Counted from the stretch's first letter, positions 1 through 64,000 are shown. The stretch is DNA of 64,000 nucleotides from an uncultured Alphaproteobacteria bacterium (GCA_963747735.1 CAVVGE010000009.1:6257-70256); one strand, 5' to 3'. Numbers and translations: made by a program. The notes: generated from the sequence alone by a model not told the origin.

Positions 1-2
1 TG

Positions 3-266
3 GAGAGGTCAATCGAGCAGGCCGCCAGCAGTATCACCTTCACGCGCTCGCCCAACGGCCGTTTCAGCGATTGGCACAATGCACCGCGCCGCCAGTACGC
101 CATTTTCCTCTCCGGAGGCCAGATGGAGGTCGTGATCGGCGATGGGACCACCCGGCGGTTCGGCCCTGGAGACGCCGTCCTGTTCGAGGACCTCACGGGA
201 CAAGGTCACACCAGCCGGAGTGTCGGTGGGGACCGCCTGACCGCCATCGTGCCCTTAGCGGATTAA
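3..266 (+). CDS. cupin-domain protein, C-terminal part (5' end lies outside the window)
   Basis: The frame is open from the window edge to TAA at 264-266. The translation ...FSDWHNAPRRQYAIFLSGGQMEVVIGDGTTRRFGPGDAVLFEDLTGQGHTSRSVG is a clear paralog of the ORF at 6346-6681. Confidence 0.6.
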   Translation, partial: ERSIEQAASSITFTRSPNGRFSDWHNAPRRQYAIFLSGGQMEVVIGDGTTRRFGPGDAVLFEDLTGQGHTSRSVGGDRLTAIVPLAD

Positions 267-301
267 GCTCCTCCCGCAGGTCGTGTCCCCGATGGCGGCG
301 G

Positions 302-432
302 ATGATAAGCATCAAGGGCTATGTGGTCCGCCCGGCGAACACCGCGAGGCTCCGGGCGGTGCTGGTCATCCACGAGAACCGCGGGCTAACCCCTACATCG
401 AGGATGTTGCGCGGCGGCTGGCGGCGGCGGTC
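302..432 (+). pseudogene. dienelactone-hydrolase-family gene remnant (short and frameshifted)
   Basis: IKGYVVRPANTARLRAVLVIHENRGL in one frame continues as NPYIEDVARRLAAA in the next frame. Only about 40 codons of the family remain. Confidence 0.4.
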
Positions 433-745
433 CGTTGCACGCCGTCGAAATCGCTCGCGAACTGGGAATTCCGACCGTGCTGGCCTGCTAGGCGGCGACC
501 CCGGCGCGATCAACGAGATTGCCGTCAGCCAGGACGGCACCGTCACGTCTCCCGCGCATCTCTCGAAGGGCGAAGATTACGTTCTGACCCCTGGGGATTG
601 GATCGCCGTCAAGACGCCGGGCGGCGGCGGTTACGGGCCCGCGGCGGAGCGTGACCCCGCGATGGTGCAACGCGACATTGCCCGCGGCTATTATACTGCC
701 GACGAAGCTGTCAGCCTGTTCACCCGTCCCGCCGCCGCGGAATAA
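433..745 (+). pseudogene. hydantoinase/oxoprolinase-family remnants (a HyuA-like piece, then a HyuB-like C-terminus)
   Basis: AVEIARELGIPTVL is followed by a stop. Then ...WIAVKTPGGGGYGPAAERDPAMVQRDIARGYYTADEAVSLF runs to TAA at 743-745. That is a typical hydantoinase B/oxoprolinase C-terminal end, but the upstream several hundred codons are missing. Confidence 0.45.
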
Positions 746-776
746 CCCCTTTTGGCCGAGAGCTGGATACGCGCGG

Positions 777-2474
777 ATGATCGAGGTTCCCGTTCTGATT
801 GTCGGCGGCGGCCCGGTTGGGCTCACCGCCTCGATCCTGCTGTCGCAGCAGGGGATCCGCTCGCTGCTGGTCGAGCGCCACCCTGGCACGGCGATCGTGC
901 CAAAAGCGCGCGGCATCAATGCGCGGACGATGGAGATGTATCGCCAGATCGGCATGGAGCAGGCGATCCGCGATGCCGGCCTCGCCCCGGAAGGCACCGG
1001 CCTGATTGTGTGGACCGAAAGCCTCGCCGGCCGCGAGATCGAACGCCGAGTGCCGGGCCGGCTGAACCCGGCCAATCGCGATGTCTCGCCGGTGCTGAAC
1101 TGCCTCTGCGCCCAGGACGATCTGGAACCGGTATTGCGCCGCTTTGCCGAAGCGCAAGCCACGGCCGAGCTGCGCTTCAACACCGAGGTGACCGCGGTTG
1201 ACCAGGACGCGGGCGGCGTCAGCGCGACCCTCACCGATCGGCTGCGTGGCGGCGAGACGACGGTGCGGGCGCAATACCTGATCGGCGCCGACGGGGCGCA
1301 GAGCATCGTCAGGCGCAGCGTTGCGCGCGAGATGATCGGTCGCGAAGGCGTCTACGACAGCGTCAATATCGCGTTCCGGGCAGATCTGCGGCCATGGACG
1401 CAGGGCCGACCGGCGGCCCTCTATTTTGTCGAGCAACCCGATCTGCGCGCGACCTTTCTGACGATCAACGCGCATGACCGCTGGGGCTTCCTGATCCACA
1501 GCCTGAAGCAGTATGGCTACACCGCCTCAGACTTCACTGAAGCGCGTTGCGTCGCATTGATCCGGCAGGGTGTCGGCAAAGCCGACCTGCCGGTCGAAAT
1601 CCGCGGTCTCAGCGTCTGGGAAGCCGCTGCCATCGTCGCCGACCGTTACCGCAACGGGCGGCTTTTCCTGGCCGGGGATGCGGCGCACGAGATGCCGCCG
1701 ACCGGCGGCTTCGGCCTCAACACCGGCGTGCAGGACGTGCACAACCTAGCGTGGAAGCTCGCCGCCGTGTTGCAGGGCCGGGCGGGCGAGGCGTTGCTCG
1801 ACACATACGAGGCGGAGCGGCTGCCTGTCGCCACGATCACGACGAAGGCGAGCCTGGAAAACAGCCTGTCGATGGGCCGCACGGCGCGGCAAGACGGCGC
1901 CAAGCTGCCGCGCTCCGAATTCCTCAACGAGCAGGGGCTGATCTTCGGCCAATCGTATCAGTCGACCGCCATCGTCCCCGACGGCACGCCGCCGCCGGCG
2001 GTCAGCGACCCGGTGACGCAGTACCTGCCGTCGGCGCGGCCGGGCAGCCGGGCGCCGCACGTGCGGCTCGAACGCCGCGGCGAGCGCCTGTCGACCATCG
2101 ACCTGTTCGGCGGCCGGTTCGTCCTGCTGACCGGGGCGCAAGGCGCTGGCTGGATCGACGCCGCGGCGCGGCTCGTGTCGAAAGCGCGACCGGCGCTGGT
2201 TGCGCACATGGTGGGCGGCGGCGGGGAACTCGCCGACCCCGAAGGGGCATGGCCGACCCTCTACGCCGTTGCGCCCGAGGGTGCGGTGCTTGTCCGCCCC
2301 GACGGGTATGTCGGCTGGCGCAGCCGGGCTGGTATCGACATCCCCGCTCGCGCGCTGTCGCAGGTGCTCGACAGCATCCTCGGTCTTCCCGTTCGCGGAG
2401 AACCCCAAGCGCTTCGCCGAGTACCTGCTGCCGATCCTGGCCGAGCTGAATGGCTGACCCGCGATCAATGCTGA
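777..2474 (+). CDS. FAD-dependent aromatic-ring monooxygenase/hydroxylase
   Basis: The internal ATG gives MIEVPVLIVGGGPVGLTASILLSQQGIRSLLVERH (a Rossmann GxGxxG motif). The later GDAAHEMPPTGGFGLNTGVQDVHNLAWKL motif is typical of this family. The long ORF 651-2474 was trimmed to this start. Confidence 0.85.
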   Translation: MIEVPVLIVGGGPVGLTASILLSQQGIRSLLVERHPGTAIVPKARGINARTMEMYRQIGMEQAIRDAGLAPEGTGLIVWTESLAGREIERRVPGRLNPANRDVSPVLNCLCAQDDLEPVLRRFAEAQATAELRFNTEVTAVDQDAGGVSATLTDRLRGGETTVRAQYLIGADGAQSIVRRSVAREMIGREGVYDSVNIAFRADLRPWTQGRPAALYFVEQPDLRATFLTINAHDRWGFLIHSLKQYGYTASDFTEARCVALIRQGVGKADLPVEIRGLSVWEAAAIVADRYRNGRLFLAGDAAHEMPPTGGFGLNTGVQDVHNLAWKLAAVLQGRAGEALLDTYEAERLPVATITTKASLENSLSMGRTARQDGAKLPRSEFLNEQGLIFGQSYQSTAIVPDGTPPPAVSDPVTQYLPSARPGSRAPHVRLERRGERLSTIDLFGGRFVLLTGAQGAGWIDAAARLVSKARPALVAHMVGGGGELADPEGAWPTLYAVAPEGAVLVRPDGYVGWRSRAGIDIPARALSQVLDSILGLPVRGEPQALRRVPAADPGRAEWLTRDQC

Positions 2475-2490
2475 GGAAGAGAGGCCTGCG

Positions 2491-3282
2491 ATGCCAAACG
2501 ATCCCTTTGTCGATGTCGGCAGCCTGAGTTCGCTCGGTGCGCTGCGGTATCTCGATGTGCGGGATCAAGCGGCGTTTGATACCGCTCATGCTCCCGGCGC
2601 GGTGCGTGTGCCTCTCGACGAATGGGATGCCGCCGCCAAGGCCGCCGATGCCGGTTTCGCCAAGACTGCCTACTGGGACACCGCGTTGCGCGCGCTCGGG
2701 GTCGGCCCGGCGGTGACCGCCGTCGCCTATGACAGCGGCGGCATGACAAATGCCGCGCGGGTCTGGTTCATCCTGCAGTATTACGGTCTGTACGCCGTCA
2801 TCCTGAATGGCGGCTGGCCCGCGCTTGCATCGGCGACCGGGCTGCCGCCGGCAGCCGCGCCATCCGCGGGCGGCTTCAAGGCGGTGCCGGGGTCAGGGCC
2901 GGTCGGGCTGGTCGACCGCGAGACGTTGCGGGACCAGCTCGACGGTCGCGCGCAGGTGTTCGATACGCGCACGCGCGCCGAGTTCACCGGCGAGGACGCG
3001 CGCAATCGTGCCCGCAGCGGCCATCTGCCGGGGGCGCGCCACCTGTCGCATGTGGACCTGCTGGAGAACGGCGTGGTTCGGCCGGCGCCGGCGCTGCGCG
3101 CGATGCTGGAGCGGGCCGGGTTTGGCCCGGGCGATCATATCGTGACCCATTGCGAGGGCGGCGGCAGGGCCGCGTTGGGCGCCGCGGCCGCGGTGCGCGC
3201 CGGATTTGACGACGTGCGGGTCTACTATCTGAGCTTCGGCGATTGGGTCCGCGACGAGAGCTGCCCGGTCGTCCGGGATTGA
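2491..3282 (+). CDS. rhodanese-domain sulfurtransferase (two rhodanese domains)
   Basis: 263-aa ORF with an active-site loop HCEGGGRAALGA (CxxGxR) near the C-terminus and an N-terminal inactive rhodanese-like half. Confidence 0.8.
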   Translation: MPNDPFVDVGSLSSLGALRYLDVRDQAAFDTAHAPGAVRVPLDEWDAAAKAADAGFAKTAYWDTALRALGVGPAVTAVAYDSGGMTNAARVWFILQYYGLYAVILNGGWPALASATGLPPAAAPSAGGFKAVPGSGPVGLVDRETLRDQLDGRAQVFDTRTRAEFTGEDARNRARSGHLPGARHLSHVDLLENGVVRPAPALRAMLERAGFGPGDHIVTHCEGGGRAALGAAAAVRAGFDDVRVYYLSFGDWVRDESCPVVRD

Positions 3283-3289
3283 CGAGCGG

Positions 3290-3571
3290 GTGTTCGACGA
3301 GCTCGGGTACCGCCGCTATGAATGGCGCTGCGATTCGCTGAACCTGCCGTCGCGCGCCGCCGCTCTCCGGCTCGGCTTTCAGCATGAGGGCCTCTTCCGC
3401 CCGCAGATGATCACCCGCGGGCGCAACCGCGACACCGCATGGTTTTCGGTCATCGACCGCGACTGGCCGGCTCTGCGCGCCGCCTTCGAGCGCTGGCTCG
3501 ACCCGGGTAATTTCGCGGCCGACGGCAGCCACCGCCGGCGCCTGGCGGATCTCCGATACGCCGCCGGATGA
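3290..3571 (+). pseudogene. GNAT (RimJ/RimL-type) N-acetyltransferase, C-terminal fragment only
   Basis: FDELGYRRYEWRCDSLNLPSRAAALRLGFQHEGLFRPQMITRGRNRDTAWFSVIDRDWP matches the last third of GNAT proteins. The ORF begins with a non-ATG codon directly after the rhodanese stop, and the N-terminal two thirds are absent. Confidence 0.55.
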
Positions 3572-4821
3572 GCGGCAGACCGGCACCGTCGCTGGCGCTG
3601 CTGTCGGCGATTACGGCGCTCGCGTTCTGCGGGTTGCATATGGTCGTGCCGACGTTGCCGCTGCTCGTCGCGGTATTCTCCGACACGTCGGCGCATGTGC
3701 AGCTGGTCGTGAGCCTCTATCTCGCCGGGATTGGCGTGGGGCAGCTTGTCTACGGTCCAGTATCGGACCGTTTCGGGCGGCGTCCGGTGCTGCTCGCCGG
3801 CCTCGTGGCGTTTCTCGTCGGGACAGCGCTTTGCGGCGCCGCATGGTCGTTGCCGGCCTTGATCGCGGGACGCGTGCTGCAGGCGCTCGGCGCCTGCGCC
3901 GGCATCGTGCTGAGCCGCGCGATGATCCGGGACGTCTATGAGCGCGAGGCGGCGGCGCGCGGCTTGGCGCTGGTCATGATGGCAATGACGCTGGCCCCGG
4001 CAATCTCGCCGGCAATCGGCGCCTACCTCGCCGAATGGTTTGGCTGGCGAGCGGTCTTTGCGCTGCTCGGCGGGCTGGGCGGCGCTGTTCTTGTTGCGAC
4101 CGTCATCCGGCTCGGCGAGACCAACCGGCAGCGGGCCCGGCTCGATGTCGCCGGCATGGCGGGGGCCAACCTCGCGCTGCTGCGCTCGCCCGCCTTTGTC
4201 GGCTTTGCGGTGTGCGGCGCCTGCACCAGCGCCTCGTGGTTTACGTTCATCGCCAGCGCGCCGCGCATCCTGGCGGAGGCGCTGCACCAGCCGCCGAGCA
4301 CCTACGGGCTGATGATCCTGCTGCCGATGGCGACCTACATGCTCGGCAATGCCGTGGCGGCACGGTTTGTGCCGCGCTTCGGGAGCTTGCAGCTGCTGCT
4401 TGCCGGCCGGGCGCTCGCCTGTGCCGCCGCGCTCGCGATGGCGCTGTGGGCAGGTACGGCGCCGCTCAGCGTCTGGCTCTTGTTCGTGCCGATCGGGCTG
4501 GCCGAAATCGGCGACGGCATGAGCGGGCCCGCCGTCATGGCGGCGGCGCTCAGCATCCACCCGCGGCTGGCCGGCACCGCGTCGGGGCTGATGGGCTTTC
4601 TGCAGATGGCCGCCGCCGCTCTCGGCAGCTTCTTCGTCGCCTTGCTGCCGTACCGGAACGCGTTCGGCATGATCGCGCTGTACGGTGGCTTTGTCGCGTT
4701 CGGACTGGCGGCCGGAGTTTTTGCCGTTCGGTGTACACAGCCGTCGGCGGCGGCCGCTGCGGAGGAGCGGGCGGTCCTGCCGGGCACGCCCGCGGCCGCC
4801 CCGGTCATCGACCGAACTTGA
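3568..4821 (+). CDS. MFS transporter, Bcr/CflA-type drug-efflux family
   Basis: 417 aa and multi-spanning. The N-terminal signature is LVVSLYLAGIGVGQLVYGPVSDRFGRRPVLLAGL. Confidence 0.85.
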   Translation: MSGRPAPSLALLSAITALAFCGLHMVVPTLPLLVAVFSDTSAHVQLVVSLYLAGIGVGQLVYGPVSDRFGRRPVLLAGLVAFLVGTALCGAAWSLPALIAGRVLQALGACAGIVLSRAMIRDVYEREAAARGLALVMMAMTLAPAISPAIGAYLAEWFGWRAVFALLGGLGGAVLVATVIRLGETNRQRARLDVAGMAGANLALLRSPAFVGFAVCGACTSASWFTFIASAPRILAEALHQPPSTYGLMILLPMATYMLGNAVAARFVPRFGSLQLLLAGRALACAAALAMALWAGTAPLSVWLLFVPIGLAEIGDGMSGPAVMAAALSIHPRLAGTASGLMGFLQMAAAALGSFFVALLPYRNAFGMIALYGGFVAFGLAAGVFAVRCTQPSAAAAAEERAVLPGTPAAAPVIDRT

Positions 4822-5310
4822 CGGGAGGAACCCCAAACGCATTTCGGCTCGCCTAGCCCCTATCGCCACGCTTGGACCGCCCTTGACGCGCCGCGCTCTG
4901 TGCAGCGCGACCGCTGCGACCGGGTCGGCGAGCGGCTGCGCGATCCGGTTCAGCCGCGGGATCAGCAGCACCGCAACGGCGACAAGCCCGAGCGCGAGCC
5001 CCCACCACAGCTCGACCGGGTCGAAGCCGAGCGGGAACGCCGGGAGACAGCCGCCGGCGAAACCCACGCCCCAATAGCCGACCGTCGCGAACGGAGGCGA
5101 GCGATCGCGGCGATCGCGCGGCTGGATCGACGATGGCGCGCTGGCGTAGCCGGACCCGGTCACGCTGAACGCCGCCCGGGCTTATAGAACCTTTTGGCAG
5201 GGAGGTTACGACTACGCCACAACAGGGAGCACGCGTATCCACGCGGACTTGTCGCCAAGCAGTTATAGCCTTACCGTTTTGCTGGCCACAAACGGACGCG
5301 GCTGCCATCC

Positions 5311-6264
5311 ATGAGCACAATCGAACTTGTCGACCCCGAATTGCGCGATGCGCTCGCGCTGTGGCCACCGCTGCCGCTGACCGCCGAAACTTTGATGCAG
5401 CGCCGCGCCGCTGCGCTCGAGCTGATCGGCGCCGTGCCGAAACCGAACCTGCCCGACATCGCCACCGACGAGATCCATGTCGAGAGTGCGTTTGGCGCAA
5501 AGCTTATCCGGGCTCTGACCTATCGCCCGGTCACCTCCGACGACCCACTGCCCGTCATCGTACACATCCATGGCGGCGGCTTTGTGATGGGCGCGCCGGA
5601 AATGAAGGACGTGGAGAATAGGCTCTTCGCGTCAGAGTTGAGATGCGCGATCTATTCCGTCGATCATCGCCTCGCGCCGGAATCGCCGCACCCGGCCCCA
5701 CTGGAGGACATCTACTCGGTCTTCGCTTGGCTGCACGCGAATGCTGGCCAACTCGGGCTCGATCCCGCCCGCATCGGTATCAAGGGCGAAAGCGGCGGCG
5801 GTGGTTTCGCGGCGTCCGCCGCACTTTACGCCCGCGACCGGCAGGGACCAAAATTCGCCTTTCAGCATCTGATCTATCCGATGATCGACGACCGCACGGC
5901 GGTGCGCAAGGACCTGCATCCTTACGTCGGCGAGCTCGTCTGGACGCAAGAGAACAACTATTTCGGCTGGCGTTCGTTGCTCGGCCAAGAGCCGGGCTCG
6001 GTCAACATCTCGCCTTATGCGGCGGCTGCACGAGCAGCCGATATGTCGGGCTTGCCTCCAACCTACATTTCGGTCGGTGGTCTTGATCTCTTCCTCGAAG
6101 AAAACATGATCTATGCGGATCGATTAAGCCGCGCCGGGGTGCCGGTCGAGCTCCACATGTATCCGCGGGCGTATCACGGTTTCTATCGGGCAACGAACGC
6201 CCGCGTGACCAAGCAGGCCGAACACGACAATCGCGAGGCGTTGCGACGCTTCCTGCACGGATAG
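5311..6264 (+). CDS. alpha/beta hydrolase (HSL-type esterase/lipase)
   Basis: HGGGF oxyanion motif (VHIHGGGFVMG) and nucleophile elbow GESGGG. 317 aa. Confidence 0.85.
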   Translation: MSTIELVDPELRDALALWPPLPLTAETLMQRRAAALELIGAVPKPNLPDIATDEIHVESAFGAKLIRALTYRPVTSDDPLPVIVHIHGGGFVMGAPEMKDVENRLFASELRCAIYSVDHRLAPESPHPAPLEDIYSVFAWLHANAGQLGLDPARIGIKGESGGGGFAASAALYARDRQGPKFAFQHLIYPMIDDRTAVRKDLHPYVGELVWTQENNYFGWRSLLGQEPGSVNISPYAAAARAADMSGLPPTYISVGGLDLFLEENMIYADRLSRAGVPVELHMYPRAYHGFYRATNARVTKQAEHDNREALRRFLHG

Positions 6265-6345
6265 GGCCCTGCAGGGATGCCCCGCGGTTTCGTCGTCGGC
6301 GATGACGCGGAGCACGATGATCTCTCTGTGGGAAGGAGCACGCGC

Positions 6346-6681
6346 ATGATCGTACGGATCTATACGGGCCACGACGGCCAGACCCATTTTGAGGATCTCC
6401 CTCTGCCGGCCGGGGAGAGCCACAACGTTGCGCTGCAGGCGGGCGCCAACCTCGTGTTCCGCTGTTTCCCGGCGGACTATTGGAGCGATTGGCACACGGC
6501 GCCACGGCGGCAATACATTTTTATTCTCGCGGGGCCGATGGAAATCGGGATTGGCGACGGCACCACGCGCCGCTTTGGACCGGGCGATGTAGTCCTCGCT
6601 GACGACCTCACGGGCCAAGGCCACACAACGCGCTCATTGGGAGCTCCGCGGATCAGTGCCACGGTGCCGGTGGGGATCTAA
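6346..6681 (+). CDS. cupin-domain protein
   Basis: An internal ATG is preceded by GGAAGGAG. MIVRIYTGHDGQTHFEDL...DWHTAPRRQYIFILAGPMEIGIGDGTTRRFGPGDVVLADDLTGQGHTT. Paralogous to 3-266 and 44104-44553. Confidence 0.7.
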   Translation: MIVRIYTGHDGQTHFEDLPLPAGESHNVALQAGANLVFRCFPADYWSDWHTAPRRQYIFILAGPMEIGIGDGTTRRFGPGDVVLADDLTGQGHTTRSLGAPRISATVPVGI

Positions 6682-6755
6682 CGCGGGTCCTGCCCCCATC
6701 CGCGTATGAGGACGCCTATGTCACTTTGGCCACCGTGTTGTTCACGAGCAGGAGA

Positions 6756-7589
6756 ATGCCCATGCCGGTCATCGACGTTCAGGTTCATCCCTTCGATCGA
6801 AATCATCCCGGCCGGCCGTGGGCCAGTCCCTCGCACGGGCTCGACTCCGCCACCGGCGACGAGATGGTCGCGGCGATGCACAGTGTCGGCGTCGACGGTG
6901 CGATCATGGTCTCGTCGTTCAGCGCCTATGAATACGATCCGAGCTACGCGCTCGAAGTTTACAACACCTATCCCGATAAGTTTCGGGTTGTGACGCCGGT
7001 CGACGCGACCAATCCAGCGATTGACGATGTGGTGGCGAAATGGGCGGCGACGCCAGGCGCGCGCGGCATTCGCATACGAATGCGCGACGGCCTGCCGATG
7101 GACGCGGACCACCCCGGTTTGAACCGCGCTTTCGCTGCCGCCGCCAAACATGGTTTGCCGGTCAATTTGCTGTGCTGGGGCATCCTGGACAAAGGGCTGC
7201 CGCACATCCAGCGACACCCAGATACGGTCATCGTTATCGACCATCTCGGCCTGCTGCAACCGGCACGCCCGCCGGTCCCGGCCGACGTCTGGGCCGATCT
7301 TCCCAAGCTTCTCGCCTGGGCTCAATACGAGAACGTAAGGGTGAAGATCAGCGGCGCCTGCACGATGTCGCATCAACCGTTCCCATACGACGATATCTGG
7401 GAGCCGGTACTAAGGGTCATCGATGCGTTCGGGCTGGATCGTTGCATTTGGGGCACCGACTGGACGCGGACGATCGGCATGCTGACCTACGAGCAGGGTG
7501 TGACGCCGTTCCGCGACACCAAACGCCTATCCGAGAGCGACAAGGCGGCGCTGATGGGAGGAACCTTGCAGAAAGTCTACAAATGGTAG
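6756..7589 (+). CDS. amidohydrolase-2 family metal-dependent hydrolase (TIM barrel)
   Basis: MPMPVIDVQVHPF start is typical of the family. 277 aa with an AGGAG-like RBS upstream. Confidence 0.75.
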   Translation: MPMPVIDVQVHPFDRNHPGRPWASPSHGLDSATGDEMVAAMHSVGVDGAIMVSSFSAYEYDPSYALEVYNTYPDKFRVVTPVDATNPAIDDVVAKWAATPGARGIRIRMRDGLPMDADHPGLNRAFAAAAKHGLPVNLLCWGILDKGLPHIQRHPDTVIVIDHLGLLQPARPPVPADVWADLPKLLAWAQYENVRVKISGACTMSHQPFPYDDIWEPVLRVIDAFGLDRCIWGTDWTRTIGMLTYEQGVTPFRDTKRLSESDKAALMGGTLQKVYKW

Positions 7590-7806
7590 CGCGACCATGC
7601 CAATCTGACTGATAACTCAGGAACCAGGCACGCGCTGCTCGTCGTTGATCCCACCAGCATATCGGCGGCCCGACCCTGCACGACAATTTCCTCGCTAGCG
7701 TTGCGTCCCGCAGGATACTGCGACCCGCACGAGGGAAACAGGTCCGGTCTTGCCTTCAGCCGCCGGTGCAGGCGGAATGCGGCCGGAAAACGTCGAGACC
7801 GGGAAC

Positions 7807-8574
7807 GCATGATGACCACAGACAGGCAACCTTTGCGCAGCTTTCTGTTTGCGCCGGGCAACCACCTTTGGCAGGATGACGCCGTCGAGCCCGGGCCGGA
7901 CGACCGCCATGAGGTCGGCATAGCAGAAATCGGTATCGGCGGCGTTGACGCGAACATAGAGCCAGCCGCGACGCGGCCGCCCCAGAGCCGCGGCCACCGA
8001 CTGGCGCGCCGCCGGCTTCTCGGCGACAGCAACGGCGTCTTCGAGATCGAGATGGCGGCATCGGCATCGATCGGCCGTACCGCCGCGCAAGGCACTTCCC
8101 GCCGCTTCGGCGCCGGCAAAGGCAGCCGCCACCCGCTCGGCAGAGGCGATCTCCGCATCGGTCGGGGAAAACACCCGGTTCACAACCGCGATCTGGTCCG
8201 GATGGATGCACATCTGCCCTGAAACCGAGGCCGAGCGCCGTCTGCGCCGAGGCTTCCAATCCCTCGCGGTCGGCCAGATCGACCCAGACCGTATCGAGCG
8301 GCGCCTCCAGCTCCGCCGCGCGCGACGCGGTAACGATCGCCGCGCGGGCATGCGCCAGTTCGGTCTCGCCGCGGCTCCAGATCATGTTGACGTCGAGGGT
8401 GAAATCGCCGGCGCCAAACGCGACCCGCCGCACCCGGCTCGCGGCTGCCAGGATTGCGGGAAGCCGGTCGAGCCCCCGCGCCGTCTCGATGATCGGGATC
8501 AGGTCCACAGCGCCTTGCGGCAAGCCGCGCTCGCGCTCCAGCTGAGTGAGCAGCCACTCGACCGTCGCGAGCAT
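7807..8574 (-). pseudogene. HpcH/HpaI aldolase / citrate-lyase-beta (CitE)-like gene, scrambled and frameshifted
   Basis: Minus strand, in order: the middle of the domain (IPIIETARG...FGAGDF), a frameshift, the C-terminal GQMCIHPDQIAVVNRVFSPTDAEI, then an N-terminal-type segment (LDLEDAVAVAEKPAARQ...VRVNAADTDF...GVILPKV). On the plus strand at about 7807-7865 is the extreme N-terminus MTTDRQPLRSFLFAPGNH. Confidence 0.5.
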
Positions 8575-8622
8575 GGCCGGACTTTCGGCATCGTTCGGTG
8601 AGGTGGCGGCTCGCTCGGTTTC

Positions 8623-9731
8623 TCACGCGGGCATGCGCAACACCGGCTTGATTGCGGTGCCGGCGACTGCGTCGGCGGCAGCCTGGTTGATGTCGGCGAA
8701 GTCGTAGTGGCGTATCAGCCGGTCGATCGGGAAGCGGCCCGCGAGGTAAAGCTCGACGAGCCTGGGGATGAACTCGCGCGGTCGGCTGTCGCCCTGGACG
8801 ACACCGCGGACGGTGCGCCCGCCCTGCAGAACCGGCATCTCAAAAGCGACTTCGGTCCCGGCTCGGGCGCTGCCGACGAGGACGCAGGTACCAAGCGGCC
8901 GCAGGCTGTCGGCAGCAATGCGGAATACCGCCGGCACCGCCGAGGTCTCGAGCACGAAATGCACGCCGCTGCCGGTCAATCGGCGGATTTCGGCCAGGGT
9001 TTCGGCGCCCCTGCTCTCAAGGGTGTGGGTGGCGCCGAGCTCGCGGGCGAGCAGCAGCCGGTTCGGATGCAGGTCGACCGCGATGATCGGGTCGCAGCCG
9101 GCGATCCTCCCGCCATCAGACCCGACAGTCCGACGCCGCCCACGCCGAACACGGCAAACGATTGCCCGGCCCTGGGTGCCATGACTTTCAACCCCGCCCA
9201 CGCCCCGGTCTGGATGCCGCAGCCGAGCGGGCCCAACAGGTCGAGCGGCGTACCGGTGGGCAGCTTGACGGCATTCCTGGCCGGCGCCACGGCATGGGTC
9301 GTGAACGAGGATTGCTGAAAAAAAACAGGAGTAGACCGGCGCGCCGTTGCGGCTGATCGGCGTCGAGCCGTCGGCGCGCCTGCCGGTCGATTTGAGGGCA
9401 CGGCCGTTGCTGCAATAGGCCGGCTTGTCGAGCCGGCAGGGCTCGCAGGCACCACATGAGGGGAACGAGATCGCGACCTGGTCGCCCGGCGCCAGATCGG
9501 TGACTTCGGCGCCGACCGCCTCGACGATGCCCGCCCCTCGTGGCCGCACACGATCGGGTAGGGCAGCATCGGGAAATAGCCGTCGCGTGCATGCAAATCG
9601 GTCTGGCACATGCCGGTCGCGACGATCCGCACCAGCACCTCATCGGCGCAGGGCGGCGCCAGGTCGAGCGTCTGCAATTCAAAGGGTGCGGCACGTGCGG
9701 GCACGACGGCTGCGGTGATCTTCATGGACAT
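8623..9731 (-). pseudogene. zinc-dependent alcohol dehydrogenase (MDR family), at least 3 frameshifts
   Basis: MKITAAVV...GMCQTDLHARDGYFPMLPYPIVCGHEG, GAGIVEAVGAEVTDLAPGDQVAISFPSCGACEPC, SFTTHAVAPARNAVKLP...FGVGGVGLSG and IIAVDLHPNRLLLARELGATH alternate between two frames. One switch coincides with the A8/T8 run at about 9318-9325. Confidence 0.7.
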
Positions 9732-9818
9732 GGCTCGCTGCTGTTGCGACGCGATCAACGGGCATTACAGCCCACAGCGGGTAATGGCAAAGCACCGGAC
9801 GATGACGCCTTCCTTGCG

Positions 9819-10103
9819 TTAGGCTGGCTCGCAGCCGGCCTGTCGATGCAGTTGGGGCGCCCCCTGGCCGGTGACGAACGGGTGCACCGCGATAGCCATG
9901 GCGCGGGGAATTGTCTCACCCTCACGGTAGAGCTTGTCGAACTGGCGCCGCAGCCACCGGTGGGATGCCGATCTCGACACCGAGCGATGGGCGCTCGAAG
10001 AGGAGCAGGCCTGCGCGCACGGCAATGCGAATGTCCTGACGCGCAACCACAGCACGTCGCGGCTGAGCCAAGGTCCGAGCGGCAACGGCGTTCGTCGCCG
10101 TGG
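9819..10103 (-). pseudogene. possible polysaccharide-deacetylase/PuuE-like C-terminal remnant
   Basis: Only WLRRQFDKLYREGETIPRAMAIAVHPFVTGQGAPQL resembles the family. Upstream frames are broken. Weak call. Confidence 0.25.
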
Positions 10104-10315
10104 AGACATGCAAAAGCCCGCCGCCGCCCGTCGGGGCGTTCGCACCGGTGCCGCTGCGGGCGGGCGCGGGCCAGCGAGCACATTCCATCGCACGCTTTCT
10201 GCAGCCGGCACGCCGATGCGACAACCGGTTGATCGAACTTAGTTAGCCCTTATAGAACTGCTCCTTGTTCTCAAACATGTTTTGTGATTAAATTGGGTCG
10301 TAGATCCCGCATGGC

Positions 10316-18333: not shown

Positions 18334-21107
18334 GGCCAGCGCTCCAGCCCGGCCAGTGACGGCACATCGATCTGCAGCAGCTCCGCCCCGGCGACGGTGC
18401 CGCGCTCGCCGGCCTGCGGGGCGGCGGCGATCAGGAATTCGGGAAGGTTGCTTTCGACGTCCTCGCGACTGAATTCGGTAAGCCGGACCGCTACGACCCC
18501 TGGCACCGCCTGGATCGCCGCAACGATTTCGCTCTGCGCCACTCCCTGTCCGAGCCCGCGGGCGTCAAAGCCGAAGGCCGAAGTAAGCGCGTCGCGCGCC
18601 GCCGCCAGCACCTGGTCGGGGTCGTAGTCGGTCTCATCGACCCGGACCAATCCTCCGATTTGAAACGGGACCGGCCGGTACGGCAGCACGGCCACCGGCA
18701 CGTATGGGTTGCCGGCATTGCGCAGTGCCGTGGCGAGGTCAGCAATGGTTTCGCCATCGGGATCGAGGCTCGACCCGCCAGCCCCGGCGACGGTGACGAC
18801 GACGCCGCGCGTGCGGCCGTACCAGGTCCAGGTCGCCAGCGCCTTGGCCACTCCGGCAAAAGCCGCGGCAAAATCCTGGTAATCCTCGAGCGACACCACC
18901 CGCTCGAGGGTCAGCACGTGCAGCGGCGCACTGCGGCGCACCTCATCGGCCGAATCGGGGTCGGCGCCGCCGCTTGCCGCAACCGGATTGAAGACGGTGT
19001 TGAGCCCGGCCGGCCGGTCGATCGCCTGGCTCAACTGGCCCGCGGCGACCATGCCCGAGCTGCCCAGCCCCTTCCGATAGGTGGCGTGGATGTTGACCTG
19101 GCCGGTCGGCGGCCGCGCGCCTTGCTGCCCGTCGCCAAACTGCACCGTAACGCCGCCGGTGTCGTTGCGTCGGGTTTCGAAGACGCGGTCGCGCGGATCG
19201 GCGCCGAGCAGATTGGGCTCCTCGTGCCATTGCAGATCGTTGACCCAGACCTGCAAGGTCGATTGGGTGCCCTGACCTTGCGGCACCGCGATGTAGGTCA
19301 GCGGCGCCTGCTTCAGCGTGAAGCGCTGATTGGCGACCGACGAATCCCCGCCGCCGACGAGCTCCTTCACCGTCTCGCCGTGGTCTGCGGCCACCACATT
19401 GGCATTGAAGCGGACCGTGGCGCGGTCATAGATGCGGCCGAGCGGCGTCGCAAAGCCGAGCTCGGTGCGGGCGGATTGCGGCTCGACGCCGGCGATCACA
19501 GCGGCTTCGCTGATTTCGGAATCGGCCTTGTCGGCGGCGATCAGGGTGATTGCGGCGACGGCGGCGGTCAGTGTGCCGGCAACGCCCTTTGTCGTCAGCA
19601 CCTGCCACGTCGCCCGGCCGGCATCGACGACCGGCGGATAGGCGTTCGCCAGAAACAAATCGCCCGACGCGAGCGCGATCGCGGTGCGTCCATCCGAACC
19701 CACCAGCGTCGCGGCCGGATCGCTGCCGAATTGCAGCCGGATGCGCTTGCCGGTTACCGCGATTGTCTGCCCGACGCTCAGCATGCCGCCGCCGAGCACC
19801 GTCTCGCCGTCGCCCACGACCGGCGTCAGCGTGCCGAGGCTGAGCGCGTACCCGTCGATCGCCGCGACCAGCGGCTGCTCGGCAACGGCCAGCGGCTCGC
19901 TCTGAACAAAGGCCGTTGTCTGGCGCGTCGCTTTGACGAAGAGATCGAGGTCGCTATCGGTATTGAGCGTCAGGCTTGTCGCCTTGGAAGAGAGCGTGTA
20001 GCGCAGCGGCGCCCGGTCGGCGGCGCGAACGATCCGGTACAGCTTGCGGAAGTTGGAATGCGCGTCGGGAAAGGACAGAACGAGCCACGAGAAACGTTCG
20101 GGCGCGCTGTCGAATTGGCCGGCATCCGCTTGTGTCGGCGCAATATCGGGATAGACCGTGTCGAGATCGACTTGCTCGTTGTCGTGGACAAAGTTCCAGT
20201 CGCCGATCTGGGCAGTTGCACGCAGCACGACGCCCGCGGCCGGCGCATTCGGCAAGATCGCAGGATCGGGCGCGTTCACCCCGAAGAGCGAAGCCCGCTT
20301 GCGCATCGCGTAGATTTGGATGTCGGCGGCGCCTTGCTGGAACGTGGTAAACAGCCCCTGGTCCCAGTCGATTCGCGTGCGGTAGTTCGCCGGGTCGGGC
20401 GAAACCGCAGTGACGCTGCGCAATTCCCACACCTCGCTCAGCGGGTTGCCGAGCCGCGCCTTGTCCACCAGAAGAATCGTGTCGCCGGGCTTGAGCCCGG
20501 TCGCGGTCCCGGCCAGCCACAGCGATGTGGTGACCTGCTGCCAATTCACCGGGCTCGAGGTCTCGGCGGGCAGGGCATTGTGCGCAATCCGCGCGGTGAG
20601 CGGCGCCTGCGTCTCGAACACCGCCGGCTGCTGGCCCGGCGCCGGCACGCTTTGCACGCGCGAGCCTGCATCGATGACCACCGGGTCCGGAGAGCCCGCC
20701 GACTCGTTGAGCGTGAAAGCGAGCGGCGCCGAGGCGGCAACACCCGGTCCGGGCTGGTAGCCGACAAGCCGCGCCAGCTCGTTGACCGAGCGCTGCTGCA
20801 CGGCGGTGCGCAAATAGGATTCGTTCGCCAGCCGCTCCTGGTAGAAGGTCAGAATGTCGGCGGCGACGGCAAACGCATCGAGCAGCGCGATCGAAAAGTC
20901 GCTGTCGTCGCGGGCGGTCAGCGGCGCCAATGCAGGAAACGCCGGGTCGGACAGCGCCGACAGCATGCTCGCCTTGAAGCTCGCATGGGTGCCGGCGCGG
21001 TAGGCGATCGACGACAGCCCGGCGCGGTTGAAGATTGCCGCCGGGGTCTCCCTGGTGACGCCGATGCAGCAGCCGCAGGGCGCCGGCATGTCGTCGCTGT
21101 CGCTCAT
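18330..21107 (-). CDS. large baseplate assembly protein (baseplate J/gp6-like, CGCC N-terminus)
   Basis: PAPCGCCIGVTRETPAAIFNRAGLSSIAYRAGTHASFKASMLSAL is a typical opening of the eCIS 'putative baseplate assembly protein'. 925 aa, with a 4-nt start/stop overlap on both sides. Confidence 0.85.
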   Translation of the reverse strand: MSDSDDMPAPCGCCIGVTRETPAAIFNRAGLSSIAYRAGTHASFKASMLSALSDPAFPALAPLTARDDSDFSIALLDAFAVAADILTFYQERLANESYLRTAVQQRSVNELARLVGYQPGPGVAASAPLAFTLNESAGSPDPVVIDAGSRVQSVPAPGQQPAVFETQAPLTARIAHNALPAETSSPVNWQQVTTSLWLAGTATGLKPGDTILLVDKARLGNPLSEVWELRSVTAVSPDPANYRTRIDWDQGLFTTFQQGAADIQIYAMRKRASLFGVNAPDPAILPNAPAAGVVLRATAQIGDWNFVHDNEQVDLDTVYPDIAPTQADAGQFDSAPERFSWLVLSFPDAHSNFRKLYRIVRAADRAPLRYTLSSKATSLTLNTDSDLDLFVKATRQTTAFVQSEPLAVAEQPLVAAIDGYALSLGTLTPVVGDGETVLGGGMLSVGQTIAVTGKRIRLQFGSDPAATLVGSDGRTAIALASGDLFLANAYPPVVDAGRATWQVLTTKGVAGTLTAAVAAITLIAADKADSEISEAAVIAGVEPQSARTELGFATPLGRIYDRATVRFNANVVAADHGETVKELVGGGDSSVANQRFTLKQAPLTYIAVPQGQGTQSTLQVWVNDLQWHEEPNLLGADPRDRVFETRRNDTGGVTVQFGDGQQGARPPTGQVNIHATYRKGLGSSGMVAAGQLSQAIDRPAGLNTVFNPVAASGGADPDSADEVRRSAPLHVLTLERVVSLEDYQDFAAAFAGVAKALATWTWYGRTRGVVVTVAGAGGSSLDPDGETIADLATALRNAGNPYVPVAVLPYRPVPFQIGGLVRVDETDYDPDQVLAAARDALTSAFGFDARGLGQGVAQSEIVAAIQAVPGVVAVRLTEFSREDVESNLPEFLIAAAPQAGERGTVAGAELLQIDVPSLAGLERWP

Positions 21108-23576
21108 TGGCCGCCGTCCAACGTCAGTTCGAAGATGCCGCGGTCCGGCCGGCTCGGATCGTTGTCGATGCGGGCGATCTCCAGCCGCTGCAAGGTCATG
21201 AACCCGGCATTCGCCGCGTCGTGCGCGGGGTCATCGACGCGCTGGAAGGTGACGGCGCGGACCGAGGCCACCCCCTCCACCTGCTGCGCCGCGGCGACAA
21301 AGGGGCTCAAATAGACCGTCTGGCCAAAGCTGAAATTCGCCGGATCGAGCAGACCGGGCCGGCCGTCGCAAGCGAGGCCGGCGGTGAACACGCGGCTCAG
21401 CGCAGTGCCGACCTGCGCGCGCAAATAATGCGGCTTGACGCAGACCGCCAACGCAATCCGCAGACCGACGATGACCGCCGGCTCGGCCGCGAGATCGACC
21501 CCGGCCATGCGCAACAGGTCGAGGCGGTTCAGCGTGGTGACGGCGAGATCGGCGGCCGGCGGTGCCGCCGGTGCGGGATCGAGCGCGACAAACGCGGTCC
21601 GCCAGCTGCCGGTCCACCGCATCGTGCCGCGCGCGGCATGCACGTCGGGGTCGAGCGCGGCGGCGGATCCCGTAATCGATTTCGGTCACGGCGCGCAGCT
21701 GGTTGCGAAAGGCCCAGGGTGCGGATTGGCGGATCGCCTCCATCGTCTCCGGGTCGCGGCCGCCGCGCGCTGGCAGCGGATTGCGAACCGCCGAGACGCG
21801 GGTTTCGGCGGTCAGCACATGGCCGATCGTGTCGGCGCCGAGATTGCCGGCGGTGCCGTTGCCGACCCGGTAGCGCGCCCGAAAGCTTTGGCCGGTGGCG
21901 GGTGCCGCCCCGTGCTCGCCATCGCCAAAACGCAAAAAGGCGGTCCCGTCGCGCTCGATCTCGATGAGAAAGCCGAGCGCCGCGGGCGGCAACGCCAAGA
22001 GATCGGTTTCCGGTTCCCAGGGATTGTCGTGGTCGTCGCGACCCTCGATCTGCGGCGTCGCCGGGTCTGCATCTGCCGCGGGCATGCTCCCCAATGCGGA
22101 GGCCGGCGCGGTCGCGTCAAATGGCCGCGCAAAGGTCAGCGGCGACGATGCGAGAGAGGGGAAGAATTGCGCGGGCCGTGGCGTCACCTGGCCGGCCGTC
22201 GTGCAGCAAGCGCCCGCTGCCGTATTGATCGGCGCCGTCGGCGGCTCCGGCACCGTGCCGAGGCTTTCCCACGCATCCGCCCCGGACCACAGCCCGTGAT
22301 CCGCCGGCACGATATTGCCGCGGGCGACGCTGATATTGTCGATCAGACGGGCGCCGTGCTCGGCGTCGGTGACGGCGGAGAGGCAAAGCGCAAAGGGCAG
22401 CGCGTCGGCCGCCTGCCACTCGATATCGGTGATGCTCTCGCCGGTCACGGGGTCGATCAGCACCTGGCCGAAGCGGTCGGTGTGATGCACGCGGGTCAGC
22501 TGCACGGCGCAGCGATGCGTGCGGTCGGCGTCTTCGGCCGCCCCGGTATCCGGCCCCAGCACCTCCTCGAACATCAGGACGGCGCCGACCGAGAGCGTAT
22601 CGAGGTGGCCCTTGAGGGTCGCCGCCGTCGCGCCGGCCGGCAGGCAGCAGGCTTCGTCGCTCCAGGTGTGAAAGGCGATCTCGTTCAGTGCCTGGCTCAG
22701 CGTCGCATCCGCCAAGGTGGCGAACACGACGCCGCCCGCCGCCAAGAGGCTGCTCGCCACGGCGCTGTTCGGGTCGAGGCGTGGTGCGACACCGGCGACG
22801 CGCGGCAAGAGCAGCGTGCCGGCCGGCACAGCGATCCCCTCACCGTCGGCGCGCAGGAACACCCAGACGCGCGCATTCTCGCCTTCGTCCACCCGGTAAT
22901 CGACGAGGCGCGCATGCCGGCGCAGCGAGATGCGGCTGCGCGCGGTGCCGAGATAGGCCTCGGTCGCGACGGCATCCTGGCGGTAGCTCAGATGGTCGGC
23001 GACATAAGCCAATACTTCGACCAGCGCCACGCCGAGATCGGCCGCGTGCCGCTCGGTCCAGGACGGCGCCGTCACCGCCAGCCGATCGAGCATCACCTGG
23101 ACAAAGCCGGGATAATCCTTGGCCAGATAGTTGATGTCCGGCTCGACCGGCGCCGCGACCGGGCAGCACGAGACGGGAGCGCAGTCGGTGGTGACCGGGC
23201 ACCCGGCCTTGAACGAAAACTCGATCTGCGCCAGCGCCGGATCGATGCCGGTGGGCGGCTCGTCGGTTTTCTCGTCGGCCCGCAACCTAAGCATGTAGGT
23301 CGAGAAATCGCCGGCACGATCGACCTCGATGCGCAATGCATTGGCATCGTCCGGCATCGGCGCAACCGACACAGTCGCGATGCCGGTGACGCTTTCGCCG
23401 CCGAGGATCACGACCTGCTCGGGGCCGAGGGCGAGCGCTGCCGCGCCGCGCAGCATCGTCAGCACCAGCACCGTCTGTTCGGATTCGTCCGGCACTTCGA
23501 GATAATCGATCCCGTTTAGCGCCGGCCGCGCCAGCACGAGCGTCCGTCGGTTGCGCTGGGCGCAGAAATAGATCAC
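21104..23576 (-). pseudogene. baseplate J-like protein (Afp11-class) interrupted by a 1-nt frameshift near 21660-21685
   Basis: A GTG at 23576 overlaps the gp25 stop (GTGA). The frame reads ...NGIDYLEV...RNPLPARGGRDPETMEAIRQSAPWAFRNQLRAVTEIDYG. The family-typical continuation AAALDPDVHAARGTMRWTGSWRTAFVALDP... is in the adjacent frame (ORF 21104-21643). The total length of 2473 nt is not a multiple of 3. Confidence 0.8.
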
Positions 23577-23938
23577 GGCGACGCCGCCCCGGCGACAAAC
23601 TGCGCCGTTTGCTGCTGCTGGGTCAGGATGACGGTATAGGAAACCTTCACCAGCAAGGTCGCATCCTCGTTTTGGACCTCGACCGATTGCACCTGGATCA
23701 GATCCGACAGCCATTGCTGCAAGCCGGCGCGGATCATGCTCTGCTGCGCCATCGCCAGCATGTCGCCATTGGGCGCGAACACCTGCTGGCCGGTGCCGCT
23801 GCCAAAGGTCGGACGATTGACCCGCTCGCCGGGTGCCGTCAGCAGCACTTGCCGGATCAGGTCGCGGATGTGCTGCTCGGGGTCGGCGGCGGCGGTGCGG
23901 CCGCTGCGGTCGAAGCCGTATGGGAAGGCGATGTCCAT
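23573..23938 (-). CDS. baseplate wedge protein GPW/gp25-like
   Basis: HIRDLIRQVLLTAPGERVNRPTFGSG is the gp25-family core motif. 121 aa. Confidence 0.85.
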   Translation of the reverse strand: MDIAFPYGFDRSGRTAAADPEQHIRDLIRQVLLTAPGERVNRPTFGSGTGQQVFAPNGDMLAMAQQSMIRAGLQQWLSDLIQVQSVEVQNEDATLLVKVSYTVILTQQQQTAQFVAGAASP

Positions 23939-23942
23939 GCCG

Positions 23943-24260
23943 CTACTCGGCCGTAACTCGCGTCTGCGTCACCAGCGGCAACAGCGGCGTGCCGGTCGGC
24001 GCGCAGATCGCTTGGCTCGTCTGGATCAGCAGCGGCTGGCCGTTCGAGGTCACGCGCAATGTGCCGGTGATCCATTGCGCGCTGACGCACGGCCCGCCCG
24101 CAACCGGTGGCAACGGGCAGCCGGCGACGACATAGGGTGCGGTCAGCAATACCGAGGGCTGGCCCGACAATGTCACCCGCGGGTTCGGCGCGGTCGGCTG
24201 CGCCTGACCGGCATGCGCGCAGAGGACCGTAGCGCCGACATGCAGCATGAGACCGGGCAT
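23943..24260 (-). CDS. PAAR-like spike-tip protein
   Basis: 105 aa. VLCAHAGQAQP...GQPSVLLTAPYVVAGCPLPPVAGGPCVSAQWITGTLRVTSNGQPLLIQTSQAICAP matches the PAAR/DUF4280-type pattern. Confidence 0.7.
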   Translation of the reverse strand: MPGLMLHVGATVLCAHAGQAQPTAPNPRVTLSGQPSVLLTAPYVVAGCPLPPVAGGPCVSAQWITGTLRVTSNGQPLLIQTSQAICAPTGTPLLPLVTQTRVTAE

Positions 24261-24273
24261 CGCCGCTTCTCCG

Positions 24274-24780
24274 CTAAACGACCGCCAACGCGCCTTGGTT
24301 GACCGTGACCGACGGCCCGGCCAGCACGATCGTGGCGCCCTGCCCGTTGCTGATGGTGATGCCGATCTCGTTGATCTGGATCAGCGCGCCACTTGCGGAT
24401 TTCAGCAGGATGCCGCCGGTCGGTCCGGGCACGTCGCTCAGCATCAGCGTGTTCTGACCGGTGGTTTGCAGCACGATCGGCTGGATCGCGGGTGGGGCGG
24501 CCAGCGCCAGCGCCGGCACCTCAGCTGCCGAGCCCCAGAAACAGCCCGACCAGATCGGGTAATCCTGGTTGCCCTGCTCAAACTCGATCCAGACCGCGGC
24601 GCCGATCGGCGGCAGGACAAACTCGCCGGCTTGCGGCCCTGCCATCGGCACGCAAGGCAGCGCCCAGGTGCTCGGCACGACGCCGTAAACATCCGGCACC
24701 AATGCCTGGATGCGACCCATCTGCATCGGGTCGGCATTGTTCAGCACCGTGCCGCGGTATTTGCCGAGAAATTGCGCCAT
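24274..24780 (-). CDS. spike protein, phage baseplate assembly protein V (gp5 OB-fold)-like
   Basis: YRGTVLNNADPMQMGRIQALVPDV...WALPCVPMAGPQAGEFVLPPIGAAVWIEFEQGNQDYPIWSGCFW is the gpV signature. Confidence 0.85.
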   Translation of the reverse strand: MAQFLGKYRGTVLNNADPMQMGRIQALVPDVYGVVPSTWALPCVPMAGPQAGEFVLPPIGAAVWIEFEQGNQDYPIWSGCFWGSAAEVPALALAAPPAIQPIVLQTTGQNTLMLSDVPGPTGGILLKSASGALIQINEIGITISNGQGATIVLAGPSVTVNQGALAVV

Positions 24781-24795
24781 TCGCCGACCCCTCTC

Positions 24796-25929
24796 TCAGA
24801 TGCCGAGCGAAGGGACGACCGGCGTATTGGAAATCAGGCCATTGCGCTTCAGCGTAAACTCCTGCTTGTACTCGCCGCGCGACAGGCGATGGGTGACGCT
24901 GTCGACATAGTGCAGTCCGTCGAAGGCCGGCCCGGCGCCGCGCACGCCGACCAGCTGGCGCGCCTTCAGCACCCGTCCATAGCGCAGCACGTCGAGCGTG
25001 CCGCTGCCGCTGACCACGTCGGCGCTAGCGGAGGCGGCCGCCATGCCGATCATCAGCGCCTGCCCCAGCCCGTATTTTGCGGTTTCCGGCAGCGGCTCGG
25101 TGTGCGTCGGCGGCGGCGTGTAGGCGCCGAGCGGCGGGTTCAGCGGGGTAACCGGCGGGATCGCGATCGGGATCGACGCGTGGGTCGTCTCGTCCATGCT
25201 GTAGACGATCGGGAGCGTCGAATTGTGCGGCTGGTAGCGGAAGCTCAGCGCTTCGACATTGGTCCAGCTGTCCATGTTGATGCTGAGCGCCGGCTGCGGC
25301 ACGCCGAACTTCACCTGCGGCCCGAAATACGCCGTGCTGACGCCGGGGAGGGGCCCGGGGTCGATGTAAAAGACATAGCCGACCTGTTTTGCGAGATCGT
25401 TGATATAGGCGAGGTCGGTGCCTTTCTGGCTCGGGATGCGCTCGACCGGCAGCGGCACGTCCGAGATAAAGCTCGGCACGACCATCGGGGTGACGCCGTA
25501 GACCGCATATTTGCCGAGGATCGCGCCGACGCGCGCCTCGATCGGCATCGGGTAGGGCAGCCCTGTGAAATCGACCTGGTTCATGACCGCGGTCAGGTCC
25601 TCGCCCATGATCGTGATCGTCGACGAGCCGCTGCTGCCGACCGGCTGCAACTCCTGGTGACGGATGACACCGTCCATCAGCACCTGCGGCAGGCCGTTGA
25701 CCGTGACCATGATCACGACCCGCAGCTCGACCGCGGGTCCGCCGCTGGCGAGCAGAAAGAGCGTGTGCAGGATCGACCGGTTGCTGATCGTGAAATTCAG
25801 GCTGAAGCCGCTGGCGCCGGTGGCGCTGGTGGTCACCTCGACCGAGGTCAGCGCATCCAGCACCGGCTTTGGCGCCGGCAGCGGCACCATCGGCCCGACC
25901 AGCAAGGTCATGTAGAGGGCGCTAGCCAC
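24796..25929 (-). CDS. baseplate hub, late-control gpD / gp27-like
   Basis: 377 aa. ...TDLAYINDLAKQVGYVFYIDPGP...LVGVRGAGPAFDGLHYVDSVTHRLSRGEYKQEFTL is typical of gpD-like proteins. A GGAGG lies 8 nt upstream of the GTG start. Confidence 0.8.
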   Translation of the reverse strand: MASALYMTLLVGPMVPLPAPKPVLDALTSVEVTTSATGASGFSLNFTISNRSILHTLFLLASGGPAVELRVVIMVTVNGLPQVLMDGVIRHQELQPVGSSGSSTITIMGEDLTAVMNQVDFTGLPYPMPIEARVGAILGKYAVYGVTPMVVPSFISDVPLPVERIPSQKGTDLAYINDLAKQVGYVFYIDPGPLPGVSTAYFGPQVKFGVPQPALSINMDSWTNVEALSFRYQPHNSTLPIVYSMDETTHASIPIAIPPVTPLNPPLGAYTPPPTHTEPLPETAKYGLGQALMIGMAAASASADVVSGSGTLDVLRYGRVLKARQLVGVRGAGPAFDGLHYVDSVTHRLSRGEYKQEFTLKRNGLISNTPVVPSLGI

Positions 25930-26305
25930 TGCCGCCTCCGGGGCCGCCGGGCGTCCCCGCCGCTATGCCGGCCGGCAGCGTGATCCGCAGCACCTTGCCC
26001 GGCTCCGCGGTCAGCGCGTCGGGATCGCCCGCGGCGTTGGCGTCGCAGATGATCCAATAGAGCAGCGGGTCGCCGAGCTGAGCATTGGCGATGTTGTCGA
26101 TGCGGTCGCCTTGGATCACCACGTATTGGCGCATCGTCGCGAACTGGTCGGGCTGCGCAATGATCCGGCGCTGGAGGTAGCGCACCACGGTGCCGTCCTT
26201 TTGCGTAAAGGTCGCAGTGGGGAGGCCGTAATAGCGGCTGTTCTGCGCATTCGGCGCGCCGCTCGTGCCGCCGGCGGCGACAAAGGCATCGAGCGGGTTG
26301 GTCAC
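25922..26305 (-). CDS. LysM/gpX-like tail protein
   Basis: YVVIQGDRIDNIANAQLGDPLLYWIICDANAAGDPDALTAEPGKVLRITLP resembles the LysM-type tail protein X of P2-like baseplates. Confidence 0.7.
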   Translation of the reverse strand: MTNPLDAFVAAGGTSGAPNAQNSRYYGLPTATFTQKDGTVVRYLQRRIIAQPDQFATMRQYVVIQGDRIDNIANAQLGDPLLYWIICDANAAGDPDALTAEPGKVLRITLPAGIAAGTPGGPGGGSG

Positions 26306-26955
26306 AGCGAAATGCCCCCGGCCAGCGTGCCGAGCGATTGCAATGCATTGGCGATCGCCAGCGCCTCCTTTTCGATCTGGTAGATCATGTAGAGGGCGCC
26401 GGCCGGGTTCAGAAACCCGGTGTCATTGACGTTCAATACCCGCATCTCGAGCGACACGCGCGCGCGGATCGGGTTGAGGTTGGTGTCGAATGCCTCCTCG
26501 GTGATGTCGAGCGAGGTGATGCGCACCGGGGTGATGCGCGTCGGGTTCCAGACAAAGACCGAGAGCGGCGACTGCATCGGCAGGATCTCGATCGTCCCGG
26601 CCAGGGTCAGCGCCTCGTTCAGCAGCAGCTCGACACTCGACGGGTAGATCAGGAGCTCGAGTGCGGCGAGTTGTGGCTGGATGCCGGAAACGACGGTGAC
26701 CGGGTTGTCGGCCGGGGCCGCCAGCTGATCGGTCGCATCGATCTCGGCGGCGACGGTGATCGTCTCGACCGGCGGTCCCTTCAGCCGCAGAATTTCCGTG
26801 CGGTCGACCGGGTCGGCAATCGCCTGCGGCTGCAGCCGTCGCGTCAGCGTGTCGGGGTTGTATTGCAGCACAATGGCGCTGCGCGGGATCCCGGTGTCAG
26901 GATCGAGCGTGACGATGCCGCCTTTCAATACCCGCGGCGAAATCGGTGACGGCAT
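26302..26955 (-). CDS. tube-initiator / second tube-fold protein (CIS-tube N-terminal-domain type)
   Basis: MPSPISPRVLKGGIVTLDP...SAIVLQYNPDTLTRRLQPQ is a typical opening of eCIS tube-initiator proteins. 217 aa. Confidence 0.7.
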   Translation of the reverse strand: MPSPISPRVLKGGIVTLDPDTGIPRSAIVLQYNPDTLTRRLQPQAIADPVDRTEILRLKGPPVETITVAAEIDATDQLAAPADNPVTVVSGIQPQLAALELLIYPSSVELLLNEALTLAGTIEILPMQSPLSVFVWNPTRITPVRITSLDITEEAFDTNLNPIRARVSLEMRVLNVNDTGFLNPAGALYMIYQIEKEALAIANALQSLGTLAGGISL

Positions 26956-26959
26956 CGTG

Positions 26960-27265
26960 CTAACCCCTTCCCGAACGCAGAACACCGCGCCACAGCCCGG
27001 CGGCGACCGCGCGCCCGCGGAACTCAGGCCCGCCGGTGATGGCGAAACGCACTCCCTCGAGCTGCGGCATGTCCGCCGCCCGGAAGGTCTGGCCCGGCGC
27101 CGCGGCCAGCCGGGCCAGCTCCGTTTCGAAGGCCTCCGTCATCGCACCCGCCTCGACCGGCGGCACGCCGTGCCAGGCCAGCCGCTCGATATCCAGCCGG
27201 ACTGCCGGCGGCGCGGCCGAGGGACGGCGGCGCTCGCGGCGGCGCTGGGCGCGCGCCGGCATCAT
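26960..27265 (-). CDS. small hypothetical protein in the eCIS operon
   Basis: Only the last 101 codons of ORF 26960-28264 lie outside the ATPase gene. The ATG overlaps the ATPase stop (ATGA). It shares a VR[IL]xIxR[VL]xxH[AG]xPP motif with the C-terminus of the tape-measure-like protein. Confidence 0.45.
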   Translation of the reverse strand: MMPARAQRRRERRRPSAAPPAVRLDIERLAWHGVPPVEAGAMTEAFETELARLAAAPGQTFRAADMPQLEGVRFAITGGPEFRGRAVAAGLWRGVLRSGRG

Positions 27266-29196
27266 GCCCAGGCTCCGGCTTCGTTGCTGCTGAGCGGCCG
27301 TTCGAGCTTGGCGTATTCGGTGCGGGTCGCTTCCAAGAGATGCGACATCCGCACCGGCGAGCTGTCGTCGGCCGCGAGAAAGGCGGCGTGCATCGCGATG
27401 TTGCGGATGATGCCGCCCGTCACGTTGAGCCGGGCGAGCCGTTCCGGATCGAGCCCGGCAGTCGGCGTCTCGCCCGGGAAAACGCCGTCCCAGATCCGCG
27501 CTCGCTGGGCCGCATCGGGGAACGGAAATTCGATGATGAAGCGGATGCGGCGCACAAAGGCGGCATCGATCGCATGCCGCATGTTGGTGGTCAGGATCGC
27601 CAGCCCGCGATAAGCCTCCATCCGCTGCAACAGATAGCTGACCTCGAGATTGGCATAGCGGTCGTGGCTGTCCTTGACCTCGCTGCGTTTGCCGAACAGC
27701 GCATCCGCCTCGTCGAACAGCAGGATGGCGCCGCTGTCCTCGGCTGCGTCGAAGACCTGCTTCAGGTTCTTCTCGGTCTCCCCGATGTATTTGCTGACAA
27801 GGCCGGCCAGGTCGATCTGGAAGAGGTCCAGGTCCAAGGTGTGCGCCAGCACCTCGGCGGCCATGGTCTTGCCGGTGCCGCTGGCGCCCGAAAACAACGC
27901 GGTGAGGCCGAGCCCGCGCGAGTATTTCGCACCGAAGCCCCAGCGCTGATAGACCGTCGCGCGCTGGCGCAGATGCGCGGCGACCTGGCGCAGGATGCGC
28001 ATCTGCGGCGCCGGCAATACCAGACTGTCCCAATCGGCCTTCGGCACGATGCGCCGCGCCGATTGCTGCATCGAGCGGCGCGCATGCTCGCGGCAGACCT
28101 GCCAGGCGCGCTGTTGCAGCGTCGCCTCGTCGCACTCGGCCGCGAGCCGGCGCAGTGCCGTGCTGGCCGAGCGTATCGTCGGGGTGTCGATGCGGAACTG
28201 GTCGGCGATCGCGTCGAGAACGCTGTTCATCTGCGTCGCCGAAGGACCGAGATTGGCGACCCACACTTGGCGCCGCTCGTCAGCGGAAGGCTCAACCAGC
28301 TCGACCCGCACCGCGCCCAGGCCGCCCCAGGCGCCGGCGCCGCCGGCGTCGATGACGACTGCGCCGCTGATCAGGCCGACAAAGCTCTGCGCGACCCGCG
28401 CCGCCTCGTCCGTTGCGGCCGGATCGGCCTGGACCAGCAAGCCGGCGCGGCCGAGCCACAATTCGCGCACCCAATAGCGGGCGAGCCGTTCCCGATCGGC
28501 GGGGTTGGCGGCGATGTCGGCCGCATTGAGGCGCCAGCCGCGCAGCCCTGCCGCCGCCAAGGCTGAGGCTGCGACCAATTCCCGGTCAGCCGCCGACCCG
28601 CCGATGAGGGCGACGCGCTCGCCTTCGCGCAGCGCCCGCGCCGCATTCTCGACCGCAGGCTCGAGCCAGCCCGGCAATCCCGAGCCAGCGGCGAGTAGCG
28701 TGACGACACCCTCCAGCCGCTCGTCGGTGCAATCAACGCCGGCAAGAAAATGCAAAATCCGCTCGTCGATCCGCAAAGCGCTGCCGATCAGTGTTTCGCC
28801 GGGCAGAACCTCCAGCATTCGCCAATGCCGCAGCGGCCGGTCGCGGGTGACCGCACTCCAATGCGCGCCCGGCAGCGCCGCCAAGGCCAGGCTGAAGGAC
28901 GGGCTCGTCCGCCGCGGATCGCGATGCGCAGCGGCGCAAGCTTCGGCAAAACGGCCTTCGAGCTCGACCCCGGCGCACAGCAGCAACACATCGCGCTCAA
29001 ACGGGGTCAGGCCGAAAATCTCGCAGAGGATCGCCAGCGCTGAAGGCCGGTCCTCGGGACTGTCCGCCTCGATGGGGGCCGGTACGTCGATAGGCTGGCC
29101 TGCGGCTCGGCAGAGCGCCGTATAGACCGGCTCCAGCGCGGCTCCGAGCGCCGCCTGATTGACTGCCTGCCACGCGGCGGCTGACGGCGCGTTCAC
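27262..29196 (-). CDS. AAA+ ATPase (eCIS Afp15/Pvc15-class)
   Basis: Walker A GASGTGKTMAAEVLA and Walker B AILLFDEADALFGKR, with a C-terminal AAA lid. A GTG at 29196 overlaps the upstream stop. The longest ORF extends to 29250. Confidence 0.9.
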   Translation of the reverse strand: MNAPSAAAWQAVNQAALGAALEPVYTALCRAAGQPIDVPAPIEADSPEDRPSALAILCEIFGLTPFERDVLLLCAGVELEGRFAEACAAAHRDPRRTSPSFSLALAALPGAHWSAVTRDRPLRHWRMLEVLPGETLIGSALRIDERILHFLAGVDCTDERLEGVVTLLAAGSGLPGWLEPAVENAARALREGERVALIGGSAADRELVAASALAAAGLRGWRLNAADIAANPADRERLARYWVRELWLGRAGLLVQADPAATDEAARVAQSFVGLISGAVVIDAGGAGAWGGLGAVRVELVEPSADERRQVWVANLGPSATQMNSVLDAIADQFRIDTPTIRSASTALRRLAAECDEATLQQRAWQVCREHARRSMQQSARRIVPKADWDSLVLPAPQMRILRQVAAHLRQRATVYQRWGFGAKYSRGLGLTALFSGASGTGKTMAAEVLAHTLDLDLFQIDLAGLVSKYIGETEKNLKQVFDAAEDSGAILLFDEADALFGKRSEVKDSHDRYANLEVSYLLQRMEAYRGLAILTTNMRHAIDAAFVRRIRFIIEFPFPDAAQRARIWDGVFPGETPTAGLDPERLARLNVTGGIIRNIAMHAAFLAADDSSPVRMSHLLEATRTEYAKLERPLSSNEAGAWA

Positions 29197-30449
29197 GGCG
29201 TCACCGTGATGCGCGGCACATAGGCGGGCGGCGCCAGGCTCGTGTCCCAAGTGACTCGGCTTTCGGCGCCGTCGATGCGAACCCGCAGCGGCGCGCCCGG
29301 CGCCGGCACCGGCACAAAGTCGGCGGGTATCGGGAAAGCAAGGGTCGCCGAGCTGTCGGGCGCTGACAGCGGCCGCGGCTCGATCTCGACCGATTGGCTG
29401 CCGATCAGCACGGCGGCGCGCTGCCGCCGTCCAACCGACGGGCTGATCGTCAACGTCAAGCTCGTGCCGACCTGCGCCGTGGCCGGCGGCGCGGTGATCG
29501 CCGGCAACAGCATAAAGGTCGCGGAGTTCGAGACGAGCCCGCTATGCGGGTCGGTCGGCGCGCCGAAACGGACATTGCGGCGGATCTGCACCATGCGCAC
29601 GCCGGCGGTCAGCGTGGCCGGGACCGTGATCCGGGCAAACCGGTCCTGCGCCAGATCGGGCGTCACCGGGTCGCCGTCGTCAAAGCTGATCGAGGTGTCG
29701 GCGACCGCATCTCCGACAAAATGCCGGCCTTGGATCGTCAAGACCTCGCCGGCCGCGACCATTGCCGGAGAAATATTGTCGATCACCGGCCGCTCCAGCG
29801 GCTGCACCAGGATATTGCGCGTCTGCACCGCTAGGCTGACCCGCACCGGCCGCTGCCGTTGAATCAATACGACCGAGGCGACGTAGGCCGCAGTCGCGCG
29901 ATAGCGCGCCTGAAACGCGGTCCACAGCTTGTAGGTGTCTTCGGTCGATACCGGCTGCGGGGTCAGCTTGACGAGCTCGGACTGGTCGGCGAGCGTGGTG
30001 AGTCCGACCGCCTGCACTTCGGTCGTGGCACCCGGCGCGCTGCTCGACGCGGCGAGCGCGCTCTGCACCAGGTCGCGGGTCAAGACCGGCTGCTCGTGCA
30101 GGATCTGCATCGCCCAGCCGAGCAAGATCTCGGCGTCGAGCTCGTGCCGGCAATAGGCGGACAACAGAAAATGAAGATCGAGCGCCAACGGCGGGATCGA
30201 GACCCGGCGGCCGGCGCTGTCGCGCTCGGGCAGGTCGTTGTTGCGCCAGGCGGCACTCGGCGCGACGTGATACATAAAGAGGTTGAGCTGCGGGCTCTCA
30301 TTGTCACCGACCAAGATCCGGTCGGGCGGCAATGCAGTGACCGTCGGCGCGACACCGAGAGCGGTGTCGAGACCGCTGCCGGCGAGCGCATCGAGCAGGA
30401 CCCAGCGCAACACCGAGCTGACGCCCGCGATCGCCAGAAAGTCGCTCAT
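29193..30449 (-). CDS. tail terminator/cap, DUF4255 (Pvc16_N)-type with a long C-terminal extension
   Basis: MSDFLAIAGVSSVLRWVLLDAL...PQLNLFMYHVAPSAAWRNNDLP is the DUF4255 signature. The ATG overlaps the upstream stop (ATGA). The C-terminal 200 aa or so look beta-sandwich-like (VIDNISPAMVAAGEVLTIQGRHFVG). Confidence 0.8.
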   Translation of the reverse strand: MSDFLAIAGVSSVLRWVLLDALAGSGLDTALGVAPTVTALPPDRILVGDNESPQLNLFMYHVAPSAAWRNNDLPERDSAGRRVSIPPLALDLHFLLSAYCRHELDAEILLGWAMQILHEQPVLTRDLVQSALAASSSAPGATTEVQAVGLTTLADQSELVKLTPQPVSTEDTYKLWTAFQARYRATAAYVASVVLIQRQRPVRVSLAVQTRNILVQPLERPVIDNISPAMVAAGEVLTIQGRHFVGDAVADTSISFDDGDPVTPDLAQDRFARITVPATLTAGVRMVQIRRNVRFGAPTDPHSGLVSNSATFMLLPAITAPPATAQVGTSLTLTISPSVGRRQRAAVLIGSQSVEIEPRPLSAPDSSATLAFPIPADFVPVPAPGAPLRVRIDGAESRVTWDTSLAPPAYVPRITVTP

Positions 30450-31207
30450 GGCGCTCTGCCGCCGCGCCGCGCCAGATAATCGGCGAGCGAGACGGTCGGT
30501 CGCCGGGGCGGCGCCTGCCGGACCGTGCGAGGCGGCGGCGGTAATGCATGCACTTCGACCCGGCCGATGCTGATGCGCACCTCCGGTCGGCCAGACGGCG
30601 CCGGCATGGCTTTCTCCGCCGCCGGCCGGTAGGCGGAGCCTATCGGCTGGATCGGTGGGCGACCCGGCGGTGGTGATTGCGCCGCCTGGTCTGCGCCTGT
30701 CCTGCCGGTCGGACGAACCGCCGTCTCGGCAAGCTTCCCCGCCTCGACGTTGACGGCAAGAGCGTTTGGCCGGTTCGGCTCGCTGCGAAGGCCCGGCGAC
30801 GGCGTTGCGGCTCGGGCAATGCGCGTGGGGCCCGCGGCCGGAACGTCGTCTTCCGGCTGCTGGGCCGGGGTGCGCAGCCGCGTCCGCTGCTCCCCTGAAG
30901 GCACCGTATCCGGGACAACCTGAGGCCGCGACGGCATGTCCGCGACGATCGCATACGGGTTCGGCGGCTCGACCGGATCGTCCGTCGCCGCTGCCGGTCT
31001 CGGAACCGGCGCAGCCACTACCGCCAAAGGCTCCGCCGTCGTGTCCAATGCCTCCGGCAGCGCCGGCGGTCGCTGCATTGCCGGCAGCCCTTCGTCCAGG
31101 TCCATCAGACCCGGCACTGGGGCGCCGTAGCGCGACGGCAACAGCGGCTCGATCCGAGACAGCGCACCCTGTGCGCGTAAAATGAGCCGCGTCAGGCTGT
31201 CGCTCAT
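30446..31207 (-). CDS. proline/alanine-rich tape-measure-like protein
   Basis: MSDSLTRLILRAQGALSRIEPLL, then about 180 aa of low-complexity P/A-rich sequence, then a conserved-looking end EVRISIGRVEVHALPPP...VSLADYLARR. ATGA overlaps at both ends. The position between tube and terminator fits a TMP. Confidence 0.6.
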   Translation of the reverse strand: MSDSLTRLILRAQGALSRIEPLLPSRYGAPVPGLMDLDEGLPAMQRPPALPEALDTTAEPLAVVAAPVPRPAAATDDPVEPPNPYAIVADMPSRPQVVPDTVPSGEQRTRLRTPAQQPEDDVPAAGPTRIARAATPSPGLRSEPNRPNALAVNVEAGKLAETAVRPTGRTGADQAAQSPPPGRPPIQPIGSAYRPAAEKAMPAPSGRPEVRISIGRVEVHALPPPPRTVRQAPPRRPTVSLADYLARRGGRAP

Positions 31208-31953
31208 GCATTCAGCCTTTCGAGATAGGCCCGACGCCGTGCCGGGCTCATCGCCAGGATCGCGTCCTCGGCCCAGCCATAGGTCCACGCCAGCTCATGC
31301 ACCTCGTCAAGCAGGGCTTGCGCGGCGTGACGCGTCTCCGCCCAGAACAGCGCCGCGACGTCGAGCACCGCCGTCTCACCGACGCCGCAATCAGGGCAGA
31401 CCAGCGACACCGCCAGCTCGGCCGCCGCATGCAGCGCTTCCAACCGAGTGAAGGCCCGTTGACGGGCCTCCTGCGGCAGGGCGCCGAACGGCACTGCACG
31501 TGCCTCGCCATCAACCGCTGCGACGCAATGCTCGAGCAGCACATCGCGTGCGGCGTCGAGATCACCTGATGCCGCCGCAGCCGCGACATCGGCGCTGCTC
31601 GCCAGCCGCAAACGCATCGTGCAACCGGCATGCGTCAGGCTGCACCCCGCCGCCGCGGCATTCTGCAAGGTCGCGGTCATCGCGCTGTCGTCGAGCGTGA
31701 GCTCCAGCCGCTCGCCGCAGCCGCTGCAGACACAGAACAGGGATAATTGCCGCTGCAGGCTGAAGCGGCGCAGGCGAAGCAATGTCCGATCGCGCTCCGC
31801 CATGCTCAACGCCGCAGCTTCGGTCTCGGTCATGTCGGGGAAGCCGGTTGCAATGAGGCTCAGCGCCCGTGCGAGCGGCGGCTGACCGCTGCCGCGTTCC
31901 CAGGCGGCCAGCAGAGTGGCGCCCGCGAGCGGCTGCATCGCCTCGCATTGCAT
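31204..31953 (-). CDS. eCIS-associated Zn-ribbon protein (possible tail assembly chaperone)
   Basis: The start is trimmed to an ATG 17 nt after the tube stop, behind GGAGGAG. Two Cys clusters (CVCSGCG and CPDCG). The C-terminal WAEDAILAMSPARRRAYLERL resembles conserved proteins at this position in eCIS loci. Confidence 0.6.
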   Translation of the reverse strand: MQCEAMQPLAGATLLAAWERGSGQPPLARALSLIATGFPDMTETEAAALSMAERDRTLLRLRRFSLQRQLSLFCVCSGCGERLELTLDDSAMTATLQNAAAAGCSLTHAGCTMRLRLASSADVAAAAASGDLDAARDVLLEHCVAAVDGEARAVPFGALPQEARQRAFTRLEALHAAAELAVSLVCPDCGVGETAVLDVAALFWAETRHAAQALLDEVHELAWTYGWAEDAILAMSPARRRAYLERLNA

Positions 31954-31970
31954 CGCCCTGCTCCTCCGGG

Positions 31971-32489
31971 CTATGGGTTCAACGTCGGCTCGGTCGGCTC
32001 GACCACCGCCGGGTCGCGCTGCCATCCCTCGTTCTCCAGCTTGATGTGCTGGATCGCGACCGCATTGGCATTGGCGTCGAGGTCCGGCAACGCCTGATAT
32101 TCCGATACCCAGCAGCGAAACACCTGGTAGGCGATCGCCAGCTGTCCGGCCTCGTTGTAGAATTCGAGAATGACGTCCTTGCGGAAATCGGCGAGCGACA
32201 CCTCGCTGCCGAGCGAGGCGTTTAATTGCCACACCTTGCTCGCCCATTTCTCGAATTCGAGATCGTGCGTGACGCCGCGCTCCAGCGTGATCGCATCGTA
32301 TTCGGTGCGGCCGGGCGATTTCCGGCTGGTCGAAGGGTCGCCGCCCTCGCGGTGCCGGACGACCTCGGTCGTGCGCTTCAGCACCGACACCTTGCTGATG
32401 CCGGCGACATAGCGTCCATCCCATTTGAGCCGGAACTTGAAGTTCTTGTAGGGGTCGTGGCGGGTCGGGTTGACGACGAACTCGGCCAT
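31971..32489 (-). CDS. tail tube protein (T4 gp19-like / eCIS tube)
   Basis: MAEFVVNPTRHDPYKNFKFRLKWDGRYVAGISKVSVLKRTTEVVRHREGGDPSTSRKSPGRTEYDAITLERGVTHD is the canonical eCIS tube sequence pattern. Confidence 0.9.
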   Translation of the reverse strand: MAEFVVNPTRHDPYKNFKFRLKWDGRYVAGISKVSVLKRTTEVVRHREGGDPSTSRKSPGRTEYDAITLERGVTHDLEFEKWASKVWQLNASLGSEVSLADFRKDVILEFYNEAGQLAIAYQVFRCWVSEYQALPDLDANANAVAIQHIKLENEGWQRDPAVVEPTEPTLNP

Positions 32490-32523
32490 GCTCCTGCCTC
32501 CGATCTCTGGTGCCGGACCCGGA

Positions 32524-34530
32524 TCAGGTCTGCAGCTGGCCGGCGAGCTGCTGGATCTGGATCACGACGAACTCGGCCGGCTTGAGCGGGGCAAATCCCA
32601 CCAGAATGTTGACGATGCCGTTGTCGATGTCGCTTTGCGTCGTGGTGTCCTTGTCGCATTTGACGAGATAGGCCTGGGCCGGCGTCGATCCCTGGAAAGC
32701 GCCCCGGCGGAACAAATCGTGCATAAACGAGCCGATATTGAGCCGCAGCTGCGCCCAAAGCGGCTCGTCATTCGGCTCGAACACCGCCCATTTTGTGCTG
32801 CGGTAGAGGCTCTCCTCGATGTAGAGCGCGAGCCGCCGAACCGGCACATATTTCCATTGGTTGGCTTCGGCGTCGCTGCCGACCAAAGTGCGCGCGCCCC
32901 ACATCACCGGGCCGTAGATCGGGAAGATGCGGGTGCAGTTGAGCCCGAGCGGGTTCAAGACACCGTTTTCGAGGTCGTTGAGCTTGTAGACGACGCCCTG
33001 TACCCCGGTCAGCGTCGCCTCGGTGCCGGCGGGCGCCTTCCACACCCCGCGCGTAGCGTCGATCCGCGCATAGAGGCCGGCGACGACGCCGCTCGGCGCA
33101 AAGGTGCGCAGCTGGTACTGGTTTGCCGGGTCCGGCAGGCGCAGGCGCGGAAAAAACGCCGCGCCGTTTTCCTGGTGCACCGTAAGCCCGCTGGTTTTCC
33201 AATCGACCGCCGAAGAGACGTCGCTGACCGCCGGCGGCGGATCGACCAGCAGCATCGCCCGGCGATCGCGGCAGAGGCTGATCGCCGCGGCATAGATGCT
33301 GTTGGGATCGACTGCGGGGTCCAACGCCGCCGGGTTGCCAGCGGCGGCCCGGGTCGCGTCGGGAATGCTCAGCAGGTTGAACAAATCCACCCGCTGCAGC
33401 GCGTAAAGCCCGGTGAAGAGGCCGGGATCGCCGATCAGCTCGTCCGTCCCCGGCAGACCGGTGCCGTTGCCGCCGGCGGCCGACGCGGTCTGCGAGGCAA
33501 ACGCATTGCCGGTGCCGAGCGTGTAGTGCGCGACATTGGCCGATGCCGGCGCGGCCAGGCCGAGCGCCGCGGCTGCGTTTCCCAATGGTGCGACTGGTGC
33601 GGCAAAGCTCAGCACCGCGTCGCCGAGGCTCGGCAAGAACCCGTTGACCCGGATCGCCTGGGCGCCGCCGGTTGCGGCGACGGCGCCGCACCGCACCGAG
33701 GCGCCGGGCCAGCTCACCGCCAGCGCGGCGTTGAGCGCGCGTTCGAGCTGCGCGGCGAGACCCGCGACGGTCTGCGGGATCGGGCCGTTCTGCGCAAAAA
33801 CCCGGATCGTCAGCGGCAGCGGCTGCGGCGCAGCAGCGGGCTGGGAAACCGACAGCACGACGCCGAAATCGCCGTTCGCAATCGCCGCCGTGGCGGCGCC
33901 GCCGAGCGCCGTGTTGACCGCGGTCCGGGTCAGGCCCGTGCCGATGGCTCCGGTCGCCGTCGGCGGGTCGGCCGTCGACAATGCCCCGGCGGTTGCGACA
34001 TTGACCAGTTGCGAGCCGGTGTCCGGGTCGTTGATCACCGCCAAGACGTAGTTGGTTCGCGCCGGGTTAAGCGACAGGTTGAGGAACGGCTCGCTGGTGC
34101 CGTCCTCGAGATCGGTCACGGTCAGATTGAACGCGGTCGGCTCGGCAACCTGGTCCACGCCATTGTAATCGATGTCGATGATCAGCGTTCCATTGGCCCA
34201 ATTGCCGCTGCTGAGCGCAGTAAAGAGCAAGTTTGCAAAGGTGACCTGCGCGCCGGTGGCGCCGATGCGCTTGGCGCGGACCACATAAGCCTGCGAGCCG
34301 CCATTCGAAAAGAACTGCTGCACGGCGTAGGACAACTCGCTGTCGGCGGCAATTCCGCCGAACTGCCGCTCGTAATCGGAAAAGCTCAACAGCCGCTCGG
34401 CGCGATTGTCGATCCCGCGCGCGGCGTAGCCGACAAAGGCGGTGATCGAGGTGGCAACGCCGGCGATCGGGCGGGCCAGCGCCGGCAGCTCGTCGATATA
34501 GACGCCCGGATAGGTTGGCGTGATCGCCAT
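32524..34530 (-). CDS. contractile tail sheath protein
   Basis: MAITPTYPGVYIDELPALARPIAGVATSITAFVGYAARG is the canonical sheath N-terminus. 668 aa. The C-terminal domain includes WKAPAG and NPLGLNCTRIFPIYGPVMWGARTL. Confidence 0.9.
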   Translation of the reverse strand: MAITPTYPGVYIDELPALARPIAGVATSITAFVGYAARGIDNRAERLLSFSDYERQFGGIAADSELSYAVQQFFSNGGSQAYVVRAKRIGATGAQVTFANLLFTALSSGNWANGTLIIDIDYNGVDQVAEPTAFNLTVTDLEDGTSEPFLNLSLNPARTNYVLAVINDPDTGSQLVNVATAGALSTADPPTATGAIGTGLTRTAVNTALGGAATAAIANGDFGVVLSVSQPAAAPQPLPLTIRVFAQNGPIPQTVAGLAAQLERALNAALAVSWPGASVRCGAVAATGGAQAIRVNGFLPSLGDAVLSFAAPVAPLGNAAAALGLAAPASANVAHYTLGTGNAFASQTASAAGGNGTGLPGTDELIGDPGLFTGLYALQRVDLFNLLSIPDATRAAAGNPAALDPAVDPNSIYAAAISLCRDRRAMLLVDPPPAVSDVSSAVDWKTSGLTVHQENGAAFFPRLRLPDPANQYQLRTFAPSGVVAGLYARIDATRGVWKAPAGTEATLTGVQGVVYKLNDLENGVLNPLGLNCTRIFPIYGPVMWGARTLVGSDAEANQWKYVPVRRLALYIEESLYRSTKWAVFEPNDEPLWAQLRLNIGSFMHDLFRRGAFQGSTPAQAYLVKCDKDTTTQSDIDNGIVNILVGFAPLKPAEFVVIQIQQLAGQLQT

Positions 34531-34565
34531 GGCGGTTCCTTTCGCGACAAATTACCGGCGGCGCA

Positions 34566-34916
34566 TCATTGCGGACCCGGTCCCGCATGCAGCGCGGCGT
34601 TCAGCGCATCGGCCGACAGCTCGGCCAAAGGCAGCGAGTAAACCCGCAATTCGTGCAGGCAGCCGCGCTCGCCGCCAACCCCGATCGCCACGACCTTCAG
34701 CATCGCAAACTCGCGCAGCAGCGGCTCGAAGTCGGCGGCGCGGTCGGGCTCGAGCGCCGGCATCATAACCACGTCGGCCCGTGCAGACCGGATCTGCAGG
34801 TTGAGCTCGTTTTCGCCATCGACGCGGCCAGCGACAACCATGTCGGGGAACGCAGCCAACGCGCCGGTGACGATGGTGGCGAGCAAATTTGACATTCCGC
34901 AGAGCAGGATGCGCAA
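34566..34916 (-). CDS. small receiver-like (pseudo-receiver) protein, first gene of the eCIS operon
   Basis: A TTG start lies 11 nt after AGGAGG. MRILLCGMSNLLATIVTGALAAFPDMVVAGRV...ADVVMMPALEPD resembles a CheY-like fold, but no Asp follows the beta-3 strand. It stops 35 nt upstream of the sheath start. Confidence 0.5.
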   Translation of the reverse strand: MRILLCGMSNLLATIVTGALAAFPDMVVAGRVDGENELNLQIRSARADVVMMPALEPDRAADFEPLLREFAMLKVVAIGVGGERGCLHELRVYSLPLAELSADALNAALHAGPGPQ

Positions 34917-34981
34917 GTGCCGCGGGGCCTCCTGTTACCCCGCTATTGTCGCGTCTCGCTCGCGCCGGCAAATAGGCCAGT

Positions 34982-35011
34982 TGATCCAAAAAATGATCCA
35001 CCGCTTGATCC
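34982..35011. promoter_or_regulatory. three direct TGATCC(A/G) repeats with exact 12-nt spacing upstream of the eCIS operon
   Basis: TGATCCAaaaaaTGATCCAccgctTGATCCG at 34982, 34994 and 35006. This is 50-95 nt upstream of the first Shine-Dalgarno sequence of the operon. Confidence 0.35.
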
Positions 35012-35662
35012 GGGCCATTGCGGCGCCCTCCGGGCTGCGGTGGATACCGAGGGCCACGGCCGAGCCACGATCCACGGCAGAGCCGACGACAGCTTTCCCA
35101 CCCGGTGCGCGCTCGTCCGTGACGCAAAAATCGAAGCTCGCTGCGATGGCGTCTTCGTGGGAACGACAAGACAAACCGGAGGTGAGCCGGGCTTACCGGA
35201 TCACGCCCCCGGCGCTAAATCGGGGGCGGCGAAGGCAGATGATCACCTTCGAGCGCGGCGGCCGGTTCGCGGCGCCTTGCCGGGGTCGCCGCCCAGTCGC
35301 GGCGCGCCGGCACGGCTTCGTCGCACTTCGATCTCGGTCGTATGTAGGATGAGGGGTGGTGGCGCGCGGTCGATAATAATCAGCTGAGGAAACTGTCGGT
35401 CCACAGACTGGCTGTGCCGGAGCCACGCTCCACCGCGCGATGACCAAGGAAGCGGCCGCAGCCTCGCGCGCCGTGTTGGCAGGCGATGGAGAGCTCCGAT
35501 GGAGTGCTAATGCTGGATCGGATGTCTCGCTCGAGCTGACGAGCATTTGCATTATGGACCGGGACGGGAAGGGTCCTCCGGGGCGCAAGGATCGCAACCG
35601 ACCCCGGTGAGACCGGCCGCTATCCGCACGGCGCCGGCGATTACCGCAGCGGCGGCCTGAGC

Positions 35663-35908
35663 TTGACCCAGGTCAACAAGGTCCACCACGTCCACACCAT
35701 CGCTCGCGCCGCCGCGATGCTCGGCGAAGACGAGGACTGGCTGCGCGACGTCGCCATCGTGGACCAGGAAGACGGCCTGATCTGGGTCTATGGCCCGGGT
35801 GACGAGAGCGTCATGGCGTTCACCGACTCGGCATCGAAACCCTCACCGGCCTCATCGCGAGCTACAAGGCTGACCCCGACCTTTTCAAACGCTCAACCGA
35901 CCCAAAGT
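35663..35908 (+). pseudogene. small hypothetical protein, frameshifted
   Basis: ...IARAAAMLGEDEDWLRDVAIVDQEDGLIWVYGPGDESVMAFTD continues sensibly (GIETLTGLIASYKADPDLFKRSTDPK, then a stop) only after a 1-nt shift near 35828. The true start is unclear because the frame is open upstream. Confidence 0.3.
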
Positions 35909-36188
35909 GACGACCCTGCGGCCTACGCCGCATGCTTACGCTCTCGCGAGTCTGACGGTATTTTCAGCGGGACAGCCAATGGCGAGATTGTCGGTAGGAT
36001 GGCCAGAACCGAACCGACTGACGCCGATAGCCGACGGCGGGATATTCATCCAGTTGATTATTGCCGCCGGGGCTGACGGTCTTTTTTTCGCCCGGAGCAG
36101 CGCGATCATTCTTACCGAGACAGAGAGAATCGACCGACCGATACCGATAGTCGCTGAAACCAAGCAAATTCGAAATCGGCGAAGAGGC

Positions 36189-37140
36189 TTATGCCTTTGC
36201 TTCCGGTGAAATCAACATTTGGTAGGTGAGGGGTGCGTGGCCGGCGGCGATGCCGAGCAGCGAGCGGAAGGCGGCATGTCGGGTGCGGCGCCGGTTGAAG
36301 CGGAAGACGAACTCGTCAAGGTAGGATTGGAGCTGCTTGCGGCGCAGGCCGTGATAGACGCCCAAGGCCCAGACTTTGAGGTTGGAGAAGATGCGGTGCA
36401 CCCAGGGCAGCACGACATGGGCAGCGATCTTGCCGACGACATGGGGATCGTGGCTGACGCCGGGAGCACCGGGGTAGGCGGCCCACCCGTCGGTCTTGGC
36501 GGTAGCGCCGGGGGCGAGATTGCGGGCGATGAAGGGGTGCAGGCTGTCGGCCGAATAGTCGGCCACCTCGGCGAGACGGATGCGGCCGGGTCCGGCCCCG
36601 CCGTCCTGCACCTCGACGGCGCCGACGATCAGCATTTTCCCTTGATAGCCGCGTCCGCCGCCGCCGGTGAGCGGGTCATGCTTGCTGCGGCAGGCGATCT
36701 CGGTCTCGTCGATCTCGACCAGACCGGCGAGCGGGCTGCGGCCGGGGGCCAGCATGCTGGCGCGCAGCTTGGCGCACAGCAGCCAAGCGCTCTTGTAGGA
36801 GCCGAGCGCGAGCTGGCGTTGCAGCTGCAGCGCCGAAATCCCGTTGGAATGGGTCGCCATCAGATAGGCCGCCCAGAGCCAAGTGGTCAGCGCCAGCTTG
36901 GAGTGATGCATGATGGTGCCGGCGGTGACCGAGGTCTGCTTGCCGCAGCCGGCGCATTCCCAGAACCTGCCCTCGCGAAGGCGGGGGTCCACGGCTTGGT
37001 TTGCAGTTGCCACGCCTTGGTCTTGCCGCAGCCGGGGCAGACAAAGCCCTCGGGCCAGCGCGCCGCGAACAGGTATCCGACGCAGGCCGCCTCATCCGCG
37101 AAGCGCTGCTGAAACTCGATCAAGGAGCGGGGAGACGCCG
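36189..37140 (-). mobile_element. IS1595-family transposase gene (interrupted, 5' end truncated)
   Basis: N-terminal Zn-ribbon region SLIEFQQRFADEAACVGYLFAARWPEGFVCPGCGKTKAWQLQTKPW, then a frame change, then WECAGCGKQTSVTAGTIMHHSKLALTTWLWAAYLMATHSNGISALQLQRQL and a DDE-type C-terminus ...YLDEFVFRFNRR. Confidence 0.8.
36964..36986 (+). repeat. 23-nt stem-loop insertion, copy 1 (AACCTGCCCTCGCGAAGGCGGGG), inside the IS1595 transposase
   Basis: Stem CCCTCGC / GCGGGGG with a GAAG loop. Deleting 23 nt joins ...QTKPWT to WECAGCGKQ in frame (the frames of ORFs 36887-37366 and 36189-37013 differ by 2 mod 3). Confidence 0.7.
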
Positions 37141-37145
37141 CGCGA

Positions 37146-37484
37146 GCTCGACAACTACGCCACCCACAAACATCCCAAGAGCCTGCCCTCGCGAAGGCGG
37201 GGGTGCGGGCCTGGCTGGATAAGCACTCCCGCTTCACCATGCACTTCACGCCGACCTCCTCGTCCTGGCTCAATCTGGTCGAGCGCTTCTTCGCCGATCT
37301 GACCGCCGATGTGATCCGCGCCGGCAGCTTCGCCTCGGTCAACAACCTGGTGCGCGACATCAACACCTATCTCGCCGAGCGCAACGCCGATCCAAAGCCC
37401 TACCGCTGGCGGGCACAGGGCGCCGACATCCTCGCCAAAATCAAACGCGCCCGCGCCACCCTCGAAAATCTCTCCGCCGCATGA
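37146..37484 (+). mobile_element. IS630-family transposase, C-terminal fragment (interrupted)
   Basis: LDNYATHKHPK, then the insertion, then VRAWLDKHSRFTMHFTPTSSSWLNLVERFFADLT...NADPKPYRWRA. The upstream two thirds of the transposase are absent. It abuts the IS1595 5' end. Confidence 0.75.
37180..37202 (+). repeat. 23-nt stem-loop insertion, copy 2 (AGCCTGCCCTCGCGAAGGCGGGG), inside the IS630 fragment
   Basis: Identical to copy 1 at 22 of 23 positions. Removal joins HKHPK to VRAWLDKH in frame. Confidence 0.7.
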
Positions 37485-38031
37485 GTTATTGGTCGGCAAT
37501 TGAGATTCAGGACACTAGTTGGATCATCGATCGGTATGCGCCGATGTTCGCGGGTCCGTCTTCTTCCCCGGACTGATCGGAGGCAAGTCGCTGGAGTGAC
37601 GAGTTCTCCAAGGCCGTGGGGACGACGCGCGGCTTGCGAACTCCTGCTGGCACGGGATCAGTCGGGGCCGTCATTCGCCGGAAAGGCCGAAACTTTGCTT
37701 CGTTTTACGATTACCGCCTCGGAGGCGGTGCTGACCTAGCGGGCGGACCAGGCAGGCGGCGCGTGGGTTTGGCACGAGCTGCGCAACGACGACACCGTTA
37801 CCCCCAGCCGGGTCTTCACCTTCGAGCGCGGGGACTTGATCGTGGAACCCGATCACACCGACCTGGAGATCGACCTTGAAACCTTTGAGTATCAGTTCCG
37901 CTTCGCCACCCGCCGCGGTGGTTACTTCCACATCGAGGGCCGGGTTTTCGATATTGAGAACCAGGTACTCAGCGCGGACGTGGGGCTGGATCTGGAGCGC
38001 AAGGTCTTCGTGGCTCATCAGCGCCGGACGG

Positions 38032-38412
38032 ACAGAACTTGTGGGCCTGCCGTTCGGCGCCTGCCGCTTCGTCACCCCGCCGAAGGCGCTGGTCGCGGCC
38101 GGCAAGGCTGACTACCTGACCATGACCATCGATCGGCAGGGGGTGGCTGTCCGTGTGACCGCGGTCGAACGCACCGTCGTCGATGTCCTGCACCGGTCGG
38201 ATATCGCAGGCGGCACCGAGGAAGTCCTCAAATCGCTGGACCTGGTCCGCTATCTCGATCCGGCGAAGGTCGGCGACTATGTCGAGCTTCTGGACAACCG
38301 GTCGATCGCCTCCGTTTCCGGCTGGTGGCTCGAAGAGCGGCGCAGCGCGCTCGGCGTCACCGATGACGTCCTGGCACGCCTGCGAGCGCGGCTCCCACGC
38401 TCGAAAAGGTAT
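38032..38412 (+). pseudogene. AbiEi-like (type IV TA antitoxin) C-terminal fragment
   Basis: GVAVRVTAVERTVVDVLHRSDIAGGTEEVLKSLDLVRYLDPAKVGDYVELLDNRSIASVSGWWLEERRSALGV resembles AbiEi antitoxins. It is truncated at both ends. An unrelated E/F/D-rich coding remnant (DLEIDLETFEYQFRFATRRGGYFHIEGRVFDIENQ) lies just upstream in another frame. Confidence 0.4.
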
Positions 38413-38495
38413 CGGCACCAAAGAACGAGAAGGGAAAGCACGGGCATGCTGTCAAGCGCCAGCACGGCTTCTTTGCCGGCGGTGCCCGCATCGCT

Positions 38496-38933
38496 GTGTT
38501 GCCGGCTGCGAGGGGTGCCGAACTCGGCGCCTTTCTCAAAGCGAATGTCGCGGCCCATTCGCATCTGCTGACCGACGCGTTTGCCGGCTATAGCGGCCGC
38601 GACGCCGATCTCGGCGAGCATTTGAAGCACACGCCGGTGGTCCAGGGCGAGGGCGCCAACGCCGGCGAATTTTTCCCGATCATCCATACCTTGTTCAGCA
38701 ACATCAAAGCCTGGCTCGGCGGCACTCATCACGGCGTCAGCGCCAGGCACTTGCCGCGATACCTGCGAGAATGGTCCTACCGCTTCAATCGCCGTAACCT
38801 CGCCGACGGCCTGGACGGCTATCTGATCCGGCGCGCGGTCGAATGCGCCACCATCACCTACGACCAGCTCACCGCCGGCGCCATGCCGGGCGGCGCCGAT
38901 CGCATCCGCCGTCTTCCCGTGCCAGTTGCATAG
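38496..38933 (+). mobile_element. second IS1595-family transposase, C-terminal half only
   Basis: LLTDAFAGYSG...HTLFSNIKAWLGGTHHGVSARHLPRYLREWSYRFNRRN is the DDE C-terminal region. There is no N-terminal half. Confidence 0.7.
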
Positions 38934-39136
38934 CCTGCTTTAGCTGGATAGGGATATCGACCGATTGACCTCGATAGAGCTGGCGCCGATCGTTTGAACA
39001 CGCGCGCGGCTTCGATAGGTGATCGCTGCCTTGGTTGAAGTCGAGTTGTCCACGGCGCCGGACGGTCGTCGCATGACGACGAACGGCCGGCCGGCGCGGT
39101 GGACAACTCGGTTGCACGGCGCGTCGTGCAAGCATC

Positions 39137-40100
39137 TTACGCGGCCTTCGCCGGGATCGGCAAAGCCGAAGCGTAGGCTTGGTCGGGCGTCCGCCCGCCG
39201 TGGGCGGAGTGGGGTCGGTGGGTGTTGTAGAAGTCCAGATAGCGCCCGAGGCTGACGCGGGCCTGGCCGACGCTCTCGTAGTAAGCCCGCAGGTAGACCT
39301 CCTCGTACTTCACGCTTTTCCACAGCCGCTCGACAAAGATGTTGTCGCGCCAGCAGCCGCGGCCGTCCATGCTGATCTTGATGCGCTCGGCCCGCAGCCG
39401 CTCGGTGAAGTCCAGGCTGGTGAACTGGCTGCCCCCAGCCTTCGCTGGGGCAGGCTCTGGTCGGTGTTGAAGATCTCCGGCCGGCCGTGGCGGGCCAGCG
39501 CCGCCTCGATCGCGCGGATGCAGAAGTCGGCCTCCAGGGTGATCGACAACTCCCAGGCCAGCACCTTGCGGCTGGCCCAGTCAATCACCGCGGCCAGGTA
39601 GACGAAGCCGCGGGCCATGGGACTGTAGGTGATGTCCATGGCCCAGACCTGGCCCGGCCGATCGATCTTCAGCCCGCGCAGCAGGTCGGGATAGATCGGG
39701 TGGCTGGGGTGCTTCTTGCTGGTGTTCGGCCGCCGGTAGATCGCCTCGATCCCGATCCGCTTCATCAGCGTGGCCACGTGCTTGCGCCCGACCATGAAGC
39801 CCAGCGGCTTCAGCAGGCCGCTGAGCATGCGTGCGCCGGCGAACGGATACTCCAGGTGCAGCTCGTCGATCACCCGCATCAGCCGCAGGTCCGCCTCGCC
39901 GACCGGCCGCGGCAGGTAGTAGACACTGCCCCGACTGATCCCCAGAAGCTGCGCCTGCCGCTTGATCGACAGTTCGTGGTCGCGCCGGATCGTCGCCTTG
40001 CGCTCGGGCCGGCTGTCTTGCCGAGCGCGCCCTCTAAAAAATCGATCTCCAGCGCCTTGCGCCCGGGCCGGCTCTCCCACGGATCAGCCTCAGTTATTTC
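39137..40100 (-). mobile_element. IS3-family element remnant (orfA truncated to its last 20 codons or so; orfB interrupted)
   Basis: KALEIDFLEGALGK (the orfA end), then orfB LSIKRQAQLLGISRGSVYY...VWAMDITYSPMARGFVYLAAVIDWASRKVLAWEL...PEIFNTDQ, then the insertion, then GSQFTSLDFTERLRAERIKISMDGRGCWRDNIFVERLWKSVKYEEVYL. Confidence 0.8.
39434..39456 (-). repeat. 23-nt stem-loop insertion, copy 3 (AGCCTGCCCCAGCGAAGGCTGGG on the minus strand), inside IS3 orfB
   Basis: Stem CCCCAGC / GCTGGGG with a GAAG loop. It splits the conserved DQ|GSQF motif. Removal restores DQGSQFTS and the frame (ORFs 39310-40080 and 39137-39370). Confidence 0.75.
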
Positions 40101-40109
40101 CGATCGGGG

Positions 40110-40127
40110 TGAGTAGTTTCCGAGCCT
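40110..40127 (+). promoter_or_regulatory. 18-nt motif TGAGTAGTTTCCGAGCCT, copy upstream of the DUF2945 gene
   Basis: One of 6-7 copies in this window. It lies 66 nt upstream of the ATG at 40193 and directly abuts the truncated IS3 orfA. Confidence 0.4.
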
Positions 40128-40192
40128 ATCGTTCCCATGGCGGCCTACTAAAATCGCCGTGGCGATCACAAACTGAAACAGGTGCCCCGATC

Positions 40193-40405
40193 ATGGAGCG
40201 GTTCAAGATCAACGACCGCGTGACCTGGAAATCGGAGGTCGGGCAGGTCAGCGGCACGATCGTCGGGATCCATACGCAAGATGTCTATTACAAAGGGCAT
40301 AGGCACCGCTGCACCGAGTACGATCCTCAATACGAAATAAAAAGCGTCAAGACCCATCACGTCGCGATGCATAAGGGCTCGGCGCTGAAGCACGCTGAGG
40401 GTTGA
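40193..40405 (+). CDS. DUF2945 / hypervirulence-associated TUDOR-domain small protein
   Basis: MERFKINDRVTWKSEVGQVSGTIVGIHTQDVYYKGHRHRCTEYDPQYEIKSVKTHHVAMHKGSALK matches the family pattern as I recall it. Confidence 0.65.
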   Translation: MERFKINDRVTWKSEVGQVSGTIVGIHTQDVYYKGHRHRCTEYDPQYEIKSVKTHHVAMHKGSALKHAEG

Positions 40406-40423
40406 GGGGTCGGAACGCGGTTC

Positions 40424-42148
40424 ATGGACGCTCGCCCGGCGCTGCCGAACGACTCGGTCGAGACTGGCCTCAGCGCCGCGGACGACCGCGTCCTGCTGAG
40501 CGAATGGTTGCCGCCGCAAGAGGGCGTGGTTCCGCGCATCCGCATCGGCCGGCGCTGGATCAACGTGTTGTGGGTCATCCCGCTGATCGTGGTCCTGCTG
40601 GTCCTAGGGATCGCCGTCGCCCAAGAGCTTCGCACCCTGCCCGGCGTACAGCGCTTCATCGCGCGCTACCCCGGCGTCACCCCGGCGTCGAGCGCGGTCT
40701 ATACGGGCTTTCCGTTGTGGCTGCGGCTGCTGCATTTTTTCAATTTCCTTTTCATGATGTTCATCATCCGTGCCGGGATCGATCCTCGCCGATCATCCGC
40801 GTCTCTATTGGCGGCGGGACTGCACGCCCGGCACCGACTGGTTCCGCTTCCAGCACGACGTCCCGAAAGACCGGGTGTGGACGTCGAAAGAAATTTGGGG
40901 AGGATTTCATGGCTGGGCATCCCGGGCATCCGCCATTCGATCGGGCTGGCCCGCTGGTGGCACTTCTCGTTCGACCTGTTGTGGGTGATCAACGGCATCG
41001 CGTTCTACGTGCTGCTGTTCACGACAGACCAGTGGCAGCGGCTGGTGCCGAATACCTGGGCGGTGTTCCCCAGCGCGGTGTCGATCGCGCTTCAGTATCT
41101 ATCGCTGCACTTTCCTGCCGATCATAGCTGGACGAACTACAACAGCCTGCAGCAGCTCGCCTATTTCCTGACGATATTCGCGGCGGCCCCACTGGCAGTC
41201 GTCACCGGCCTGATGCAGGGCCCGGCGATCACCAACCGGCTCGGCTGGTTCGCGAGGGTTCTCAACCGACAGGCGGCGCGCACGATCCATTTCGGCGTGC
41301 TGTGGTGGTTTCTGATCTTCATCTTCATCCATGAAACACTGGTGCTGATCACCGGCGCGCGTGCCAACCTCAACTACATGTGGGCCGGGGTGAACAACAG
41401 CTCCTGGGACGGGGTTCTGATCTTCGGCGCAGCGTTGATCGTGGCAATCGTCGCCTGGTGCCTCGCCTCGCCCTTTACGATCCGGCATGCGCGGCTGGTG
41501 CAGAGGATCGGCCAGGCCGTGGTCGGCCCGTTGATGGCGTTCGGCGAATGGGGCAGCCCGAAGACGCAGTACACCGAGCAGGACATCTCGCCGCATTTCT
41601 GGGTCAACGGCACATTGCCGAATTCCGAGGAGTTCAATGCGCTGCTGAAGGGCGGGTTCGCCGATTACCGGTTGCGCGTCAGCGGGCTGGTCGAGCACCC
41701 GCAAGACTTCTCCTACGCCCGGCTCAAGGCGATGCCGAAACACGAACAGATCACCGAGCATTTCTGCATCCAGGGCTGGTCGGGCGTCGCCAAATGGGCT
41801 GGCGTCCGCATGCGCGACATCCTGGCGATCGTCAAGCCGACGCCAGAGGCGCGGTACGTGGTGTTTTATTCCTTCTCCGAAGGGTCCGCCGGCGGGAGTT
41901 ACTACGACGTCCACAAGCTCCACAACATGGAGCACGAGCTGACCATCCTCGCTTACGAAATGAACGGGGAGCCGGTCAGCATGCTGCATGGCGCACCATT
42001 GCGGCTGCGTTGTGAAAACGAGCTCGGCTTCAAAATGGTGAAGTGGATCCAAACGATCGAGTTCGTGGCCGACTTTGCCGATCTCGGCGCTGGGAATGGC
42101 GGCTACAATGAAGATCACGAATTTTACGGATACCGGATGCCGATTTGA
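40424..42148 (+). CDS. molybdopterin-dependent oxidoreductase (sulfite-oxidase/MsrP-like catalytic domain) fused to an N-terminal multi-pass membrane domain; contains a compensated double frameshift
   Basis: C-terminal HFCIQGWSGVAKWAGVRMRDIL...APLRLRCENELGFKMVKWIQTIEF. Between about 40778 and 40885 the family-typical sequence ILADHPRLYWRRDCTPGTDWFRFQHDVPKDRVWTSKE is encoded in a different frame (ORF 40770-40988) from the long ORF. Confidence 0.75.
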   Translation: MDARPALPNDSVETGLSAADDRVLLSEWLPPQEGVVPRIRIGRRWINVLWVIPLIVVLLVLGIAVAQELRTLPGVQRFIARYPGVTPASSAVYTGFPLWLRLLHFFNFLFMMFIIRAGIDPRRSSASLLAAGLHARHRLVPLPARRPERPGVDVERNLGRISWLGIPGIRHSIGLARWWHFSFDLLWVINGIAFYVLLFTTDQWQRLVPNTWAVFPSAVSIALQYLSLHFPADHSWTNYNSLQQLAYFLTIFAAAPLAVVTGLMQGPAITNRLGWFARVLNRQAARTIHFGVLWWFLIFIFIHETLVLITGARANLNYMWAGVNNSSWDGVLIFGAALIVAIVAWCLASPFTIRHARLVQRIGQAVVGPLMAFGEWGSPKTQYTEQDISPHFWVNGTLPNSEEFNALLKGGFADYRLRVSGLVEHPQDFSYARLKAMPKHEQITEHFCIQGWSGVAKWAGVRMRDILAIVKPTPEARYVVFYSFSEGSAGGSYYDVHKLHNMEHELTILAYEMNGEPVSMLHGAPLRLRCENELGFKMVKWIQTIEFVADFADLGAGNGGYNEDHEFYGYRMPI

Positions 42149-42201
42149 GCGTTTCACCGGGTGGAATGCCGGCTCGGGAGATGGGAGGTGTCGGGATCGA
42201 G

Positions 42202-43194
42202 ATGCGAAAGATCGTGGTGATTACCGGAGCCGGAGCGGGCGTCGGCCGCGCCGTCGCCACCGAATTTGCGCGGAACGGCTGCGATGTGGCCCTTTTATCG
42301 CGCGATCCGCAGCGCCTCGACCATGCGGCCGCCGAGTTGGCAGGTTTCGGCGGGCGGGCGCTGGCGATCCCGACCGATGTCGCGGACGCCAAGGCGGTCG
42401 ATGCCGCGGCGGAACGGGTGGAACGCGAACTGGGCCCGATCGACGTCTGGGTGAACGTGGCGATGGCGACCGTCTTCGCGCCGGTCCACCAGCTCACCCC
42501 CGAGGAGTTCCAGCGCGGAACCGCGGTGACCTATCTCGGCCAGGTGCACGGCACAATGGCGGCATTGCGCTATATGCGCCCACGCAATCGCGGCTCGATC
42601 GTCAGCGTCGGCTCTGCCCTCGCCTACCGCTCTGTGCCGCTGCAATCGATTTATTGCGGCGCCAAGTTCGCCATCCGCGGCTTTCTCGATGCGCTACGGT
42701 CCGAGCTTTACCACGACAAGATCAAGATAACCCTGACCTCCGTCGATCTGCCGGCGATCAACACGCCGCAATTCGATTGGGCGCGCAACAAGACCGGGCG
42801 CAAGGCGCAGCCCGTGCCACCGATCTTCCAGCCGGAGGTGGCGGCGCGCGCGATCTATTTCGGCGCGTTCCACCCACGTCGCCAGATCTGGGTGGGCTTC
42901 CCGACCGTGAAGGCGATCCTCGCCAACCGGATCGCGCCGGGGCTGCTCGACCGCTATCTCGCCAAATCCGGTTACACCGGCCAGCTCAGCGACCAGCCGT
43001 CGGACCCGGATGCCCCCGGCAATCTGTTCGAACCGGTAGCCGGCGCCTACGGCGCCCACGGCCGCTTCGACGAGCGGGCGCGCACGAGCAGCTGGGAGAT
43101 GGTCGCCAGCCGCCACCACAGGGCCGCGTGGGCGGCGGCGCTCGTCGGCCTCGCCATCGGCGCTCACCTGCTGGCCAGGCGGCTGCGGATCTGA
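42202..43194 (+). CDS. short-chain dehydrogenase/reductase (SDR) with a C-terminal extension
   Basis: MRKIVVITGAGAGVGRAVA (TGxxxGxG motif) and catalytic YCGAKFA (YxxxK). Confidence 0.85.
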   Translation: MRKIVVITGAGAGVGRAVATEFARNGCDVALLSRDPQRLDHAAAELAGFGGRALAIPTDVADAKAVDAAAERVERELGPIDVWVNVAMATVFAPVHQLTPEEFQRGTAVTYLGQVHGTMAALRYMRPRNRGSIVSVGSALAYRSVPLQSIYCGAKFAIRGFLDALRSELYHDKIKITLTSVDLPAINTPQFDWARNKTGRKAQPVPPIFQPEVAARAIYFGAFHPRRQIWVGFPTVKAILANRIAPGLLDRYLAKSGYTGQLSDQPSDPDAPGNLFEPVAGAYGAHGRFDERARTSSWEMVASRHHRAAWAAALVGLAIGAHLLARRLRI

Positions 43195-43200
43195 GCCGGG

Positions 43201-44103
43201 TCACGGGCGGGCGGCGCCGCGCTGGTTGGTGTAGATCGCGAACAGAGTGTGCGACGCGCAGATGAACAGCCGAGACCGGTTACGCCCGCCGAAGGCGAGG
43301 TTCGATACCCTAAACGGCACGTTGATGACGCCCAGCCTGGTGCCGTCCGGGGCAATACAATGCACGCCATCGGCGGCGCTGCTCCAGACGTTGCCGTCCT
43401 GGTCGACGCGGAACCCGTCGGCAAAGCCGGGCGTGACCTGGTGAAAGATCCGGCCGGCGGAGAGCCGCCCGCCGCCGTCGACATCAAAGAGGCGGATGTG
43501 CGGCACCGGATCGGCGGCAAACTGATGGCCGCTCTCGGCGACGTAGAGCAGGCGCTCGTCGGGCGAGAAGGCAAGGCCGTCCGGGCCTGCGAAATCGTCA
43601 GCCATGACTCGCAGGCTGCCGTCCTGCGGGTCGAGGCGATAGAGGGTCGGCGGCAGCTCTGGCGCCGCCTTGCCGCCTTCGTAATCGGTATTGATGCCGT
43701 AAGGCGGGTTGCTGAACCAGATCGTGCCGTCCGACCGGCAGATCACGTCGTTGGGCGAGTTGAGACGCTTGCCCGCGTAACGGTCGGCCAGCACCGTGAC
43801 GATGCCGTCCGGCTCGGTGCGGGTGATGCAGCGGTGCTGGTGAGAGCAGCCGATCAGCCGCCCTTACCGGTCGCGGGTGTGGCCGTTGGCGAACCCGGAC
43901 GGGCGGCGGAACACCGACATGCCGCCATCCGCGGTCCAGCGCATGATGCGGTCGTTGGGCAGGTCGCTGACCAGCAGGCAATCGTGGTCGGCGAACCAGA
44001 CCGGACCCTCCAGCCAGGCGAACCCGTCGCCGAGCTTTACCAGCGGCGCGTTCGGAAGGACATAGGCGCGGAAGCGCTCGTCGAGGATCGCGAACCCGTC
44101 CAT
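43201..44103 (-). pseudogene. SMP-30/gluconolactonase/LRE-family protein with an in-frame TAA
   Basis: ORFs 43864-44103 and 43201-43794 are in the same frame. ...FANGHTRDR-TAA-GRLIGCSHQHRCITRTEPDGIVTVLADRYAGKRLNSPNDV reads through as one protein. The stop is at 43864-43866, where a sense codon (Gln by my recollection of the family) would be expected. Confidence 0.8.
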
Positions 44104-44553
44104 CTATTTGAAGTGGCACGGGCTGGGGGTGGGAGGCACATGCAACTGCACGGTCATCAGCACCGCCGGTGCGTCGCCGATCGTCCCGGATCGGTGGCCT
44201 TTGCGTCCGTTCGTCGGCGTGCAGCCCTGGTCCTCGCCGAGCGAGAACTCGCCGGGGCCCTGCTCGATCCGCGTCCCGTCCATCGCTTCGATCCACCAGC
44301 TTCCGGACAATACGACGATCCATTGCGGCGCCGGGTTCTCGTGCCAGTCGCCGACCCAGCCCACCGGCTGCACCGTGAAGACGATTGTCGCCTCGCATTG
44401 GTTCTGCCGGTTGTTCCATTGCGGCGCGGCGCCGCCGACGCCCTTCAGCTCGAATTCGGTCAAGGCGCAGCGGGTCTGATGGCTGATTCCGTCTGCGTCC
44501 ACCCAAAGATGCCAGTAGGCGATCTGCGGCCGCGCTCCCGTGTTTGCGCTCAT
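44104..44553 (-). CDS. cupin-domain protein (third paralog)
   Basis: MSANTGARPQIAYWHLWVDADGISHQ...GWVGDWHENPAPQWIVVLSGSWWIEAMDGTRIEQGPGEFSLGEDQG. It is contiguous with the lactonase start. Confidence 0.6.
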   Translation of the reverse strand: MSANTGARPQIAYWHLWVDADGISHQTRCALTEFELKGVGGAAPQWNNRQNQCEATIVFTVQPVGWVGDWHENPAPQWIVVLSGSWWIEAMDGTRIEQGPGEFSLGEDQGCTPTNGRKGHRSGTIGDAPAVLMTVQLHVPPTPSPCHFK

Positions 44554-44642
44554 TCGCTGCTTCCTTCGACAGGAGGGCGATACATGGTCGAGCTTTCCCC
44601 CGCCCGCGAAAACAACCCACCCTTTTGGGAGCACGCAACGCG

Positions 44643-45120
44643 ATGATGCTGATCAACGCCTACGTGCCGCTGCTGCTGCGCATCTGCGTGGTGGTGCTGT
44701 TCCCGTTCAGTGGCCTCGACAAGATCCTGAACTGGAACTCGGCGATGAAGCAGGCCGGCAACGTCCCGTTCAAGCCGGCCATGCTGATCGCCTCGATCGT
44801 CGTCGAGTTCGCGGCGCCGGGCTGCATCGTTACGGGCTGGCACGACCGGCTCGCCGCCTTCATCCTGGCCGGGTTCTGCGTGATCACAGCGGTGCTGTTC
44901 CACCAATTCTGGCGTTTTCCGGATTTCTGGCGGTTTCAAGGAAGACGAGGGCCTGGAACATTTCTGGGAGTTCCTGAAGAATTTCGGCTTGGTCGGCGGC
45001 CTCGGCCTGATCATGCTGGCGCCGCGGACATTGCCGCTCAGCGAGGCCGTGCAATATCCGCTCGCCTCGACCCATGTGATCGCGCCTCAGGCCGGCAGCC
45101 CGGTCATGCCGGAGCATTGA
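44643..45120 (+). pseudogene. DoxX-family membrane protein, frameshifted near 44940
   Basis: MMLINAYVPLLLRICVVVLFPFSGLDKILNW...VITAVLFHQFWRFPDFW is in one frame. The expected continuation EDEGLEHFWEFLKNFGLVGGLGLIMLAPRTLPLSE...TGA (45118-45120) is in the +1 frame. Confidence 0.6.
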
Positions 45121-45986
45121 TCGACCAGCACCAGGCGGTGGCCGTCGGGGTCTTGCACTGGACAGGGTGAAGCGCCGGGCGAGGGGCTGACCGCGAGCGT
45201 CACCCAATCCGTCACCCCATCGTTGGCAGCGACGCTCCCCGCCGGCCGGCCCGGCGGGTCATAGCCCAGCAGTTCCAGCCCCGGGCCGGCGATCGAGGCG
45301 GGGCGCAGGCCGGTCACCTGCACCACCGCGCCCGGCAGCCCGTCCAGCCGCGCCTGGGCCGGACCGCGGTTCAGCGATCGCTCGCTGACCCGCAGCCCCA
45401 ATCCGCGATAAAAATCGAGGCTGTGCGGCGTCGCGGCGACGGCGAAGGCGCTGTGGTCGATGCCGAGAAACGGCCCGCCGGGCGCGCCCTGGCGCCAGAC
45501 GGGGCGGCCCTGGCCGAGTGGAAACCAGATCAGCTCCAGCGGGTGGCCGTCCGGATCGCGGAACTTGAACGCCCGCACCGCGCCGTTCGCCGGCGGCAAT
45601 AATTGCGGCCCACCCTCGCTGATCGGACGCCACCCGGAATGCGAGGACAAATGCGCATAGGCCACGTCCATGTCGTTGACCGCGATCGCCAGATGCTGGA
45701 ACCACAAATCATCGCTTCGGCTGTCCGTCGGGTAAGGCCGGCCGGGCGCGGCGAAGCGCACCAGGGCGATGTCCTCGGCGCCCAGCCGCATCACGATTTC
45801 CGCGGTATCATCATCTCCGAGACGCCCTTGCGCGGTCGTGCGAAACCCGAGCGCGTCCCGGTAGAACGCCTCGGCACGCCGCAGATCGGCGACCACGCGG
45901 CTGATTTGCGGGACACGCTGCGCCTGGAAGCGAGGGCATGGCGCAGCCGCCGCCGGAGAAGGCAAGGCGGCGGCGGAAACCGTCAC
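45087..45986 (-). CDS. VOC (glyoxalase/bleomycin-resistance/dioxygenase) family protein, two-domain
   Basis: ISRVVADLRRAEAFYRDALGF...FRDPDGHPLELI and IDHSAFAV...VQDPDGHRLVLV are repeated VOC modules. Confidence 0.75.
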   Translation of the reverse strand: MTVSAAALPSPAAAAPCPRFQAQRVPQISRVVADLRRAEAFYRDALGFRTTAQGRLGDDDTAEIVMRLGAEDIALVRFAAPGRPYPTDSRSDDLWFQHLAIAVNDMDVAYAHLSSHSGWRPISEGGPQLLPPANGAVRAFKFRDPDGHPLELIWFPLGQGRPVWRQGAPGGPFLGIDHSAFAVAATPHSLDFYRGLGLRVSERSLNRGPAQARLDGLPGAVVQVTGLRPASIAGPGLELLGYDPPGRPAGSVAANDGVTDWVTLAVSPSPGASPCPVQDPDGHRLVLVDQCSGMTGLPA

Positions 45987-47560
45987 GCCCCGAGCCTTTC
46001 CTTGATCCAGTCGGCGACCCGCAGCGCGTTGGCGATGATCGTCAAGGTCGGGTTCACCGCGCCGATTGACGGGAAGAAGCTCGCATCCGTGATGTAAAGA
46101 TTATCCAGCTGGTGCGCCTTGCAGTCGAGATCCAGCACCGAGCTGGCCGGATCGACGCCGAACCGGCAGGTGCCGGCCTGGTGCGCCGTGCCGCCGATCG
46201 GGATGTCCTTGCCGAGATAAAGCTGCCGCTCGATCAGATGGGGCCAGGCGCGCATCGGCGTCAGCAGCCCTTCCAGCTTCGCCCTCAGACGCCGGGCGGC
46301 CTCCAGGTTGCCCTCGTGGATATCCAGCACTACGCGGTCGCCATCGTAGCGGATGCGGTTTTCCGAACGCGGCAGATCCTCGCTCTGCAACCAGAAATCG
46401 ATCGAATACTCCGCCATCTTGTCAAACGGCATCTCGGGCAGCCACGCGAGATAGCCGGGCAATGCCTCGCCGCGGATCTGTTCACCGTGCGACTTGGCGC
46501 ACATCTGAATCAAGCCCAGCGGATACTCCCAATCTTTCCCGCTGAAGTAGAAGTCGCTAACCGCCAGCGTCTTCTGGAACACGGTGTGGTTAGGCTCCTT
46601 CAGCAATGCCATGACGATCGACATGTTGTGCCGGATGTAGTTGCGTCCGACCTGGCCCGAGCCGTTGGCCAACCCCTGCGGATGCGCGTCGCTCGCCGAG
46701 CGCAACAGCAGCAATGCGGAGTTCAAGGCTCCGCAGGCAGCCACCACGATGTCGGCCGAATACTGTTCCGGCTGGTTGTCGCGGATCACATGCACGCGGC
46801 TGACGCTGCGGCCGCCGGCATCGGTCTCCAGCCGGGTGACGTAGGCGTTCGTCAGCAAGGTGAAATTGGGGTACGCCGCGCGAGCCGGGTCGACGCAGAT
46901 CACCTGGGCGTCGGCCTTGGCGTTGACCGCGCAGGGAAAGCCGTCAAAGGCGTCGCAGCGGATGCAGGGGCTGTAGGTGGTTGCGCTGCCGTCGGGGTTC
47001 TGGTCGAGCTTGATGCCCAGCGGCAGATGGAATGGATGCAGTCCCTCGCGCTGCAGGATGCCGCTCAGCTCCTCGATGCGCCGCTCGTGCCGGATCGGCG
47101 GATAGGCGTAGGGCGCGCTCGACCAGGGTTCAGTGGGGTCCTCGCCGCGCTTTCCGTGCACATGGTACAGCGCCTCGGCCGCGGTGTAGTAGGGTTCGAA
47201 CACATCGTAGCCGAGCGGCCAGGCCGGCGAGATTCCGTCCTTGTGCCGCACTTCGCCGAAATCTTGTTCGCGTAGACGGAACAGGGCGGCGCCGTACATT
47301 TTGGAGTTGCCGCCGACGAAATAGTGCAGCCCGGGATGAAACGCGCTGCCATCGCCGCCGTACCATGTCTCCGTCGCCTGGTAGGTGGCATCGACAAACA
47401 CGGTCTTCGCATCCCAGTTGCCTCGGGACCGCGGCAGGTAGTCACCGCGTTCCAGCATGAGGATGCGCCTGCCGGTGCCGGCCAGGTGGTGCGCGAGGGA
47501 GGCGCCGCCGGGCCCGCTGCCAATGACGATGACGTCGTAATGGTCGGGCGTCGGCGCCAT
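45983..47560 (-). CDS. GMC-family FAD-dependent oxidoreductase
   Basis: MAPTPDHYDVIVIGSGPGGASLAHHLAGTGRRILMLERGDY, and C-terminal ...GGTAHQAGTCRFG...NLYITDASFFPSIGAVNPTLTIIANALRVAD. The start was trimmed from the 603-aa ORF. Confidence 0.85.
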   Translation of the reverse strand: MAPTPDHYDVIVIGSGPGGASLAHHLAGTGRRILMLERGDYLPRSRGNWDAKTVFVDATYQATETWYGGDGSAFHPGLHYFVGGNSKMYGAALFRLREQDFGEVRHKDGISPAWPLGYDVFEPYYTAAEALYHVHGKRGEDPTEPWSSAPYAYPPIRHERRIEELSGILQREGLHPFHLPLGIKLDQNPDGSATTYSPCIRCDAFDGFPCAVNAKADAQVICVDPARAAYPNFTLLTNAYVTRLETDAGGRSVSRVHVIRDNQPEQYSADIVVAACGALNSALLLLRSASDAHPQGLANGSGQVGRNYIRHNMSIVMALLKEPNHTVFQKTLAVSDFYFSGKDWEYPLGLIQMCAKSHGEQIRGEALPGYLAWLPEMPFDKMAEYSIDFWLQSEDLPRSENRIRYDGDRVVLDIHEGNLEAARRLRAKLEGLLTPMRAWPHLIERQLYLGKDIPIGGTAHQAGTCRFGVDPASSVLDLDCKAHQLDNLYITDASFFPSIGAVNPTLTIIANALRVADWIKERLGA

Positions 47561-47562
47561 TC

Positions 47563-48350
47563 CTACAATTCCCCGCGTGCGGCCAGTGCGCGGATGCGAT
47601 CCGCCGTGCGCAGCGCGATGCTGGTGATGGTCAGCGACGGGTTGACACCGCCGGTCGTCGGGAACACCGAGCCGTCGCAGACCCAGAGATTGGGGATGTG
47701 CCAGCTCCGGCAATCCGCATTGACGACGCTCGTCGCCGGGTCGCCGCCCATGCGCGCCGTGCCGGCGAGATGATTGGTGTCGTCCTCTTGCCAAAAGATG
47801 TCGGTGGCGCCGACCGCTTCGAGGCTGGTCTGCATCTGGCCGAGCGCATGCCGGATCAGCGCCTTGTCGTTGTCGCCCCAGCTATAGGTGACGGGGGCGA
47901 CGCGTAGCCCGTAGCGGTCCTTGTCATCGGCCAACGTCACCCGGTTGCGCTCGTCCGGCAGCATCTCGCCGACCATCTTCAATCCGACCTGATGGTTGTA
48001 TTTCTCCATCTCGTCGCGCAAGGCGTGGCCCCAAAGGCCGCGCGAGATGGTCTGTATCGACACCCATTCGACCGGCAGCGGCCCCTGCGCCATCCAGCAG
48101 TAGCCGCCGGCGAAATCCTTGCGATCGTCGTAGTTCCAGTGCTCGGTGATGGACAGCGAGGGCGGGCCTTTGTACCAGCGCACCTCCTGTTCCATCGTGC
48201 CGAACACGGCTTGGTTGGACTGCGTCATCAGGTTCCTGCCAACGAGGCCGGAGCTGTTGGCGAGCCGTCCGGGCATCTGTCGGTGGCAGACGCCAGCAAT
48301 AGCCGCGGCGTCTCGATCACGCCGGCCGCCCGGTTCATCCGCCGGGCCGC
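47563..48350 (-). pseudogene. second GMC oxidoreductase, C-terminal half only, frameshifted
   Basis: AAGVIETPRLLLASATDRCPDG (one frame), then LANSSGLVGRNLM...HLAGTARMGGDPATSVVNADCRSWHIPNLWVCDGSVFPTTGGVNPSLTI. The N-terminal FAD domain is missing. A TAT-signal-like MTRDTTVFATSTAAFLDLAVLALAF piece lies upstream. Confidence 0.6.
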
Positions 48351-48518
48351 GCGGACGGCGGCGCCGGGATCGATCGTCGGGGCGCTCGCCGCGGCCGGCG
48401 AGCGCCGGCGACTGCTGCCTTGGCAGCCGGCCGAAAGGCGAGGGCCAGGACCGCAAGATCCAGGAATGCGGCGGTGGACGTCGCGAAGACGGTGGTGTCG
48501 CGCGTCATCCGCGACGCG

Positions 48519-50302
48519 TCAACTTTTCCCGCCGGGCAACACGCTGGCAAGGATCTGCCGGGCGCTCTCCTTCAACACGCTGCCCAGCTCCGGCTCGCTG
48601 CCCATCATAGTCATGAAGTTCTTTGCGTCTTTCGGCGTGATGTGCGGCGGCAGCGGAGGCACGTTTGGGTCGGTGTAGCACTCCAGGATCACCGGGCGAT
48701 CGGCTGCCAGCGCCTCGTCCCACGCCGCGCCCAGCCGCTCCGGGTCATCGACGAAGATGCCTTTCAGACCCAGCAGTTCGGCGTATTTGTGGTAGGGGAA
48801 ATCTGGGATGCTCTGCGTCGACTCGGTCTTGCCCTCGCCGAGCTGGATGCGTTCCTCCCAGGTCACCTGGTTGAGGTCGCGGTTGTTGAGCACCATGACG
48901 ATCAGCCGCGGGTCCGACCATTCCTTCCAGTATTTGGAGATGGTGATCATCACGTTGAGCCCGTTCATCTGCATCGCCCCGTCGCCGATGAAGGCGATCA
49001 CCACACGGTCGGGGAACGCCATCTTCGCCGCCACCGGGTAGGGCGTCGCCGCCCCGAGCGAGGCTAGGCTCCCGGACAGCGATCCCATCATGCCGCGGCG
49101 CATCTTGATGTCGCGCGCATACCAATTGGCCACCGATCCAGAATCGTCGGTCATGATGCAGCGCTCAGGTAACCGCTTCGACAATTCCCAGAACACGCGT
49201 TGCGGGTTTATCGGATCGGCCACTGTCATCGCCCGCTGTTCGAGTGTCTTCCACCACGCGGCGATGCCGGTTTCGATGCCTTTCCGCTAGGTGCTCGCCG
49301 GCTTCTGGTCCAGCAATGGCAGCAGGGCGCGCAACGTGACGGCGCTGCCCACCATGCTGACCTCCATTGGGTAGCGCAGGCTGAGCATGGTGCCGTCGAT
49401 GTCGATCTGGACGCCGCGCGCGGCGCCGGGCTCGGGCAGAAACTCGCTGTACGGAAAGGCCGAGCCGACCATCAGGAAGGTGTCGCAGCCCTTCATCAGG
49501 TCCCAGGACGGCTTGGTCCCCAACAGGCCGAGCGATCCGGTGACCCAGGACAAATCGTCCGGCAGCGCGGCCTTGCCCAACAGGGCCTTGGCCACCCCGG
49601 CCTGCAACCTCTCGGTTACCGCGATCACCTCGTCGGTAGCGCCGAGCGCTCCGGCGCCGACCAGGATGGCGACTTTGTCGCCCGCACTGAGCACGGCGGC
49701 CGCCTGCTTAAGAAGGTCCATTTTCGGCAGTTGCGCCGGGCCGGCACCACCAACACCGGTGTGGGTGGTGCCGTGGACCACCGGCGGGTCCTGATAGGTC
49801 AGCTCCTGAAGATCGTTGGGGATGATGACGCAGGTGACGGTTCGCCTCGTGGAGGCGATGCGCACGGCCCGGTCGATCAGGTGACGAATCTGGCTCGGCA
49901 CGCTGGCCATCGCAACAAAGTCCGCGGCGACGTCCTTGAACAGCGATTGCAGGTCTACTTCCTGCTGGTAATGCGCGCCGATGGCGGTGCGCGCCTGCTG
50001 GCCGACGATGGCGACGACCGACACGTGGTCCATCTTCGCGTCATAGAGGCCAGTCAGCAGGTGGATCGCACCCGGCCCGGAAGTGGCATAGCAAAGCCCG
50101 ACCTCGCCGGTGAACTTGGCGTGGCCCGATGCCATGAAGGCGGCCATCTCCTCATGCCGGACCTGGATGTATTGGAGGCTGTCCTTGACCTTTTCCAGCG
50201 CGATGTCGAGGCCGCCGACTCCGTCGCCGGGATAGCCATGAACGCGCTTGATCCCCATTCCTGCACGCGATGCCATACGAAATCGCTGACGTTCATGCTC
50301 AT
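48519..50302 (-). pseudogene. thiamine-diphosphate enzyme (pyruvate oxidase/PoxB-like) with an N-terminal frameshift and an in-frame TAG
   Basis: MSMNVSDFVWHRVQEWG, then a shift in a G-run, then IKRVHGYPGDGVGG...GPGAIHLLTGLYDA...PAST-TAG(49287)-RKGIETGIAAWWKTLEQRAMTVADP...IGDGAMQMNG...VLNNRDLN (the TPP motif). The two long ORFs are in the same frame. Confidence 0.8.
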
Positions 50303-50501
50303 TCGCGAGGCTCCGAGAGATGCAACCGAACGGGGATCACGGCGCCTGAGGACCCGATCAGAACTCAAGGCCACCCCTGCGCTGCGCGTAAAACACCAAA
50401 CGCTGCTAACGGGCGAACGTTCCGCCGTTAGCGGGGATAGGGACGGCGACGAAGGCGTTTGCCGCCGAGTCTGTGAAGCTAAAACTGTCAAGGAGCTGCG
50501 G

Positions 50502-51386
50502 ATGGAAATCGAAGTGGTCGTGAATGCGGGTGCGACGATCGGGGAATCGCCGACCTGGGCGCCCACGGAGAAGGCGCTGTATTGGATCGATGTGAAGAAG
50601 CCTGCGCTTTATCGTTATGGTCCGGCCACCGGAGACCAACGATCCTGGCCGATGTCGAGTGATATCGGCGCCTTCGCCTTGGTCTCCGGCCCGCCGGGCG
50701 CCGTGGTCGCGCTGCGGCATGGCATCTTTCGGCTCGATTTTGCCTCTGGGACGCTCGCGCGGCTGGCACCCCCGCCCTTCGACCCGGCACTGTTCCGCTT
50801 TAACGAAGGTGCGTGCGACAGCGCCGGCCGCTTCTGGGTCGGGGTGATGTTCGACCCGCTCGATGGCGCCGTTCCGCCGCGGGAAGCGTCGCTGCACAGC
50901 TTCACCCTGGACGGCGGCCTGCGCGCCGAACCGGACGCCGCCGAACTGCATAACGGCATGGCGTGGAGCCCGGACGGTCGCCTGTTCTATCTGGCGCACA
51001 GCCAGCGGCGGGAGGTGCTCGCCTATGCCGTCGATCCGGGGACCGGCCGGCTCGGCGCCCGCAATCCCTTTGCCCGGGTGCCGCAGGCGCTCGGCCTTCC
51101 CGACGGCGCGGCGGTCGACCGCCAGGGCGGGTATTGGTGTGCCTTGCACGGCGGCGGCCGTTTGCGGCGCTACACGGCGGCGGGCGCGGTGGACCGGGAC
51201 ATCGCGCTGCCGGTGAGCCAGCCGACGATGTGCGCCTTCGGCGGCGAGGCGCTTGATATGCTGTACGTGACCAGCGCCACCGACAAGCTCACCCTGGAGC
51301 AGCGCCAGCGCGAGCCGCTTGCCGGCGCGTTGCTGCGCCTGCGGCCGGGCGCGACGGGCATCGTCCGGCATTGCATGCTGCGATAA
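50502..51386 (+). CDS. SMP-30/gluconolactonase/LRE-family protein
   Basis: The ATG is preceded by AAGGAG. MEIEVVVNAGATIGESPTWAPTEKALYWIDVKKPALYRY...DGAAVDRQGGYWCALHGGGRLRRY...LYVTSA is the typical family pattern. Confidence 0.8.
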   Translation: MEIEVVVNAGATIGESPTWAPTEKALYWIDVKKPALYRYGPATGDQRSWPMSSDIGAFALVSGPPGAVVALRHGIFRLDFASGTLARLAPPPFDPALFRFNEGACDSAGRFWVGVMFDPLDGAVPPREASLHSFTLDGGLRAEPDAAELHNGMAWSPDGRLFYLAHSQRREVLAYAVDPGTGRLGARNPFARVPQALGLPDGAAVDRQGGYWCALHGGGRLRRYTAAGAVDRDIALPVSQPTMCAFGGEALDMLYVTSATDKLTLEQRQREPLAGALLRLRPGATGIVRHCMLR

Positions 51387-51398
51387 TCATCAGCGGCA

Positions 51399-53684
51399 TC
51401 ATCCGGCTACCGCAGCATGCGAGAGGGTGATCGCGCTCCCGACGTCGAGAGCCGCGCACAGGGCTGCCGCGACCCGGTCCGTGCCTTCCGGGGTCGCAGC
51501 ATCACGCGGCGGGAGCCGGCATATGTGCAGGCCGCCATTCTCGATCACCTCGACCTCGGTGTGACCCGAAGCGTCCCGCCGGAACTTCAGCGCGGCGCGG
51601 GATTGCCCGACTTGGATGTTGTGCACCGTGACCTCCGGCAGCCATTCGGGGAGCGCAGGATCGACGATCAATGTCTTGCGGGGCGCCAGCGGCAGCAGGC
51701 CGAGCATCGTGTTGACGAGCAGGATCACCGCGCCCGCAGACCAGGCCTGCGGCGAGCACGCGCCCGGATAGAGACCCGGATGCGGGTGACGCGCATCACG
51801 CGGGTGGCCGCCGAAAACCTCCGGCAGGCGGTCGAGGTCGAAGATCCGGCTCGCCGCAAGCAACGCTCCGGCCACCGCGTGCATCGCCGCGTCGAATCCG
51901 TAGCGCTTGAGCCCACAGGCGGCGATCGAGTTCGGTGACGGCCAGACTGAGCCGAGATGATAGGCGAAAGGGTTGTAGGCCGGGTGCCGGCTGGACAGCG
52001 TGCGGATGCCCCAGCCGCTGAACATGTCGGGAGCCATCAGCCGCTCAGCGACGGCGCCGGCCTTGTCCTCGTCCACGATGCCGTAGGCGAGACATGCGCC
52101 GGGGTCCGACGCTACGGTCTTGACTTGGCGCTTGTCCGGATCGAGAGCCATGGCGAAGTAGCGCTCGTCGGGCATCCAGAAGCGCTCGTTGAACCGGCGC
52201 TTCAGCTCGCTTGCCTCGGCAAGAAGCCGGTCGGCCCGGTGGTGCTCGCCCGCCGCCGCGAAAGCCAGCGCTATGGCCTGCTTGCCGGCATAGTAGAGGC
52301 CTTGGATGTCCGACATGGCGATCGGATTGCTCACCATCCGCCCGTCCGGGTACAGGACCGCGTCGCCCGAATCCTTCCAGCTCTGGTTCTTCAAGCCGTT
52401 CAGGGCGCGCGTTTGATAGGGGTAGAAGCCCTCGCTGTCGGCGTTTTTCTCCATCCATTCGAGCGTGCCCAGCAGCTTGTCCCGCAGCGAGCGAAAGAAC
52501 TCGAGGTCGCCGGTATGGGCGAGGTCGGCCGCCGCCGCGAGCAGGAACAGACCGGGCGTCGAATGGTCGCCGTAGTAATGGAGGAACGGTGTCCTGCCGA
52601 GTTGTGCAAGCGGCCCCCGCTCGCGCTGATGCAGGACTTTTCCTGGCTCCGCGTCGTAGCGGTCGTCCGTCGTCTCTGCGTTCCAGCGGCTGACTACTCG
52701 TAACGCGCCCCGCAGCGTGGCGGGGTTGAACGCGGCCGTCTGCAACGCCGTGACGTAGGCATCGCGCCCGAACAGTCCGGTGTAGTTCGGCATGCCCGCC
52801 ACGACCATGAACGGCTCGGCGCCAGGCCCTTCAAGGAGCTGCAGCGAGGCGAGATCGGAGACCGCCCGCTCCCACGCCGCCTGCACCGCCGGGTTCGCCG
52901 CCGACAGGCGCGCACAGCCGGCGACCCAGTCGCGGCAAGCTAGGGTTGCGGGTGCATCGGGTGGAAACGACCCGTCGCGGCGATAGAACGGCTCGGTCAC
53001 CTCGCCTGTGAAGACCGGGGCCACCTCCACCGATATCAGACGCGGCTCGTGGGGACAGAGGCCGAGGCGGCAGGCCACTTCGTTGCCCAGGTCGGTCAGC
53101 TCGTCCCCGCCGGAGAGGCGGATGCGGGTCGCCAGATCGAGCTCGGGATGCCGGTAACAAAACTCCAGCCTGCCTCCGCTCTCCCCGGTTTCCTCGGCCC
53201 CGCCGCCGGACCAGCGGCGCCGGACCAACGCCTGCTGCTGCCGCTTGCCTGATTGTGCCTCGTTCAGGTCGGCAAGTCGGCCGCAAGCTCGAGCGATAGC
53301 GTGACCGATGTCTCGATCATCGCATGATTGGTCACGAAGATGTCGAGGCGCAGGCCGCCGCCGCAGAAGGCGTTGACCTGCACCTCGATGCCCTTGCCGG
53401 CGATCTCACCACCGCTGCCGCTGTCGTCTTCCGGCGTCGGACCGGCGGCGCGCCCGGCGGGTGACGGCGCGAGGTGATAGGAGGTGATGAAGTGGTGATT
53501 TGCGACATTCGCCGACACGAACATCGGCGAGGCGCCGTCCACCTTGAACCTAAAGCGCGACAGGAAGCGGGTCTGGTGAAGGTATAACCCCTCCATCCCG
53601 CCGCCGATGCGACCGTGCGGTCACCAGCACCACGCATCCCCGATGCGCGATCAGATTGTCCGGGCGCACCGCGCAGCGGTTCAT
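51399..53684 (-). pseudogene. amylo-alpha-1,6-glucosidase / glycogen-debranching (GDE) family protein, at least 2 frameshifts
   Basis: MNRCAVRPDNLIAHRGCVVLVTA, then a shift, then GRIGGGMEGLYLHQTRFLSRFRFKVDG...LELAADL, then a shift near 53270, then DLNEAQSGKR...MPNYTGLFGRDAYVTA...YHLGSVWPSPNS...ACSPQAWSAGAV. Three frames are used. Confidence 0.75.
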
Positions 53685-53908
53685 GTCCGCGAAAGGTTTC
53701 GCTGACGCTCCCGGTTCGCAGGAGGTCGAGTGGCTTCCGGCGCCCGCCGACCAACAAACTCACCGGTATCGCCATTCGAGGCGAACGATGTCACAGGTGC
53801 GAGCGCTTCCGGCGTCGATCCCGTCGATCCGGGTTCGAATGCGAGAGCTTTGGGCTGGTCGGCATCGGATTTCAGTGCCGTGGCCGTCGACGCATTCGGG
53901 TTATCCAT
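53681..53908 (-). CDS. small hypothetical protein (acidic, low complexity)
   Basis: The ATG lies 5 nt after GGAGAGGA. Its stop overlaps the GDE-family start (ATGA). No recognisable domain. Confidence 0.35.
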   Translation of the reverse strand: MDNPNASTATALKSDADQPKALAFEPGSTGSTPEALAPVTSFASNGDTGEFVGRRAPEATRPPANRERQRNLSRT

Positions 53909-54061
53909 GCGTCCTCTCCATCATGGGCTGAAGCTCGCGGGCAACGATCGGATAGAGGTACGGCCCGCCCTGGGACAGCGGTTGCCCGCTGGCTGGAACA
54001 GCCCGCTCTCGGGGTCAGGCGTCAGGACGGGGCAACCCGGCCGATCGGCAGTCAGAGCCGA

Positions 54062-54832
54062 TCACTCGTCGATCCACTGGATGCCGTAATACGTCAGAAG
54101 TTTTTCATCGTAGGCCGGATCGATCATCGTCGATGGATCGTATGTCGGACTGTCCTTGACCCGTTGACGATCGAGATTGAGGTTCACCAGCTTATCGGTC
54201 CAATCGATCTCCCGTGCCGAGCGCGGCGAAATCAGGACCTTCTTCCCGGGCCACCAGTTCTTGGTATCGACGACGAGGTAATGGATGCGCCAATCGGCAT
54301 CCTCGACGAGAAAGTCTTCGACGTGACCGATCTCGCCGTCGGTGGCGTGGATATGATACCCGGTGACCTCTTCGATGCTGCGCAGATGCGGATCGTCGCG
54401 GCTGCGCTGGACGTCGGCAATAACCTCATCGTGCCGCCTCGCGGCCGCGAAAGGTGATCCCGCCATGGTGCCGCCCATATAGCCGGCACCGCCCATGTAA
54501 AAGCCGGTGCCCCAGTACGGGCTCCAGCCATAGTAGTCGTAAACAGTGGTCTCCATCTGTCGCGACACCGCCCGATCGGTGTCGATCTCCGGGCTGTCCT
54601 TGACCTGCTGCATGGTCAATCCGACCGAGAACTCGTCTCCTCTTGTGTCAAGACGACCGAGGACGGAGGGAGGCAGCAGGACTTTGCGGCCGGACAGCCA
54701 GTTGCCGGTATCGACCACCAACCAGCGCACGGACCACCTGGCATCGTCAAACAGAAAGTCGCTGACCGTGCCAATTCGACCATCGCTCGCGGCGATGGCG
54801 TAGCCATTGATTAACGATGCACTCCTCAACAT
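54062..54832 (-). CDS. PRC-barrel domain protein (two PRC-barrel modules)
   Basis: LINGYAIAASDGRIGTVSDFLFDDARWSVRWLVVDTGNWLSGRKVLLPP and GYHIHATDGEIGHVEDFLVEDADWRIHYLVVDTKNWWPGKKVLISP. Confidence 0.85.
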   Translation of the reverse strand: MLRSASLINGYAIAASDGRIGTVSDFLFDDARWSVRWLVVDTGNWLSGRKVLLPPSVLGRLDTRGDEFSVGLTMQQVKDSPEIDTDRAVSRQMETTVYDYYGWSPYWGTGFYMGGAGYMGGTMAGSPFAAARRHDEVIADVQRSRDDPHLRSIEEVTGYHIHATDGEIGHVEDFLVEDADWRIHYLVVDTKNWWPGKKVLISPRSAREIDWTDKLVNLNLDRQRVKDSPTYDPSTMIDPAYDEKLLTYYGIQWIDE

Positions 54833-54870
54833 TGCGTGCTCCTGTAGCGTTTACGTGTCCTGCAGATCTG

Positions 54871-55790
54871 CTATTTGAAAGCGGGATCAGCCTTCGGATC
54901 GGTTGCAGCCTCCGCTGAGAGGTGCATCTTCCAGTACGAATCCACTTTCTGACTCTGCTGATCGAAGTGGCCGGGGCTGGTAAATTGGTCCTTCTTCACC
55001 TGCGGAGCGGCATTCATCGCGCCTTTGGTGGTGTCGAGCACGAGCAGGCTCGCGTTCGGGGTTATTTTAAAGTCCTCCCAGGGGACCGGGACGTAATTTG
55101 CATCGATGCCGAAAATTCCGCCGCGCGCGATGACCAGATAGGCGATCTTGCTGGTCTGCGGGCTCATCAGCAGGTCATCGACGCTCCCGAGCGCCTGATT
55201 CTGCGGGTTGCGCACGCCGGTGCCGAGCAGCTCATCAGACCGGTATGAGGTATTCTTGCCGGTGACCGGTTGCGCGGCGGCGATCTGCTGCTGCCGCCAG
55301 CCCGGTACATCTGCCCGCGATGCGCCCCCGCTATGCAGATCGGCCAGGTAGACTTTGTAGATCTCGCGGGTCGTGGCGAGCACGTCCTCACATTGCTGCT
55401 GTTGGCCGTGTCGGGCGAGAATGTCGGCGGATGCAATGAGGGTACGGACCTCGTAGCCCGGGCGCACGGTATGGTAACCGGCCGCACCAGTCGCCGGGTG
55501 GTGACGCATCGAAGAACCGTAACCGTACCCGTAACCAAATCCGGCTATCGGATAGCCGTAGCCGTAGACGGATTCGCCCAGCCAGTAGCCCTCCTTCCCC
55601 ATCTGACTGTCGAAGGCGCGCAGATCGCTCAGACACTTTGCCGCGGGCTTGTGGCGGAGACGGACTGCTCACTGGGCGGGGCCCGGTTCACCGTGCCGGT
55701 TGCCGCAGGAGGCTCAGCCGCGAGCAGCGGCGCAGCCAGACCAAGCCAGAAACAAGTAGCCGCGGAGCCGGCGAGAATCGTGCGTTTCAT
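54871..55790 (-). pseudogene. secreted PRC-barrel domain protein, frameshifted near 55655
   Basis: The signal peptide ORF MKRTILAGSAATCFWLGLAAPLLAAEPP... (ATG at 55790 behind GGAGAGGAAG) runs into a TGA. The body ...[25 protein letters not shown]...[46 protein letters not shown] is in another frame. Confidence 0.65.
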
Positions 55791-55965
55791 ATGCTTCCTC
55801 TCCTTGTTGCGGGTTTGGCCCGACGGGGACTTGGGCTGCCGTTAGCATGGCCACCAAGTCGAGATGGCGGTCGCCGGATGACGGCGGCAGAATCGGAAAC
55901 TACCGAGACTGAGTGCGGGCAATTCGCCGATCACCAAGCTCTCGGCAGCTAAGCAGCATCCATTG

Positions 55966-56046
55966 CTACCACCGCCGGCGATACCCGTAATAACCACCGC
56001 CGCCGAAAAGGAGCAAAAGCACGACGATAATCAGGATGGTTGTCAT
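55966..56046 (-). CDS. 26-aa hydrophobic peptide (MTTILIIVVLLLLFGGGGYYGYRRRW)
   Basis: ATG behind GAGGAAG. It is paralogous, including about 100 nt of upstream sequence, to 60981-61061. Confidence 0.5.
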   Translation of the reverse strand: MTTILIIVVLLLLFGGGGYYGYRRRW

Positions 56047-56224
56047 AGCTTCCTCTAAACCATAAATCGGGGAACTTCCCTTCTGCATATGGGTTCAGAA
56101 TAACGGCGTCACCATCCTCGGAATCTACCTAGTGCCCGCCGGTAGAATCTGTCGTCAACGTCGCACTTGACAGGACAACGCCGACGATGGCCAAGGCGGC
56201 GAAGGGTCTGACCGGAGGCACGAC

Positions 56225-57517
56225 ATGAGGGCAAACGCCGCGCTCGACGAGACCGGGCCGCCGACCGGTCGGAAGTTGCTCCAGGTGCTGGGGCCGGGCC
56301 TGATCACCGGGGCCGCCGATGACGATCCCAGCGGCATCGCTACCTATTCACAGGTTGGCGCGCAATTCGGGTACGGCCTGGCTTGGACGCTGGTATTCAG
56401 CTACCCACTGATGGTGGCAATCCAGCAAATCAGCGCGCGGATCGGCCGCGTCACCGGCTTTGGCATCGCCGGCAATCTGCGCCGGCACTATTCGCCGTGG
56501 TTGTCAGGTGGCATCGTCCTGCTGCTGTTGTCCGCCAATCTGATCAACCTGGGCGCCGATCTGGGGGCGATGGGGGCGGCGCTGAAGCTGATGATCGGCG
56601 GCCCAGCGCTACTTTATGTCGTGTTGTTCGGTGCGCTCTCGGCTGGCTTGCAGATCTTCACCCGCTACGCGCGCTATATCTCCATCCTGAAATGGGGATG
56701 CCTGTCGCTGTTCAGCTATGTGATCTGCGCCTTCGTCGTGCACGTGGCCTGGGGTGAGGTGGCCTTGGCCATCGTTTGGCCGCCGCTGTCGTTCAAGGCG
56801 GAGTATCTGATGGCGGTCGTCGCCGTGCTCGGCACCACGATCAGCCCTTACCTGTTCTTCTGGCAGGCGGGCCAGGAGGTCGAAGGCACCAAGGAGGGCG
56901 CCGGCGCCCTCCCGTTGACCCGCGCGCCGGAACAGGCAGCCGGCGAATTCACCCGCATCCGCATCGATACCTATATCGGCATGGGGATATCCAATCTCAT
57001 CGCCCTGTTCATCGTCATCACCACCGCGGCGACGTTGAACGCGCATGGCGTGACCCAGATCCAGACTTCCGCGCAGGCGGCTGAAGCGCTGCGGGCGGTG
57101 GCCGGACCGCTAACCTTCGCGGTATTCGCTGCTGGCATCATCGGCACCGGCATGCTGGCGCTGCCGGCGCTGGCGGGTTCGGCGGCCTATGCGTTGGGCG
57201 AGACGCTCTCCTGGCATGTCGGCCTGGCGCGACTGCCGCTGCGCGCCAAGGCGTTTTACGCGACCATCGCGGTGGGCATGGTGCTGGGCGTGGCGCTGAA
57301 CTTCTCCGCCATAGATCCAATCCGGGCGCTCTATTGGAGCGCGGTGCTGAACGGCGTGGTTGCGGTGCCGGTAATGGTCATGATGATGCGACTGACCATG
57401 CGACAGTCGATCATGGCGGGATTCACGCTCCCGTTGCCGCTGCGAGTGATGGGCTGGCTGGCCACCGCAACGATGGCGGCCACGGTCGTCGCGATGATCG
57501 GGTCGTGGCTGGAATAA
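56225..57517 (+). CDS. NRAMP-family divalent metal cation transporter
   Basis: LGPGLITGAADDDPSGIATYSQVGAQFGYGLAWTLVFSYPLMVAIQQISARIG is the NRAMP-type N-terminal signature. 430 aa, multi-pass. Confidence 0.85.
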   Translation: MRANAALDETGPPTGRKLLQVLGPGLITGAADDDPSGIATYSQVGAQFGYGLAWTLVFSYPLMVAIQQISARIGRVTGFGIAGNLRRHYSPWLSGGIVLLLLSANLINLGADLGAMGAALKLMIGGPALLYVVLFGALSAGLQIFTRYARYISILKWGCLSLFSYVICAFVVHVAWGEVALAIVWPPLSFKAEYLMAVVAVLGTTISPYLFFWQAGQEVEGTKEGAGALPLTRAPEQAAGEFTRIRIDTYIGMGISNLIALFIVITTAATLNAHGVTQIQTSAQAAEALRAVAGPLTFAVFAAGIIGTGMLALPALAGSAAYALGETLSWHVGLARLPLRAKAFYATIAVGMVLGVALNFSAIDPIRALYWSAVLNGVVAVPVMVMMMRLTMRQSIMAGFTLPLPLRVMGWLATATMAATVVAMIGSWLE

Positions 57518-57924
57518 CAGGCCTCGCTGGCGCCGTCCTGCATCCCATTCTCGACCCCTTGGCGTTCCCGTTACAGATCGATGCCCAAGCCCAGGCCGGC
57601 CGGGGAGTAGATCCGAACCATCGATCTGCGGATCGTAGAATGGGAGAATGGGGTTGATCGATCGGCGCGCGGTCTAGTGGCGGATGCACGCATGACGCTG
57701 CCGCACTTTCTGTTCAGCGAGTTTGACGCCCATCTCCGAACCGGATATCGCCACTGGACGGTTCGATGGGGCCAGGTTGCGATCGCATTTCAGCGCAGAA
57801 CGGGGGTGGAAGATTTCCACCCCCGATGCGCTTATCGGATGAGAAGCATTGTTCGTGTTCCCGGCGCTGTACCGCAAGCGCTCGCCCGACATCGCCGGGT
57901 GGCAGACGTCGGGCAGCCCAGGGG

Positions 57925-58269
57925 CTATTGCCGGGAACTGCGCTTCGGCGTGAACAAATCTTCGCTGAAGCTCGCGACGCAAGAGGCGTGGAGCTGCGGA
58001 TCATTGATCGGCCCGCATTCCTTTTTGACCCGACTGGCACGATAGCGACTGTTCGAATTCAGCGCCGTTTCATATCGCTGGCTGTCACGTACGTTCTGCC
58101 GCGCCGACCAGGGGCCCGAACTATTTGCCGAATTGACCTGCGGACCATTGGTCACCAGCCCGGCGCCGCTCGCGTTCATCTCGGCGCGAGCGGTTGGCAT
58201 GGTCGCAATCGCCGTCAGGAATGCAGCCGAAAAGACCAAGCCTGCCATCATCTTATGTTCTGTTCTCAC
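57925..58269 (-). CDS. hypothetical secreted protein
   Basis: N-terminal signal-like MMAGLVFSAAFLTAIATMPTARAE. No domain recognised. Confidence 0.4.
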   Translation of the reverse strand: MRTEHKMMAGLVFSAAFLTAIATMPTARAEMNASGAGLVTNGPQVNSANSSGPWSARQNVRDSQRYETALNSNSRYRASRVKKECGPINDPQLHASCVASFSEDLFTPKRSSRQ

Positions 58270-58373
58270 GAAAAACTCCTTCCAGTCAAGGCGAAGATGC
58301 TTCGCCGATCACGATTTATTCCGACAACATCCCTTACACCTCCAGAGCTGCTGCCTTAGCAGCGTCGCAGGGA

Positions 58374-58775
58374 TCAGCCCGTTGCATATTTAAACTCCGG
58401 CAGCGTCTTGAGCCCCTCCTTGGTGCCGCCCGGCAATACCACCTTATTGTTGGAGAACCTCAGCCCGTCGTAGGGGACCACAACCAGGCGCGTACCCATG
58501 CCCAGGAAGCCACCGATCGACAGCACCGCATAGGGCTGCTTGCCGTCGGGGCTCACCAGGAGGTCGTCAATCTTGCCGATGGTCTCGTTGGCCTCGTTGA
58601 CAACACTGCTGCCGATCACTCTGGATGCGCGATAGCCGGCCGCCAGCTTTTGCACATCGACCTTGACGAGGTTCACCGTCTGCGCCGCGCCTTGCGCTCC
58701 GGCATTGCTGGAAAGAAGGGCAACACTGATCATTGTCGCGCCGGCGAGAATCATCACTCTTTTCATCAGTGCCAT
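58374..58775 (-). CDS. secreted single PRC-barrel domain protein
   Basis: Signal peptide MKRVMILAGATMISVALLSSNAGAQG, then YRASRVIGSSVVNEANETIGKIDDLLVSPDGKQPYAVLSIGGFLGMGTRLVVVP. Confidence 0.8.
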   Translation of the reverse strand: MALMKRVMILAGATMISVALLSSNAGAQGAAQTVNLVKVDVQKLAAGYRASRVIGSSVVNEANETIGKIDDLLVSPDGKQPYAVLSIGGFLGMGTRLVVVPYDGLRFSNNKVVLPGGTKEGLKTLPEFKYATG

Positions 58776-58822
58776 CCTTAGGCGGGCTGCGTTTTAACTC
58801 GGTTGGGACGCGGCCACCGCCA

Positions 58823-58993
58823 TTACTCCTTTAGCGCGTCCTTGAGACCGCCGACAGCATTTTGGATCTTGCCCTCGACCTTGTCGGCCTTGCCGCCAGC
58901 CTCCAGCTTGGCATCACCGGTCGCTTTGCCGACCGTCTCTTTGATCGATCCCTTGATTTCCTTCGCTGTTCCGGCGATCCGATCCTTATCCAT
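58823..58993 (-). CDS. CsbD-family stress protein (copy 1, 56 aa; below the ORF-track size cut-off)
   Basis: Same sequence as copy 2, shifted by 308 nt. MDKDRIAGTAKEIKGSIKETVGKATGDAKLEAGGKADKVEGKIQNAVGGLKDALKE. GGAGGA RBS. Confidence 0.8.
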   Translation of the reverse strand: MDKDRIAGTAKEIKGSIKETVGKATGDAKLEAGGKADKVEGKIQNAVGGLKDALKE

Positions 58994-59130
58994 TACGCTA
59001 TCCTCCTGGAGTGGGCATGAGGTTTTCGTGCACCAAAACGATTATATAGGAACGTCAAATGACCCGTAACAGGCTCGGAAAGTACTTAGGCGGGCTGCGT
59101 TTTAACTCGGTTGGGACGCGGCCACCGCCA

Positions 59131-59301
59131 TTACTTCTTTAGCGCGTCCTTGAGACCGCCGACAGCGTTTTGGATCTTGCCCTCGACCTTGTCGGCCTTG
59201 CCGCCAGCCTCCAGCTTGGCATCACCGGTCGCTTTGCCGACCGTCTCTTTGATCGATCCCTTGATTTCCTTCGCTGTTCCGGCGATCCGATCCTTATCCA
59301 T
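59131..59301 (-). CDS. CsbD-family stress protein (copy 2)
   Basis: MDKDRIAGTAKEIKGSIKETVGKATGDAKLEAGGKADKVEGKIQNAVGGLKDALKK. An internal ATG of ORF 59131-59337, behind GGAGGA. Confidence 0.8.
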   Translation of the reverse strand: MDKDRIAGTAKEIKGSIKETVGKATGDAKLEAGGKADKVEGKIQNAVGGLKDALKK

Positions 59302-59378
59302 TACGCTATCCTCCTGGAGTGGGCATGAGGTTTTCATGCACCAAAACGATTATATATGAACGTCAAATGACCCGTAAC

Positions 59379-59396
59379 AGGCTCGGAAAGTACTCA
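59379..59396 (-). promoter_or_regulatory. 18-nt motif copy (TGAGTACTTTCCGAGCCT on the minus strand) upstream of csbD copy 2; a truncated copy lies at 59071-59086 upstream of copy 1
   Basis: 78 nt upstream of the ATG at 59301, in the same orientation as the gene. Confidence 0.4.
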
Positions 59397-59514
59397 CGTC
59401 TCGCCGCCTCTCAACCACGGTCTCGAATTGCGTTGTAGTTTACTCGGTTAGCGGCAGACAGCGTCTTTGACCGCTAGTTGAGACATCGAGACTGAATGCT
59501 GCTCGGATTTGCGC

Positions 59515-59532
59515 TGAGTAGTTTCCAGGGCT
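59515..59532 (+). promoter_or_regulatory. 18-nt motif, degenerate copy (TGAGTAGTTTCCAGGGCT)
   Basis: 15 of 18 positions match. It lies 78 nt upstream of the tiny ORF at 59610, in the same orientation. Confidence 0.3.
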
Positions 59533-59609
59533 GCTGCCACCGCCTGAGCCCCCCAATATGGTTTGATGGTGCCGGCAATCCCACAAACCGCAGCAGCAGG
59601 AGAACGAAC

Positions 59610-59675
59610 ATGTTTTACATCATTGGCGTCGTCGTTGTAGTGTTTCTGATTGGCGGCTTTTTTGGGCTGCGCTGA
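59610..59675 (+). CDS. 21-aa hydrophobic peptide (MFYIIGVVVVVFLIGGFFGLR)
   Basis: ATG 6 nt after AGGAGAA. It is paralogous to the peptide at 60775-60858. Confidence 0.45.
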   Translation: MFYIIGVVVVVFLIGGFFGLR

Positions 59676-59759
59676 TCGACAGAGCGGGCAGTCGCCGTCC
59701 TCTTCTCTGTCGCCATCAACCGCGGGCGGGCGGCGGACAATCGGCTTTCGTCGGTCAGC

Positions 59760-60590
59760 GTGATGGCAGGCTGGTGGGCAATCCTGGTGGCGACATGGCG
59801 GCAAATGAGCAAGGACAGCCTCTCGGTCCTCGCCGCCGGTATCGCCTTCCAAACCTTCTTTTCCCTCTTTCCGACGCTGACGGCCGTGGTATCGCTCTAC
59901 GGTCTCGTCGCCGACCGTGGCATGGTGGAACGGCAGATCGGCGCCATCCAGGGCGTGCTCCCACCGGAAGCGGTCAAACTCATCGCTACGTGGCTACAGG
60001 CCTTGGTCCAAGGCCCGACTACCCGGTTCGGTATCGGCCTCATCGTCAGCTTCGCGCTTGCCGTCTGGAGCACGTGGTCGGCGACCGGGATGCTGATGAC
60101 CGCCGTCAACATCTGCTATGGCAAGGAGCAGAGACGAGGATTTTTTTCCTTCAACCTTCACGCCTTGGCCCTTGGCGCCGGCCTCGCGCTCTTTGGCACG
60201 GTCGCGCTCGCTCTGGTGGCGGTATTGCCCGCTGGTCTTGCACTCTTGCCGGTGTCCAACGCTTGGCGCGAAATACTGGGGCTCATCCGGTGGCCGGTCC
60301 TCGCCGGGATCATCATCGTCGTGCTCGGCATCGTCTACCGCTACGCACCGGATCGGGCAGAGGCGAAATGGCAGTGGATCAGCTGGGGGTCGGTTGCGGC
60401 GACAGCGTTATGGATCTTTGGTTCGATTGCCTTCACCACCTACGTCTCGAAGATCGGAAGCTACGACAAGACCTACGGCTCGCTTGGCGCCGTCATCATC
60501 TTGCTGCTCTGGTTCTATCTGACCGCCTATGTCATCCTCGCGGGCGCGGAATTGAACGCGGAGATCGAGCGTCAAGCCCAGGAAGGCTGA
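59760..60590 (+). CDS. YihY/BrkB-family membrane protein
   Basis: LSVLAAGIAFQTFFSLFPTLTAVVSLYGL...YGSLGAVIILLLWFYLTAYVILAGAELNAEIE is the family signature. A short second AGIAFQAFF fragment follows at about 60640-60680. Confidence 0.8.
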   Translation: MMAGWWAILVATWRQMSKDSLSVLAAGIAFQTFFSLFPTLTAVVSLYGLVADRGMVERQIGAIQGVLPPEAVKLIATWLQALVQGPTTRFGIGLIVSFALAVWSTWSATGMLMTAVNICYGKEQRRGFFSFNLHALALGAGLALFGTVALALVAVLPAGLALLPVSNAWREILGLIRWPVLAGIIIVVLGIVYRYAPDRAEAKWQWISWGSVAATALWIFGSIAFTTYVSKIGSYDKTYGSLGAVIILLLWFYLTAYVILAGAELNAEIERQAQEG

Positions 60591-60774
60591 GTGGTCCGGA
60601 TCTCGCGATCTTGGTGGCGGCGCGGCGAGCAATCTTTTGGTCCTCGCCACCGCCGGCATCGCCTTCCAAGCGTTCTTCCTGCGATCAAGTCGAAAATCGA
60701 TCGGTGGACGCGCCGGCATAATGTCGGCGGCACCGCCCTACCGCGGACCGGGATTTCGGACGCAAATGGCCAGA

Positions 60775-60858
60775 TCAGAAGCTAAAACCGTGGACTCCGA
60801 AATAGCCCACAACCAAAATAACGACGACCACTACGCCAATTATAGTGAAGATATTCAT
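60775..60858 (-). CDS. 27-aa hydrophobic peptide (MNIFTIIGVVVVVILVVGYFGVHGFSF)
   Basis: The ATG is preceded by AGGAG at about 9 nt. Confidence 0.45.
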   Translation of the reverse strand: MNIFTIIGVVVVVILVVGYFGVHGFSF

Positions 60859-60980
60859 TTTGCTTTACTCCTACTTCTCGATGGTGGCGCGGCGCGCTCG
60901 GACATTTTATATATCCGACGCTATTATTTTCGTCATCGACGGACCGGCTCGACCCGGTTTTAAACAAATACAAGTGATTC

Positions 60981-61061
60981 TTATCGCCACCGCCTATATC
61001 CCCAATAACCGCCTCCTCCGAAGATCAGAAAGAGCACGAGGATAATGAGAATGAGATCCAT
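60981..61061 (-). CDS. 26-aa hydrophobic peptide (MDLILIILVLFLIFGGGGYWGYRRWR)
   Basis: ATG behind GGAGGAAG. It is a paralog of 55966-56046, with a conserved upstream region. Confidence 0.5.
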   Translation of the reverse strand: MDLILIILVLFLIFGGGGYWGYRRWR

Positions 61062-61661
61062 GTCTTCCTCCAAAACATATTTCAGGGAATTTCCCTGATG
61101 CAGATATGGGCTGAGAACAGCCATTCACCAGCCTCGGATTCTACCTACAGCGATCTTAACGAATAAACGGGGCCGGCAAAAACTCCAGCGAATCCGTACG
61201 AAGGACAGTCCGCCGCCGGGACGCCGCTTGGAGTGGATGGCGTAGACCCTTCGCCTCGTTTGGCGAGGCACGGGCAGCTCCGCCGGCGCGGTGAATACGT
61301 GGAATGGGCACCGGCAAACGTTGCGCCGCCCGCACCAGCTCGCCAAAACGGCAACACGAGCGACACGATCAGGATGACCAAACCGACACCACTGCCTCCG
61401 TAGCCGCAATAAGATGGCATATAGCCAGAGTAGCCGCCGTCGAAAGCGCGACGAGCACAAGGACGAACCCAAGCAGATTTCGCAGCCCTGATCTACCTTG
61501 TTGAGCTTTCGCTTTCCAGAACCGGGGCTTCGGCGAATTCGCGACTGATCTGGCCCCTTTCGGCGGCTGGAAGGCGGGCACCACGGGCGTTGGCGATCGA
61601 GATCGGCTCGATACCGGGCTATTGTTCACAGTGCCCGTCCCAAGTTCAGCCTGGCCTACTT

Positions 61662-61823
61662 CTAATAATGCGGCCTGCTCTGATTGGCACCGCCGGTTAT
61701 CGCGTTCCCGGTGGCCGAGATGTCTTCGCCCACGCCGGCTGTCGTATTGCAGGCACTCAGGAAAGCGGCCGCGCCCGACAAAAGGAACAAATTGAGGAGG
61801 AAGATCGCCAGAATTTTGCGCAT
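61662..61823 (-). CDS. entericidin (EcnA/B)-like small lipoprotein
   Basis: MRKILAIFLLNLFLLSGAAAFLSACNTTAGVGEDISATGNAITGGA has a lipobox LSAC and the CNT..G.G.D motif. GGAGAA RBS. Confidence 0.7.
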   Translation of the reverse strand: MRKILAIFLLNLFLLSGAAAFLSACNTTAGVGEDISATGNAITGGANQSRPHY

Positions 61824-61876
61824 CGGAGGTTCTCCATCGGTTTCGAGAAACGTAGGGAGCATGAACGAACAGCGAA

Positions 61877-61894
61877 AGGCTCGGAAAATACTCA
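61877..61894 (-). promoter_or_regulatory. 18-nt motif copy (TGAGTATTTTCCGAGCCT on the minus strand) upstream of the entericidin-like gene
   Basis: 54 nt upstream of the ATG at 61823, in the same orientation. Confidence 0.4.
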
Positions 61895-61992
61895 GAGGAA
61901 CGCCCTCCTGTGGTCGCCCATTGCGGCTTTTGGTCGAGGCGTTGATGCCAGGGTCCAGGATCTCACGGCGACATTCGAGGCGGCTGACTGTT

Positions 61993-62010
61993 TGAGTAGT
62001 TTCCGAAGCT
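61993..62010 (+). promoter_or_regulatory. 18-nt motif copy (TGAGTAGTTTCCGAAGCT), divergent from the 61877 copy
   Basis: 16 of 18 positions match. It points antisense into the 3' region of the ECF sigma reading frame. Confidence 0.3.
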
Positions 62011-62084
62011 ACCGTCAGCGTCGCGGCGCGGGTTAACGTCAAGCCGTTCAACCGGTGCAGTGACCGGGTTGCCTGCCGAGCGAA

Positions 62085-62555
62085 CAGCACTTTTCGCAGC
62101 GTCTCGCGACCGCGCGACAGGCGCGAGCGGACCGTCCTAATCGGAATGCCGAGGATTGCGGCGGCCTTCTCATACGAAGTACCCTCGAGACCGATCAAGA
62201 GAATTACCTGGCGCTGCTCGTCGGGAATCCGTGCCAGAGCGCGATCGAGATCGCGCATTTCGAGTACTCCCGCCGCGTCGCCTCGCGCCATGAGGTTTAG
62301 GCTCGCCTCGTCGACCGTGGCGGAAATGCCCTCCCGTACGCTGCGTCGGACGACATTGACATTCTGGTTATGCATGATGGTGAAGAGCCAGGCGCGAAGG
62401 TCGGTACCCGGCTGCCAGCAGTTTTGTTTGGTGATAGCGCGGACCAGGGTGTCCTGGACGAGGTCATCCGCCCGTGGCCGGTCGCCGGTCAACGCGCGGG
62501 CGTAGCGCCGCAGCCGCAAGATTTCTTTTTCGAGAAGCCCGCAAAAATCGCTCAT
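62085..62555 (-). CDS. ECF-type RNA polymerase sigma factor (conserved sigma-2 to sigma-4 region; the reading frame has no stop until 61662)
   Basis: LRLRRYARALTGDRPRADDLVQDTLVRAI (region 2) and QRQVILLIGLEGTSYEKAAAILGIPIRTVRSRLSRGRETLRK (region 4). The frame then runs on through about 90 non-conserved codons into the entericidin-like ORF. Confidence 0.75.
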
Positions 62556-63236
62556 TCCAGCCCCCCTTCTCTTCAGAGGAGATTGCGTGGCGGCCGAGCC
62601 AACGGCGGCGCGTCCGCAATCTCGATTAGGGTGAAGCCCAATCCTTCGGAACCTTCGGCTCCGCTGCTCTCTCGAGAACGAGCTCCATGCCGGCTTCGCT
62701 AAATCGTCGTGGATTTAGGATCCAGGATCTTCAGACCCACCTGCATGACCTTTGCGCGCCCCCAGCACTCGAACATGCCAGCGGAGCCCGATCGCGGCCT
62801 GCTTCGGAAACTACTTATGGCAGCGAGCCGCATGACCGCTTCTTTGTGCAGTCCCCGCTGAGGACATCCGGCCCGCATCGATCCGGCCGCAGAACCGGCC
62901 GCTGCAGCAGAAGATTTGAGAGGCCGCCCCCGCAACGCCGGCAACCTGGGCCGGTGGCCAGGATCGTGATCAACAATAGCGCTGGCCGCGCAACAACAGT
63001 GTACGACGTGCAAAAGACGCTTCCGGCCAGGTGCACAGATGGGTCGCGCCATTCACCGCCAATGGCTGCTCATCATAAGCGGAGCTCAATGACTATCGTT
63101 ACGGCGGGTTAACGGGCTGGTTTGTTCGCGGTATCGCAATCAGCTGTGGTCGGCGGCCCGACCCAAGGCGTCAGCCTCGGCCAATCGGCCAACCGGCTGT
63201 TCGGATGTGGCTCCAGCGGACCGACTGGGCTCGGAC

Positions 63237-63254
63237 TGAGTAGTTTCCGAGCCT
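63237..63254 (+). promoter_or_regulatory. 18-nt motif copy (TGAGTAGTTTCCGAGCCT)
   Basis: Exact match to the 40110 copy. It is preceded by GGCTCGGA, which forms an 8-bp inverted repeat with the motif's TCCGAGCC. It lies 154 nt upstream of the ATG at 63408. Confidence 0.35.
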
Positions 63255-63407
63255 AACCGTGGTGGCGCCGTCGTCCGATATTGCTGACCGTGGCCTCCGA
63301 TGGGGCAATCCGAACCGCTCCGACTGCGTGCTCGCATCGAGCCATTCGGCGACCAACGCAGTTGCATAAATGAGAGTCGGCGCTCTCATTCCGCGAGGAG
63401 CAACGCT

Positions 63408-63548
63408 ATGTTCTTTTCGCCTATTTATGTCATCCCGATTGTCGTGATCGTGGCCGTCGTGGCCTTTGCTCTGATTCGGGCGACAGTGAAGATCCTGCGC
63501 CAATATGAGCGGGCTGTGGTCTTTACTTTAGGGCGCTTTCGGGGGTAA
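63408..63548 (+). pseudogene. SPFH/band-7 (stomatin/HflC-like) protein, N-terminal 46 codons only
   Basis: MFFSPIYVIPIVVIVAVVAFALIRATVKILRQYERAVVFTLGRFRG, then TAA. The RQYERAVVFxLGR motif opens SPFH domains, but the rest of the domain is missing. Confidence 0.5.
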
Positions 63549-63561
63549 AAGGGCCGGGTCT

Positions 63562-64000
63562 CTGCCCGAGGACAAGTACAAGCTCGTCAAGGCGTTCCAG
63601 AGAGGAGGCCACATTGTCGGCATGTGCGGCGACGGCGCCAACGACGCGCCGGCGCTGCGCCAGGCGCAGATCGGGATTGCGGTCTCGACTGCCACCGATG
63701 TCGCCAAATCGGCCGCCGGGATGGTGCTGACCGAGCCCGGCCTCGCCGGCATCGTTGCCGCGGTCAGGGAAGGGCGGATGACGTTTCAGCGCATCCTGAG
63801 CTACACGCTGAACGCCATTACCAAGAAGACGGTGCAGGTGCTGTTCCTGGGCGTCGGCATACTGATGACCGGGCATGCGATCCTGACGCCCTTGCTGATG
63901 GTTTTGATCATGATCACCGGCGACTTCCTCGGCATGTCGTTGACGACCGACAATGTGCGGCCGTCGCCGATGCCGAATAAGTGGCAAATCGGCAATCTGA
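63562..64000 (+). CDS. P-type ATPase, C-terminal part (5'-truncated fragment; 3' end outside the window)
   Basis: LPEDKYKLVKAFQRGGHIVGMCGDGANDAPALRQAQIGIAVSTATDVAKSAAGMVLTEPGLAGIVAAVREGRMTFQRI contains the hinge motif GDGxNDxPAL. It starts abruptly right after the SPFH fragment, so it is probably a remnant. Confidence 0.7.
   Translation, partial: MPEDKYKLVKAFQRGGHIVGMCGDGANDAPALRQAQIGIAVSTATDVAKSAAGMVLTEPGLAGIVAAVREGRMTFQRILSYTLNAITKKTVQVLFLGVGILMTGHAILTPLLMVLIMITGDFLGMSLTTDNVRPSPMPNKWQIGNL

Follow-up and report, generated by a model that had tools for sequence, protein, structure and literature searches.

Within a 64,000-nt stretch of DNA from an uncultured Alphaproteobacteria bacterium (hereafter the window), three unrelated transposase genes each contain a copy of the same 23-nt stem-loop. 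A preliminary description took this sequence to target transposase genes, which raises the questions of what the 23-mer is and whether transposases are in fact its target.

Three interrupted transposase genes

The three 23-mers lie where they were first described, in one antisense and two sense orientations (Table 1), and share the consensus AGCCTGCCC(Y)NGCGAAGGCNGGG. These 3 matches at no more than 3 mismatches compare with 0.00 expected from 100 dinucleotide shuffles of the window. In-silico removal of the copies restores all three frames, as had been proposed, giving ORFs that are continuous across the junctions (marked here by a slash) of IS1595 (...QTKPWT/WECAGCGKQ...), IS630 (...HKHPK/VRAWLDKH...) and IS3 (...FNTDQ/GSQFTS..., which regenerates the DQGSQF motif). 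Pfam domains align without a break over each repaired junction: Zn_ribbon_IS1595 and DDE_Tnp_IS1595 in the first, DDE_3 in the second, and HTH_21, rve and rve_3 in the third.

Table 1. Copies of the 23-nt element, their host genes and a relic in the window
Feature	Position	Strand	Remarks
Copy 1 (AACCTGCCCTCGCGAAGGCGGGG)	36964..36986	+	Antisense to host IS1595 transposase gene; flanks cccag (upstream) and gtcc (downstream)
Copy 2 (AGCCTGCCCTCGCGAAGGCGGGG)	37180..37202	+	Sense in IS630 (DDE_3) C-terminal fragment; flanks ccaag (upstream) and gtgc (downstream)
Copy 3 (AGCCTGCCCCAGCGAAGGCTGGG on minus strand)	39434..39456	-	Sense in IS3 orfB; splits DQ/GSQF motif
Host 1, IS1595-family transposase pseudogene	36189..37135	-	Frameshift from copy 1
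Host 2, 5'-truncated IS630-family transposase fragment	37142..37484	+	Frameshift from copy 2
Host 3, IS3-family orfB pseudogene	39137..40080	-	Frameshift from copy 3
Probable decayed relic, AGCCT.CGCGAAGGCGG	10327..10342	-	Intergenic; stem not intact

Intact references lack the 23 nt, contrary to the possibility, allowed for at the outset, that the sequence is a normal in-frame part of these IS families. In DNA alignments with conserved flanks, the copy 3 site corresponds to a clean 23-nt gap in the intact IS3 copies of L119 and L120 (L036 also has empty IS3 sites), and the copy 2 site to a clean 23-nt gap in the insert-free IS630 genes of L080 and L098. Target-site duplication is absent at both gaps, where there is only a 1-nt ambiguity. 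The insertion of copy 1 was checked by protein and Pfam alone because its nearest relative is too divergent. The element inserts as an exact 23-nt unit without target-site duplication. In the window, the three copies do no more than identify an old IS graveyard, in which insertions of this kind pile up.

Each copy has an unpaired head, AGCCTG, followed by a 7-bp G+C stem, CCC(C/T)N..NGGG(g), and a short loop, which is GAAG here; the seventh stem pair is formed with a flanking G. The two compensatory differences reported among the window copies are real, with C-G becoming A-T at pair 11:20 and T.G becoming C-G at pair 10:21. Both free stem pairs covary, with an observed score reached by 0 of 500 shuffles, and T.G wobbles are nearly all of the type that keeps the top strand paired (about 22 versus about 2). 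This covariation shows that the hairpin is under selection, as was originally argued.

The previously noted 14-nt partial match at 10329-10342 on the minus strand is unlikely to arise by chance, with 0.03 matches expected per window. Since the stem at 10327..10342 is not intact, this sequence is probably what is left of a decayed copy, and a 5-nt slip deletion between the two CCT repeats with additional loss of the 3' GG would leave such a remnant.

Copies in other genomes, phages and plasmids

A scan of one genome per species, the counts of which are lower bounds, found the element at no fewer than 118 genome loci in at least 10 phyla, representing at least about 110 non-redundant copies. It is also found on 21 viral contigs and in 130 plasmid records. 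These many further copies dispose of the idea that the three in the window might be the only ones. Each replicon has few copies (6-7 per ~850 kb). Among the matches listed, and outside the search pattern itself, the AG of the head is found in 74-87% of copies and the +1 G in 89%.

Most of the listed copies are intergenic or within other repeats, with no coding flank in 63 of 116 cases and one in a further 34. Loops of other repeats, CGTC-1/NTS hairpins among them, often hold copies, as do copies of the element itself; loops of pre-existing hairpins hold 11 of 110 listed copies versus 1.9 expected, and L003 has a copy that sits within another, in its GAAG^G loop. Filled and empty versions of a site are found in several contexts. 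An IS1380-like element, unrelated to IS1595, is filled in L062, L087 and L106 and empty in L038, and L021 has the insert at an IS3 site that lacks it in L036. Likewise, CGTC-1 REP loops filled in L005 and L125 have empty copies elsewhere, and a BoxC-like repeat that has the insert in L101 lacks it in L017 (1 mismatch in 36 nt). Insertion into unrelated DNA has occurred repeatedly and independently. Three close pairs (<300 nt apart) are present among the matches listed, all in direct orientation. A chimeric composite is found at L006@4686, and tandem arrays of 23+22 or 46 nt also occur.

The 23-mer might be a passenger that no longer moves by itself, or never did, and is spread by hitch-hiking on IS elements, REPs, phages and plasmids together with gene conversion. 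One and the same IS, with the same insert, is found in different Dehalococcoidia species, and composite NTS-plus-hairpin units recur; together with the viral and plasmid copies, these are what such a passenger would produce, and IS elements, phages and plasmids with copies do carry the element between lineages. However, the independent sites in about 11 IS families and many unrelated intergenic contexts, the empty paralogous sites and the nested copy in L003 mean that de novo insertion is needed at some point, and we consider purely passive spread improbable.

The preliminary description also considered an excision or repair footprint, in which the 23-mer would be the joined ends left after a larger element was excised or collapsed. 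The stem arms are indeed inverted repeats, like joined terminal repeats. This idea is weakened by the absence of target duplication, the constant sequence including its asymmetric head, the identical length at more than 100 sites and the nesting of the element in its own loop, and a larger element bounded by AGCCTGCCCC... and ...GGGG was not found in any locus examined. We regard this origin as barely credible.

Target site and the fate of copies in genes

The preferred insertion site is (C)AG^G. An xAG flank is present in 46-47% of both standard copies and independent sister copies versus 5% of background, CAG is the top flanking triplet, the upstream logo reads C/A-A-G, and in each of the 13 intragenic insertions that were verified, position -2 is A and position +1 is G. 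The CAGG target is the reverse complement of CCTG in the unpaired head, and from the consensus it appears that head and target could pair. Copies with CTTG heads have an upstream A in 5 of 5 cases, an alternative reading of which is a 7-nt head, and this confounds them as a test of pairing.

AG and G flank donor copies too, so that replication or repair template switching primed by these microhomologies, with no dedicated transposase, would yield the same apparent target. The chimeric and tandem copies would then reflect recombination or slippage at the hairpin, and an enzyme gene was not found near copies in a loose motif screen of the loci. Against this, 2 nt plus 1 nt of microhomology is too little to locate a donor elsewhere in the genome, and boundaries are exact in more than 100 copies. 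The head is also strictly conserved across phyla and is common to sister elements that have different loops and hairpins, which points to sequence-specific recognition. Enzyme-free templated insertion is thus an unlikely source of the copies.

Among the matches listed, frameshifting copies are found only in transposase genes, in about 11 families (IS1595, IS630, IS3, IS30, IS5, IS21, IS66, IS256, IS1380-like, ISKra4-like and IS91). The ordinary genes with inserts, encoding LeuRS, an amidohydrolase (Amidohydro_2) and a phage prohead protease, contain only in-frame derivatives of 24 or 45 nt. This pattern indicates insertion at the DNA level followed by purifying selection, and not IS targeting, an intron or a footprint. 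Copies last only where they are harmless: in intergenic DNA, in the loops of other repeats, in dead or dispensable IS copies and in prophages.

The same distribution bears on the suggestion that the cell itself writes the hairpin into transposase genes in order to disable IS elements. The confinement of frameshifts to unrelated transposases would be explained, as would the presence of 2-4 hairpins in some IS genes (L042, L031), the position of all three window copies and the sense bias of IS-embedded copies (13 sense versus 2 antisense, with the AGG motif equally available on both strands; 22:8 overall). Such a device is nevertheless very unlikely in view of the intergenic and repeat-embedded majority, the in-frame copies in LeuRS, the amidohydrolase and phage structural genes, and a target that is merely (C)AG^G and has no IS-specific feature. 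The ratio of IS-embedded to intergenic copies among the matches listed, about 16:90, is roughly what neutral survival at harmless sites predicts, and this weakens the idea further. IS copies with the element still spread (L062, L087 and L106), and the loose motif screen of the loci did not find a linked gene. The element does not target transposase genes.

A mini-intron or translational-bypass cassette, from which interrupted transposases would still be made, could be argued from the exact restoration of frame on deletion, the stable top-strand hairpin with its U.G-type wobbles and the sense bias. Mixed orientation was cited early on as evidence against an RNA intron, and this holds, with antisense copies in the window (copy 1), in L021 and, three times, in L031. 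In addition, essential or ordinary genes among the matches listed never carry the 23-nt form, most copies are intergenic, matched take-off and landing codons are absent and the element has no match to an Rfam family. An RNA-level function is accordingly extremely improbable.

A candidate mobile hairpin and its relatives

We think it probable that the 23-mer is mobile DNA of a miniature, non-autonomous type and that it belongs to an AGCCTG-tagged family of REP-like hairpins, and among the three candidates originally put forward a REP/RAYT-like ultra-small palindromic mobile element fits best. This family of very small mobile hairpins was previously uncatalogued, is found in many bacterial phyla and is not aimed at transposases. 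The element would move as single-stranded DNA, with the AGCCTG (top) strand as the substrate, and the catalyst would be an ssDNA enzyme acting in trans and specific for hairpin and tag, similar to IS200/IS605 TnpA or RAYT (HUH-Y1), or alternatively an Ssn-like GIY-YIG nuclease together with host functions. CCTG in the head would pair with the CAGG target, and the +1 G of the target would close the stem.

In a loose motif screen of low power, which covered more than 140 loci (8-kb blocks) and the window, no ORF resembling GIY-YIG or HUH enzymes turned up near copies, and no recurring neighbour gene was found beside the copies. Several points count against the proposal. A single-hairpin substrate of 23 nt is smaller than any HUH transposon demonstrated to our knowledge, and we know of no strand transfer by GIY-YIG nucleases. 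The element also differs from classical REPs in its low copy number per replicon, and host-confined REP/enzyme pairs are not usually near-identical in different phyla. Variants 21, 22 or 24 nt long also exist and count against a mobile element of this kind.

The initial statement that no such element had been described is too strong, since REP superfamilies with an unpaired tag and hairpin (GTAG, CGTC/NTS) and intragenic in-frame REPs are known (PMC3733652, PMC11893778). The AGCCTG tag and family are absent from both papers. CGTC-1 is the same as Neisseria dRS3/NTS and Rickettsia RPE-6, and SsnA is a GIY-YIG ssDNA nuclease (Di Nocera et al. 2013, PMC3733652; Chenal et al. 2025, PMC11893778) that binds NTS/CGTC-1 hairpins and cuts them strand-specifically as ssDNA (PMC11893778). 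The REP superfamilies (CGTC/NTS-Ssn and GTAG/RAYT) are the closest known elements, and the motifs that define them are lacking here.

Like CGTC-tagged REPs, the element has a short G+C hairpin, with a loop of 4 nt, behind an unpaired 5' tag, is strand-oriented, is present in Alphaproteobacteria and distant phyla, and makes intragenic in-frame inserts, which include those in tRNA synthetases of sphingomonads. The two have an identical centre (CCC.GCGAAGGC.GGG, in frame ...PAKAG...), the same stem-loop is also found with a CGTC tag, and a transposase is known for neither. In contrast, the tag here is AGCCTG and not CGTC(A/T), a CGTC-type tag (CGTC/TGTC/CCTC) being near the head in 4 of 113 copies, and none of the 113 matches the SRM motif HGTCWYN(0-2)YYVSBRHN(0-5)WNVSBRGN(0-2)RNCYNB on either strand. 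All 7 bp of the stem are G+C, versus stems of 8-9 bp that start with A-T pairs and enclose a 4-5 nt loop, and there is no CCA-like 3' tail. The copies are singletons at low copy number, unlike head-to-head dimers. CGTC-tagged REPs are tied to ssnA (cd10448 GIY-YIG), often as repeat-gene-repeat; a loose regex found no GIY-YIG-like ORF in the window or 8-kb blocks. For the element, though not for CGTC/NTS, coding DNA has been shown to take up clean insertions, and their boundaries and target are defined.

GTAG REPs and REPINs (RAYT, HUH-Y1) are also non-autonomous tagged hairpin repeats of 20-40 nt with stem covariation and presumed ssDNA movement. They differ in their GT[AG]G tag (GTAG is found within -6..+2 in 4 of 113 copies), in their dimeric REPIN organisation, in being species-specific where the element is conserved across phyla, and in their RAYT, which the loose motif screen did not find near copies. 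IS200/IS605 elements recognize a short target through DNA-DNA pairing and integrate on its 3' side, leaving no duplication. Together with their miniature derivatives (PATEs), they resemble the element in strand-specific, hairpin-dependent insertion directly 3' of a short specific sequence, and nucleotides just 5' of the hairpin foot could similarly read the target (CCTG:CAGG). IS200/IS605 and PATEs have two different subterminal hairpins and a length of at least ~100 nt, unlike this single 23-nt hairpin, for which no TnpA or other Y1 gene was identified in the loci screened.

A tentative and rather doubtful extension is that AGCCTG-tagged hairpins form a third REP-like superfamily beside GTAG and CGTC, with an ssDNA enzyme of their own and with target choice through 4-bp pairing of the head (CCTG) with the target. 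If true, this would be the smallest bacterial mobile DNA (23 nt, a single hairpin) with exact boundaries, target (CAG^G) and non-duplication defined. In a bolder version, the sense bias of 13:2 would reflect insertion coupled to transcription or to the non-template strand, and expressed mobile-element genes would consequently be hit and silenced preferentially.

Other small mobile repeats offer more distant parallels. Elhai et al. (2008, Genome Res) reportedly described SDR1-8 of Nostoc and other cyanobacteria, mobile repeats of 21-27 nt with a hairpin whose conservation is shown by compensatory changes. These too are often nested in their own copies or in other repeats and have no known enzyme, but they differ in sequence and are reported from cyanobacteria only, and neither IS-gene frameshifts nor a defined target is known as an SDR hallmark. 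Rickettsia palindromic elements and the GC clusters and byps of yeast mitochondria, all of them small mobile inserts of a G+C or palindromic kind, can enter protein-coding genes. RPE-1 is 100-150 bp and in frame. Both the GC clusters and the byps belong to mitochondria; ribosomes bypass the byps, and nothing points to bypass of the element. The AG-type target of GC clusters resembles the AG^G of the 23-mer.

Interrupted transposase genes and IS graveyards

The 23-nt element, an unpaired AGCCTG head followed by a hairpin, has exactly three matches to AGCCTGCCCYNGCGAAGGCNGGG in the window at three or fewer mismatches, compared with 0.00 in shuffled sequence. When the 23-mer was removed in silico and translations with and without it were compared, the two frames fused into a single transposase ORF for all three copies, with the junctions (slash) ...CGKTKAWQLQTKPWT/WECAGCGKQTSVTAGTIMH... 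in IS1595 (copy 1), ...DNYATHKHPK/VRAWLDKHSRF... in IS630 (copy 2), and ...PEIFNTDQ/GSQFTSLDF... in IS3 OrfB (copy 3). Pfam alignments ran unbroken over the junction in each repaired protein (Zn_ribbon_IS1595 and DDE_Tnp_IS1595 in the first, DDE_3 in the second, and HTH_21, rve, and rve_3 in the third), and intact 276-aa relatives of the restored IS3 OrfB number in the thousands, with end-to-end coverage and identity up to 85%. The preliminary description had proposed aligning the interrupted IS to intact ISfinder references, and at the DNA level copy 3 appears as one clean 23-nt gap against two intact IS3 relatives (AACACCGACCA[23 nt]GGGCAGCCAGTTCACC), as does copy 2 against two IS630 relatives. 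The sole IS1595 relative compared with copy 1 was too divergent for a DNA alignment to reveal the gap, and a search of the plasmid collection for near-identical insert-free IS copies returned only ~72% relatives. Target-site duplication is absent, and the insertion boundary is ambiguous by a single G. Its fold is a 7-bp stem capped by a GAAG loop, the last pair of the element being formed with a flanking G, and both differences between copies 1 and 2 and copy 3 are compensatory. Every detail of the preliminary description of these copies that we checked (matches, frames, fold, and compensatory changes) was right.

The IS pieces around the three copies form a mosaic (see table). The long inverted repeat within it gave just a spurious sub-threshold miRNA hit in Rfam; it could represent the terminal structure of an IS or a further small palindromic element.

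A scan of the same loci for AGCCTG directly followed by a hairpin found ~40 sister elements, which share the head and the CCC(C/T)...GGGG stem but have different loops (GAAA, GCAG, GAAT, CTCGA, CCCGA, CCCCGA, and more) and a likewise AG-rich upstream flank. Some Dehalococcoidia loci are crowded with them (6-8 per 8 kb), and the Dehalococcoidia locus L031 resembles the window in being a "graveyard" of IS pieces.

Element copies, their host genes, and associated features, with coordinates in the window or in the locus named (L-numbers, mostly from the genome scan)
Feature	Locus	Coordinates	Strand	Remarks
Element copy 1	Window	36964-36986	+	Match to AGCCTGCCCYNGCGAAGGCNGGG; frameshifting, IS1595
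Element copy 2	Window	37180-37202	+	Match to AGCCTGCCCYNGCGAAGGCNGGG; frameshifting, IS630
Element copy 3	Window	39434-39456	-	Match to AGCCTGCCCYNGCGAAGGCNGGG; frameshifting, IS3
IS mosaic	Window	36.2-40.1 kb		At least four truncated IS pieces
ORF fragment (LVGLPFGACRFVTPPKALVAAGKADYLTMTIDRQG...)	Window	37836-38400	+	Amid IS pieces; no Pfam match
Separate second IS1595-family fragment	Window	38496-38933	+	DDE_Tnp_IS1595 C-terminal half; between IS630 fragment and IS3 copy
Long inverted repeat (gttgtccacggcgcc...ggcgcggtggacaac)	Window	39038-39113		Directly downstream of IS3 orfB stop
Probable decayed element copy	Window	10327-10342	-	Intergenic, just upstream of LuxR-type gene start
IS630-type gene and adjoining IS remnant	L031 (Dehalococcoidia MAG)	400-2200		Eight AGCCTG-tagged hairpins, at least five loop types, in 1.8 kb; frameshifting, IS630 (four hairpins)
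Frameshifting, IS3	L098, L021			
Frameshifting, IS30-like	L085			
Frameshifting, IS630	L080			
Frameshifting, IS5/IS1182	L042			Two copies within a single gene
Frameshifting, IS21	L075			
Frameshifting, IS66	L046			
Frameshifting, IS256	L092			
Frameshifting, IS1380-like family	L055, L062/L087/L106			
Frameshifting, ISKra4-like family	L016			22-nt class
Frameshifting, IS91	Mesorhizobium plasmid			
In-frame, leucyl-tRNA synthetase	Sphingopyxis			24 nt = EPALAKAG
In-frame, Amidohydro_2 gene	L092	3193-3237 (offsets)	reverse	Tandem 23+22 = 45 nt, SLPSRRRGPALAKAG
In-frame, prohead protease				EPAPAKAG
In-frame, IS66 transposase				KPAPAKAG
BoxC-like repeat (CCCTCTCCC...GGGAGAGGGTTAG^GGTGAGGG)	L006	4650-4740		Recurrent Chloroflexota insertion site
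BoxC-like repeat	L017	5519		Same site
BoxC-like repeat	L060, L101, others			Same site
Tandem array	L077 (Hyphomonadaceae contig end)	3920-4124		Five exact 46-nt repeats; hairpin without AG head (cttgCCTGCCCCGGCGAAGGCCGGGgatcgcggcgacttcccgcga)
Inverted copy pair	L135	11638-12950		Flanks RHS/YD-repeat C-terminal toxin tip (..DPTLGRYTQPDPLGF..) and ankyrin-repeat gene

Distribution of the element and fate of its insertions

With each bacterial or archaeal species represented by a single genome, a scan for the pattern CCTGCCCNNGCGAAGGCNNGG returned at least 118 loci, and among the matches listed the sequence family has been active or transferred in at least 10 phyla. Hosts include Alphaproteobacteria (Sphingomonadales, Hyphomicrobiales, Acetobacteraceae, Stellaceae, and others), Beta-, Gamma-, and Zetaproteobacteria, Dehalococcoidia/Chloroflexota, Cyanobacteria, Planctomycetota, Bdellovibrionales, Desulfobacterota, Acidobacteriota, and Rhodothermales. 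The element is also found in 21 viral or prophage contigs and in 130 plasmid or chromid records, with few copies per replicon; Sphingomonas parapaucimobilis has 6-7 copies per ~850 kb. A chance origin was rejected since zero matches are expected, as was an assembly artefact, since the element occurs in isolates and across several sequencing platforms and its stem covaries. All-vs-all clustering of the ORFs of the 118 loci for a recurrent neighbor recovered one shared IS and otherwise just generic families (ABC ATPases, SDRs).

Coding phase was assigned to 116 of the matches listed from GC3 periodicity together with manual and Pfam checks; an earlier heuristic based on stop-free ORF spans was dropped because it was noisy in high-GC DNA and mis-scored ties. 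No coding flank was found for 63 copies, one for 34, and two for 19. Two classes can be distinguished among the copies that are bona fide intragenic. Frameshifting copies are exact 23-nt units, plus one 22-nt case, and their hosts are all transposase genes, while in-frame derivatives reside in genes that must work. Orthologs of the Sphingopyxis leucyl-tRNA synthetase are shorter by 6-7 residues exactly at the insert, and the tandem pair in the Amidohydro_2 gene looks like a slipped 22-nt duplication that rescued a frameshifting insertion. This split fits insertion at the DNA level followed by purifying selection, and copies are selectively retained. Removal at the RNA level could also be proposed for an insert whose deletion restores a reading frame, but if the element were taken out of the RNA, any gene could harbor it in its 23-nt form, which disfavors this explanation.

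The preliminary description had raised the targeting of transposases, and a defense against IS elements was among the explanations considered for the frameshifting copies. Among the matches listed, copies embedded in IS and copies in intergenic DNA stand at ~16:90. Bacterial genomes contain IS and intergenic DNA in proportions whose range includes this value, so that active targeting of transposases need not be assumed. Targeting was not borne out; dead IS copies are places where the element can persist, and anti-IS defense accounts for the whole pattern less well than a mobile hairpin of the ssDNA type.

Target sequence, stem pairing, and strand

Among the matches listed, AG, the start of the head, lies directly 5' of the matched pattern (74% and 87% at its two positions) and G directly 3' (89%), though the search pattern specifies neither. 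An A at -2 and a G at +1 were present in all 13 insertions for which a reading frame allowed verification. For 98 standard copies among the matches listed, an xAG flank was found in 46% versus a background of 5%, with CAG as the top triplet (18% versus 1.9%), and an independent set of 30 sister elements gave the same flank result. The CCTG of the unpaired head and the target CAG^G are reverse complements, and the +1 G pairs with C7, closing the stem. Position -2 is A or G in 86% of copies, either of which can pair with head T5, and CTTG-headed variants have an upstream A in 5/5 cases, as pairing predicts, though a 7-nt-head reading fits equally. Insertion at (C)AG^G is precise, adding 23 nt and duplicating nothing.

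Among the matches listed, stem positions left free by the pattern are complementary in the great majority of cases. Covariation was judged at the two free pairs only, the other five being fixed by the search pattern; distinct sequence types show C-G, U-A, G-C, A-U, and U.G at pair 11:20 and C-G, U.G, and U-A at pair 10:21, and 0/500 shuffles reached the observed covariation score. The AGCCTG (top) strand is the better-folding strand and alone keeps the stem paired, with ~22 T.G wobbles among the matches listed that preserve its pairing versus ~2 otherwise. Orientation is likewise biased, with 13 sense and 2 antisense copies in IS genes (p ~0.003-0.007), in which AGG is similarly frequent on both strands (228 vs 256), and 22:8 relative to any coding flank. 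We could not account for this sense bias by selection; it suggests a single-stranded intermediate or target.

Mobility and relation to known REP systems

An Rfam search with the element gave nothing but spurious sub-threshold hits, and full-text literature searches with its 12-, 16-, and 10-mers found no bacterial description, a match in the Caulobacter DciA literature being rejected as a coincidental primer match. The nearest conceptual precedent is the cyanobacterial SDR elements of Elhai, which are reportedly 21-27 nt, nested, hairpin-forming, and enzyme-less. Di Nocera et al. distinguish two REP superfamilies, GTAG- and CGTC-tagged, the latter with an unpaired tag, an 8-9-bp stem opening with A-T pairs, a 4-5-nt loop, and a CCA tail; most of these CGTC repeats are paired head to head as dimers, and they are richest in Alphaproteobacteria, apparently without a dedicated transposase, and also occur in frame within genes, tRNA synthetases included (e.g., VIPAKAGI) (PMC3733652). 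One of them, CGTC-1, is the NTS (CGTCATTCCCGCGMAVGCGGGAATCYRG) of Chenal et al., which is bound and cut as ssDNA by SsnA, a GIY-YIG protein of ~100 aa encoded by a gene that the repeats often flank; only one strand is recognized, RNA and dsDNA are uncut, and NTS/Ssn mobility is a hypothesis only (PMC11893778). The 23-mer shares this architecture and the same GCGAAGGC centre and is often located in NTS loops. However, it has neither tag, its 7-bp stem is all G+C, it has no tail and forms no dimers, and among the matches listed 0/113 copies fit the published Ssn-related motif (SRM). The AGCCTG head is absent from both papers (PMC3733652, PMC11893778). Five viral contigs (L150, L151, L183, L195, and L220) carry the identical stem-loop CCCCNGC-GAAG-GCNGGGG with a CGTC-like tag and a CCAG tail, so that two repeat families share a hairpin module and only the tags differ. 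A loose, low-power motif screen of all ORFs found no GIY-YIG or HUH gene near copies, and a REPtron-like gene between viral-contig copies 1.3-1.7 kb apart was rejected, the genes between being ordinary phage, RHS, and porin genes.

Empty sites matching filled ones could be reconstructed for an IS1380-like element (filled in L062/L087/L106, empty in L038), for an IS3 (filled in L021, empty in L036), for the site of window copy 3 (empty in L036, L119, and L120), for loops of CGTC-1 REPs (filled in L005 and L125, empty elsewhere), and for a BoxC-like repeat (filled in L101, empty in L017, 1 mismatch in 36 nt). An excision footprint, in which the 23 nt would be the scar of a departed element, accounts for the whole pattern less well than a mobile hairpin. 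Two repeat families were struck recurrently, the position within either family being constant (...CCCGCGAAG^GCGGGAA... and ...GGGAGAGGGTTAG^GGTGAGGG...). Insertion has occurred repeatedly in independent events. The same insert in one IS of three Dehalococcoidia species indicates that IS elements also serve as vehicles, but pure hitch-hiking again fits the whole pattern less well. Among the matches listed, 11/110 non-redundant copies occupy the loop of a hairpin that was already there (stem of at least 6 bp), where 1.9 are expected, and in L003 one copy is nested in the GAAG^G loop of another. Enzyme-free template switching, by which the hairpin would be copied into place, is likewise the poorer account of the pattern as a whole.

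The element is a tiny REP-like mobile hairpin that is not aimed at transposases. The top strand would transpose as ssDNA, the head CCTG would pair with the target CAGG, and a trans-acting enzyme specific for tag and hairpin, either HUH-Y1-like or Ssn-like with host functions, would act on it. The spread of REP-like hairpins has puzzled researchers for decades, and this element makes REP mobility testable. The insertions in IS genes define the moving unit and target unusually precisely: a conserved transposase ORF serves as a reporter provided by nature, which fixes the unit to the nucleotide, at 23 nt. The element provides concrete biochemical substrates, among them the ssDNA oligo AGCCTGCCCCNGCGAAGGCNGGGG with a CAGG target, and a well-defined motif whose association with HUH or GIY-YIG genes can be examined genome-wide. 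Three consequences deserve attention in genome annotation and comparative work: 23-nt inserts produce "frameshifted" IS pseudogenes, 8-aa "(E)PAPAKAG" inserts arise in real proteins, and the element creates recombination hot spots.

At L006@4686 the 5' flank of the BoxC-like repeat is joined via the hairpin to the 3' flank of an NTS-like REP, a chimera that indicates recombination at the element. The L077 array was rejected as a CRISPR array because its "spacers" are identical; it is simply a 46-nt unit repeated in tandem, in other words a minisatellite that has the element at its core. The inverted copies in L135 may mark or promote toxin-cassette exchange.
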